Source: Selaginella moellendorffii
Taxonomy: Eukaryota; Plantae; Lycopodiophyta
DNA length: 64,000 nucleotides
Direction: 5' to 3'
Assembly (NCBI RefSeq): GCF_000143415.4
Contig: NW_003314348.1
Coordinates: 310,422 to 374,421 of the forward strand
A program made the translations under genes and the position numbers. Shown in pieces: positions 1 through 64,000 of this stretch. Each line of letters starts with the position of its first letter. Positions within the stretch are counted from its first letter, which is position 1. The notes beneath the pieces are model-generated. The model did no database searches. It was not told the origin of the DNA and saw only the letters and a list, made by a program, of their open reading frames with translations.

Positions 1-302
1 AGCAGCTAGGTGAACCAAAGACTATAGAGTTTGTTCAAGGTAGCCAAAGCACCAATGAGGTACTTCGACAAGCGAGAGTCGAAGTAGGGACATGGAAAGT
101 AGACATGGATTTCACCGTGTTGGACATGGCGGGATTTGACATGATCTTCGGAATGGATTGGTTCAATCGGTTCGTGGTAGCCCTGCATGGACAAGGTAGG
201 AACCTTGTGGTATTGGCAAATGCCCAAGGAAGAAGATCTAGGGTGGAGGCCTAGGATCTAAAGGTAGGGCAAAGCAAGGCCAAAGATTCCTACTTAAACC
301 TG

Positions 303-3300
303 GTGTCCATAAGAGGACAACTCACTAAAGGAACTAAGGCAGCCTTTTTGTGCTTACTCTCGGTGAAAAGCGACAAAAAAACAGGAACGGAAGAAGTACC
401 TTTAGTGATTCAGCGGGTGTTGGACCAATTCCAGAATACCATGCCAGAGGAGCTACCGGCGGGGTTGCCCCCCGCACGACCGATAGAACATAAGATTGAT
501 CTGGTCGAGGGTGCTGAGGTGGTGGTTCGTCCCCCCTATTGTTTGAACGAAAAAGAACTCAAGGAGCTCAAGTGCCAACTAGAGGAGTTGGTGGACAAAG
601 GGTATATTAGGTTAAGCAAGTCGCCATATGGGGCACCGGTGTTATTTGTGAAAAAGAAAGATGGATCTATGCGCATGTGCATAGACTACCGGTTGCTCAA
701 CAAGTATACAAAGAAGAATAAATACCCTTTGCCAAGAATTGAGGACCTGTTTGATAGGTTGGGAAAGGCAAAATACTTCTCGAGGATTGACCTCAGGTCA
801 GGATACTACCAGATCAGGGTAGCAGAGGAAGATGTCGAGAAGACAACCTGTCGAACCAGGTATGGGAGCTTTGAGTTTCTGGTGATGCCCTTCGGGCTAT
901 GCAATGCGCCGGCAACGTTTTTGGCACTGGTGAACCACGTCTTCGTACCCTATCTGGATCACTTTGTGGTCATCTATATCGACGACATCCTGATCTATAG
1001 CAAGATGCTAGAGAAGCATGCCGAACACTTGGCAAAAGTGTTTGAGAAAATAAGGGAACACAAACTGTATGCTAAAGAGAGCAAATGTGACTTTGCTCAA
1101 CAAGAGGTAAAGTTTCTCAGGCATGTGGTGGGCCAAGACGGGCTCAAGGTGGACTCGGAGAAGGTCCAAGCGATCTAGGAATGGGAGCGACCATCGAATG
1201 TACATGAGTTGAGGGCGTTCTTGGGGCTATGCAACTACTACCGAAAGTTTATCAGACACTATTCGAGAGTAACCCTACCCTTAACGGACCAAACAGAAAA
1301 AGGGAAGATGGTATGGACAGCGGAATGCGAGGTGGCATTCGTCCACCTCAAAGGGAAGTTGAGGAAGGCTCCCGTATTGGCATTACCAGACTTTGGTAAG
1401 GACTTTGAGGTAGAAACGGATGCTTTGGACTTTGCATTGGGCGCAGTTTTGAAGCAAGACAACCATCTAGTAGCGTTCTTCTCGAAGAAGTTGGACAAAG
1501 CTTAAAGGAAGTGGCCTGCCCACGAGAAGGAATTGTTTGCGGTGGTCAAGGCACTCAAGGAGTGGCAACACTACCTTGGGAGACACTTCAAGGTTTACAT
1601 GGACAATGTGGCAACGAAACACTTTTTGTCACAACCCGACCTGAGAGGGAAACAGGGTCGGTGGGCCAATGCCTTGGTCGAGTTTGATTGTGAGATTCTG
1701 TACAAGCCTGGGAAGAGCAACATCATGGTAGATGCACTGAGTCGAAAAGCGAGCTTGAAGTTGGCGATATCTAGTGCGACAGCAACCTTTTGGGACGATG
1801 TGCGGAAAGCATATGAGAACGATGGTCTAGCACAAGAAGTGTTGCTGAGGAATCTAGAGGCATGGGAAGCTCACCAGAGAGGTGGGCTGCCAACGGAAGA
1901 GAAAACGGGCTATGCAGAATGCAACAGACTCATCTATTACAAGGAAACAAGGGTGTATGTGCTAGAAAGGGAACTAAGGAAGGTAACCTTAGAAGAGTGT
2001 CATGACGGACCTCTTGCAGGACACAGCGGAGTGCCCAAGACGATGGGCTTACTCAAGAGGAAGTACCATTGGCCAGATATGGCTAAGGACGTCCAAAACT
2101 ATGTAAAGACATGTCCAACATGTCAGCAGGTCAAAGCTGTGACTAAGGCTAGTGGGGCCTTGTTGCAAAGCATCCCAATTCCAGATCGTCAGTGGAAATG
2201 TCTTATGATGGACTTCATCACGGGACTCCCCCCAAGCGAGGGGTTTGATGCGATATTCGTGGTGGTGGACCGATTTTCGAAAATGGCACATTTCATACTC
2301 ACCACAACGGAAGTGGATGCGGAAGGTGTGGTGAAGCTGTTCTTCGAACAAGTGGTTCGAGTGCGGGGAAGGCCGGAAGAGATTATCTCAGATCGAGATA
2401 AGATCTTCACTAGTAGGTTCTAGAGGACTCTCTTGGAACAGTATCGCACCAAGTTGAAATTCAGCACAACCTATCACCCACAGACAGGTATTGGGTATTA
2501 AGTCAAGTTTGATGGCACTAACACTTCTTGACAGACGGACAAACGGAAAGGGTGAATAGGCAGCTGGAGGATTATTTGTGATGCTATGTCTCGGGAGACT
2601 AGACCAATTGGGTAAGTCATTTGGGACTTGCGAAAATGTGTTATAACAACTCACCACATTCGAGTATCGGGGTGAGTCCATGGGAAGTCATCAATGGGCG
2701 AGCTAATGAAGGTCCTGTGGAACTCGGTGTGGCCGAGTATCATGGAGAGCTACCCGCGGTGGAGGCATTCACGACAGAAAGATTCAACATTTGGAATCTA
2801 GTGAGGGATTCCGTGGAATGGGCTCAACAAAGGTAGACCAAGTACGCGAACTAGAAGTGCCGGGACGTAGAGTTCCAAGCTGGGGAGAAGGTGTGGCTAA
2901 ACACCAAGAACCTCAGGCTACCAAGTGGGATCAGTCGAAAGTTGACCCAAAGGTAAAAATGCATGTATTCCTGTAAATGAATTGATCTTGAGTTCCTTAA
3001 GCAGGTTCGCGGGGCCTTATGAGATTGAGGCACGAATCGGTAAAGTGGCTTACTAACTCCAACTTCCTTGAGAGATGGGGAAGATGCACCCAGTGTTCCA
3101 CGTGAACTTACTCAAGCCGTACTTTGAGGATCCGCTTTGCAAGGACCAAGTAAGACCTTTACCTGAGGTCATCCAAGGGGAAGAGGAATACGAAGTCGAG
3201 GCCATCCTCAATGCGCGTAAGAGCAAGCGACAAGGATGCGAGGTGAGAGAGTTCCATGTGAAGTGGAAAGGATTTCCACACTGCGAAGCAACATGGGAAT

Positions 3301-3323
3301 CAGAGGAGAACCTAGCGATCTAG
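303..3323 (+). pseudogene. pol polyprotein (RT/RH/INT/chromodomain): one reading frame with several premature stops and two putative introns (2488-2534, 2953-3004)
   Basis: ORFs 303, 1209, 1533 share a frame; removing the 47-bp and 52-bp GT-AG segments joins ORFs 2621 and 3075 in frame. Confidence 0.9.
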
Positions 3324-3857
3324 TGGAGGAATTTCTGCAAGGTAGAACTCTATGTACTTATGCAAAGTTCAATTAAAGTATCAATTTGTAAAGTTGAGCA
3401 ATGGCATATGTTGGGACCCGAAGGCGCACCGAAGGTAAGCTAATTAGTATGGGTTAGCTAGGTCAACCAGGCATTAGGGCACTACGCTCGACTCCCCGTG
3501 GGGATGTCGAATCCGTAGACGTATTCTATGGAGGTTGGGTTCGAGTCCCAACCCCCTAGTAAAGCAAGGCTAGGTTCAAGTCCCGACCCCATACTAGGGC
3601 GTGGTGAGGTGAGGGGTATAGGGACACCTATACTCCGTTGGCATGGGCTCTTGGCCGGGGAGGCTAACTTAGGCACACCGCTAAGTGGGGGGATGCCCCC
3701 GGAGACATGGTCAACAAGTTGTAGGATAAAAAGAGACGTTCGATGTGGGCATCGAACTTCTTCGATTGGTGGTGGAATTGTAAGGAACCGACTCACTGAA
3801 GTGTCGTAGGCTAAAGGATCCCCAAAAGCATGACCGAAATGACAAAGAGTTCATTGG

Positions 3858-4132
3858 ATGGGACCGAGTCGAAGATCGAGTCCAAGACCAACTCTGAGAC
3901 CGAGTTCGAGATAGAGTCCGGGATCGAGTCTGAGGTCGAATCGGAGACCGACTTCGAGACCGACTTCGAGACAGAGTCTGAGATCCAAATCGGGTCTGAG
4001 ACCAAGTCTGAGGTCGAGTCTGAGGTTGAGTCCGAGATTGGGTCCAAGATCGAGTCCGAGATCGAGTCCGAGACCGAGTTCGAAGTCGGGTCCGAGATCA
4101 AGTCCGAGATCGAATCTGAGACTAAGTCCAAA
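3858..4132 (+). repeat. Degenerate 6/12-bp tandem array (GAGTCC/GAGATC/GAGACC) in chromovirus 3'UTR
   Basis: Visible repeats of gagtccgagatc-like units. Confidence 0.9.
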
Positions 4133-4187
4133 TACTAATATGGGTCAAGGGGTGAAAGCCCAAAGTGTGCGTCTCCTAGGGGGGGGC

Positions 4188-4921
4188 TGTAGGGGGTTCC
4201 AAAAGTATAGTAGGGATAGTGAGGTCCAGGAATCAGTCTTGAAGGAACTCTCCAGTGGTGCTTCCAAACTGACTTGAGGTTGAGACTGGGGCCAAGGGGC
4301 CTTGGGTGGGAGTGAGCATGGGCTTGGGTGGTGCCGGAGTGGCCACCCAGGGAAGTGCTCAAGAGCAGCTCCCACTCCCGAAAGGGAAACCGACTGCGGT
4401 GCTCCTGGTTCATGTGGAGTGGTGCCCCACTTGAGTACCTTGTGGCTCATTGGTCCTCGCCCTTCTTAGGGGCTTGGGCCTTCCCTTCGGGATGGAAGTG
4501 GGGGGGTAGAGGTACCCATACTGGGCTGTTAGGCCACGGTGTTTCGCCCCGACGTCCCGAAGTAAGTGCTGCACCCAAGGCTTGGGATTTAGAGGGTCCC
4601 ATGAACAAGTCTTGTTGTACCAAGGGGTGTTAGGAACATGGAGGCTTGGTGTGCTTGGCTACTTGTGCCTGCGGGGAGTGTAGCCGAACCTTAAGTCTAG
4701 TCTAACCCGGGGAGGGGGATTGGGAGAGATTTGGGAATCCGTAGATGAATGGCTAACACTCCGTTGCTCGTGCAATGAATAGTTGAAACCAAGTAGGACC
4801 AAGTAGGAGCTGGTACAATAGGTGGGAACCTTGGCGAGGGAACTTAGCACAAGCCAAGGTAGTGTTGGTCGGATAGACGAGGTAAGCTTGCAAATTGGAA
4901 AGGAAAAATTTGTGGCTTACA
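4188..4921 (+). repeat. 3' LTR of the chromovirus (about 734 bp)
   Basis: Starts TGTAG right after AGGGGGGGGC PPT; ends GGAAAAATTTGTGGCTTACA; next base resumes sequence collinear with 10883 onward. Confidence 0.75.
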
Positions 4922-6586
4922 GGTAATAGATAAGGCCCAAGGGACTAAGTCCTTAGCGAATGATGGATAGAAGGTGCTATCCAAATGTCCAAGGTTGCAA
5001 AAACGGGAGAAGTCCGTCTACCCGAATTGAACAAAGCCAAAAATGGAATTTTGGCAGAGCTAGTGATGGGCATATAATGGCCCATATATAGCAATATTAA
5101 TCTTGGTGTATGCGATTATAAAGTGAGCATACCCGGATTGAGGAACTACTCCCTAGGCTATCGGGTAGGTTCATCCCCAAGAATATTTGCTAAGGCATGG
5201 TAGAAAGTGCAAAGCTATCCTCCTGGTCTAGGGCCGAAAGAAACATGTGAGGGCAAAAGGCAAGTAGTAAAGGGATAGAACTAAACTATAAGAAGCGAAG
5301 GGCATAACCTAGGGTGGTTATGCAAGGTGGGAGTGGAGAATCAAATGGGTGCTTGAGTGTGTTACTACTAGCAACCGTGATGCTATGGAGAGTCTAAAGT
5401 ATAGAATTGTCCATGCTAGACCATATGGCAATTGAAAAGCTTGCGAAAGGAGAGGCCCTAACAAACTAAGGGATAGAGTTCCTTCAAGGTTCCCAAAGAT
5501 AATTCTAGCTAATGTAGTACTTAGAAAGCCAAGTGTAAATGGTTCATAAAATGTGCAAAATCAAAGTGGCACAGCAAAAGTGTGTTCTTAAAGTTTGCTA
5601 TAAGGAAATGCTATCAAGGTTAGGGAAGTAATTCCCGAGTGTTCAAAGGGATGACTTTGAATGAATGTCGATGGTCAAGGACTTTCACGCTTATGCATGA
5701 AACCATGTTACATTGGTTGGATGACTTGTTAAGCGAGAGTGGCAAGTCAGGGGAACAAATCCCCTAGTTGAAGGTGCTAACTTCAAAAGGGGTGGCCTAT
5801 AGGGCCGAGCATAGAGGAGTTCATGCATGATCACAGACTTGTCAAGTGAGAGGACTTGGCAGTGCAGAGCAACTAGGTTCCTAAGCTGTGATCTATAGCC
5901 CGCTTTAAGTACATGTTGGTGCACTAGCGTGGGGAGTCACGCTAGGCATCCAGGGTGATGCCGTCTGTAGATGCATATACGGAGGTTAGGTTCGAGTCCC
6001 AACCTTCTAATGCTTGGGTTCGAGTCCCAAATCACTAGGGCGTGGTGATGGTTTGGAATATGAGGACACTTATATTTCGGTGGACATATACTCTCAATGA
6101 GTAGATTGGCTTGGGCACACCGCCAAGCGGGGGATGCCCCGGAGTCGTGATGCACGATTAAATTGCTTAGTGTGGCTCGGCATATCTAACTTGAACATTT
6201 GGTGCGAGTGGCACCAAGGACGTGGTGAATGAGATGGGGACACCCAGTCTTAATTGCTATAGACCCTTAGCTGGAAGGGCTAGCTTGGGTGCACCGCCAA
6301 GTGTGGAGGATGTTCCTGGGGTAATGGTGAACAACTTAAAAGTCTGGAAGACCTAATGCCTATTGACAAACCTGTTAAGGTGCCAAGGTGTGATCACTAG
6401 GTGATCTTATGGCTAAAACAAGGATAAAGTCCTTGTGAGGTTAAGGGATAAAGTTCCTAATTCATAATGTTAGTTTGAACTATTGATGATGGTGTGGCTT
6501 GGTCAAGGTGACCAAGTGGGAAGAACACCTAAAGGAAATCATTTGTGACTATGCGATGTCATAGTGAGTCCGAAGAAAGTAGTCTC

Positions 6587-7596
6587 GATGCGAGTAGTCC
6601 TGAGTGAGTAGATGCGTGGAATGGTTTGATGGTGAACAGGGAATTTGAGAGAGAAGAAATCCCACGACTGTGGCAAAAGTGGATCGCGCTAGGAGTGGAG
6701 GCGGACCAGGTGATTGACAACACTGTGGCGTTCTGGAAACTACCGATCCAAGAAAAATCAAAGGTAACCTCTTGGCTCGTGGTGACGAATGGGCTGCCAG
6801 TAGGCCAGCGGTTTCAAGCGGAGAATGCTTGCAGGTGTTCGGACTGTGGGGAACTGGAGACGGTCACACACATCCTCTGGGATTGTGACGTGGCCAAGGA
6901 GACGTGGCGGCAGGTAGCAAAAGCGACGAGGGAACTAGGGGACAAGCAGGACTTCAAAATTCGAGAAGGGGATGTCACCCAATGGTTTCCAGAGACAAGG
7001 GGACCATGCACAGGAGCAGCTTGGCGGAGGATCTGGTGTTGGGGACGCTCAGGATGGGGCACTCAAGTTAGGTGGGATGCGGTAGGTGCCGAAGTTGGGA
7101 CCACAGTGTGGGAGGCCCTTGGACGGGAGAGATGGGAGGTATGGCGGGCTTCCAGGGTACAGGCACTTTGGGAGGCTCGGAACCGCAACCACTTCGAAGG
7201 GCAGTGCAGTCGGATTTCAGCAATCATGGCAAATTGGTGGAGGCTCACACTGGCTGCTATCCGCTTGAGGGATACGCTGCTTCAGGAGCATGGAAAAAAT
7301 AGGGAGGCGCTCACAGCTTGGCGACGACTATGGACTCCGTGCTACGGAACTGAACACAAGGGAGAGGTCAAGTGGAAATGGAGACCTTCGGACACGGTAA
7401 CAAAGGAGGCTCGACGTGGCAATCTGGCACTGGATGCACTGCGGAGGCAACGACCACAGCAGCCACGATTGGAGGGCAGCGGTCACTATTAGGTGGAGAA
7501 TTGCAGGACAGCGTAGTTGAGTGAACAGCACTAAGGGATCCTTTGTTTTTTGTATCAGTCCCTAAGGGACTTGGAGAAATGTACATACATGTTGCA
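6587..7596 (+). mobile_element. 5'-truncated non-LTR retrotransposon (LINE ORF2 C-terminus) insertion
   Basis: ORF 6626-7492 has zf-RVT-type CCHC motif CSDCGELETVTHILWDC and LWEARN; 17-bp TSD CCGAAGAAAGTAGTCTC at 6570-6586 and 7597-7613; empty site at about 12504-12520 and 15531. Confidence 0.85.
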
Positions 7597-8200
7597 CCGA
7601 AGAAAGTAGTCTCTATATAAGAGACCATGGGAGGGTCACAAAGTTGGGCCAGGGATAGAGCCCACAATAGAAAATCCTAAAGAGATGTATTAGGGGTGAA
7701 CACCTTCTGGACTTCTGGATACCTCGAGAATAAAGGTAGTGATACAATATTGCTAGGTGCAACAATCAAGGATAGGAGCAAAAGACTAGTGGCTAAAAAA
7801 AGAGCCATGGGAATCATGGGAAAGAATCCAAAACGCAAAGTTATGCCAAGAACACTATTGTTTTGGGTGCTAACGAATTATGGGAAAGGCAATGTGTTTC
7901 CAAGGATGGATTCCCAATTGTTTCGATTTGGCGAAAGTGGAAGTTCCAAGGTAGGGAGCGGTAAAGTAGCCAAATGATAGGGACGTGAACAGCCCTAACA
8001 CGAATTAGGATAATTGGAACTTGGTGCTAGAGGTTGCACAAAATGGAAAGAGGATGATGGGGCTGTCAAATAGAGAACTTCCAAAGATGGGGAAGTCGAA
8101 TTGCACAATATGTGCAATGCAAAGTGTCAGAAACACTTAAGAAATTGACTCTGACAAGTCAAATTTAAAAGTTCCAAAATACAAGTTTATATCAATGGGA

Positions 8201-8450
8201 ACTGAGATGGAGTCCGAGATGGAGTCCGAGATGGACCGAGACGGAGTCTGAGATGGACCCGAGATGGAGTCCGAAGTCAAGACCAAGACCGGGACCGAGA
8301 CCGAGACCAGGACCAAGATCGAGACTGGGACCAAGACCGAGACCGAGGCCAAGGCCGAGACCGAGCCCAAGCCCAAGTCCGAATCTGAGTCCGAGTCCGA
8401 GTCTGAGTTTGAGTTTGAGTCCGAGTCCGAATCCGAGTTTGAGTCTGAGA
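8201..8450 (+). repeat. GAGATGGAGTCC / GAGACC / GAGTCC tandem array upstream of PPT
   Basis: Visible 6-, 11- and 12-bp units. Confidence 0.9.
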
Positions 8451-8527
8451 GGGTGAAAGCTCAAAGCGTTCATCTCCCAGACCTTGGGGGGTTTGGTAAG
8501 CTCCAAAAGTATAGTGAGGGGGAGGAC

Positions 8528-9435
8528 TGTAGTGGAGCCAGTTTGGCCAGGAAAGGCCAGTTTGGCCCAGAAAGGCTGTACCCAGTTTTGGGTGATGAGT
8601 TGCCCACTAGGAAGTCCAAGATTAGAGTGAACTCGAACCGACAAGTTTGGTGAAGTGTTCAAGAGCCGGCTCTAGTTCCCCTGGGAGATCGATTGGCCGA
8701 TGCTCCCAGTCCAAGTGTGTGGCACTACCTACTTGGATACCTGGTGTGGCTCAATGGAACCTCGCTCTAAGCCCATAGCTAGAGCACCTAAAGGCAGAAG
8801 GCGAGGAGAGTACCCATGAGGCCTGCGTAGGGCCACGGTGTTCCAAAAATGTTGCCCCAAGGTTCCAGACTATGAAAAGGAAGAGAAGCTGTCCTATAGT
8901 GTAGAGATCAAGGATACGGTCATGTGAGGAGGAAGTCCCAGGGGATCGTGGGACTTAGTGGTCGAGCCTATGGGCCTTGATCCAGTGGCAGTGTTGGCAA
9001 ACACGGCCATGGGCAAAAAGGGACTTGGTGGGGACTAGAAAAAGGATATTGGGGAAGGCGAACCCCCATGTCTGTGGGCATCCTAAGGATGCTAAGGAGT
9101 GGATCGGGGATGATCACTCATGGATGGATGGCTTAGTCTTTGAGAGATGGGATTGTGATGTAGGTGGTGTTAGACCACCGGTGTGACCAAGGTGAAGGGG
9201 CATGGCCTTAGCGTAACGGGCTGATATGTCGGTGGTACCTTGGGGTGTCAGTCTTGGGATCGGACAAGTGGAGCACTTGGACCAAGTGCAAAGGTTGAGT
9301 GGCGGGGATGCCATTCTCGGGGCTAGCAAGCCCAAGTCCAAAATAATACTTATGGAGGTTGTGAGTGAGACTCCTTCAAGTGGTCGGAGGTGTGGTTAAA
9401 TGACTAAAGTAGAATGGAAAAATTAGTCGCTTATA
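8528..9435 (+). repeat. LTR shared by copies X and Y (908 bp)
   Basis: Preceded by PPT AGTGAGGGGGAGGAC; TGTAG...CTTATA (CA mutated); followed by PBS; aligns with 14206-15121 and 17105-18023. Confidence 0.85.
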
Positions 9436-9438
9436 ACT

Positions 9439-9450
9439 TGGTATCAGAGC
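9439..9450 (+). promoter_or_regulatory. Primer-binding site complementary to tRNA-iMet 3' end
   Basis: TGGTATCAGAGC 3 nt after LTR end. Confidence 0.9.
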
Positions 9451-12400
9451 TGTTCCTTAGTTTGACTTTTATTGGTGCTCAAGTATATCACCATTGATAT
9501 TGGCATCGGAAGGTCCTAGGAGTGGGCCTATCCTTGAGGAGTAGCATGTCGAGAAGACATGGCTCTCCACTCAAGTTCATGTGTGAACTTGGGTGCGATG
9601 TGGTGGATAGAAAAGAGGCCAGTAAGGGAACGACTTTAGGATCTTGGGAATAGTATAAGGGTTTCCTTAGAGAGTTAAGGATGTGATCCAGATGAGTGTT
9701 TGACGTAGCCAATTGGTTAATATAGTTGTGGTAAACAACTATAGTTGGGATCACGAGAAAGATAGAGACTCCAAAGCAATAAAGGAGTCACAAGATTATC
9801 CTCATATAATTGAGGTTGGTGCTCATGAATGTGAGACCAGAAGTAATGACCGCGGGAGGTCAAATACGGAAAAAGACATGAGTCCTTGAAATGGTAGCTG
9901 GGGCTACCTCTAATAAATGCTGGAACAACCCAAAGTGTTAGGGGTGTACTTAAAGGATGAGTTGGTATTCTCATCACATGGACAAGTGGTCCTAAAGGGC
10001 AAAAAGTTGCCCCAAGAGAACAAATCAAGTGTCGAAGTAACACTTGCGAAGATGGTCCTTGTGAGTAGGACTTGAATACAAGAAGTTGTATTTCAGTGAG
10101 TTGGCACCTCAAAGATAAGAACTCATGGGTCGTTGGATGACAAAGTCCAAAAAGCTAGATGACTCAAATAGAGTCAAGGAATAATCCTAAAGGATTGATG
10201 GAAGCATTTAGACTAAGGTGTGTTGTACCCCACGAAGGATAGGGGGGATCATAGGATCCAAAGATGAGAACAAAGGGTATCTCATCGATGGCAGAATGGG
10301 TCGTGGGAAAGGTGTTCCCCAAAAAAAAAAGCAACTTTGGCATAGAGTTGTGTGTGAACACTTTGGTGTAGTGCTAACTGATAGTGGGCATGAAAAATGA
10401 CTGCTTTGGTCTTGGCAAAGACCTAGACACAAGTAAGAAGTGTCATAGAGGTAGGTTTGTGGAGCCGTTGGTGTAGAGACACCAAATGTGCCAAAGTGAA
10501 ATACCTTGAGGTTATGTTAATGGGTTCATGGGAACCCCTTGCCAAGGGAATGGCATAGCCTAAGTTAAAAGGCATGTGGTTGAAGTGTAGTGACCCAGAT
10601 AATGATGAAGGTGTGGAAGCACCAAGCAATGAGTTGTAGGACTTGACAACTATGGGGCAACTAAACAAGAGGTACAAGATAATTGGTTAAACGGGTAGAA
10701 AGTAGCTACCCAAGACTTCTTAATGGCATAAGGAAGTTAGATATACCCTTACGGGGGATAAATTGCTTATGTTGCGATATAGTGAGTCAATGTCAAAAAA
10801 GGAAATGCTCATTATCAAGGAGACCATCATTGGGACACCCAAACACTCTGGAACACCAAGAGGTGGTGTTTAGTGTCGCGAGGGCAATAAATAAGGCCCA
10901 AGGGACTAAGTCCCTAGCGAATGATGGATAGGAGATGCCATCCAAACGTCCAAGGTTATAGAGACAGGAGGAATCCGTCTACCTGATTTGGACAAAGCCA
11001 AAAGTGGGATTTTGGCAAGGTTAATGATGGGCATATGGAGGCCCATAAGTAGCAACGGTAATCCCAATATGTAGGATTATAAGGTGAGCATGCCCAAATT
11101 GAGGAACCACTCCCTAAGTTATTAGGTAAGTTCATCCCTATGAATACTTGCTAAGGCATGGTAAAATGTGCAAAGCTATCCTCCTAGTCTGGAGAAGAAT
11201 AACTAAAGGAAACATATGGGGCCAAAAGGCAAATAGTATTGGGATAACGATGGTTATGCAAGTTGGGAGTGGAGAATCAAGAGGGTGCTCGAGGATGTTG
11301 TTACTAGCAACTACAGTGCTATGAAGAGTCTAAAATGTGAAATTATCCGTGTTAGACCATATGGTGAGTAAGGAGTTTGCCAAGGAGAAGTCTTGCAAGC
11401 TAAGGAACAGAGTTCCTTAAAGGTTCTCGAAGACAATTCTAAGTAGATAAGTACCTAGAAAGCCAAGTGTAAATGGTTCTTAGAGCGCGCGAAATCAGAG
11501 TGGCATAGAAGAAGCGTGGTCTTGAAGCTGGCTATGAGGCGAGGCTATCAAGGTTGGGGAAGTAGTTCCCAAGTGTTCAAAGAAAGGGCTTTGAACAAAA
11601 GTCGATGGTTAAGGACTTTCACGCTTATGCATGAACCATGTTACGATGGCCGAATGAGTTGTTAAGCGAGGTTGGCGAGTCAGGGGAACAAATCCCCTAA
11701 TTGAAGGTGCTAACTTCAAAAGGGGTGGCCCATGGGGCCGAGCATGGAAGAGTCCATGCATGATCATAGACTTGTCAAGCAAAAGGACTTGGCAGTGTAG
11801 AGGAACTAGGTTCCTAAGCTGTGATCTATAGCGCACTTTAAGTATAAGTTGGTGCACCAGTGTGGGGAGTCACGCCAAACATCCTGTGCAATGCCATTTG
11901 TAGATGCATATACAGATGTTGGGTTTGAGTCCCGACCCTCTAGTGCTTGGGTTCGAGTCCCAAATCACTAGGGCATGGTGATGGTTTGGAATATTAGGAT
12001 ACTCATATTTCGGTAGTCATGGACTCTCAGTGAGGAGATTGGTTTAGGCACACCGCCAAGCGAGGGATGCCTCGGAGTTGTGATGCATGGTTAGATTACT
12101 TAGTGTGGCTCGGCATATCTAACTTGAACACTTTAGTGCGAGTGGCACCAAGGATGTAGTGAGTGAGATGGGGACACCTAATCTTAGTTGCTATAAACCC
12201 TTTGCCGTAAGGGCTGGCTTGGGTGCACCACCAAGTGTGGGGGATGCCCCTAAAGTCATGGTGAACAACTTAAAAGTCTAGAAGACTTAGTACCTATTGG
12301 CAAATTTGTTAAGGTGCCAAGGTTAGATCACTAGGTGATCTTATGGCCAAAACAAAGACAAAGTCCTTGTGAGGTTAGGGGATAAAGTTCCAAGTTCAAA

Positions 12401-13673
12401 GTGTTAATTGGAACTATTGATGATGGTGTGGCTTGGTCAAAGTGACCAAGTGGGAAGGACACCTAAGGGAAATGAAATATGTCAATGCGATGGCATAGTG
12501 AGTCCGAGGAAAGTAGTCTCTATAAGAGACTCATGGGAGGGTCACAAAGTTAGGCCGTGGATAAAGCCCATAGTAGAAGATGCTAAAGAGACGTATTAGG
12601 GGTGAACACCCTCCGGACTTGGCAAAGGAGAGTCTTTGCTATGGAACCAAAATGATACCTCAAAAATGGAGGTAGCGATCCTATGTTGCTGGGCACAACA
12701 ATCAAGGATAGGAGAAAAAGACTAGTGGCTAAGAAAAGAACTATGGGAATCATGGGAAAGAATCCAAAATGCAAAGTTATGCCAAGAACACTATTGTTTT
12801 GGGTGCTAACGAATTGTGGGAAAGGCAATGTGTTTCCAAGGATGGATTCCCAATTGCTCCGATTTGACGAAAGTGGAAGCTCCAAAGGCAGGGAGCAGTA
12901 AAGTAGCCAAATGATAGGGACATGAACAGCCCTATCATGAATTAATATAATTGGAACTTAGTGCCAAAGGTCACACAAAATGGGAAAGATGATGACGGTG
13001 CCCTCAAATAGAGAACTTCCAAAGATGGGAAGTGGAGTTGCGTAATATGTGCAATACAAGGTGTCAAAGACACTTAGGAAATTGACTTTGACAAGTCAAA
13101 TTTAAAAGTTCCAGAGTGCAAGTTTATATCAATAGGAACTAAGGCTACTCAGGAGTGAGTAGTGGGATTGAGATAGAGGAGTTGCCTCTAACAGGTTTAG
13201 CAAGCACTAAACCAATTAAATGGAAAGAACCACCATAGGTGGTCGATCAAATCTCTACATCATAGAGGCTATGCACCTTAGAGGATGGGGAAGGCATGGT
13301 GAGTCTTTGGTGTTATACCATTGACGAATATTGGCTAGGTGCTAAGGATGGAAAGGGTAATACATGTTGGTGTTACTTTATAAAAATGGTTTACCGTTCG
13401 ATGAGGACATCGAAATTCGTCTATGGGTGGTGGAGTTGTGAGACACAAAATCCCTAGGCCCCAAAGTGGAGCCGAAAGGGTGCCACGTGGTAGTGGCCGA
13501 AGGGAAAGCAAAACGAGCGTAACACATTTGGACTAAAAGCTCTGACTTGAAAAGGTCGAGAGTGGGAGTGGAACTCCCAACGAAGTGCTCGAGGAACAAG
13601 CACGAGGCAAGCCATGAGTGAGTCTCTAGAAAAGGGGACACAAGAGGACCAAAACATGACATGTGGAAGTGTC

Positions 13674-14126
13674 CAAGATGGAGTCTGAGGTGGAGTTTGA
13701 GATGGAGTCTGAGGTGGAGTCCAAGGTGGACCCGAGATGGACCCAAGATGGACCCGAGATTGAGTCCGAGATGGACCTGAGATGGACCCAAGATGGAGTC
13801 TGAGATAGACCCCAGATGGAGTCCGAGATGGACCCGAGATGGAGTCCGAGATGGAGTCCGAGATGGACCCGAGATGGAGTCCGAGATGGAGTTCGAGATG
13901 GACTGAGATGGAGTCTGAGGTGGAGTCCGAGATGGACCCGAAATGGAATCCGAGATGGAGTCTGAGAAGGACCCGAGATGAAGTCTGAAGTCGAGATCGA
14001 GACCAAGATTGAGACCGGGACCAAGACCGAGACCGGGACCGAGACTAAGACCGAGTTCAAGTCTGAGTCCGAGTCCGAGTCCAAGTCTGAGTTCGAGTCC
14101 GAGTCCGAGTCCGAGTTCGAGTCTGA
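13674..14126 (+). repeat. GAGATGGAGTCC/GAGATGGACCC tandem array
   Basis: Visible 11/12-bp units grading into 6-bp units. Confidence 0.9.
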
Positions 14127-14205
14127 GAGGGTGAAAGCCCAAAGTGTTCATCTCCCAGACCCTAGGGGGTTTGGTAAGCTCCAAATGTATAGTGAGGGGG
14201 AGGAC

Positions 14206-15121
14206 TGCAGTGGAGCCAGTTTGGCCAGGAAAGGCCAGTTTGGCCCAGAAAGGCTATACCCAGTGTTGGGTGATGAGCTGCCCACTGGGAAGTCCAAGAC
14301 TAGAGTGAACTCAAACCGACAAGTGGGGTAGCTTGGTGAAGTGTTCAAGAGCCAGCTCTAATTCCCCCGGGAGATCAACTAGCCGATGCTCCCAGTCCAA
14401 GTGTGGGTGGCACTACCTACTTGGATACTTGGCGTGGCTCAATGGAACCTCGCTCTAAGCCCATGGCTAGAGCACCTAAAGGCGGAAGGTGGAGAGAGTA
14501 CCCATGAGGCCCGCATAGGGCCACAGTGTTCCAAAATGTTGTCCCAAGGTCCCAGACTAGAAAAGGAAGAGAAGCCGTTCTATAGTGTAGAGACCAAGGA
14601 TATGGTCATGTGAGGAGGAAGTCCCAAAGGATCGTGGGACTTAGTGGTCGGGCCTATGGGCCTTGATCTAGTGGCAGTGTTGGCGAACACGACCATGGGC
14701 AAAAAGGGACTTGGTGGGGACCGGAAAGGGGATATTGGGGAAGGCTATTCCCCATGTTTATGGGCATCCTAAGGATGCTAAGAAGTGGATTTAGGATGAT
14801 CACTCATGGACGGATGGCCTAGTCCTTGAGAGACGGGACTGTGATATAGATGGTGTCAGACCACCGATGTAACCAAGGTGAAGGGGCATGGCCTTAGCAT
14901 AACGGGCTGATATGTCGGTGGTACCTTGGGGTGTCGGTCATGGGATCGGACATGTGGAGCATTTGGACCAAGTGCAAAGGTTGAGTGGCGGGGATGCCAT
15001 TCTCGGGGCTAGCAAGCCCAAGTCCAAAATAGGACTTACGGAGGTTGTGAGTGAGACTCCTCCAAATGGTCGGAGGTGTGGTTATGTGATTAAAGTAGAA
15101 TGGAAAAATTAGTCGCTTACA
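14206..15121 (+). repeat. 3' LTR of copy Y (916 bp)
   Basis: TGCAG...AGTCGCTTACA after PPT. Confidence 0.85.
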
Positions 15122-18023
15122 ATTGCTTAGTGTAGCTCGACATATCTAACTTGAACACTTGGTGCAAGTGGCACCAAGGACGTGGTGAATGAGATGGGGA
15201 CACTCAGTCTCAGTTGCTATAGATCCTTAGCCAGAAGGGCTAGCTTGGGTGCACTGCGAAGTGTGGGGGATGCCCCTGGGGTCATGGTGAACAACTTAAA
15301 AGTCTGGAAGACCTAATGCCTATTGACAAACCTGTTAAGGTGCCAAGGTGTGATCACTAGGTGATCTTATGGCTAAAACAAGGACAAAGTCCTTGTGAGG
15401 TTAAAGGATAAAGTTCCTAGTTCAAAATGTTAATTTGAACTATTGATGATGGTGTGGCTTGGTCAAGGTGACCAAGTGGGAAGAACACCTAAAGGAAATC
15501 ATTTGTGACTATGGGGATTTCATAGTGAGTCCGAAGAAAAAGTATTTTCTATATAAGAGACCCATGGGAGGGTCATAAAGTTGGGCCAAGGATAAAGCCC
15601 ACAATAGAAAATCCTAAAGAGACGTATTAGGGGTGAACACCTTCTGGACTTCTAGATACCTCGAGAATGAAGGTAGTGATACAATGTTGCTAGGTGCAAC
15701 AATCAAGGATAGGAGCAAAAGACTAGTGGCTAAAAAAAGAGCCATGGGAATCATGGGAAAGAATCCAAAATGCAAAGTTATGCCAAGAACACTATTGTTT
15801 TGGGTGCTAACGAATTATGGGAAAAGCAATGTGTTTCCAAGGATGGATTCCCAATTGTTCCGATTTGGCGAAAGTGGAAGTTCCAAGGTAGGGAGCAATA
15901 AAGTAGCCAAATGATAGGGACGTGGATAGCCCTAACACGAATTAGGATAATTGGAACTTGGTGCTAGAGGTTGCACAAAATGGAAAGAGGATGATGGGGC
16001 TGTCAAATAGAGAACTTCCAAAGATGGGGAAGTCAAATTGCACAATATGTGCAATGCAAGGTGTCAGAAACACTTAGGAAATTGACTTTGACAAGTCAAA
16101 TTTAAAAGTTCCAAAGTGCAAGTTTATATCAATGGGAATTGAGGCTACTTAGGAGTGAGTAATGGGATTAAGATAGAGGAGGTGCCTCTAACGAGTTTAG
16201 CAAAAACTAAACCAATGAAAGGGAAAGAACCACCATAGGTGGTCGATCAAATCTCTATGTCATAGAGGCTATGTGCCTTAGAGGATGGGGAAGGCATGGT
16301 GAGCCTTCAGTGTTATACCATTGACGAATATTGGTTAGGTGCTAAGGATGGAAAGGGTAATACATGCTGGTGTTACTTTATAAAAATGGTTTACCGTTCG
16401 ATGAGGACATCGAACTTCGTCTATGGGTGGTGGAGTTGTGAGATATAAATCCCTAAGCCCCAAAGTGGAGCCAAAAGGGTGCCACGTGGTAGTGGCCGAA
16501 GCAAACACGTTTGGACTAAAAGCTCCGACTTGAAAAGTCGAGAGCGGGAGTGGAACTCCCAATGAAATGCTCAAGGAACAAGCATAAAACGAGCAATAAG
16601 TGAGTCTCTAGAAAAGGGACACAAGAGGACCAACACATGACAAGTGGAGGAGTCTGAGATGGACCCAAGATGGACCCGAGATAGAGTCTGAGATGGAATC
16701 CGAGATGGACTGAGATGGAGTCCGAGATGGACCTGAGATGGACCCGAGATGGAGTCCGAGATGGACCCAAGATGGAGTCCGAGATGGACCCGAGATGGAG
16801 TCCGAGATGGAGTCCGAGATGGAGTCCAAGATGGACCAAGATGGAGTCTGAGATGGAGTCCGAGATGGACCCGAAATGGAATCCGAGATGGAGTCCGAGA
16901 AGAACCTGAGATGGAGTCCGAAGTCGAGACCAAGACCAAGACCGAGACTGGGAGTGAGACCGAGACCGAGGATGAGGCCGAGCCCAAGCCCGAGTCCGAG
17001 TCCGAGTCTGAGTCCAAGTTCGAGTCTGAGAGGGTGAAAGCCCAAAGCGTTCACCCAGACCCTAGGGGGTTTGGTGAGCTCCAAAACTATAGTAGAGGGA
17101 GGACTGTAGTGGAGCCAGTTTGGCCAGGAAAGGCCAGTTTGGCCCAGGAAGGCTGTGCCCAGGTGTTGGGTGATGGGATAACCACTGGGAGGTCCAAGGC
17201 TAAAGTGAATACGGACTGTCAAGCGAGGTAGCTTGGTGAAGTGTTCAAGAGCCGGCTCTAGTTCCCCAAGAGATCGAATGGTCGATGCTCCCAGTCCAAG
17301 TGTGGGTGGCACTACTTACTTGGATACCTGGCGTGGCTCAACGGAACCTCGCTTTAAGCCTATGGCTAGAGCACCAAAAGGCAGAAGGTGGGGAGAGTAC
17401 CCATGAGGCTTGCGTAAGGCCATGGTGTTCCGAAATGTTGTCCCAAAGTCTTAGACTATGGAAAGGAAGAGGAGTGGTCCTCTGGTGTAGTGACCAATAA
17501 TACGGTCATGTGGTGAGGAAGTCCTAGAGGACAGTGGGACTTAGTGGTCGGGCCTATGGGCCATGTCCCAGTGGCAATGTTGGCAAACACGACCATGAGT
17601 AGAAAAGAGACTTGGTAGGGACTGTAAAAGGGATATTGGGGAAGGCTGTTGCCCATGTCTGTGGGCATCTTAAAGATGCTAAGGAGTGGATCTTGGATGG
17701 TCACTTCTGGATGGATGGCCCAGTCCTTGAGAGATAGGACTGCGATGTAGGTAGTGTTGGACCACCGGTGTGACCAAGGTGAAGGGGCATGGCCTTAGCG
17801 TAACAGGCTAGTATGTTGGTGGTACTTTGGGGTGTCGGTCTTAGGATCGAGCACATGGAGCACTTGGACTAAGTGCAAGGGATGAGTGGCATGGATGCCA
17901 TTTTTGGGGCTAGCAAGTCCCAAGTCCTGAATTGGACTTAAGGAGATTGTGAATGAGACTCCTTCAAATGGTCGAAGGTGTGGTTAAATGACTAAAGTAG
18001 AATGAAAAATTTAGTCACTTACA
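15122..18023 (+). mobile_element. Non-autonomous LTR element copy Z, 3' part (internal region, array 16650-17030, PPT, LTR 17105-18023)
   Basis: 15122 onward collinear with 6162 onward and about 12095 onward; LTR TGTAG...CACTTACA. Confidence 0.85.
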
Positions 18024-18849
18024 GTCAGCTGCTCGACATTCGGAATGGTCAGGACCAACTTTGGCCTAGACTAACTGGAATTATAGATTAGCAAAGAATC
18101 CAAACTCATTCAATGAGAGCCCAAAAGATCAAGGTGCCTTTTCTCTTTTTTCTTCTCTAGAGTTAGAGAGACTAACTAGTTTCATTAGATTGCAAGTCAA
18201 AAAACATTAATAGGTAGTGTGGTCCACTTTTCTTGATGCCTTCCTCTCTTTAACTAACTTACTCAGCTTGCCCCCTCTACTTTTCTTCTTTGGAGATATT
18301 AAGACTAACCAGATTGCAGGCCACAACCTTGCCAGTAGATGCTACTGTAGATATCCATTCCCTACAACAAGAGAAATGTGTTACAAAGCAAGTAGTCTCC
18401 ACTAAAATTCCTAGAAATCAAGGCAAGCTTTCTCTATTCTTCTAAAAGGATTTCTTGTAATGTGATTCCTTTGCATGTCTACCTGTGAGAACTCCAATGC
18501 GTGCATTCAAAGAGACCTCAATGCTGGACAGCTCTTTCTTCCAGAGTGAAGCCAAGATATGATACTCTACTTTGTTGGTGCTTGTTGTTTGCCTCTTCCT
18601 AGTCTTAATACCAAGGGATGTACCAAGGTTAGAAGCGCAAGAGAACCAAGTGTGTGCTGCTAGAAGCTGTTGTATCTCTTTAATCGATCTCTAAAGAGGA
18701 CAATTACCTGCAGAGAAGAAATGGCAGTAGCAGCACATCTTCTGGATCCACTAGGGAGGAAATCCAGGCAACCAGGTGCAAATATTCTAGTAGTGTTTCT
18801 TCAAATGACTTCCATTCTGGTCCAGCAAACATCGGCTCTCCTGTGGCTG

Positions 18850-21800
18850 GACTCGGAAGTTTTGGCTCTAAGCAACATCTAGAGCAGCCTCCACGATCTC
18901 CCCAGCTTGAACTTTCTGGCGAGCTGGGATTTCTCGCACGACCCCTACAGCAGCTTAAACGGGGTGGGTCATGTAACCATGCTCAGCCTAGTAGAAACTC
19001 TTAGCCCATTGGGAAGCTCACATATGAGGAGCTTGGCTCTCGTCTCAGGCCAATTTTGCATCCCAAACAGCATCGCCAGCCTCAAGGACCTCCAATTCAT
19101 CAGCCTGACCAGCAATTGCCTCTCTGATTCCCTGCCATCGTCCTTCTTCAAGTTGTGCAGCCTCCAAAGCATGGACTTGAGCTTTGACAGGGAGTCCACC
19201 GGAGGAGGTGGCGAAGCTCCCGAATCTCAACACGCTGATGCTCTTGCACAACTCCATGTCAGGTGTGCTGCCTGAAACGAACAAGAGAGTGAACCCTAGG
19301 TCAACTTTCCAACCCTTAAGGCATTACAGCCTTAAATCCCACAGGGCATAGAATATTCTTAAAATATTCCTGTGGTTTGTGTCATTCTCCCCTCCCTCAT
19401 GACCCAGCCACATATGGCAGCCTCAAGAAACTAAACAAGCCTCACATGAAGGGAGTCTAAAGCAATACAGCCATGGAGAAAAGATGTGCAAATGGATCAC
19501 AACAAACGGCCATGAAAGAAAGAAAGCAATACAACTTTCTCAAATAACAATACGGTAAAAGAATGAGAATAGAACAAATGTCTCAAATCATATAGTAATA
19601 TAGCTATAGAACTCAATTCTCCCGTTCTTCAAAAATGTCATCCAAGTCATAACCAAAACTTGGAAGCACTCTCTTCATGTCATCCTCAATTTCCCATGTA
19701 GCTTCGTTCATGGAATAACCATTCCCCTGAACTAACAACTTCCTAATTGTCTTCTAACTTATTTTCACGAATCTTTGAGCAAGAATATTGGCCGGACCAG
19801 CCTTCTCTACATCAATCTCTGGGACTTGGATGATAGACTGATCCACAACATCACTAGAGTGCAAACACACTTTAAGCTTGCTCATATGAAATATTGGATG
19901 AATCTTCGAACTAGTTAGTAAGTCCAAAGTGTATGCAAGATCCCCACACATTATAAAATTGTCCAAGGCCCACAATACCATGGAGACAACTTAGCACTTG
20001 CCACCTCCTTTCAGAGACCGTTGTGCATCCGACAGCTTAAGGAAAACTTTGTCACCAACTTTTTACTCTTGATAATGACAATGCTCATCAGCCAATCCTT
20101 TGTCTCGCTCTTAAGCTTGCCTCATATTTAACTTTGCTAACTCAAGCTTGTCTTGTATATCCTTCAGGAAATCATAAGCACGAGCTATCCGAACCAAAGC
20201 CAATTCAAACTCATAGGAGACCTAGGCTCATAGCCATACATCACCATAAAGGGAGACATGCCAATAACCGATTGATAAGTGCTATAGTGAGAAAACTAAA
20301 GCAAAGGCTAGTACTTTTCCCATACTCCTTGTCGAGTCAAATTTCCCACAAAAGAACAATATATCTTCTAATAGTTGATTCATGTGCTCTATTTGCCCAT
20401 CTGATTATGGATGCTCACCACTACTCATACTCATCTTAGTCTCTAGCTTCTCAAAAACCGTTTGCCAAAACTTGGACATAAACTTGAGATCCCAATCACT
20501 CACAATGTCTCATGGAAAACCATAAAGACTGAATAATCGGTCTAAAAACAAATGAGCAAGTTTAGAAGTTTTTATCATCATCTTCACTAGGAAGAAGTGA
20601 GCCATCTTCATTAAATGATCCACAACAACCCAAATAGCATCATTTCCTCGACAGTTTTGGGCAAACCAGTGATAAAGTCTATTGAGATGTTATCCCACTT
20701 ATTCTTGGGTACACATAAAGGACGATAGAGGCTAGCAAGCTTCTGATGATCAACTTTGACCATCTAACAGGTCAAATAACCACATAAATACTTCTTAACA
20801 TTTGATTTCATTCCAAGCTAAAATAAATGCCTTTTCACCAACATACAATACCCCCACACTTGGCACATCATGATACTCGACTAAAAATTGTTTGATGAGT
20901 TTGTCAACATGAGAAACCACTATACATCCCTTCTTCAATAAGATTTTATCTTATATCTCGAATGATGCAAACTTGTTACCCTTCAAATCTATAGAGGCAT
21001 CCCTCAACAAAACCTTTGTGTGAATATTAATGATAAAGGAGTTAAAGTTAGCAAATTCCTTAAGATTATCCAAGAGATCGCTAGATAGCTTCATGAACGA
21101 AATAAAATTTACCATCTTGGATAATGCATCAGCCACTTTATTATCACCTCCATGCTTGTATCGGATCTTAATAGACATTTCCCGCAGGAACTTTTGCCAA
21201 CAAGCAAGTCGGCCTTGAACATCCACATCCGGAGAGATTGATGATTTGAATCTATATAGAAGTTCAATCCATATAAATAATGTCACCATCCTTTCACAGT
21301 AGCAATTATAATATACAACTTCTTATTGCAATTAGGTTAATTTGCTATGTGGCATCAAACTTGTGGCTCATGAATGCAAGAGAATGCCTAACTTGAAGCA
21401 ATACAACCCTAAAAACACTATCACTCACATCATTGCCTTTAACTTCCATCACAATCACCTTATCATTCATTGACCCTTTCAAAACAATCTTTGCTCTGAT
21501 GTCCAACCTTGTGGCAATGAAAACAATTGCCCTTCGCCTTGTCTTTCTCTTGTTGGTCCAAACGAAGTTTCTTAACCTCGTTACCATTTTCATGTTTCAA
21601 GCCATAATAGAATAATGGCTATTTCTTCCCCGAATATAAAGCATTGGTGAGCTGGTCATCACGTTGACTACCCCATAGACCATCTCATTGACAAGAGTTG
21701 ACTGAGTTGACTGATGGTTTGGGGTGAAAAGATCTAAGCCTTAGTGATAGCATCAGTCAATGTTACTAAAAAATCTTTCCTAACTTTCTATTACACATCT

Positions 21801-22875
21801 ACTAAGCTTAATCCTTTGATGAAACATTACACCTTTATCAGCTCATTATAAGTGCCCATGAAACTAAAGCAAAAATTATGGAACTTGCGGGCATACGCAT
21901 CCAAAGACAGTCCCCTACCGAATCTCTAATAATTGGTTCACGAAATCAACCTCTTCAAACTTCTTGACAAACAAAGCATGGAAAACCTTTATCAAATCAA
22001 TCTAAGAAGTTAGCTTCAAATTAACTTTGATATAGTTCTTCCACCATGAATAAACATGGTCTGTAAGCTTCATCACAAAAAAATCAATCTTCATTTTATC
22101 CTCACAAAGATTGTAAGACTAACAACTTTCCCACAATTCCAACCAAAAATCAACCTCTTAACTATCACAAACATCTAGTGATAATTTCCATTTCACGATA
22201 CCATAATCTTTGGCATGCTTGATGTATCAATAGTAATTTAATTCAACCTTTAAGGGTTTATATGAAGCAAGAGATCCTTAATGAGATTGATACTTCCTTT
22301 ATGTCACTCTGAACCTCAAAAATCTGGCATCCTTGCCACACAACGATATCATCAAGAGTCTCTTCTTCATCGTCATAGCCATCATCACTAACACAATACT
22401 CCTCATCAAGATTAATATCTTACTCACTAAGAGAGTGAACCCTAGGCCAACCAGGCATTATGAATATTCCTATGGTTACCACTCTTCTCAGCCCTACTTA
22501 TCCACCTCGAACATCTAACACTGGCCATAGGGATGATACAAGCATTTCTCGACCTGAGCATCAACCAGTTCATCCGAGGCATCCTGCCAGAGATCTTTGG
22601 CTTCCAGATCAGCAACCTCCTCTTCCAGGGGCCAGTCACCACGTCCTTCACAGGCATCCCATCCATGGTGGATCTCAGCTAAAACTGTCTCAGGCTAGCA
22701 TTCGCGCAGAAGCTCTTCCTCAACAACAATTGCTTCTCTGGGGCGGTGCTGCAGGAGTTTGTGGACACCATGGTGGACCTCCAGGTCTTGTACCTCCAGC
22801 ACAACTACATCGCCAACATCAACCTGTTGTCCACCATCCTGTTGCCTATGATATACATCCATTACAATTGCCACA
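18850..22875 (+). pseudogene. Leucine-rich-repeat protein pseudogene (LRRNT + plant LRRs), split by a gypsy insertion (N-part about 18850-19280, C-part about 22490-22875)
   Basis: LAL..SLHDLPSLNFLASWDFSHDP, IPNSIASLKDLQFISLTSNCLSDSLPSS; C-part LFLNNNCFSG..LQVLYLQHNY..IHYNC; stops and frameshifts. Confidence 0.75.
19283..22480 (-). mobile_element. Degenerate, internally deleted Ty3/gypsy chromovirus (gag CCHC - RH end - INT - chromodomain; PR/RT missing)
   Basis: Minus strand: CFHCHKVGHQSKDC (about 21480-21530), GGDNKVADALS (20951-21289), IHPIFHMSKLK and EATWE chromodomain (19620-19980); terminal direct-repeat remnants 19283-19305 and 22429-22451. Confidence 0.8.
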
Positions 22876-25809
22876 GCAGTCGTCATCGTCGGATCCAAGT
22901 TAGAAACTGGCTATTTTTACAAAGGTGGTGGCAATAAATACCTGCAATTCAGAAGCCTTATTCTTGTTCATGGTTTTTTTTGAGAATGCCTGCTTGTATT
23001 TGTTCGCCCACAACGCACAAGGGATCCTTCCGGTGCAAGCTACATCGCCAGTATGACACTACATGGATTAGGCAGAGTGCCAGTGACAATGCAAGGGACA
23101 CCACGGTGGACAACAAGAATGGAGCTGCCATATTCTATTTAATAAATATTAGATAATTTTAATTATAGTGTCATCCAGTTTGTATTGACTAACAAATTGG
23201 ACTTGTCAGTCATCGTTGACGAACTCAATCAATTTTGCACCGTGACACGGTCAGTCAAGGAATCCAACTCTTTCTGTGTAGTCTCCTCGAGCTCCAGATC
23301 TTCAAGTGGAGCGCATGATCAGTGAAGAGAATTTCAATCCAGACAGTTGACTTCTCGCGTTTCGGGAATGTCACGACCCTAACAAGCCAGAGAATCCGTA
23401 TCCCCGCATTGCCTTGTGGGCTCTTGGAGAGGAAAAACTCGTCCCTTGTCAGTGCTCTCGAAAGATTTCGCTCGTATCTTGTGATTTTTCATCCAGACTC
23501 GAGGACGATGACGAGGTCATGCTCTTAGGAGCGATGAGACCGCATGGATCCAACACGGTCGTGGACTGGATCAAAGCAAACAAGATTAAACGGGTAAGAA
23601 CAAAGAAAATCTCTTTGAAAACAAGAAAAAAAAAAAAAAAACAACCGGTTTTCTTCCGTGTGGGATGTGCACAGACATTTGCCTGCTAGATTTCGTGGCG
23701 AGTCAGAAACCACGCGATCTCGCCGCCGCTGGAATCGTAGTCCACGCTCAAGGATGCTCCACATGTGATTTGCCTCTGGCGGTTGTGAAGGAAATTGGAG
23801 CTGTGGCGCATCCACATGTATTTGGGTGAAGATTATCGACAGCGTCCAGTTTGCAGCGGCAGAGATCCACCCAAATAACGCAAAGGAGGAAAGCTTTTGC
23901 CTGGTTACTTAAAGAAAATATGAATGACTTTTTAATGGAGAACTGAAAATAAGAATAATGGGGAATAACTAGTGGCAAGATTAGGAAGTTTGTCCAGCGC
24001 CAGGAAATCCAAAGTTTTCAAGCTTGGGCATAACTGTTAATGTGACAAACCACTACTTTCTCTTCTTTTCCTTCTGTTTAGCCACTTCTAGTTCTTGCTC
24101 AAGAGCAAAAGAATAACTAAGAAGAAGTTAGAAGTAAAACAAATGCAAGTGTCTAAACAGTTTATAACACTTACCAAATTAACAGAAGGTGACAGACCTT
24201 TGTCTCGAGCTGCACTCGGGATTACCTCCCGATCTTGCCTAAAGACGGACAGGAAATTTGCAAGAAATAAACTCCACAGGAAATGAGCAAAAATAAATTT
24301 AGCTCCATCAATGCAAGCAACCATGTAAGCGTAACTATTGATGCACCAGCGTCACTTGACATGAGTAAATTGAGAAGAAATGAAAGAAGTTGGGTGGAGT
24401 TGCTTGGATGAGCGCGGCTCCTATGAGTTTTGGAGGGAACACGCACCATGGCTTGTGGAGAGGACGTGCCATGCGAGCCATGAGACCACGTGATTTAGAT
24501 ATCAAAACAATGTGTGCTTTCAGATATAACTAACTATCAAGATGCAAAGATTAGTAAATCTGTAGATTATTAGGAAATTGCATCAAACAGGAACATAATT
24601 GCTGGAGCTCAAATTCCAGCACAATGATGGCTAGAATATCTACATCTCTCTCCTAATTGATTTAATAAATAATAAAAATAATAAAGAATAAATGTTAATT
24701 GATTGAAGAATATCTTAATATACTTGAATATTTTAGGTATATTTCGTGCTATATTGAAATACAGCTTTTGTGTTATGGACTAAGTCCTTCATGAGGGGAG
24801 GGTTTTCCTTCCTTGTCCGGGACAACCCGATCGATCGCTGATTCCCCAGTCAGAATCGTCGATCGGGGGTAATTATTAAAGTTTGCGTTACTGATAGAAA
24901 ATAAGAATACTAATCAATGGGGAAAGAGATAGGGTTTCACGGTTATCTACGCTCTGGGCGCACACGAATGGCAACACGGGAAGAAATCTTTAGAAATAAT
25001 AGTGGAAGAAATAATAGTCATTCCATGCTCAAGCTTTAAGTGCTGGCTATGGATCCAACATCTATCATCAACATGGGTGCTGGAATGAGTTTGGGCTGTT
25101 CAACAGTCCAAAGCAGAAGTTCGTAACTTGAGGCTGGTAACATTCATCGCAGCCACAACGTTCTTCAAGTTGTTTTTGCATAACACATACATCCTGTCTA
25201 GCTGCTATTTTGATCTGCGTATTGATCCATCCTTGCAGTTTTGTTATTTTGAGGTGGAAAGAAAGGATGATGCACTTCTAGGCGTGTATTTAAATTTGAA
25301 GCTCCTCTCCAATCGTGCAAATTTTTGCCATGATTTCGTCCTCGGCCATGAGTAGCTCTAGGTGTGTTTTGTCAATGGAAGGAGTGCAAAAGCTTTAGGT
25401 TTTGAGCATCTCAGCAATCTTGGATGCCATCTACTGCCTCTTTAGAAAAATTTGTCCAGCGCTGGAAAATTCTATTTGACAAGAAAGAGCATCCACTTTC
25501 TAGAGGTGATTAGAGTTGAAACAATGATGCACTACTTTCTCTTCTGTTTAGTCACTTCTTAGTTCTTGCTCAAGAGGAGCGCGTAAACTGGACACATGAA
25601 AAACCACAAAGTTTTAGGATTCTCAAATATCCCACTAAAAAAGTGAGATTTTTCTGACAAAGTGATATTAGATACTTAAATTATTTGATTCTCCTCAAAT
25701 GCCATTGTTTAACTTCATTATTTCTGGTTAGAAAAATTTAACTTTGTGGTGTTTAAAACCATTTTACCAGGAAAATGCTCCGGACAAAACTAACTGGGAG
25801 AGTCTTACC

Positions 25810-26270
25810 GTGCCAAGATGTAGCATCGCCTATAAAAGATATAATAGATATATTATCTAAAAAAGCAGAAACATATCCAGCGGTCTTACCGGGCTTTTGG
25901 CCAGGCCTCGTGTTTCTGAGCTAGTTGACGACGAGGGCGTCTCGCCAGTCCCGGTCTTGGCCTTTGCTCCTCGCAAAGTCCTCACGGTAGGAATTAACTC
26001 CCGATGGGTCCTTCCAGATGCCTCTGAGTTTCTCGTTTGCAGCGTTGAAAGATCTCTTCTCGTCGAGAGGGAGATCAAAGAACTCGCGCGCCAGGTCGAT
26101 GCTTTGGACGCTGGACGCTGGAACTCCATGGTTTGTAGCCTGAAAATGTGTAAAAATCCTGTCGATAGAATGTAAGTACTATCGGCCACCGCCTTGATTA
26201 TCTCACAGCGTTCGCCACTAAAATCAATCACTGGAATTGCCGGGTCAAGTTTGGCTTGCGACGCTGCCAT
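25810..26270 (-). pseudogene. Truncated 2OG-Fe(II) dioxygenase paralog (DIOX_N only)
   Basis: IPVIDFSG, NHGVP, AREFFDLPLDEK, DWRD motifs; in-frame stop; no catalytic half. Confidence 0.75.
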
Positions 26271-26476
26271 AACTCGTAGTAATTCACGCGTTCGACGTTG
26301 TAGATGTTTGAGAGGAGAAAAAATGTCTTATATAGAAGTCTGTCCACCACTCAAGACGCCCAGAAAACTGTAGCCTCAAACACTGCCGTGCAGAGCAAAC
26401 AAAGTCTTTAGTCTTCCTACGCAAACTTCCAACTTCTTAGAAGACAGATTATTATATGTTCATGCCATTGTTCTTC

Positions 26477-27696
26477 TCAAACTTTAGCACCATGGTCGAG
26501 CTTAACATAGTCCAAGCTCCTTTTGCCATCAAGCCCCTTGGCGTAGAACTGGGTCAAATAGTCTTTGATGACGCATTCCCTGTAGAGAGGAGGATTTTTT
26601 TCGCTTACCATCTCTGGCAGGGGGCCGACCACTGTGTCCAGTCCAGGCCCAAAAAACGCAACCACGGACAATCGCGACTTCTCAGGATGTGCTCGAACTC
26701 GGTGCTCGGCGCTCTTGTATTTTGCATTCGTGATTATCTGGAAACTTCGATCCTTAACAATGGTATTGGGAAAAAAAGAAGGAAATTTACCTGTAACTGA
26801 TCAGCAATGTTGACGACGAAGGCATCTTTCACTGGCTTTACCGCAAACCATTGACCATGTTTGCAAACTTCCAGTCCCCCAACGTCGTCTTGGATGAGGA
26901 TGCTGATAGCACGGGGGTCCGAGTGAGCCGACAGGCCCTTGACAAGCTCCGGTGTGTGGTATGGAAGGTAGTAGTTCATGATGCATATGATCTTCTCGCC
27001 CATTACCTTAAGATCGTAACTATTCTCCAAGCCAAGGCCCTTGGAAATATTATCGAGCAAGCAGTGTCCAAAGGCTGAGACCTGGTCATGGTACTTTTTC
27101 ATCACTTCCCTGTTGCATCAATTTTGATTCAAGGACTCTTAGGCAAGAAAAAACTTTACCTGAAGCAACTCGGTGACTCTGGCCAAATGTCCTCCTGTCG
27201 AGCAAGACTATAGTCCAGCCTGAGGAAATACTTTAAGTCGATTGCTTTCTCGTCTTTCCTGTTGTTAAATCCAGAGCCATATCTATTGAAATGCCATAAG
27301 ATTCTTGTTAGTTTTTATCTTTTATCTTTCTCTACCTGTATGCTTCAGATGGATCATCACTGAGTTTATTCCCCAATGAATTATAGGCTTCATTCTCCTC
27401 TGATGTCTGATTGAAAATTTCTTTGGCTAGTTTGAGGACATTTTTCATACTAGCAATTGGAACGCCATGATTTATTGCCTAGACAGGAGGGACAATTGAA
27501 AGAGATAAAATGAAGAACCTTTCCCTACCTGGAAAAAACCCCATTCTTGGCAAGCCCAAGCTATAGCATCTACTATATACTTGGGATCACCAGAGAAATC
27601 AATTATTGGAACTTGAGAATCATCAAGAACTTCTGCCTCTTGAAACCTATTGTTCAGATCTTGGAGATAATTCTCTTCTGGTGCAACTCTACCCAT
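26477..27696 (-). CDS. 2-oxoglutarate/Fe(II)-dependent dioxygenase (DOXC class), 5 exons
   Basis: VPIIDFSG..ACQEWGFFQ, NHGVP, NYY, HSD...H iron triad (AHSDP, AEHRV), RLS motif; GT-AG introns; start codon uncertain. Confidence 0.88.
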
Positions 27697-27820
27697 ATCC
27701 AAAGTGAAATAATCTGTATGTGCGAGTGTTATGGGAAGGAAGACAACCAATCAATTGTTAGTTGCTGAACTTTTTGGGCCGCCGGATCCAGCCAATCACA
27801 GCCGTTCGATGGGGGGTAAC

Positions 27821-28510
27821 TGTTAAAGGGTTTATATCCAAATTTCATTCTATGATCATATATGTTATAAAGACCTTAAGTTTAAAACTCTTTAACAAAC
27901 CAAATTAGGGTTGAGACTAAGGGTTAGTAGCTTTGGGTGGGAGTAGGCATAGACTTGAGGAGTGCTAAAGAGGCTTCTCAAGAAAATGTTTAAAAATAAT
28001 TCTCACTCCTAAAAGGGAAATTGACTATATTGTTCATAGCTCAAATGGAATGGAATACTGAAACTATTGAACTAGAAATTGACTATATTGTTCATAGCTC
28101 AAATGGAATACTTAAACTATTTAAATACCATAACGCTCATTAGTCCTCATCCTTTCCTAGGGGTTTGGGCCTTTCTTTTGGGATGGAAGTGGGGAGTTGA
28201 GGTAATATTAAGCTACTTAGCCACAATGTTTACCCTTAAGGTCTTGAATTAATAAATGCACCTAAGGCTTGGGATTTAGAGGGTATAAATCTTGCTATAT
28301 TATAGGATATTAAGAACTTAAAGGCTTGGTGTGCTTAATTGCTTATACTTGTAGAAAGAGTAGTCAAACCTTAACTCCAATCTAACCCAAGGAGGGGGAT
28401 TACAAGAAAGTTTAAGAATTCATAAAGAGTTGGCACATTTCTCATGCAATAAATAGTTAAACTTAGGTGGGACTAAGCCAGAGCTAATATAATAGGCATG
28501 AACTTTGGTA
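27821..28510 (+). repeat. Old AT-drifted LTR relic of the chromovirus LTR family
   Basis: Collinear with about 4265-4830 (e.g. GGGATGGAAGTGGGG, AAGGCTTGGGATTTAGAGGGT, GGAGGGGGATT) with mostly C>T/G>A changes. Confidence 0.75.
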
Positions 28511-30279
28511 AAGAACAATATAGACCATATATTTAAAATACTAATATATTCCCAAAGCGAGAAAAGAAGAATTAGTAAATAAATATTATTGATAAAGATA
28601 ATATATGCAAAGTACTACTTGGGAATATAAATATATTTAGAGTACTAAAATTTATTAAAACTTAATACCCAACCTAAAGAAAAGTTAAACAAAACTTGCC
28701 AAGAATAAATTTCTTATAGTTATGAGAATATAAATAAATTTAGTACACTCCCAAACAAAAAAAGGAAATGAAGAATTACTAACAAAGAATTTTCTTAATT
28801 AGATGTTATATGTAAATTATGTTTTTACTTGGGATACAAACAAATTTAAAATCCAAAAATGGTAAGAAAACTAATATATTACTACCCAGATTCAAACAAA
28901 AGTAAAGAAGAATTACTAAGATTAATTATTATTATTTTAGGGAAGATAACTAAGATTTTAAGAAAATTAGACCCCACAAAGGATTGCTCATTGAAAAAAA
29001 ATAGCACTATTGAAAATCTAATGTCTAACCTAGAATGTCATTAAAGAGATAGAAGAATCCCCATTGAGAATTGAGGGAGTGGCCTTACTCAATAGAGTGG
29101 AATTAGAATCACTAGCTACTGCTGCCATTAGAGCTTGCATGAAGCAATTGACTAACTTTGGGTTAATTACAGATGTTGGCCCAAAGAACTGCTTAATTTT
29201 TGCCATGTCATTGAGCACATGCAAAACTTACAATAGTTTTTTTTTTTTTTTCTCGACAGACAATAGGGACAGTCACCTTGCATGCAACACATGTCACAGC
29301 ACCTTCCTCTCCTACCCCACGCAGTTTGGCTGCCTCCCATTAACCAGGAGCAAACATAAATAAATAAATAAATATATCAAACTTAATTTTATACTTGATC
29401 TTAAACTTAGTCTCATCCAATGAACTATTTATTTTTGCTCAGTAAGGGTTATTAGTTAATAGTCAATGAGGATATTAACATCTCTAAAAGGAGTGTAACA
29501 CATGATCATCTTTATAAATATACTAAACCATTAGGAGTACTACTAATGTTGTCAACATCATCTTTTGTTTAGTTTGAGGATTGTGAGTGCACATTTATGG
29601 ATCTTAAAGAGGTTTGATGACTCCTCCAATTTTAATATCTCTTGACTACACTCAAGCTTTCATTTTTCACATGGATGTTTTTTATATTAATCTTGGGGAT
29701 GTATTGATACAATAAAGCACAAGTGTATTTGGTTAGCATCACCTTATTACGTATATCAGCCGTATGTTGTAACTAGTAGAGGTGAACTATTTCATAATTT
29801 AGGAGGGTTCAACAACAATTTAGAGTTTTGAGAAGCTTCATACATATTTGCATAGTTCTTGGACATTATTAAAAGGTGATCATGTTGTGGTTACTTTATT
29901 ATTAAAGCAATAGAATCATACTATTTGGTAAGCTTTGAATTTCTAAATATATAATTTCAAAGTTATTATTGCTTAAGGAGTTATATAGCTAATACTAACA
30001 CCCTTTTTTGTGCTTCTCTCCTTTCTTCACTCTCTTCTTTTATTCCTAATGAGCCTATTGTTCTAGCATTAATAGATTTTTTGAAAAAGAATTCTATACT
30101 ATCAGTAATTATTGTACTTAATGTTTAATTTTCATAAAATATGGAGTAAATTTTACCTTCTCTTGACAAGGTTTGTAAGGTTTGTAAAGTTGAGTTATAT
30201 ATTTGAAGTCTTTGTGATGAGTTTATAAAACCTACATCACTTGCTCATGATTTATTGTTATAGCATTTATATTCTCAAT

Positions 30280-30680
30280 ATCACTTTGAGGACAACTTTC
30301 TTTATTTTGTGAAGATTGATCCTAATAATTTATTATGGTTTGTGGTGCTTGTTTAGCATGGATTCTTTCAGATAATAGTCTTGCATTTATAGTTGAGACA
30401 TTTCATAATTTGATATCTCGGTTAGGGATATACTATACTTTCATGAGTGTTTATCATCTAGAAATAGATGGTTTGGTTAAATAGTTAATTGAAACCTTCA
30501 AAAAAATAATTGAAAGGATAATTATGAAGTATGTGAAATTTTAACATTTGGATTGAGATGGTTATTTATTATCTCTTCAATATGTATAAGTTATAGGGGT
30601 ATAAAGTTTCATTAGTGCTTCAACATATAAACTTTTATATGGTCATAATACTATATTGTCAACTAAGTTGAGTCTATTTT
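30280..30680 (+). pseudogene. Highly degenerate retrotransposon integrase relic in an AT-rich block (about 28.5-31.3 kb)
   Basis: ILSDN..F and YHLEIDGLVK.LIETFKKII, resembling SDNG..F / YHPQTDGLVERLNQTLK. Confidence 0.5.
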
Positions 30681-31802
30681 TAAGATTGCCATGATCTACT
30701 GATGTTAGGTTTTATAATGATGTGAGGGCACTCATAATTAGTATTTGATAAGTGTTAGTTTATTAGTTTGAATAGAATCTATTAAACACTTAAGCCATGT
30801 ACAAGTGGGACAATAGTAGAGATACAACTCTTATCATTATCCACCTACAAATTAATTTATTTTCTTAATCATATGATATATAATTTATCTAAAAGGCTCC
30901 TTGCTCAATAGAATGGGATTATATCAAGTATGATGGCAAATTGAATTGTAAGTTTATGAAGTTTGGCATGATATACCAATCCTCCAGAAATTGTTTATAT
31001 GCAATTGAATCACTTAGATCATAACTAATTAGCATTGCTTATAGATCCTTTGATGCTTCCTCATGATATTCCTTCAAATACCAGTCGATTAACTAGATAA
31101 CTTTAATTGCCTTCTATTCTTTTGAGAGAAGTATGGCTATATACATTTAATTGTGTAGTGAGATTTTAGTAGTCATTAGATTGGTTTCAATCTAAACTAC
31201 TCTCATAAAGGTAGTTAAAAATATTTTTATTATTAAATGATTAAGTTTTAAATAAATATTTATAAAAAATGAAAATATACCCTATATTATATTTATTTTA
31301 TAGATGATATATTTAGACCTTGTAGCACATAAAAATACTCCAAAAGTACTTCTTCTTCATTTCATTTGGCTCACTTCATTGCTCTTGTTTTTGACCCCAG
31401 GGCAATTGAGCCATGCTACTGCAGCCATGGCACAAGCCCTTTGCAGCCTTCTTGCCATGGATGGCACAGCTACTGGATCACGCATGTTGGAGCCTTTTCT
31501 ACCCCACGGCCCCATAACCTTCATAAACAGTTATCTATCTATTTATCTGGCACTTTGGCTTCTGTTTTGTGAGCCACCCACAAATGGTTGGCCTTGGCTT
31601 GTGATATTTGAGATTGCTCAATGTTAAAAACAATTTAAAAAAGATGACTGTGCACAAAGCTCTAGACGTTGGGCCTCTTATATAGTTAGCTAAATCCCTT
31701 AATTTAACGTATTATATTTTTGAAAAAAGTTCTATTTAATGCAACTTTTAGACATTGCTTTTATGGTTTATAAATCCTTTACTGTTAGCTTTAAACCTCT
31801 TC

Positions 31803-33446
31803 CTATATGCTTCGATTCTGTAGCTGCAAAAGCCTGTAGGCCCTGCTCGCAGCGTAATTTCCCAGCTTGAGCTCCTGTTGTAGCTTGCAAGCACCAGCCA
31901 AAGTGCTCCATGCAACATCGTTGGGAAAGAATGGCATGTTGTTGATCAGTTCATCGGCCTGACTGAGCTCCCCCGACCTCGCAAGTATGTCCACCATGCA
32001 AGCATAATGCTCCGCCGCGGGAGTCAATCCAAACTGCGATACCATGCTTGTGAAGCACCACCAGCTGATCTTTACAAGCCCCGCATGGCTGCACGCGATG
32101 ATTACGCCCAGAAATGATACCTGGTTCGCCTTGAATCCTTGCACGACCATATCCAGCAGCAACTCCACACACTCGTGGACGCATCCAATGCGCGCAAACG
32201 CTGCGATGAGCGAGTTCCACGACAGCAAATCTCTGCCAGGCATCCTCTCGAACACCCGCTTGGAGGAGCTCGGCTGGCCGTTCAAAGCATACATGGCCAG
32301 CACGGAGTTCCACGACGCCACCTGAGAGTGCGGCATTTGCGTGAGGATCCTCACGGCGTCCTCGACGTAGCCGCTCTGGCCAAAGACCACAATTATCGAG
32401 TTCCACGACACGGAGCTTCGCGCGGGCATCGTGTCGAAAGTCAACTTCGCCTCCTCGACCCGGCACTGCTGACCATATATTCGAATGAGCACCGTCCATG
32501 AGACGACGTCCTTCTCGGGCATGGCATCAAAGATTCTCTTGGCCTGGCGGAGATGCCCGTTTTGGGCGTAAGCAGCAATCAAGGTGTTCCATGACACGGC
32601 ATTCCACTCGGGCATCCTGTCGAAAGTCCGCTGTGCTTGCTGCAAGTAGCCGGACTGCCCGTATGCGTCCACCATGGCTGTCCAGGAAATGATGTTCCTC
32701 TCGGGCATCCCCGCAAAGAGCCTCTTGGCCGCCTCCAGCTCGCCATTCAAGACGTAAGCCTGAAAGAGAGCGTTCCACGACGCGGTGTTGTGCTCCGGCA
32801 TCCTGTGGAACAAGCGCTCGGCCTGGCGGAGCTCCGAGTTCTCGCCATATCCCGAGATCATGGAATTCCACGAGACCAAGCTCAAGAAAGGCATCTTGAC
32901 AAACAGCCCCACAGCTTCATTTAAATGCCCGTTTTGGGCAAATGCTGCAACCATAGCGGACCATGCTACAAGATTTCTCTCCGGCATTTCGTCGAAAACC
33001 ATCTTTGCTTCTATCAAATAGTTGCTTTGTGCAAAAGCTACAAGCATGCTCGTCCACGACACGACGTTTCTCTCGGGCATGGCTTGGAAGAGTTTTCTCG
33101 CTTCCTCGACATGCCCGTTCCGGGCATATGCTTGGATCATGATGCTCCAGCTGAAAACGTTGGGGTCCCGGATGCTGGCAAAGATCCTCTGGGCCTCCTC
33201 GACGCTTCCGCAGTCGCCATACATCTGGACAAGGATATTTGCCACGAATCTATCGTCCCGGAACTCGCTGTCCAGAATGCGCGAGTGGAGAAGCCTTGCC
33301 TGCGTTAGATCACCCACCTCGCGCACCAGACGCTCGATCAAATCGCGACGCTCCTGCCGCCGCTGCTGGATTTGGGTTCCCAGTCGCTCTCGCGGCTCCG
33401 ATCCGTGTCGACACAGCGGATCGGCGCAAAGATTCATTCCATACAA
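31803..33446 (-). CDS. PLS-class pentatricopeptide repeat protein, ending within the E domain
   Basis: 547-aa ORF with repeated ..F..MPE.N.VSW units, ACSHAG, EHYACMVDILARSG; no E+/DYW. Confidence 0.9.
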   Translation of the reverse strand: MYGMNLCADPLCRHGSEPRERLGTQIQQRRQERRDLIERLVREVGDLTQARLLHSRILDSEFRDDRFVANILVQMYGDCGSVEEAQRIFASIRDPNVFSWSIMIQAYARNGHVEEARKLFQAMPERNVVSWTSMLVAFAQSNYLIEAKMVFDEMPERNLVAWSAMVAAFAQNGHLNEAVGLFVKMPFLSLVSWNSMISGYGENSELRQAERLFHRMPEHNTASWNALFQAYVLNGELEAAKRLFAGMPERNIISWTAMVDAYGQSGYLQQAQRTFDRMPEWNAVSWNTLIAAYAQNGHLRQAKRIFDAMPEKDVVSWTVLIRIYGQQCRVEEAKLTFDTMPARSSVSWNSIIVVFGQSGYVEDAVRILTQMPHSQVASWNSVLAMYALNGQPSSSKRVFERMPGRDLLSWNSLIAAFARIGCVHECVELLLDMVVQGFKANQVSFLGVIIACSHAGLVKISWWCFTSMVSQFGLTPAAEHYACMVDILARSGELSQADELINNMPFFPNDVAWSTLAGACKLQQELKLGNYAASRAYRLLQLQNRSI

Positions 33447-34526
33447 GTTTTTCTTCTTTTGTGATTTGGCAAAACTACCAGTGTCTGCAAGTTTTCAAGA
33501 GGACCACTTCATTCTCTTTCGAATATTACAACAAACAATGATCTTAGGTGATTCTCTACTTGATTATTGGAAAACCAAAGCATCATCCTTCTCTCTTTTT
33601 CTCTCTCTTTTTTCTTTCATAGAAGAAACCATTTTCACGAAGGAAAATGGGGATCATGCATTGCCGCTAGATAAACCCAAAGGATCGAATCATTGTCAAC
33701 GGGAGCGAGCTAAAGAAAGAACTCATCCACTTTGCGTGGCAAACTTATTTGCTTTCTTTTTTTTCGTGCTCCCGTTTCTCGAAACAGTACGGAGATTCGA
33801 ATGGAAGAATCAAAAGTTGACTCTTGCGAGTGAGGGCGCTTAACAATAATTTGATTGCGGTTTGCTTAATTCCGGGACTTGCATTTTAAATCCTCGCAAA
33901 AGACACACATCCCATCTCATTTGTACACGGTACAACAAAAACACACACCCAAACACACTCTCTCTCTCGTAGTTCCCCTTACATTCTTTTAGCGCTTTAG
34001 TTCTCTTCTCTGGGGTGATCTTTGTCTTGCGGCTTGCCCTTCCAAAAATCGCAAGCTTGCGCGCCCACTTCGATGATCCAGCAGTACGCAAGCGCTGGCT
34101 CTAGAAGCTCGTCAGCAGCAGCAGCGCGCTTTGCCGGGGATGATCCTCTTCTTCCTAGTGATCATGCGGCTTCCTTTGGATGAGATCCATGTCACAGCTT
34201 TCTCGATCACGATCCCACCACTACTTGCTCCCCACAGATCCCAAGATATGAGCAGGAAGAACACCACCACCGCCACCACTGCCGTGCTACAATCGAGTTC
34301 GAGGGGCGACAAAGTTTCCTCTTCTATCCGAAAGTCTCGGTTTTGATCCACTCGTCGATCCATCCATGGCTTTGTGTATCAGTCACCTCCAGTCCAGAGC
34401 AGTACTGAGTGATACTTCGATTTGATATCACTTACACATCTTGGGAGTGATCTTGATCCATAGGAGAGGAAAGGAAGTAAACAAGCGAGAAGGGGGAACG
34501 GTCGACTATCAAATTACTCCCCCGGA

Positions 34527-35944
34527 ATGATGCAGCAGCTCGATCAAAAGGACAAAGCCGTGGCTCGCGAGGAACACTGTGCCAAGAGCCACTCGCAAGC
34601 AAACAACAGCTCCAGCAATACGGAGGAGGAACAGGCACACAAGAGCATGAGCGTCAGCTCGCCCGAGAGCTCCTCGGCGGGGACGAATTCAGGCAAGAGC
34701 TGCGACAGCAGCAGCCGCAAGAACAGCAGCAGCAGCGCCGCCACCGCGGGCGGCGTCCGGCAGTACGTGCGATCCAAAATGCCGCGCCTCCGATGGACGC
34801 CGGACCTCCACCACTGCTTCGTCAATGCCGTGGAGCGGCTGGGCGGCCAGGACAGTGAGTATCTTGTTCGCGCTTGTTTGATCTTCTCATGGATCATCAA
34901 ACGGGTTTTTATATCATAGTACCATCTTCTTTCCTTTCAAGATCTTGATCACTTTTGCTTCGTTTGTGTTGCTCAGGAGCCACTCCCAAGCTGGTTCTAC
35001 AGCTCATGGATGTCAAAGGATTGACAATTGCGCATGTCAAGAGCCATTTGCAGGTTCCACTTCTTTTCCTGCATTCGTTTATTTTGGGAAAAACTGCAAT
35101 TTGGTTTCAACTTCGCAGATGTATCGGAGCATGAAGAATGATGAGAATCACGGCCAAGGTCAGTGCAAAACTTATTTTGTCAGTCAGACGCATTCCCCGA
35201 TCCAAAGTAAAAAAGCTTTGTGGTTTTCGCTCGTTTTTTCGTATTCTTTTTTCTGTAGCGAGTTCCGAGGCAGGCCAGGATCATCTGGCGTTGATTGACG
35301 ATCGGAGCTCCCTCGTCGGCACCGCCTTTGCATCTTCTCTACAGCAACACCTTGATCTTGGACACCATCACCCACACGAAAGCTTTGCAGCCTTCCAGCA
35401 ACAGGAACAGCAGCAGCAGCACTTCTTCTGCCGTCCTGTGCTTCAGCCACTCGCCAGGTATTTCAATCTCACTGGGATATCACCCAAGTCTGACGAGTGA
35501 TTTCCTGCTTTGCTCATCCGTGGAACCGTGCCTCTCGATCCAATCCTGAAGGCACCACCACCACCAACACCAGCAGGAGCATGGGTTTATGGTGGAGAGC
35601 TCGAGCTCGTCGGGCCTGCGAAGCCACAGGAGCCTGCCAAACGATCTCGTCCACCTCAACGACTACTGGCTGAATTTGCAGACGCACAAGCAGATCAGCC
35701 CCGGGAGCAGCAGCAGCAATTACAGCAGCCGATCCGAGTGGACTCAGAATCATCTCATGCAGATCGATCACCACCACCACCACCACCGAGCTGCGCAGCA
35801 GGCAGCGATTAACAACAACAGCAACGTAATTGACAACAACATCAACAACAGGCATCGAGTTTTCGAGGAGCTGAGGAAGCAGAGACTTGTTCTCGACTCC
35901 TCCTCGCACAGCACCCACGCAACGATGCAACTCCTGGTCAGTAC

Positions 35945-36003
<59 letters not shown>

Positions 36004-36290
36004 TCCGTGTGATTGGTTTTCATCGTTTCTCTTTTTGGAAACAGGACCGGATGAACAATCGAAGATCAAGCCCCGACTCTACTGACGATGACGACGATGA
36101 TGATGGCAGTAACTTATCACTGTCACTAACAAGTTCCCCCGCTGGCATGAAGAACAAGGCAAAGCGGCGAAACGGGAAATACATTCGCAGGGGCAGCAGC
36201 AGCACTAGTAGCGGGCAGCCGGATCAAAATCGCGGGGAGCCGGTCATAAGATTGGATCTCACGCTCTCCATCGCCCACAAATCACCGTGA
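34527..36290 (+). CDS. GARP/G2-like MYB (SHLQMYR type) transcription factor, multi-exon
   Basis: VRQYVRSKMPRLRWTPDLH..ATPKLVLQLM..LTIAHVKSHLQMYR across GT-AG introns; C-terminal LSLSL and LDLTL EAR-like motifs. Confidence 0.9.
35949..36003. repeat. (CT)n(CA)n compound microsatellite, intronic
   Basis: Direct sequence. Confidence 0.95.
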
Positions 36291-39200
36291 TCAATCAATC
36301 AATCAACAGCAAACTCAACTAAAGTTGGAAGCTAACTCGAACTGAATATTTTGCTAATCTACTATGCATGAACCTAGTCACCTATTCCTTTTTCTTTCGA
36401 GCGTGAGAGATGCCAGACACAATTCTCCTGCGCGTGTTCGTCGCTGATCCATTCAAAACTTCCTGAGTGAAACTTACGAACTCTGCGCCACGGCTGAGCA
36501 ATAGCTTTCTTTGATTTGACAAAGCAAAGCTCTGGATCCACAGCAAGGAACTGCTTGAAAAGTCTGTTTTGTTTAAATGGAAGCGAACCATTGAAATGGA
36601 GATCGTAGCTCCCCCCATGGCTGTCGTCACCACCTTCGTACTGCAACACTCCACAGTTGTTGTACAGTTGGCTCCTCTTCTCCGTTAGAGCTTACGTTAC
36701 GAACACTCGAGCAGTCGGTCAAACTACACAAAGAAAAATAGAAAGAAAATGAGAAACCACGGAATGTAAAGCAACTAGAAATGGAAGGATTAAGAAACTC
36801 TAGCGTGATTTTAATCGGCTCTGGCTGGACTGCACATATAACTTCACAATTGTTTATATGCGGCTGCAGGAGCGAGCAGACGCGAAGCGTTACCTAAGCC
36901 TCCTCCGGTGATTATCTCTAAAAAGTTCTCATATCACAGGAGATTAATCGAAGAAAAAGAGGGAGACGATTGTCTATCATGCCATCATTTGCATGCTGCA
37001 GCTCCGGACATGGTCCTCAAGAGCAAACAAACAAAGTATTTCTGCTGGCTAGCTGTACTTGGCTTGTGGACTTTTCATCCATGCGAGAAAAGAAAGAGAA
37101 AAAGAAGAAGAATCCTGCCGTGAACTCTCTTCATTCCCCAGAATGTCACGGAGATGATTGATCGATCCATGCAACACTGCAGGGATTGATCGATCCATCT
37201 ATCCGACTCCAACACAAGAGTGTGGGTGGTCAGGGAGAGTCAAGCAAGGCACTCGAGAGATCACCATCCATCAATCTAATCTCTCTAAATCCAAAGTTAA
37301 GAAGCTCAAGCTTTCCAGCCGACCCAGAGGGGGCTTTAATGCTCTCTCGGACGCTTCTTTCCTGCCAAAAGATTTGTTTACGAACCCGGAGAGAAAAAAA
37401 AAGAGCGAACTTACGTTTTGGATGATAGCTAGTCAATATCCTTCACACTGTTGCAGAGCCTCACGTTTGTTTCCTGGTCAATGTCCACAGAGAACTCTAA
37501 AGAAAAAATAAAAGAGAAAAACAGAAAACGGAATAAAAAATTCCTTAGCAGACCAGAAAATAGCATAGCCGACTGTGCACCTCTAGCTTCTACCAAGAAC
37601 CAACCACGAATAAACTCTAAAATCAGAGCAAATGCGAGCTAGCTACAATCTATAGAGAGAACACTATACTACACCAGGCAGTCAGCAGATTTCACCTTCC
37701 TGCAAGGAAGGAGGATGGAATCATTCATGAAGAACTTGAATGCCAACATTTATTCTGTGCTGTGCGCTTTGTCGTCACACAAGGTAGAGGACTTCCTTAC
37801 ACACAAGACTCACATACACACACACCCACACAGGAGAACTCATCAAAAAGAGTTTGACAAGAAACCAGGAAGAAAAGATAAAGCAAAATCATGTCACATA
37901 CCTTGGAACAACATAGATGTTCGGTTCGAGGCATTAATGTCGCTCCAAAGCAGCCTCGATCGAGTGTCACCCTCGACTGCAAAACGACATTCTCCATCTT
38001 AGCACATTTGTGGACGATGTAATAAAAACCATGAGCAAAAACAAACGGGCACACTCCAAACAGAGCAGTGCGCAACAACGAACGCAAAACATACCTCCTT
38101 CACCAAACTTTTCCCCTCTTTGCTCCCCAATGCACGTCTCTGTCCCAGAAGCAGGCGATGCTTCCACTTCACATCCATTCGAATCCGATCGCTTCAGCCT
38201 TTTATCTTTAAAAACCAAAAGGAGGAATTAATATAAAGCGAAAGAGAAAAGAGAAAAATAAAAAAAGTGGTAAAAGAAACTTCCTGGACGTGCGTCTAGG
38301 TTGGTGTCATTAAAATCTCTCCTCGTTGATTGCCTAGACGTGCTGCAGTAGCAGCTGCAAAATTCTGGCCCTGCTTCTATACTTCTCCCCTGCACAGAAG
38401 CGATACAGAACGACACTAGTTTTTTCCTCCCGGCTCGACTCGACTCGAGAGTCATGTCTTAGAAAACAAACAGGGGTGCGTTACGAACCAGATATCCATA
38501 GCCTGCCCCGGCTGCCCGTTAGAACCTTAAATATGCCATGCTTGACATTCTATGTCTGCTGCATTTGCTGCTGCGCATCAGGAAAACGATGGTCATACTC
38601 CACAGAGTCCACCCGAAACAAACAAAGCAAGAAACATATTAAATGACTGGAGGGGTGTGTGTACTCGGCAATACTTACTTGTTCTTCGTCTTCTATTTCC
38701 AGGGTCTAGATTCTCCATTCACAATAGCATGTCAACGTTTGAGTGTTTGGCCACCACCACCACGGACGTGCTTGATTGTTCTTTCTTTGTCTCGTAATTT
38801 CACTGCGAGGCATCGAAGGAATTAGGTAGGTAGATGGACTGATAAAAAAGAAGTCACCAGTCAAGCGTAAGCAAAGCTCCTAAATCAGAAAAGTAGCAAA
38901 GCGTACCCGCGCATATAACATTCCCTCTCGGTTATTCCTTGTTCCTTGCAGCAGCTACAAGTCCGGAAAAGAAAGGAAGAAAAAAAAAAGAGAACATCAC
39001 CATCAGATCAAGCAAAGCGAGAAATATAAAGAGAAATTCCACTCACGAAACTTTATAAGCGCTTGCATGAGAGAATCAGTCGTTCTCCTCCACCATCTCT
39101 GAGATGGATGCTCAAAGGGTCATCCGATAGTTGCCTCTACCAAATCCAGAATATATTGCACCAAACCAAGGACACTCCCCGTGGATCGACAGATTGCAAC

Positions 39201-39583
39201 CTTCAACAAGATCCAAAAGCCAAGCATTAGTAGGTGCCAAAACCAACAAAGAAATGTAAGAAGTATCAAAAGCTTCAGGCTCTCAACAAACAGCCCATAC
39301 CCCGTAACTGCACCAGTCGATGTCAATCGCCTTGTTGCTTGCTTGCTTCCTTCCTTCCACCTTGAAAAAACCAAGTCCCCCGCAAGGACGAAAGAAGGAA
39401 ACGGAGAAAACAAAGCAGAATTGAATGAAGCGAAGCTGCCAAAAACTTTGGAACCAAACCCGGTCGTTTTAAGTCGGATCATTGAAAACTCTGTTTGCTG
39501 ATGATATACAGAAGAAAAAACGACTTTAGTCTGTTGTTCTCCCCCCCAATCACCCCGCTATCCCCTGTGTAAAGTGTCCCTTT

Positions 39584-40886
39584 TCAAAACGGGACCAAAG
39601 AGACGCCTTTGCCATGATGCCAAGCCAAGCTCGTCTGCGTGAGAAAGGCTGCCAGCGACCACAAGGAGAAAATGCCCAGAAGTTGCAACGATGACAGGAG
39701 CATCTGTAGCGAGCTCGTAATCGCCGTGGTCTGCACTGATGCCTCCAGTGTTTTCATGGAAAATATAAGCCCCGCGACAAGCTGTGCTGCTCTGTTTAGC
39801 TGGTGAAGACGATAAACCTGGAATATCAAGCTTTACAAGCTGGCCTCTACGAAAAACTCATTGCCAAGCAAACCTGGAAAATCATCGGTACTAGAGGTCG
39901 AATCGATGGCTTGTCTTCGGCAAACTTCTCTCCGCAAAATTGCACCACCAGCCCCGACACATATGGAACTAGAGCAGCGATGGCCGCGGGGCCCGTATAC
40001 TTCCAGGCCACGAAGAAACTCGAAACAGCCAAGACCGTGGAGAGAGCGGTGCATACCGTGGCCGACACATTGTATCCCCAAGTGTAGGAAGCAGCAGCTA
40101 AAGCATCGCCTTTGGAACCGCGAACACGAACAGGTCCTCGAAACTTATGAGCAACGAAAAGGAATGCTGATACTCCGATGTAAAAGTAGGCTTCCGTGAA
40201 GAACAAAATGATAAAATCTGCATTCACGAGAGAGATTAAGTCGATCTCAATGGAGATGGAAAAAAGAAAAGCGAGACAGAAGAAAGATGGTGAGAAGTAC
40301 CTGTTACTACTGTATCGTCGAGAAGATATTCAAAGACGGTCCGAAAAACGTATGGCGGTAGCACGACCGAAGCAACCAGCACAAAAGGTCCAAGCAGCCA
40401 GAGAAGCGATCGTCGCTTCACTCCTGTGAGCAAACGATCTTCTCCAGCAGCTCCGCTATAGAACGAAACGAATCCAGTTTTGCCGCTGATATCTGCGTCC
40501 TCCAAAAACTCCAAGTCGATGTGATCGGGTTCTTGAGAAGCTGCTGCTACTTCTTCTCCAGCAGGGTTCTCTTGCGAGTCGAATTCTTGCGGGCTGTTGC
40601 TGCTCGTCACCTCGTCTTTCAGAGAGACTCCACGAGACAACCGGCATTTTGATCCACCTCGGAGTCGTTCCAGTCGCGAAGCTGGGGTGATCAATCGGGA
40701 AGAAACGTTTGGAGCAACGGCAGTGAGTCGACTCGAGAGGTTTGGAGTAGCGGCAATCCTTCCTTTTAGCTTGAGCGAGCTCCTGGACCCGGTCTTTAAT
40801 CGCGCTAGCTCGCTACTCCCGATAGCGTACCTGTTATACGCTGGTTGCGCCGGGAGCAAGAGCGCCGGGGCAGCCAATCCTGCCAT
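39584..40886 (-). CDS. Conserved multi-pass membrane protein with probable plastid transit peptide (similar to the Arabidopsis At5g63040 family as recalled), 3 exons
   Basis: KTGFVSFY, LLWLLGPFVLVAS..PP, DFIILFFTEA..Y, FQVYRLHQLNRAAQLV; S/R/A-rich N-terminus. Confidence 0.75.
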
Positions 40887-41156
40887 TACCACGACCGCGA
40901 CCACGATCGACGCCTACGCCACGTCCATTCCCTGCAAAATCTCGTGATTTCTAACGCCCTAGCATGGAACACCTTCTTACAGGGAATGCGCGCAACTCTC
41001 TCGCCAAGCCCTAACAACAATGTTCATGCCAGCCACGTGTCATAAGGTTCCAGCTTGGACGACACGTGTATCCAACGTGTCATGGCATTTTTGTAAACGC
41101 TGTCCTGAGATTCGGGCTTTTAGATCAAAGATTTTTTCTTGACAGCAACGGCGGCT

Positions 41157-41492
41157 GAATATTCGATGGGGACAGTGACGCGCGAATATTCGCGCTGGGG
41201 ACCACGCACGATGGATGAATATTCACCACCCATTACCAATGAGAATATACTCACTGAGAGCAAATAAATCGTGGCGCCATAGAAAACGATTATAGCCCAA
41301 ATCTGTGAACGAGAGTCGCACACAAAAACTATAGTCCCCAAACTAGAAAGGCGACAAAGCCTGGAGAAATACCGGCATGCCGTACAAAGATTCCACGGTC
41401 CGTACTGGGCCCGCATCATCACGAATATGCTTCTGCGCCGCGGCATATTCGGCGGGATAAGTATATGCTGCTCTTTTACGAAACGAATATTC
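41157..41492. promoter_or_regulatory. Cluster of 8 P1BS (GNATATNC, PHR1-binding) elements
   Basis: Sites at 41157, 41184, 41217, 41243, 41423, 41443, 41461, 41485. Confidence 0.8.
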
Positions 41493-41658
41493 GCTCGGCG
41501 ACACACAAAAAGAGGGCGGGGGAGCGCGGTTTGGTGATTTTTTGTTGATGCTTTGCGCAGCGGCTGTAGGATTTTTGATCAATTGCGCGGATGGGCGTCA
41601 CGGAGCTCCAGGCGAGGTGAGGCTCTAGGGGAGATCTTCCCGAAAATTCGATGCTATC

Positions 41659-42889
41659 ATGTCTGGCATTTGTGGGAATGATCTTTCGGCTTCATTGTCC
41701 CACAGCGTCAAGGCGCTGGTGAGATCCGGGGGTGAATTCAACCAGGACAAGGCGTGCTCCACATTCTACTACGTTCCATCGTCGGGCGAGGCATCGGCGC
41801 ATCTCTCCGCCTCCGGGCTTGGAAACGATCAAAAGCCGCGGTTGCGATGGACGCCGGAGCTGCATGATCAGTTTGTCAAGGCCGTGGCGCAGCTCGGTGG
41901 CCCCGAGAGTCCGTAGTTTTCTCTCTTCAGAGTTTTTACTTTGGTTTTTTACTAACCAAAAGAACGTTTGATTTCAGAAGCTACACCAAAGTCGGTCCTG
42001 AAGCTAATGGGCGTTCAAGGACTAACACTTTACCATCTCAAGAGCCATCTCCAGGTAAAAAAAATCTCGTTTTTCTGGAGGATTGGACGCAATTTTTCCT
42101 GTGATCGTAGAAGTATAGACTTGGAATGCAAATACCCCGACCCGAGACTAGCGGCGATGGTAAAAAAATCTCTTTTTCCCGCTTCTTGTCGTTGTTTCGA
42201 GCTCACAAGCAACAATTCATCAACAGGCAGGAGTAACTCCGAGGACAGCAGCAAACAACAAGAGTGAGCATTTAATTCATTGATCTTGGCCGATCTTGGA
42301 AAATCAAAACTTTGATGGTTTTCCACCAGGAGTTTGCCTCTCACGCAGATAATTGCGGTGCACGCGGAGGTCGAGAAGAAACTCCGGGAGCAGATGGAGG
42401 TAATGACTAAGTTCGTGGAGGATCCATTCTCATTTTGATTGGTGATTTTACACGATCCACGGACAGATCCAGCAGCAGCTACAGGCCCGGATCGACGAGC
42501 AATGCCAGCACCTGTACAAGCTGATGGAGAGCGCGAGCCCTCAGAAGAAATCGATCATGGCGGACCTGGAGGCCGCTCGAAAGCTCCAGCTCGACGGCAT
42601 CATGGAGCTGTCCAAGATGTACTCGGGGCTCCAGAGCGCGGTGGAGCAGCACGGCAAGCTGGATCAAGCGACGAGCAACAACACCGCGGGGATCAAGAGG
42701 CGCCCCAGCGACGATGATCCCCAACGCCAGCTCGAGGAGGAGCAAGAGAGGGTGACGAAGTCGCTAGTGCAGTGGAAGAAGGAGCCAGTGTGGGATGACG
42801 ACGAAGCGCAGCATGCATCAGGCTCCACTGCCGAGATCTCGACGGGGCTCAATCTCAGTAGCGGTCGCGGCTTAGACTTGAATGGCTAG
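41659..42889 (+). CDS. MYB-CC (PHR1-like) transcription factor with divergent coiled coil and C-terminal LDLN motif
   Basis: [65 protein letters not shown]; typical MYB-CC intron positions. Confidence 0.9.
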
Positions 42890-44463
42890 CTAAGATAGAG
42901 CTCCACGAAAAAAGGGTGAACAAGTAAAAGCCCTAAAAGCGAGAGGAAATGATTCGATTCTCGAGAGCAAAAGAAAAAGATTCCATTTGGTGCGGTTCCA
43001 CTGTCCCGGAAAGAAAGAAAAAAGATGCGGCAAAACTTTGTGAGATTCCTCTTGCTTATGTTAATTCCAGAGGATGAACTGTACGGATACGTTGATCTTT
43101 TTCTGCATGACAGTTACTGATTGCCGAAGGGAATTGACCTAAAGCCTGGATGGATTGAAGCGAATGCGACGAAGAGCCCATTCGTGCATTGCAATGACAC
43201 AATGTTCGTTTGCAAGATAAGGTGGGGAGGGCCCAATCCCTAATAAACCCCTGGACTGCATCTATATCTACACCAAGAGAGGGACAAGACGCGAGCAAAA
43301 AGGTGTATTTATACTGACAATTTCTTGTCAATAGATTACATTAGTCTGGACATTTGGTGATTTACAAAGTGGTGGTTTTGGAATCTCTTGCGAATTGTTT
43401 GAGCGTAATGATAATGTTGAACTTGCATGATTGATGACCTGTAGGCGCACCAGAGGAGAAGCATGGGAGAACCTTCTGCCAAGAATTGCGTGGTTTGCGA
43501 GATTATATATATCCATCTTCCAATCCATGTCTATATGAATGAAGCCATAAAGGTGGCAGCGATCCACCATATGTCTGGATGGATCGAGAAGGTGGCGTAC
43601 GAGGGTGAGAATCGTACTAGTGACAACGTTTTTAGGGTTATCGTCTATCGTGGCTTGTGTTTCTTGGTCTGGTTAACGAAAAAAGGGAAAAAAATGTTAA
43701 GATACATTTTGATATGTGGGAGGCTTTCCATCTCGCAAGCAACGTAATGCATTAAAGTTCAAAAGAGGAACTTAGCTTAATTGAAAAGCCACCGGCTGCG
43801 CCAGCCACGTGTCGGTGGGCACCAGTTTTTTTGTTAATAATTTTTTTCTTCGCCTTGTGTTCCGCCATAGCCATCGAGCTCGCTCCCTGCTTCGCGTCCC
43901 CGCATTTCACTTCGATTTCTCTCTCCAGCAGGCGGCGCATCAATCTCTACAGTGCAACGATCTGGATTTCGACCATTGAGCGTTCCATCGCAGGTCAAGG
44001 AGGGAATTCGCAGGAATTGGCGGGCATCTCCCCTTCCAGCAGGGGCGCCAGACTCTCGCAGGGGACGGTAGCAGCTTCAATTCTTGCGCTCCAAGGCTGG
44101 AATCTTGGGGCTAAGATCGCAAGAATTTCTAGATTACTGTAGCATTCTCGGAGCTTCCTCTTGGTTCTAGCGCCGTTCCCTCTTCGCTCTTTCTTCTTCT
44201 TCTTCTCCTTCCTCCTCCTTAATGTGTATCTCTGGAAAGCGAATTTCCAAGCGGTTAGGGTTCTAGCCTAGAGGATCGCGAACTCGCTCGCTCGCTCGCC
44301 TAGAAATTTTTCTGTTCCCTGGGATTTTTTTCTTCTTTTTTTCTCAATTTTTTCTCATTCGACAGGCGGTATACTATATCACAAAGATTATTAGTTGGCA
44401 AGGCCTTATCCAAATCTGTGATGTCCGTATCGCGCGTTTTGGGTTGTAGCGTCTACAGCCGAA

Positions 44464-45937
44464 ATGCTGTATGAGGCTCTCAAGCAATCCACGACAAAGA
44501 TGTCGCAACACCAAAGGCCGTCGCTTCCATCTCCTTCCCCGCATCATCACCAAGCGCTGTCCGATCCACAGAGAATTGCGAGCGGCTCTTCTCCCGGCGC
44601 TACGAGCTCTGGCGGCGGAGGAGGAGCAAGCAACAACGCCGTCTCGAATGCGGCGGCCGCCGCCGCTAAGCAGCGCCTCCGATGGACGCCGGACCTTCAC
44701 GAGCGATTCGTAGAGGCTGTTGGGCAGCTGGGAGGAGCCGACAGTAAGTTTCTCTTAGATCTCCGCTCCGAAACACTGTTGTGTGTTGCTTTCGGTCAGG
44801 AGCTACTCCCAAGGGTGTTCTTCGCGTAATGGGCGTGCAAGGACTCACAATCTATCATGTCAAGAGTCATTTACAGGTAGGGGGTGATTGGTTTAGCTCG
44901 TTTTTTCTATCCTGTCCTCTGCCAGTGATCATGATCTCTGGTGTCTCCGCAGAAGTACCGACTTGCGAAGTACATACCAGATCCGATGGGCGATGGTAAG
45001 TGTTCAACTAGTTAGATTTTCTGACCGGTCTGCTTCCTGTGCTTGAATGCATGGGAATGGCCCCGAGGGAATCCAGTTTGGAATTAAACTATGTCTGACA
45101 GGGAAATCGGACAAAAGGAGGCACCCGGATTTGCCGAGTCTCGGAGGATCGTAAGTTGGTGAATGGGTTTTTTCATGTAAACTTGCTACAACTCCCCCTC
45201 TCCTCTCAACAGTGTTCAGATCAACGAGGCATTGCGTATGCAAATGGAGGTACAAAAGAGACTTCAGGAGCAGCTCGAGGTAAGCTCTTTTCCGTGCTTT
45301 TATGATTTCTTCTCCTCCCGCGAGGACAGAGGGACACCGACTTAATATGCCCTGGATGGAAAAACCTGAAACGCAGGTGCAACGGCACCTGCAATTGCGA
45401 ATCGAAGCGCAAGGGAAGTACCTGCAGAAAATTATTGACGAGCAGAAGAAGATGAGTGGGGGTCTTGACAACCAGCCAGGTGCCAGTCCCGGATCGACGC
45501 AAGTTTTTAGCTCAGATATAACAGTCCAAGGCTCAGATCTCAAATACGAATTGACCGAGAGCGTACCAGGTCTGATGGATCCACCAGGAGGAGGGGGAGG
45601 TGGAGGTGGAGGAGGAGCTTTGCCAGCGATCACATCAGCGCTTTCGGCACTGGGATCAATGGCAGCTAACAACAGTTTGTCGCGAGAAAACTCGCCGGCG
45701 TCAGTCCCAAATCCTTTGGGAGCCAGTTACACTTTACTCAACAACAACAACAACAACAACAACAACATTAGGACCGATGACGCGGTAGTAGTATCACCGA
45801 GACACCAGGAATCAGTAGAAGAGTATCTCCATTCGAAATCTTTACAACAGCAGCAGCAACAGCAGTCTTACCTCCATTCGAGTTATTTGCAGTGTAACAC
45901 AGCAGGTATGCTTTTCAATCCTGTTTCCAGGAATTAA
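44464..45937 (+). CDS. MYB-CC (PHL7/PHL2-like) transcription factor
   Basis: [86 protein letters not shown]; 3' end may be further spliced. Confidence 0.9.
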
Positions 45938-46179
45938 GTTGGTTTCTGTTTTGGTGCAGGCAGGCTTCCATGACCACAAGACTGGCGAGAGTTTTCTGTA
46001 ATATGTAGGAGCTCTATAGCCGCCGCAGCAAACGACTTTGTCCACTTTGGTACGATCGTTTCTTGCCGCTTGTTGAAAGAATTGAGACTTTTGTAACCGC
46101 GGTCCTGCTGTATTTTTTTTTTTTTCTTCTAGACTTCTAGAATGGGAGAACGAGAAAAATATTATATCGGAGAGAAAGC

Positions 46180-48510
46180 CTACCAAAAGTCGGCGCAAGC
46201 GCACGCTCCATCTTGAAAGTGGTGAAAGCGATGAGCATCTCTCACAGTGATCGCCCTCTTGGCGATCCGGGACATGAACTTCGTGGCGGTGTGGCAGTCG
46301 GTGCACATCCGCAAGTTCTTCACCACGAAGAGAGGATCGCTCCTCCCGCGAGTGCTGATCATCCCAAACACCACCGCCAGCTTCTCGCTGTGGAAGCTCA
46401 GCGATTGCTCCTTCTCCTCGTCGTCGAAGTCGTGGAGTACGTTGCTCGTATCGGGTACGTATCCGGCCTCTCTCATCTTTGCATTGAAACTGTGGAGCTC
46501 GTCCAGGATCGCGCTGATTTCGGGGTGGTTTTTCCCTCCCGCCACGAACTCGTGAGCTCTACCTTTGATCGTGATGCTACTTAGACCCGCGGGCTTTCTT
46601 AAACGCCTGGCGTCCATAGCCTTCCTCACGGAAATCCCATCGCCGTGCTTACCAGCGGCATCGTAGAGCCTTGAGAGTAGCACGTACGGAGAGGAGCACA
46701 CCGGGTTGGCATTTGTGGCCCGGTGGGCGAGCCTGGCGCCACGGCCCACGTCTCCGTACGTACGGCAGCCCGCGAGGAGGGACTTCCACGCGGTGTATTC
46801 CGGCTGGAATGGCATGGCGTCCAGGAGATCCTCGCCGTCCATCAGTTGGCCCGTTCTGGCCAGAAGATCCACCATGCATGTGTAGTGGGCCGCGTGTGGA
46901 GCGAGCGCGAAATCTCCGACCAGCGAGAGGAAGTAGCGGTGCCCGAGATCGAGGAGGCCGGCGTGGCTGCAGGCGCTGACGATCGAGACGAATGTGACGG
47001 CGTCGGGATGGATCCCGGAGAGAATCGCGCGCTGGAAGAGATCGGCAGCTTCGCTGGCGCGGCCGCTCTGGGCGTAGGCGCCCAGCATCGCGTTGAGGAG
47101 GATCGCGTCGCAGAAGGCCATGGCGTCGAAGAGCGATCGCGCTTCGTCCAGGCGGCCGCATTTGGCGTAGAAGTTCACGAGCGCGGTGGCGAGGCTGGCC
47201 TCGACGAAGACGCTCTGGCTTGCAAGGAGGAGCTCTTCGTGGAGAAGTTTTCCCTCGCGCAGCGCCGTGAGGATCGTGCACGCATCCAGCGCGCTCACGA
47301 AGCTGATCCCGTCGGGGTGGATCCCTTCCAGATCCATGCCCGCGAAGATCCCCAGCGCCTGGCGAGCGTGGCCGTTCTGGGAGAACGCCGCCAGGAGCGC
47401 GTTCCAGGAGATCACGTCGCGCAGATCCCCGGCGCTGTCGAAGAGATCCTTGGCGCGAGCAATCTCGCCGTGGAGGCCATAGGCCGCGATCATCGCATTC
47501 ACCGCTGCCGCGTCCTTGATCGGGATCGCCTCGAACAGATCCCGGGCCTCTTGCAAGAAGCCGCTGTGGGCGAAGGCGGTGACGATCGCTGTCCAGATCA
47601 CTACGTCCGTGAGCGGCATCCGCTTGAAGAGATCCCACGCCCGGTGGAGATCGCCGCTGTGGACGCAGCCCTGGATCATCGCGATCCAGGATACCATGTC
47701 CCGGAAGGGCAGCGCCTGGAAGAGCTCAAGCGCGTCGGGGAGGCGATGGTTGCGACCCATCCCCGAGATCAAGGCGTTCCAGCACACCTCGTTCCACTGC
47801 GGCATCAAACCAAAGAGCTCGGTTGCGTTGTCAAGATGCCCGGCTTGGGCATATCCTGCAACCATGGTATTCCACGTCACCACGTTTCGTACGGGCGCCC
47901 GGTCAAAGATCTCTCGCGCGTGGGTACACAGGCATCTCTGTGTGTAACCCGCGATTAGCACATTCCACGTCGCTGCGTCGCGGATTTTCATGGTATTGAA
48001 GAGATTCCTTGCCTTGGCCAAGTTCCCCTGGCGGGCAAATGCTGAGATCAAGGTGTTATACGACACGGTGTTCTTGTACGGCATCTCGTCAAAGAAAAGC
48101 TTTGCATCTCGAAAGCTTCCATAGCGGGCGTAGGCAGAGAGCATCCCATTCCACGAGACGACGTCCTTGTTTGGCGTCCAATCGAAAGTTCTTGCTGCGA
48201 GAGCCAGATGCCCGTTCTGGGCATATGCTGCGACCATGACATTGTGAGAGAATGCGGTCGGGTTCCGGATAGAATCGAAGCAGGCGACGGCGTCGGCCAC
48301 GCAGCCGCATCGTCCGTACATCTGCACGAGTAATGTGCCCAGCAGGGTGTGGCGATCCGAGCCAAGCCGCCGGAGTTCCGAGTGGATGCGCTTGCCATTG
48401 GCGAGATCCCTGGACAGGCAGCACTGGCGAAGCGGCGACGCATATATCGATTCATCGCGGTGGCTGGATTCCTTGCAGAAAGATCGCCGAGCGATGTCCC
48501 GGCATTTCAT
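46180..48510 (-). CDS. PLS-E-DYW PPR RNA-editing factor (C-terminus DFW)
   Basis: 776-aa ORF; PG-box-like KPAGLS; HSEKLA; KNLRMCTDCH; RFHHF..G.CACADFW. Confidence 0.95.
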   Translation of the reverse strand: MKCRDIARRSFCKESSHRDESIYASPLRQCCLSRDLANGKRIHSELRRLGSDRHTLLGTLLVQMYGRCGCVADAVACFDSIRNPTAFSHNVMVAAYAQNGHLALAARTFDWTPNKDVVSWNGMLSAYARYGSFRDAKLFFDEMPYKNTVSYNTLISAFARQGNLAKARNLFNTMKIRDAATWNVLIAGYTQRCLCTHAREIFDRAPVRNVVTWNTMVAGYAQAGHLDNATELFGLMPQWNEVCWNALISGMGRNHRLPDALELFQALPFRDMVSWIAMIQGCVHSGDLHRAWDLFKRMPLTDVVIWTAIVTAFAHSGFLQEARDLFEAIPIKDAAAVNAMIAAYGLHGEIARAKDLFDSAGDLRDVISWNALLAAFSQNGHARQALGIFAGMDLEGIHPDGISFVSALDACTILTALREGKLLHEELLLASQSVFVEASLATALVNFYAKCGRLDEARSLFDAMAFCDAILLNAMLGAYAQSGRASEAADLFQRAILSGIHPDAVTFVSIVSACSHAGLLDLGHRYFLSLVGDFALAPHAAHYTCMVDLLARTGQLMDGEDLLDAMPFQPEYTAWKSLLAGCRTYGDVGRGARLAHRATNANPVCSSPYVLLSRLYDAAGKHGDGISVRKAMDARRLRKPAGLSSITIKGRAHEFVAGGKNHPEISAILDELHSFNAKMREAGYVPDTSNVLHDFDDEEKEQSLSFHSEKLAVVFGMISTRGRSDPLFVVKNLRMCTDCHTATKFMSRIAKRAITVRDAHRFHHFQDGACACADFW

Positions 48511-48645
48511 CTACATCCTCGCCATAGTAGAACGCCACGTCAGATGGCACATCAGCTAAATTTACTGGTGATGTGGCATGCCACGTTTTAGTTTTTGCTT
48601 AGTCATTAGAGGTTCATGTCATTAGGGTGCGGTGTAGGATAGAGC

Positions 48646-49416
48646 ATGGCGATGGCCACTACTACGGCTGGGGCGATGGCTTGCACGATGCCCCAAGCGC
48701 GGCATTACAATGCCGCTGGAATTTGTGGTAGAGTAGCCGCTCCTAGGGCTTGTCCACGGCCGATTTCGCGATCTCACGCTCTCGGAAGCACCAGCGCTGG
48801 AGGATTTCGGCCTCTCAGAGCAGTTGCGACTGCGGATCCAGCGGCTTCTTCTTCCCCATCGTCGGCAGTGCAACAGGTTCGTGATTTCTAGATTGATGGA
48901 AGAAAGCAAACACGAAATTGTGATTCCAGAAGAAGCAGTATCACTTCTTGCTGGCCAACGCGAAGTTCATGCTGGACGAGGAGGAGCATTTGCAGGAGCT
49001 CTTGAGAGAGCGCCTCCGGAACTACGACGAGCGTAACAAGGAGCAAGATTTCTGGCTGGTGATAGAGCCCAAGTTCGTGGAGAAATTCCCAGAGATGTCG
49101 GCTCGGCTCAACCGGCCCGCTGTGGCTCTCGTCTCCACTGACCCCGTCTGGATCACGTAAGTTCTTCTACGCTAGTTTTTCTTTCGCTCTCCTCTCTAAT
49201 CAATCGATCTTCGTGGATTGGATTGGATTCATGGAGCACAGATTCATGAAGCTCAGGATCGATCGCGTCTTGAAGGGCGTGATCGAGGCGGAAAGCTTGT
49301 CGGAAGTGGCGGAATCGAATCCAATCGACGTCCAGTTCGATCGGCCGGACAAATGGACAGCGCCATATCCAAAGTATGAGACTGGATGGTGGACTCCATT
49401 TTTGCCCCCAAAGTAA
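48646..49416 (+). CDS. YCF54: Ycf54 / LCAA, Mg-protoporphyrin monomethyl ester cyclase auxiliary protein, 3 exons
   Basis: ANAKFMLDEEEH.QELLRER..DFWLVIEPKF..RPAVALVSTD..WITFMKLR; WTAPYPKYE.GWW; transit peptide. Confidence 0.93.
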
Positions 49417-50020
49417 ATGCGGGAGAATATTCCGCGAACGTTTTCACTCGCATATGCTCCAGAATCTTGCCTTGTAGCATATACTCTAGAATCTTGCGAC
49501 ACGTGTATCAATGACATTGCAACGTTTAGGCTAAATATCCACAAAGCAATTTGGGCGGGGCGATTTTTCCAGTTCGCGCGCGAGCGCGGCAAGCGATTTG
49601 TCGGAATCGAACCCTGATTTTCAGTTTGTCTTTCTTGCTGGGGCGGCGCTCGTGGTTCCTCGCGATTGATCGATCCATCCATCGTCCATCGGCCACCAGG
49701 TTAGTTTTTTAGGTCTTCCATCCATCTGCGCCATCTTCTTGCACAGTGGAATCAAAAGGATTTCCTCTCTTTTCTTTCCTTTCTTCCTTTTTTTCTCGGT
49801 CTCTTGGGATGATTAGGACAGGGTTTTACTTTTGACCGTGATAGCATTTTCTTTTGTGGGTCGATCCATCCGTTCTACGGCACTGTAAAGTCATTTAGTC
49901 AGAAGAGAGCTAAAAAATCGTTTTTTTTTTGTTCTTTGCTAGGCTGCATTCGATCTATAGCACTGTTTAGTCAGAAGAGAGCTATAAAATTTGTTCTTTG
50001 TTAGGCAGAAGGAGAGAAGT

Positions 50021-51010
50021 ATGCATTCAAATAGTCTTCTCAAGGCGGCACTCAAGCACAGGAATCTGCCACCCAACGTAATAGCAAAGCGAGAGAACGA
50101 GGTTTCTGACGGGGAAGGCTCTGCAAACTCGCCCTCTCAACCGGCGGTGAAGAAGGCCGCCATCGCCGCTCCTCCTCCGCCTCCTCCGGTGGTCAAGAGA
50201 TCCTGCCTTTGCGCGCCGACGAGCCATCCCGGATCGTTTCGCTGCCGCTTCCACCGCTCCAGGCAGAGGCAATGGGCTGGGAGGCCTCTCAGCTCCGCGA
50301 TCAAGACATTGCCAAGGCCGAGCACCAGCGAAGGCGTGTTGTCATCATCGTCCAGCACCGCCACCACCACCACCACCACCACCACCACCAGCAGTAGCAA
50401 AGGGGCTGTTCTTCCTTTTAAGAAGTTCGTCCCGGTGCGAAGCAGCATTAGTGCGCATGAGACAACGAGGCCGAGCAGGCTGAGTCGAATGGAAGTTGCT
50501 GCTTCAGTAAGTTCCAACTCTGAGACAAGTGCTTCTCGGTGAGTTTTTCCTTGTCTAGAGTTTTCTCATTATCTTTCGGATGCACATGTGTTCTTTCGAA
50601 TCACGTTGGATAGTTTCTCAAGGTTGTGCGAATTGCGAATGCAGGTGTAGCACACCCGGAAGCTGCAATTTGGATGCGACGGTGTCACAACTGGAGCAGA
50701 TCGTCAAGGATGAAGGTGAGTTTTACGTTCTTTTTTCGTGTCTTGAGTTTGATCCAGAACGAGAGAATGTTTTTGTGAGATTCAGGGAGCGCCGAGAAGG
50801 TTCAGGATGTGGTTGAAATCACGAGCAATACTGCAGTCCTCGAAGACGACTACAAATGTGCCTTGCGAGTCATTCAAATCTCCCAGACCGCCTCCGAGTT
50901 TGCTACGGACCATCCAGTAAGAAACTGACAGCCGTGGTTTTAGCTCAACTTGTTCTCTTCATTCTTCTTTTTTTTTCCCCTTCTCTCAGGTTGAAGTAGC
51001 CAGCTTGTGA
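50021..51010 (+). CDS. Serine-rich protein with CxCxPTxHPGSFRCxxH motif, 4 exons
   Basis: Motif CLCAPTSHPGSFRCRFHR; GT-AG introns give a continuous frame to TGA at 51008-51010. Confidence 0.7.
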
Positions 51011-51170
51011 GCTCTGATTCTTCCTTTAGTGTACATACAATCTTCATAAATACATAAAAAAGTATTCGGTGAGCATGTAGTTATTCTCAAGTTTAATCAA
51101 CGCTTTCAAAGAAACAATTCATACAAATTTTATCATACAAATTTTATTGATCGTAGTTGTGCGCACAATT

Positions 51171-51637
51171 CTATCCGCTGTTTACGAGGGCTAGCAGCAG
51201 CGCGAGAAGAACAAGGAGGAGGCGAGTAATCTGCGTTGGATCGGGAAGCTGTGGAGCGCAAGCTAGCAGCTGATTTATCACAGTGGTGAGCAAGGGAAGA
51301 CTGGATGCACCGACAGGAGCCAGATTTCCCGAAAGTAATGCGAGCAGGATGCTCGAGAGCTGTTGCACCAGCGCCGAGATTGATCCTCCATTCAGGAAGG
51401 ACTGCAAGATGGGGAGCACATTCGCAGTGAGAGACTCGTCGGCTCCGCCAACTGTGAGGAGGAGATCCTGGAGGGCTGCTGTCGAGCAATTGCCTGAAGT
51501 CGGACTTGGTGCTGCCATAGTTCACACTTAAGCTTAAAGAAAAGAAAGAGAGAAAAGAGCTGCAAACCTGTCTGCGCAACGGATGAATTGATCATATACA
51601 CCAGAACTACAAGAACCATAGTCATTACTCGCGCCAT
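51171..51637 (-). CDS. Small secreted hydrophobic protein, copy 1 (exons 51637-51568, 51511-51171)
   Basis: Signal-peptide-like MARVMTMVLVVLVYMINSSVA; TATA-like upstream; paralog at 52734-53243 with same intron position. Confidence 0.75.
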
Positions 51638-52034
51638 TTGGGGTTGATGTTGGAGCAATCCGAGCAGCAATTTATATAGAGCTCCTTTCAAGATTCTTGC
51701 TTGTTATGGACACCAGTGTTGAATGGATGAGTGTACTGCTCACTTGCAGCAGCAGCTCAGCTAATAGTTTCCCGATTTCAGAACGAGATTCTCAAAGGCT
51801 CGAAGTATGAGAAGGAAGCTTTCTTCTGTGCTTTGAGAATACATTAGGACATTGAAGTTTACTAATGAAATAGTTAATTTAGATATTGTATACATTTAAT
51901 TATATTATTTCGTGATAGAACACTCATCCATTTGACGGACTTCTGGATGTTTGGAATCAAGCAATTTATATTAGAGCACTCAAACACTTTTCTTTCTTTT
52001 CGTGCGTGACTCAAGATTTTGAAAAGCTTTATGT

Positions 52035-52375
52035 GGCAGTAGCAAGCCTGAGTTCGGAGCTGATGAGCCCTTCACTAAGCTTCTTGCTTACATTCCTTTT
52101 TGGGAGGTTTTGCTCCTAGTGTTCCCTTGATCACCACTGCTGTAAATCAGTTGTTAACTGTTGTAAATTAGTTACTAGCTTCATTGTGGATTTGTTAAGA
52201 TCTTATCCCTTACACCCTAAACCAACTGGTTAAAGGGGTGATGACTTGATTGTAAGGCTTTTTCTTTATCCTATTATCCTGACCTGGTGCCTAACAGGAT
52301 CCAACACAAATTGCTCACCTCCTTATTCTTTTTGTGCTGCTGCTAGCCTTAGTAAAGAGCAGAGAGAGTTATGAC
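52035..52375 (+). pseudogene. Inverted pseudogene copy of the small secreted protein, with 104-bp insertion
   Basis: GADE, VPLITTAVNQLL, DPTQIAHLLILFVLLLALVKS remnants. Confidence 0.7.
52193..52296. mobile_element. 104-bp TG...CA element (mini solo LTR / TRIM-like)
   Basis: TGTTA...TAACA termini; flanks GGATT / GGATC; absent from paralogs. Confidence 0.6.
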
Positions 52376-52733
52376 ACTTCTCCATAAATATTTTATTTAG
52401 ATTTACGTTGGTGCAGCTTTATTGATTTGCTTGTGTACTGTGGACTTCTAGTTCTGCAAAATCTAATCATTTGTATCTACCAGTTTAGTTTAGCCATGAG
52501 TTTTTCTCATGGTAACATCTACCAGAGCAACGGTAGCAAGTACAACCCAGCTCTGCCTGGCAGTGATGAATTCTTAGAAGCAGCAGCACTGGGCCAATAA
52601 CATTCGCTATGATCAATAACAACATATCAACCCCAAGTTCTTCAACAAAAACTTGGGAAATTTTTACCTTTGGTGTTACTTCAATAAGGGTAAAATATAT
52701 TAGGCATTAAACTTTACATGTTTTTGGATAATT

Positions 52734-53243
52734 TTATCCGCTCTTTACGATGGCCAGCAGCAGAGCAAGAAGAACAATTACGAGGCGAGTAATCTGTGTT
52801 AGATCCGCAATCTGTGAAGCACAAGCTAGCAGCTGCTTTACAGCAGTGGTGATCAAAGGAACACTGGATGGACTGACAGGGGCCGAACCTCCTAACAGGA
52901 ATGCAAGCAGGAAGCGTAACAGCTGTTTCAACAACGCAGCTATTGATCCTCCATTCAGGAAGGTCTGCAAGATGGGGAGCACATTCATAGTGAGGGACTC
53001 ATCAGCTCCGCCGGCCATGAGAAGGAGATCTTGGAGGGCTGCTGTCGAACAATTGCCTGAACCTGAACTTGGTGCTGCCATAGTCAACCCTTTTCAAAAT
53101 CTCGCCGAGTTGCGACAAACAGAAGGAAAAGCGAATTGTTTGAGTAGCAAACCTGGGCTCGTCCCAGCAGCAGATGAATCGACCATGTACATCAGAGTTA
53201 TAAGAGCCAGTGTTGACAAGAATACTGGGGAAGAGAGCGCCAT
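52734..53243 (-). CDS. Small secreted hydrophobic protein, copy 2 (exons 53243-53153, 53074-52734)
   Basis: MALSSPVFLSTLALITLMYMVDSSAA signal-like exon; GNCSTAALQDLLL..GGADESLT.NVLPILQ shared with copy 1. Confidence 0.75.
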
Positions 53244-53469
53244 TGCTTGGGTTTAGATGTTTGGAGCGATCAAGCAATTTATATTCGGCACGCTCCTAGG
53301 AGAGAGTGTTAAGTTGTTGCCAAACACGTTGAAATAATTGGTTTGAAGGTAGGTTTATCTCAATGTAATTAGTTTTTACAACCCCCGTTTGTTTAAACGC
53401 GGTTGAGTGTAAATTAGGGCAACAGTTCTTCTCCCTTTTGTTTGCCTTGTGGTTTCCATTTTGGCGAGA

Positions 53470-54352
53470 ATGAGCAGGAAGCCCGGGGATTGGGACTGCC
53501 CCTTCTGCGACCATCTCAATTTCAGCCGCCGCGATTCCTGCCAGCGCTGCGGCGAGCCACGCCCCATGTCCGAGCGGCCCCGCGATGTGGAGTTCATCGG
53601 CAACAGCAGCGGCGGCGGCGGCGGCGGCGGCATGAGGGGTGGATCTTACGGCTTTGGCGGCGGCGGGGGCGGCGGCCGCTCCTCCCTGGCCGGATTCCCG
53701 GCCGAGGATGTGAGGCCCGGGGATTGGTACTGCGTCGAGTGCAATGCGCACAATTTCGCGAGCAGGACGGGGTGCTACAAGTGTGGCGCGTTCCGCGACC
53801 ACGACGGCGAAGTGGGCATCGATCGCAGGTTCGATCCTTCCTCGGACCGCCGAGACTCGTCCTCGTCCTTCTCATCCAGGAGGTATTTTACCTCGCCTTC
53901 TTCCTCGGCCTCCTCGTATGCTAGCGCCGGTGCCGGGGGTGGTGGTGGCGGCGGCGGCTTTGGCAGGTCCGTGTGGAAGTCGGGGGACTGGATATGCCCG
54001 AGGTACTTCTCTTCACAAAACTCTCTTTTGCCAGGATTCTTTATCTTTCGAGAGAAAGGTTCTCCTTTTTCTCTCTCTCTCTTCTTTTTTCTCTTTGCTA
54101 CAGTTTCTTTGTTTCTCCGTTTTGTTTGGCTATGGAACTGGCATTTTCTTTCGTGAATTGATGCTTCAATGGAGGCTGACAAGGCTTTCTTTGGATTTTG
54201 CCAGAACCGGCTGCAAAGAGCACAACTTCGCCAACAGGGTCGAGTGCTTTAGGTGCAATGCTCGTCGCGAGCCAGGTGAGTTGGAAAAAAAACCGACTTT
54301 GTTTCTTTTCTCTTGTCGTTGCTGATGGATCCCTCGTCGTACAGGCATGTAA
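53470..54352 (+). CDS. RanBP2-type zinc finger protein (3 fingers, Gly-rich linkers)
   Basis: GDWDCPFCDHLNFSRRDSCQRC; GDWYCVECNAHNFASRTGCYKC; GDWICPR|TGCKEHNFANRVECFRC. Confidence 0.9.
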
Positions 54353-54455
54353 ATTTGATAACAATTCCAACACGGATGTGATTTGTCCCGGCAGCCGCAT
54401 TTGTGTCTCTCTCGTCCAGCATCGAGAAGAAGGTGAAACTCCGTTACCAAGAAGA

Positions 54456-57400
54456 CTAGAGGTAATAGTAGTCGCTGAGCATGACTCTTTGCTGGAGATC
54501 GTCCTCGTAAAACCTCCTCCCCTCCTCAGTCTCTAGCAGCTTGTCCAGGTTCTCTTTGTTCTGTTTTATTCTTTTGTCCATGTACTCCCAGGCTTCGTCG
54601 CTCACGCGTTGGACCTGGGAGAGACAAGAAATATATATGAGCTTGTGATTGATCAACACGAGTATCTCGAGTACCTGTCGTGGCTTTGGCGCACCGAATG
54701 TTGCGTATCCAACATTTCCAGGATAATAACTTGCTCTTCCAGGAAGAGAAGCACCATAAATCCCCCAACGGCCTTCATAAATAAGCGCATCGTATTCGTC
54801 CACTGGATAGACAACAGGCTGCAATCCAATCCAAATAGTAATTATCCATAAGAAAAAAGAAGAAAAAACAAACTTCTCGTACCTGGGGAATTCGTGGTGA
54901 TTTGTTGAAAACCTCCCACATATCTGCAGCTTGAAGCTCTGTTTTCTCCATAAGTCGGTCTACGAAAAGAACCAACTTACGAGCTTGAGCAACAAAGAAA
55001 ACATAAAAAAGTAAGGAAATGCATTACCTGCCATGGTTTCTAGAGCAGACCGATACTCCAAGAGCACCGACGTGCACTTCTCAATGGCGTATCTCATGTA
55101 TTCATCTCGTAGCGCTTGAATTTTTGGATTCAGCTGCAAGAAGTTCTCCGTTGTTAAGCCATGATTAGAGCAAGCAGGTCCTCTTACATGAACCAGGACG
55201 TCCTTTCTCGTTTTGTAGTATGTCTTGCCCAAGGCAGTGAAACCCGTCTGAAAGATTAGCCGATCAATGAGAGCTCCAGCTTGGCCAAGAAAAGATCCTG
55301 ATAACCAAGAGGTATTGTCTCTGCCAAAAATCAGCTCTTCTACAATTCTGGCTGCGGGTTCATCAAAGTGAGCAATAAATTTGATGGACGAATGGAAGGA
55401 AACTTACGAGCACATAGTCGGACAGCAGCATCTACATACTCTTGCTTCTTTGAGTAAACAAAATCCGGGGGCTCCGCGTATTGCATGTTAACAGTGGTAT
55501 CCATTTTACGGATGTTAGTCTGAAGCAAAAAAAGTAACATTATTCCTGGAGATAAAACGGCAATATACCTTTATGAATGGAGTATGAGGATTCGGGAAGT
55601 AGCAGTCAAGTACAGCAACAGCAGCTTCTCGATACGCTAACCTAGTGCGAGCTTCGCCAGTTTGATCTAGCACGTCTTCCTGGCCAGTAGCAAAAGACCC
55701 TCCTTGCTGCAGGAGAAAAGAATTCAGCACGGCAACTAAAATGCTCGTGGCAGGAAACGTACTCTACTTATTGCTTCTTCGAGTTCCGCTTTTTCAATGA
55801 ATTCCTTGTCATGCCGTATTGCTAGAATGACTGCCTCGTTTCTGTAAGACTAGAAAGAGTGAGAACACAAGTGGCTGTGCAACTTACAGAATATTAGCTA
55901 GTTCCGCTCCACTAAAACGGTTGGTCAATTTGGTAATATCTTTCAGCAATCTGAGCTTCTCTTCCTCCGACTTAAACGGTTTGTTTTTAGCATGAACCTG
56001 ATGCACGAACAGTAAGTAGCGATGGATAAAACTTGGCGAGAAAAGTAAACCTTTAAAATTTCTAATCTTCCTGCTTCTGAAGGAAGCCCCACTGCCATGA
56101 TTTTGTCAAACCGTCCTTTTCTCAGGAGAGCTGCATCAAGCATATCAAGCCTGTTGGTCGCTCCGATGACCAGCACCTGGACAAACATTTGTAATCAGTG
56201 CCGGATTCATAACTGCAAGTAACGTAAGATACGCACTCTTGATGACGTGAGGCCGCTCTGAAATCCATCAAGCTCGGTTAGCATTTGTATAAGGCCCTGC
56301 TCACGCTCCCTACCTCCCTGCACTTCAAGAGTGAACAACTCATCAAGTAATAGAAGACGGCCTACGTACCCCTCCAACATCATAGTTTCCACGCTTTCCA
56401 CCAATAGCATCAATTTCATCAATGAAAATGATTGATGGAGCAAAGTTTCTTGCTCTGGAGAACAGATCTTGCACACGAGCTGCGGCAACCCCGGCATACA
56501 TCTAGAGTGTGACCGCAAGTTTCGGTTAACAAGACATGATACGAAATATATGGAAAGCTTACCTCAACGAACTCGGCACCACCAACAGAAAAGAACGGTA
56601 GTCCAGCCTCGCCAGCAATTGCTCTAGCTAACAATGTCTTGCCAGTCCCTGGAGGCCCATGCAGCAGCACGCCTTTGGGAACATAGACCGTAGGATCTTC
56701 TTTGCTTTCCTTGAGCAACTTCACAACTTCTTGAAGCTCAGCCTTGATATAATCCTGTCCGGCAAAGTCGTCAAAAGTTACGCCTGTTTTCTCCTCGGCC
56801 GAGAGAAATCTTGCTCTGGAAATTCAAAGAAAGACTACTAGATCAGAACCAAAAGATTCACTGCTTGATTTACCTGCTCTCACCAAGTGCGCCAAGCACG
56901 TAGTTACCAGCTGTGAGATCGCGCTCTACATTCCATCCGCGATCTAAAGGATCTCTAAACCTGGTGAAGTAAGACAAGGACCACTTGAGAAAGAAAAAGA
57001 CCGATGCTGCCAGTGCCACCCGCATCCCCCAAACGGTGACGATTTTAGCCTGTGGATAGAGCTGGTTCGCTATGGTGTTCGTCTTGATCACTTTTATGTC
57101 CTTGAGCTGCGGATGGAGAAGCTTCCAAACGTCGCTCATGCAATCACCCGGCATTTTGTCAACCCAGTGCCGCCTGTAGACGACGGGCCTTTGCTCTACG
57201 ACTGTCACTCCATCTTTGACAACAAGCTTTCGAGCAGGCTCGTCGGCGGCCTTTCCGTCCACAAAATGTGGCAGTAGAACTGGCGAAATGAAAAGCTTGC
57301 AAGTAAGCCAAGTGAAGAGACACAATGCTACGCAAACACTTACCAGCAATGTGCTGCCCGTAATTCGCGTACTCGACGTACTCCACCTTTCCTGCTTCCA

Positions 57401-57929
57401 AGAGCTTCCAGAATTTGCTAAAAGCAATGTTTTGCCCGGGCTCGGGATCCAAGTGTGTTCCCCTGAGAGCGCCTGAGAGCCGCTTGTGAAAAGTTCTCCA
57501 TAACTCGAGCTGTTCTTGTTCGCGGTCGATCTGAAGTGCTACTTTCCTGTCCATTTCCAGCTGCTTGTCAATCCTTTCCTTCTCTGCCTCGGATACTTTC
57601 TAAGAAACACACAAAAAGAAACCAGAGCTAAGTATACAGAGTCTTGTGAGAAAAAAATTTAATACCTTGAAGATTTCTTGCAATCTCTCCTGTTCATCGA
57701 CCGCGTTTTGAGGCTCTGCCAGCGGCTTAGAACTCAGATTCTGGCCCAGCCAGGCCATTTTGCTAGCCGCAAGCCCCTCTTTCTTGAGGGGCATCAAATG
57801 CCCTCTCCCAACGGGCAATTGATCTGCCATACCTCGACACGGCAGCGCATTTGGCATCGAAAATCTCCGGATCGCATCGACGCTCCTCCGCCCGTCATGG
57901 CGCATCCGCCACAGGCAGTAGTCGCCCAT
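54456..57929 (-). CDS. FTSHI4: Proteolytically inactive FtsH-like AAA ATPase (FtsHi4-like, chloroplast), many exons
   Basis: Walker [36 protein letters not shown]; HExxH replaced by [12 protein letters not shown]; C-terminal [29 protein letters not shown]. Confidence 0.88.
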
Positions 57930-58001
57930 GGCTCTAAAACCTTATCCCCATTTGAAATTTTTAGGGTTCTTGAGCTAGGGTTTTAGCGAAAGAGGAGAGC
58001 A

Positions 58002-58422
58002 ATGCACAAGGACACGATCTTGAAGCTTGCCAGGGGATTCCGGGGCCGCGCCAAGAACTGCATCCGAATCGCCCGCGAGCGCGTCGAGAAGGCGCTGCAG
58101 TATGCGTATCGCGATCGGCGCAGCAAAAAGAGGGACATGCGTAGCCTGTGGATCATGAGGATCAATGCGGGCGCGCGGATCTATGGGGTAAGCTCTCACA
58201 TTCTCGTTTTGAGAGATTTTTTCGAGAGGTTCATCGCTGGTCTCGCAGCTGAGGTACAGTAATTTCATGCACGGCCTCAATCGCGAGAACATCCAGCTCA
58301 ATCGCAAGGTTCTTTCCGAGATCGCGATGAACGAGCCTTACTCCTTCAAATGCTTGGCCGATATCAGCGATCAAGCCATCAAGGCCAAGGCCGCCGCTGC
58401 CAGGCCCAAGCTTGTCCCTTGA
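58002..58422 (+). CDS. RPL20: Ribosomal protein bL20, nuclear-encoded mitochondrial type, 2 exons
   Basis: [47 protein letters not shown]; [21 protein letters not shown]; telo-box TAGGGTTT at about 57977. Confidence 0.93.
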
Positions 58423-58499
58423 GAAAAAAAAGGAAAGGAAAACGAACTATTTGGCCCCAAGAATTTTAGGGTTCTTCGTCTTCTCCAGGGTTTGGATCG

Positions 58500-59363
58500 A
58501 TGAGTGGCGGTACGCTATCGGATGTCTACCAGCAAGCTCGCGTCTCCCTCTTCAAAGTACGCGATGGTTTGGAGAGGCTAGAGCGCTTAGAATGCTCCAC
58601 CAGTAGCAGTAGCAGTAGCCCCCGCGATGGAACTCTCTCCGGATCCGAGATCACCCAGTCAGTGAAGCGTGATCTAGGCCAGCTCCAGAAGTATAGCGAG
58701 GAACTCGATCAACTGTGGCGGCTCCAGCTCCAGAAATCTCAGCGAGACTTGTGGAAACGGTGAGTTTTAGATCTCTTTCTTGGTTTGTACTTGATCTTGC
58801 TGTGGATCGATAGGAAAGTAGAACAGGTCCTTGAGGAAGCTGATTCCTTGAGGCTTGGACTGGAAAAGTATCTTGGTCGCCAGCATCGACGTCAGATAGA
58901 GGCGCAAGAGCGAGCAGATCTTTTCAGGAGAATGGTTGGTCACTTGTGATTCTTGTCATCTATAAACTCGTTTGGTGGCTTTCTTAGAATGGAGACTCGG
59001 CACAAGTGCTCCAAATCTTTGACGATGAGCAGCAAGCTATGCGATCCTTGCAACGCTCGTCCAATATGCTCGAGGAAGCCATGGCCGCTGGAGTGGCAGT
59101 TCTTTCGAAGTATAGTGTCCAGCGTGACCGTTTAAAGGTAAGCGCACGTTTTTGGACTTCGAGAGAAGCGTGTAAATAATTGTTGGCGTGTGTTGTTGCA
59201 GAGTGCTCAGCGTAAGGCATTGGACATTCTCACAACGGTGGGATTATCCAACGCTGTTTTGAGAGTTATCGAGAAGAGACATCGCATTGACAAGTGGATA
59301 TCCTACACGGGAATGATCGTAACGATTGTTGTGGTCATTGCGGTGTGGATGTGGGTACGCTGA
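58500..59363 (+). CDS. MEMB: Membrin (Golgi Qb-SNARE, MEMB11/12-like), 4 exons
   Basis: RDGLERLERLE, QRDLWKRKVEQV.EEA, QRDRLKSAQRKALD.L.TVGLSN.VLR.IE.R..DKWI plus C-terminal TM. Confidence 0.92.
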
Positions 59364-60602
59364 GCCGATAATATACGAGGGTGCCATTTATAATACTCGT
59401 TTTTTTTTCCCAAAGGTTTCTTTGTTTTGTTTGTTTGGTTTTGTCACTTCTAGGTGCGATAATAAGATGGCTCCATTAAGACGTCGATATGAAAGTGCAG
59501 TATCCATCGAGGTAAAGTCGTCTCGACGATGAATCAGTTTTATCTATCCAGGCTAACTAAAGTTTTGTAGGACAAGTCCTTGCCAGATGGAGATGGCCAG
59601 GAGCATTAAATTGAAACTCGGCAGTCATCGTCGAGAACAAACTTGTGGGGAGCTGGCTTCTAATAATCTCGTGGCCCATTTCACTGAGATGTGAGGTCCA
59701 TCGTGGTTACAGCGAAAGCTGGCCGAACGGACTTCACTCCGTGGGTTGCGAAGTCTTTGAAACCGTGGGGACCGGTGCTGCCATTGCCATAATTTCGAAC
59801 GAATGGTCGGGTGGCTTTCATCTGAGAAGTTTTCTCAGCGAGAACAGTGATAGCAGCAAAAGTGATTGGAACAGGCAGGTTCATTATCACCATGCAACCG
59901 AGGCTCCTCCTCACGACACTTTTTTCCCTTTGGCCACTATTGCTTCTGCCACTGTGCTACTGGAGGAGAAGACTGCAACGAAGTGTGGGCTGCCTGCGGT
60001 CACAGCTATAGAAGGGATTATCCGAGAGGCGGGAATCTTGAGCTGCAGCTGGGAAAAAGAGATATTCAGCATTTTTACATTAGTTTTCGCTCGGATTGTC
60101 CTGCGTACTTGGAGAATCCAGCTACCGGAATGCCATCAGAATCAGAAGAAATGTTTTTAAACGACTGGGTGGAGCGGTGCCGTGCTGCCGCGGGGACAAA
60201 ATAGTTCATAGCAGGTTGGCAGTACAAAAACAAGGGGACAATAGGAGGAGGAATGGCTACTCGGGTGACGATCGGGAAGCTTGTCCTTGAGCGGGGATTC
60301 CTTTTACCAATCGCTTTCAACGGGACAGTCCACAGTTTGGTCCATCCCTTGCTCCTCCGTTATCCGGCTCCGTTTATGCAGTGAGGAGTGGTGCTGCTCG
60401 AGCTATGTATGGAAACTGGCCTCTTCCACCGCCACAGATTTTGCTGCTCGCTGGCCTCCGTCGCTACTTAGCTGCTGTGCTGCGTCGTCGACACTCCCGA
60501 CAGTCTTTTCGATTGCTCAAGGCTTCCAGACATGCTCGCTGGTGATTTCAGGACATCGGATCGAGAAGCTCGGATGCAGTAGTGGACAGGCAGTGAAGCA
60601 GA

Positions 60603-62953
60603 ATGAACGACGATCGGTCTACAAGCTCCGAGGATGGAGACAAGCTTGCGGGGAAATTCAGACGGGTTTCTTCCTCGGACTTGGAGTTCCGGGCCAGCGG
60701 GAAGAGCAATGTTCATAGGCTATACAAGCAGGAGCAGGACAAGTCAAAGCAGATGAAATTGGGAAGCAAGGTTGATGGCTTTGAGAGGCAAGGACAAGCA
60801 TGGTACGTATTTTCTGGCTTTCAGTTTTGCATCGCTTGGATAGAATGAAGCCGCATAGCCACACATAAATTCGGAAAGAAACTTTGCCATAATAATTGCC
60901 GGGTGCCTGGTTTCTGGTAGTTTCTTGCATTGATCTAGACCGTATTCATACTCGTTTCCCTGATAATTTTTGCTATGGATTTCACCAGGTTTGTGGCTAC
61001 GGAGCTACAGAGCGACCTGGTGGTACAAGTAGATGATCTCAAATTTCATCTTCACAAGGTAAGCAGTAAAGAAAGAAAGCCGAGAATTGTGAGCTTACTT
61101 GTTGTTTTTGTAGTTTCCTCTTCTGTCCCGGAGCGGTCGTCTGAACCGGCTAGTGTTTGAGTCCCGAGACACTGAAAAGGACCATATTGATCTTACTGGG
61201 ATACCAGGAGGCCCGGACTCTTTTGAACTTGCGGCCAAGTTCTGCTATGGAATGGCGATTGACCTCACGGCAGCCAATGTAGCAGGACTGAGATGCGCCG
61301 CAGAGTACCTGGAAATGACTGAAGACCTTGAGGAGGGGAATCTTATCTCGAAAACCGAGGCGTTTCTGAGCTTTATGGTACTGGGGTCGTGGAAGGATTC
61401 TCTTACAGTGCTCAAGTGCTGCGAAAAACTTTCACCTTGGAGTGAAAACCTCCAGCTGGTCCGGCGCTGCAGTGAATCAATTGCGTGGAAGGCCTGCACA
61501 GATACGAGAGGCATCAACTGGTCCACCATCGGAAAGGAATCCTCGAGCAGGAAGAGCGACAGTCCAGAGTCGAACGAGATGAGAAGCTCGGAGGATTCTA
61601 AGAGTGTTCCGGCGGACTGGTGGTTTGAGGACCTGCTGACGCTCTCAGTCGACCATTTTCTCAAGGTGATCGCTGCTATCAAGGTGAAAGGCATGAGGTC
61701 CGATTTACTTGGAGCCGTGGTTACGTCTTACGTGCTAAAGTGGGTGCCGGGGTTGTCGAGAGACACTGGCTATTTCAACGCCGAGAACAACATACACATG
61801 ACAGCCTCCACAGGACAGGACGATTTTACAGTGCTCCAGAACAAGACTCAGAAGCTGCTCGAGAACATCGTGGGAATTCTTCCGCTCCAGCAAGACACGG
61901 TCTCGTGTAGCTTTTTGCTCCGGCTGCTCCGAATCGCAAACATGCACGGGACGAGCACCGCGTGCAGGGCGGAGCTGGAGAAGCGGGTTGGCATGCAACT
62001 GGAGAACGCCTCTCTCGCCGACTTGCTCGTCCCGTCCTTCCTCCACACTTGCGAGACACTCTACGACGTGGATCTCATGCAAAGGCTGCTGCAGTACTTT
62101 TTGCTCCAAGAGCAAGTAACTCAGGCCAGCCCTTCGACTCTGGAGCAGCAGCTGGGCTTCGATGGAGCCATGAGAAGTGCCAAAGTTAAAGTGGCAAAGC
62201 TACTTGACGGCTACCTCTCAGAAGTGGCACGAGATCAGAACCTCTCTCTGGCAAAGTTCCAGGCGCTCGTGGAAGCTTTTCCAGATTCAGTCCGCACTAG
62301 TGACGATGGACTGTACAAGGCGATCGACACTTACCTGAAGGTTTTCTTTTCCACGGGTATTTTCGGTTTAACAACCAAACTTCTTCCTGTTTTTACAGGT
62401 TCATCCAGGCTTGACCGAACTCGAACGCAAGCGACTCTGTCGCGGGATGGACTGCCAGAGGCTTTCGTCGGATGCGTGCTTGCACGCTTCACAAAACGAA
62501 CGCCTCCCACTCAGAGTTGTGGTCCAGGTGCTGTTTAGCGAACAAGTGAAGCTTAAGAACGCTCTAAGCCCCGTGTTTGGGAAGGACATGGACGGGTGGG
62601 ACAATCCGCAGCAGGGCGATGGCTTCCATCCTCTCGTCAGCGATAGCTGGGCACAGGAACTGAAGGCGGTGAAAGCCGATTTGGAGCAAGTGAAAGAGAA
62701 GCTTGCCGAGTTCCAAAGCGAGTACTCGCTCGTGAGGCAGCAGCTCCAGAAATTACTTGGGCCAAAGGAGAAAAACCAGCATTCGTCTTCGTCCTCTTCG
62801 TGGAGTATGGGGTGGAAGAAGCTGAGACGAGCCTCCAACTTGTTCCACAGGGACGGCATGGATGATCCAGAGCAGCGGCCAAGCTACGTCGTGCAAAAGG
62901 ACGCCATTGACAACGTAGCCAAGCCTCGACTTCGTAGGAACTCCCTTTCGTAA
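60603..62953 (+). CDS. NPH3: NPH3/RPT2-like BTB-NPH3 protein, closest to NPH3, 4 exons
   Basis: [83 protein letters not shown]-terminal RRNSLS (RxS). Confidence 0.9.
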
Positions 62954-63875
62954 AGAGACAACAACTTGTTTTTTCGAGGAAAAGCACCTCATGGACCAGC
63001 TATAAATTTTAAAACTTCAGGGAAACTGGAGTCCATCTTTTAAACTTAAAATGCAATATCATTTAATGGCTTTAAACTTCAGTGGCATTTAATGTTTTCA
63101 GATTATTCTTAAACTCATTATTATTATAATATAAACAAATACACCAATCAACCTAATCCTAAATGCAAAGCTTGATAATGGGATTAAATTTCATCACTTA
63201 TGAACATTCATAATTATTAGAAATATTAAATTTCTTAGAATATCTTAAGGATATGTATTTTGATAACCACACTACATTAATCAAAGGATAGTGATAAAAA
63301 ACTCATTAATTAGATTTATATAATATGAAGTTACAATCATTTTATAAAGATACAAAATATATTGATCTCTAACAAAACTATTCAAAGACCAAATCACAAT
63401 ATTATGATTATAATATAATATAATTTTTTTATTAATTTAAATTCTAAAATTTAATATTTATTAAAAAATTTATTCTATAAACCATTTTAATTTATTTTTA
63501 TATATATGCAACTTATATATAAATATAATAAAACATTCTCATTTGGAGAATGTGAAGCTTTTAAGTAATGAAAAGAAAAGTTATATTTTATAAAACATTA
63601 AAATTTTGAAATCAAATTTCTTCTAAAATTTTTTTAAAGTTAAAATTTTTAATAACATATTTAATTGAAATACTAATAAAATAAATGTTACACACAAATT
63701 TTATATAGTACAATTTGCATAAATTTTTAAAAAGAATTTAATATTAACTTCAGATTCATATTTAATGAGTTGTTGAATTTACATAAGATTCATCATTATG
63801 CATTCTAGATTTATTAAAAATATATTGTAATACATAATTTTTTTTTTATATTTTAACACTGTGAGGTTTATAAAT

Positions 63876-63880
63876 ACATG

Positions 63881-63964
<84 letters not shown>

Positions 63965-64000
63965 CACATATATATATATACACATATATATATATACATA
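63876..64000. repeat. (TA)n/(TACA) microsatellite within AT-rich block 63000-64000
   Basis: Direct sequence. Confidence 0.95.

Follow-up and report, generated by a model that had tools for sequence, protein, structure and literature searches.

Eight P1BS sites within 336 bp form a dense candidate phosphate-responsive promoter beside an MYB-CC gene of Selaginella moellendorffii

The short intergenic region between two divergent genes of Selaginella moellendorffii (GCA_000143415.2, scaffold GL377652.1) carries eight P1BS sites within 336 bp, each an exact match to the consensus GNATATNC, which is an imperfect palindrome (PMC11082045, PMC6947268). The array is a compact (~340 bp), unusually dense candidate for a phosphate-responsive promoter and is directly testable with reporters. 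With a probability of roughly 55%, it is a phosphate-starvation-responsive homotypic cluster that is read by dimers of MYB-CC (PHR/PHL-type) factors in a short bidirectional promoter. It would then drive the adjoining MYB-CC gene (gene 1) as a second-tier regulator, with possible self-binding, and perhaps also the divergent membrane-protein gene LOC9662686 through its distal group of sites. Two tandem MYB-CC genes, gene 1 and gene 2, adjoin the array on its right side. All coordinates are those of the window, which is the whole 64-kb stretch of DNA that was analysed, and the main features are collected in Table 1.

Table 1. Features of the P1BS array and its flanking genes, in window coordinates.
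Feature	Position	Strand	Remarks
Divergent intergenic region holding the array	40887..41590		704 bp; single-copy in the window
G-box/ABRE-like trio	41033..41081		CACGTG at 41034 and 41063; ACGTGTC or its complement (GACACGT) at 41035, 41061, and 41075
P1BS site GAATATTC	41157, 41184, 41217, 41485		exact matches to GNATATNC
P1BS site GAATATAC	41243		
P1BS site GAATATGC	41423		
P1BS site GCATATTC	41443		
P1BS site GTATATGC	41461		
Distal group, four P1BS (GAATATTC x3, GAATATAC)	41157..41250		271-357 bp from ATG 40886; 341-427 bp from ATG 41591
Proximal group, four P1BS (GAATATGC, GCATATTC, GTATATGC, GAATATTC)	41423..41492		99-161 bp upstream of annotated ATG 41591 (gene 1)
LOC9662686 (P0001, 387 aa)	39584..40886, ATG 40886	-	uncharacterised membrane protein
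Gene 1, divergent MYB-CC	41591..42889	+	exons read by hand from the sequence and reading frames
Gene 1 last exon (140 aa)	42467-42889	+	without detectable relatives; ends ...GLNLSSGRGLDLNG, a weak EAR-like motif
Gene 2, canonical MYB-CC (probable separate gene)	44464..45937	+	Myb and LHEQLE-type coiled coil (here QEQLE)
Fused GenBank model	41591-46001 (L001 12510-16920; L002 4908-9307)		

The original prediction held that eight P1BS sites occur in this span in two groups of four, and all eight were recovered with the predicted positions and sequences. The grouping is reflected in the start-to-start spacings, which are 27, 33, and 26 bp in the distal group and 20, 18, and 24 bp in the proximal group, with 180 bp between the two. 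A 16-bp palindrome had also been reported and is present as GCGCGAATATTCGCGC at 41180-41195, with the second site of the distal group at its centre. The chance expectation, put beforehand at about 0.1 sites in the span, was calculated as 0.082 per 336 bp at the local base composition. Across the 64-kb window, 22 P1BS sites were counted against 11.1 expected, and none of 100 shuffles reached 22. The Poisson probability of at least eight sites is ~2e-14 per span when the rest of the window sets the background rate. A chance origin of the array is rejected, since eight sites stand against ~0.08 expected and a simulated maximum of 3, which was the largest P1BS count in any 336-bp span of 300 first-order Markov simulations of 64 kb.

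The flanking sequences are dissimilar among the eight sites, and because the flanks are unrelated the array is not a tandem repeat. A BLAST comparison of the 500-bp array segment with the window matched only the segment itself and its internal palindromes, and no Rfam family was found anywhere in the 64-kb window. The unrelated flanks, the lack of a second copy in the window, and the lack of an Rfam family together reject an origin from a tandem repeat or a transposon. Within the window and the allele, the array segment is not a multi-copy repeat.

The sites are also distinguished by their completeness. The intergenic region contains 11 GAATAT half-sites, every one of them part of a full GNATATNC palindrome, whereas only 6 of the 36 half-sites in the remainder of the window are (Fisher p = 7e-7). 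Because every half-site sits in a complete palindrome, the unit that has been retained is the 8-bp palindrome and not the half-site. This pattern points to dimeric GARP factors as the candidate readers. Monomeric GARP readers (KANADI, ARR-B type) are unlikely to be the main explanation, since all half-sites are embedded in full palindromes.

A second haplotype of the locus was found through the protein cluster of LOC9662686. It carries LOC9643701 (P0006) on scaffold GL377568.1 (L002) and has the same gene order. The intergenic region is ~98% identical between the haplotypes, and all eight array sites are intact in GL377568.1. The 336-bp span contains six substitutions (1.8 per 100 bp, where the regional mean is 1.4), all of which fall in the spacers and none in the 64 bp of sites. 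Six substitutions would miss 64 of 336 bp with a probability of ~0.28, and the pattern is compatible with constraint but proves nothing. Across 19.5 kb of aligned sequence, two of the six other P1BS sites of the first haplotype are absent in the second, one of them from a small cluster at 49425. Retention of 8/8 sites in the array against 4/6 elsewhere is not significant (p ~0.17). The agreement of the haplotypes says little, because 98% identity leaves the comparison underpowered.

Among the coding regions compared, the highest haplotype divergence was found in a single-exon PPR-DYW gene (776 aa, 46180-48510, minus strand), with 2.0 substitutions per 100 bp; the MYB-CC genes and the membrane-protein gene have 0.5-0.9.

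The cluster could be a lineage-specific, recent, or neutral feature without a specific regulatory role, for example what is left of a low-copy element, or a motif that is general in the promoters of this species and has nothing to do with phosphate. Its conservation is known only in the 98%-identical allele, and the C-terminal half of gene 1 has no relatives, which under this explanation would indicate that the locus is evolutionarily young or fast-evolving. Nevertheless, we judge such an origin very unlikely. Chance is excluded, the flanks of the sites are unrelated, the window has no second copy of the segment, and there is evident selection for the complete 8-mer over the half-site. In addition, the array and the small cluster at 49425 contain 11 of the 22 P1BS sites of the window, and outside these two clusters P1BS occurs at its chance number (11 sites against 11.1 expected).

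PHR1-type MYB-CC factors bind GNATATNC, and NIGT1/HHO factors bind the palindrome GAATATTC and also GAATC (reviewed in PMC11082045). NIGT1 and PHR1 have GAATATTC-type sites in common in Arabidopsis (PMC11082045). Four of the eight array sites are GAATATTC, so they are compatible with both the PHR1 and the NIGT1 classes, whereas the other four (GAATATAC, GAATATGC, GCATATTC, and GTATATGC) fit the degenerate P1BS and not the published NIGT1 palindrome. Since half of the sites are also the published NIGT1/HHO palindrome, MYB-CC factors need not be the sole readers.

The array could accordingly serve chiefly as a landing pad for NIGT1/HHO GARP repressors, or be shared between them and the PHRs, and it would then link nitrate status to the repression of gene 1. 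The four exact copies of a palindrome bound by NIGT1 dimers are consistent with this role, as are the shared NIGT1 and PHR1 sites of Arabidopsis and the existence of NIGT1-like proteins in S. moellendorffii (PMC11082045). However, the remaining four sites are not GAATATTC, and the second recognition mode is not enriched, with GAATC/GATTC occurring twice against 1.5 expected. No NIGT1-type gene was identified in the 64-kb window. Taken together, either form of this explanation is quite unlikely.

Other GARP recognition sequences gave little signal. Readers of the LUX or evening-element type were considered and set aside, as there was no clear enrichment of the LUX site (1 vs 0.43 expected) or the evening-element core (0 vs 0.11). 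The ARR-B core occurs five times against 1.8 expected and is not clearly enriched. On the basis of the sites, MYB-CC factors are the best candidates for reading the array, and NIGT1-type repressors may use it as well.

The original prediction placed the array in the promoter of a PHR-like gene, and both the gene and the position were confirmed. An MYB-CC gene begins just past the array (ATG 41591 or 41659), and the array lies 99-427 bp before the annotated ATG 41591 of this PHR-type gene and 271-599 bp from ATG 40886. Some of the P1BS sites may fall in the 5' UTR. The exons of gene 1 are 41659-41908 (or 41591-41616 plus 41706-41908), 41978-42054, 42111-42159, 42202-42232, 42330-42399, and 42467-42889. 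All introns are GT-AG, the frame is unbroken up to the stop at 42887-42889, and the product is 299 or 292 aa long.

The exons of gene 1 and gene 2 were queried singly. The Myb domain of gene 1 is a GARP-type single repeat with a SHLQKYR recognition helix, which the exons encode as ...RLRWTPELHDQFVKAVAQLGGPE / ATPKSVLKLMGVQGLTLYHLKSHLQ / KYRLG. The part encoded by exon 1 matched Pfam Myb with E 7e-5 and 23.3 bits, just below the cut-off of 24.4, and the score falls under the cut-off because an intron splits the domain. The part encoded by exon 2 (ATPKSVLKLMGVQGLTLYHLKSHLQ) is identical at 19 of 25 positions to the MYB domain in the structure of AtPHR1 with P1BS DNA (6J4R). In the PDB ranking for this exon, AtPHR1 and OsPHR2 chains come first, followed by LUX and ARR1/ARR10. 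The Myb domain of gene 1 is PHR-type and should recognise the P1BS motif.

The remainder of the gene 1 protein is less typical. Its coiled coil (...EVEKKLREQME / IQQQLQARIDEQCQHLYKLM) retains the position and the heptad-like pattern but is divergent in sequence. It reached only E 0.026 and 14.7 bits against Pfam PF14379 (LHEQLE), for which the cut-off is 29.1, and neither half matched any PDB chain. Dimerisation of the gene 1 product, and hence its own binding to P1BS, is not assured because the coiled coil is divergent. Residues K325, H328, and R335 of AtPHR1, known as the KHR surface motif, are needed for SPX binding (Ried et al., PMC7810988). When aligned by position to the AtPHR1 CC chain, gene 1 has K, R, and Q at these positions, so the motif is not intact, and gene 2 has K, Q, and R. 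No firm conclusion on SPX binding is drawn, because gene 1 and gene 2 each depart at one KHR position. The last exon of gene 1 found no relatives by word-index search, in the Atlas, or in the PDB. HMMER against 1.84 billion representatives returned three hits for it, all unrelated (HA-repeat, TPR, and other).

It is conceivable, although we regard it as a long shot, that the activity of gene 1 is set transcriptionally through the eight-site array instead of through the SPX/inositol-pyrophosphate clamp, and that gene 1 could be a phosphate-starvation-induced competitor or repressor at P1BS, acting as a negative-feedback brake. This idea derives from the K-R-Q in place of K-H-R, the divergent coiled coil, and the orphan C-terminus ending in LNLSS...GLDLNG (weakly EAR-like). 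Such a brake, if real, would have no described counterpart in the PHR family.

Gene 2 is the canonical member of the pair. Its coiled coil matched Pfam PF14379 above the cut-off (E 2.2e-9, 37.3 bits), its Myb exon gave E 0.0011, and both halves of the coiled coil align to AtPHR1 6TO5/6TOC. No GNATATNC occurs in the 1.57 kb upstream of gene 2. GenBank merges gene 1 and gene 2 into one model starting from ATG 41591, with 692 aa here and 793 aa in the other haplotype. This fused model probably represents two separate genes, because gene 1 has its own in-frame stop and the 1.57-kb spacer between the two differs more between the haplotypes than any other stretch of the locus (2.3 differences per 100 bp).

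On the other side of the array, a divergent plastid membrane gene had been proposed at 40886. The gene itself, about five hydrophobic segments, and a transit-peptide-like N-terminus were all found, whereas the plastid location is a step that we infer. The N-terminus of LOC9662686 is rich in Ala, Ser, and Arg, with one acidic residue in 60. The protein has no Pfam family, and its look-alikes in the Atlas are uncharacterised Streptophyta membrane-protein clusters only. A plastid membrane protein is a fair guess for LOC9662686. The G-box/ABRE-like trio lies within 50 bp, 150-190 bp upstream of ATG 40886, and contains the palindrome ACACGTGT at 41062. All of its motifs are identical in the other haplotype.

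The array might act mainly on LOC9662686, or it might be a bidirectional phosphate-responsive promoter that serves both genes equally, and in either case the MYB-CC gene would not be a specially fed-back target. The arrangement permits this, as the intergenic region measures only 704 bp, the genes are divergent, and the distal four sites are 271-357 bp from ATG 40886. The protein resembles a plastid membrane protein, and genes for the remodelling of plastid membranes are well-known targets of phosphate starvation. In contrast, the proximal four sites are far nearer to gene 1 (99-161 bp) than to LOC9662686 (537-599 bp), and the membrane gene has its own G-box/ABRE-like cluster nearer to its ATG. 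The absence of a Pfam family and the purely uncharacterised relatives of the protein also count against this explanation, which we consider unlikely.

Under the favoured reading, in which MYB-CC dimers use the array to control gene 1, SPX proteins would keep PHR-type factors off DNA at high cellular phosphate. As phosphate falls, PHR-type factors would occupy the array, and the candidates for this step include the product of gene 2, a gene whose own upstream region lacks P1BS. The occupied array would switch on gene 1, whose Myb domain should read the same motif, and the gene 1 protein, once made, may also bind its own promoter. Gene 1 would thus be a transcriptionally controlled second-tier regulator, as is the case for rice OsPHR4. 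The most likely target of the proximal four sites is gene 1, and the distal four sites together with the G-box trio may also serve the membrane-protein gene. The occupancy of the sites, their phosphate dependence, the direction of action, and the loop are what we infer from the locus, and feedback on gene 1 is proposed by analogy with OsPHR4.

OsPHR4 is induced by phosphate starvation, and OsPHR1/2/3 bind P1BS elements in its promoter, to which OsPHR4 itself also binds (Ruan et al. 2017, summarised in the review PMC6947268). The control of an MYB-CC gene through P1BS therefore has a known precedent. Like OsPHR4, gene 1 is an MYB-CC family member with P1BS in its own promoter, and it sits beside the canonical MYB-CC gene 2 that lacks P1BS. 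Compared with the rice promoter, the Selaginella array is much denser, with eight sites in 336 bp. Gene 1 also differs from OsPHR4 in being a lycophyte-specific divergent MYB-CC with an orphan C-terminus and not an OsPHR4 orthologue.

The promoters of IPS1/At4, SPX1, PHT1, and miR399 contain P1BS pairs or clusters that are bound by AtPHR1/PHL1, and classic phosphate-starvation promoters usually have one to four P1BS sites. The Selaginella locus resembles them in the multiple copies of GNATATNC, the short spacings, and the position in the proximal promoter or 5' UTR. It differs from them in that the flanking genes encode a transcription factor and an uncharacterised membrane protein, neither of which is a known phosphate-starvation marker. 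A further parallel is found in the NIGT1 promoters of Arabidopsis, where PHR1 as activator and NIGT1 as repressor share sites, giving auto- and cross-regulation (Maeda et al. 2018, via PMC11082045). As in those promoters, GAATATTC sites stand ahead of a GARP transcription-factor gene, but the gene here is an MYB-CC and not NIGT1-type, and half of the sites are not GAATATTC.

A search of a paper library found no paper on P1BS or on phosphate-starvation transcriptomes in Selaginella. If the favoured reading is true, the PHR-family wiring, in which a constitutive, sensor-controlled factor switches on a second MYB-CC through P1BS, would be present in both a lycophyte and rice, and it would be either old or have evolved repeatedly. 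The locus alone would add a case to a known scheme and opens no new one.

Several further P1BS and GARP features were observed in the window. The second, smaller P1BS cluster comprises sites at 49425, 49450, and 49477 (GAATATTC, GCATATGC, and GCATATAC) within 60 bp (49425-49484). The cluster starts 9 bp past the Ycf54 coding region (48646-49416), and an unannotated ORF of 173 aa (ATG 50021, no Pfam family) follows ~540 bp downstream of it. The third site of this cluster is lost in the other haplotype (GCTTATAC). The palindrome ACACGTGT occurs only twice in the 64 kb, at 41062 and 49499, each time within the same 13-mer CGACACGTGTATC. This 13-mer is found only at 41060-41072 and 49497-49509, and each copy lies less than 100 bp from a P1BS cluster. 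As a post hoc observation, CGACACGTGTATC near the P1BS clusters may represent a composite module of P1BS and G-box. A third GARP-type Myb gene lies at 34527-36290 (plus strand, annotated with 424 aa). Its recognition helix is of the SHLQMYR type, and its C-terminus carries LDLTLS, an EAR-like motif. The gene lacks a coiled coil and is not an MYB-CC, and a lone P1BS is located 1.4 kb upstream of it at 33124.
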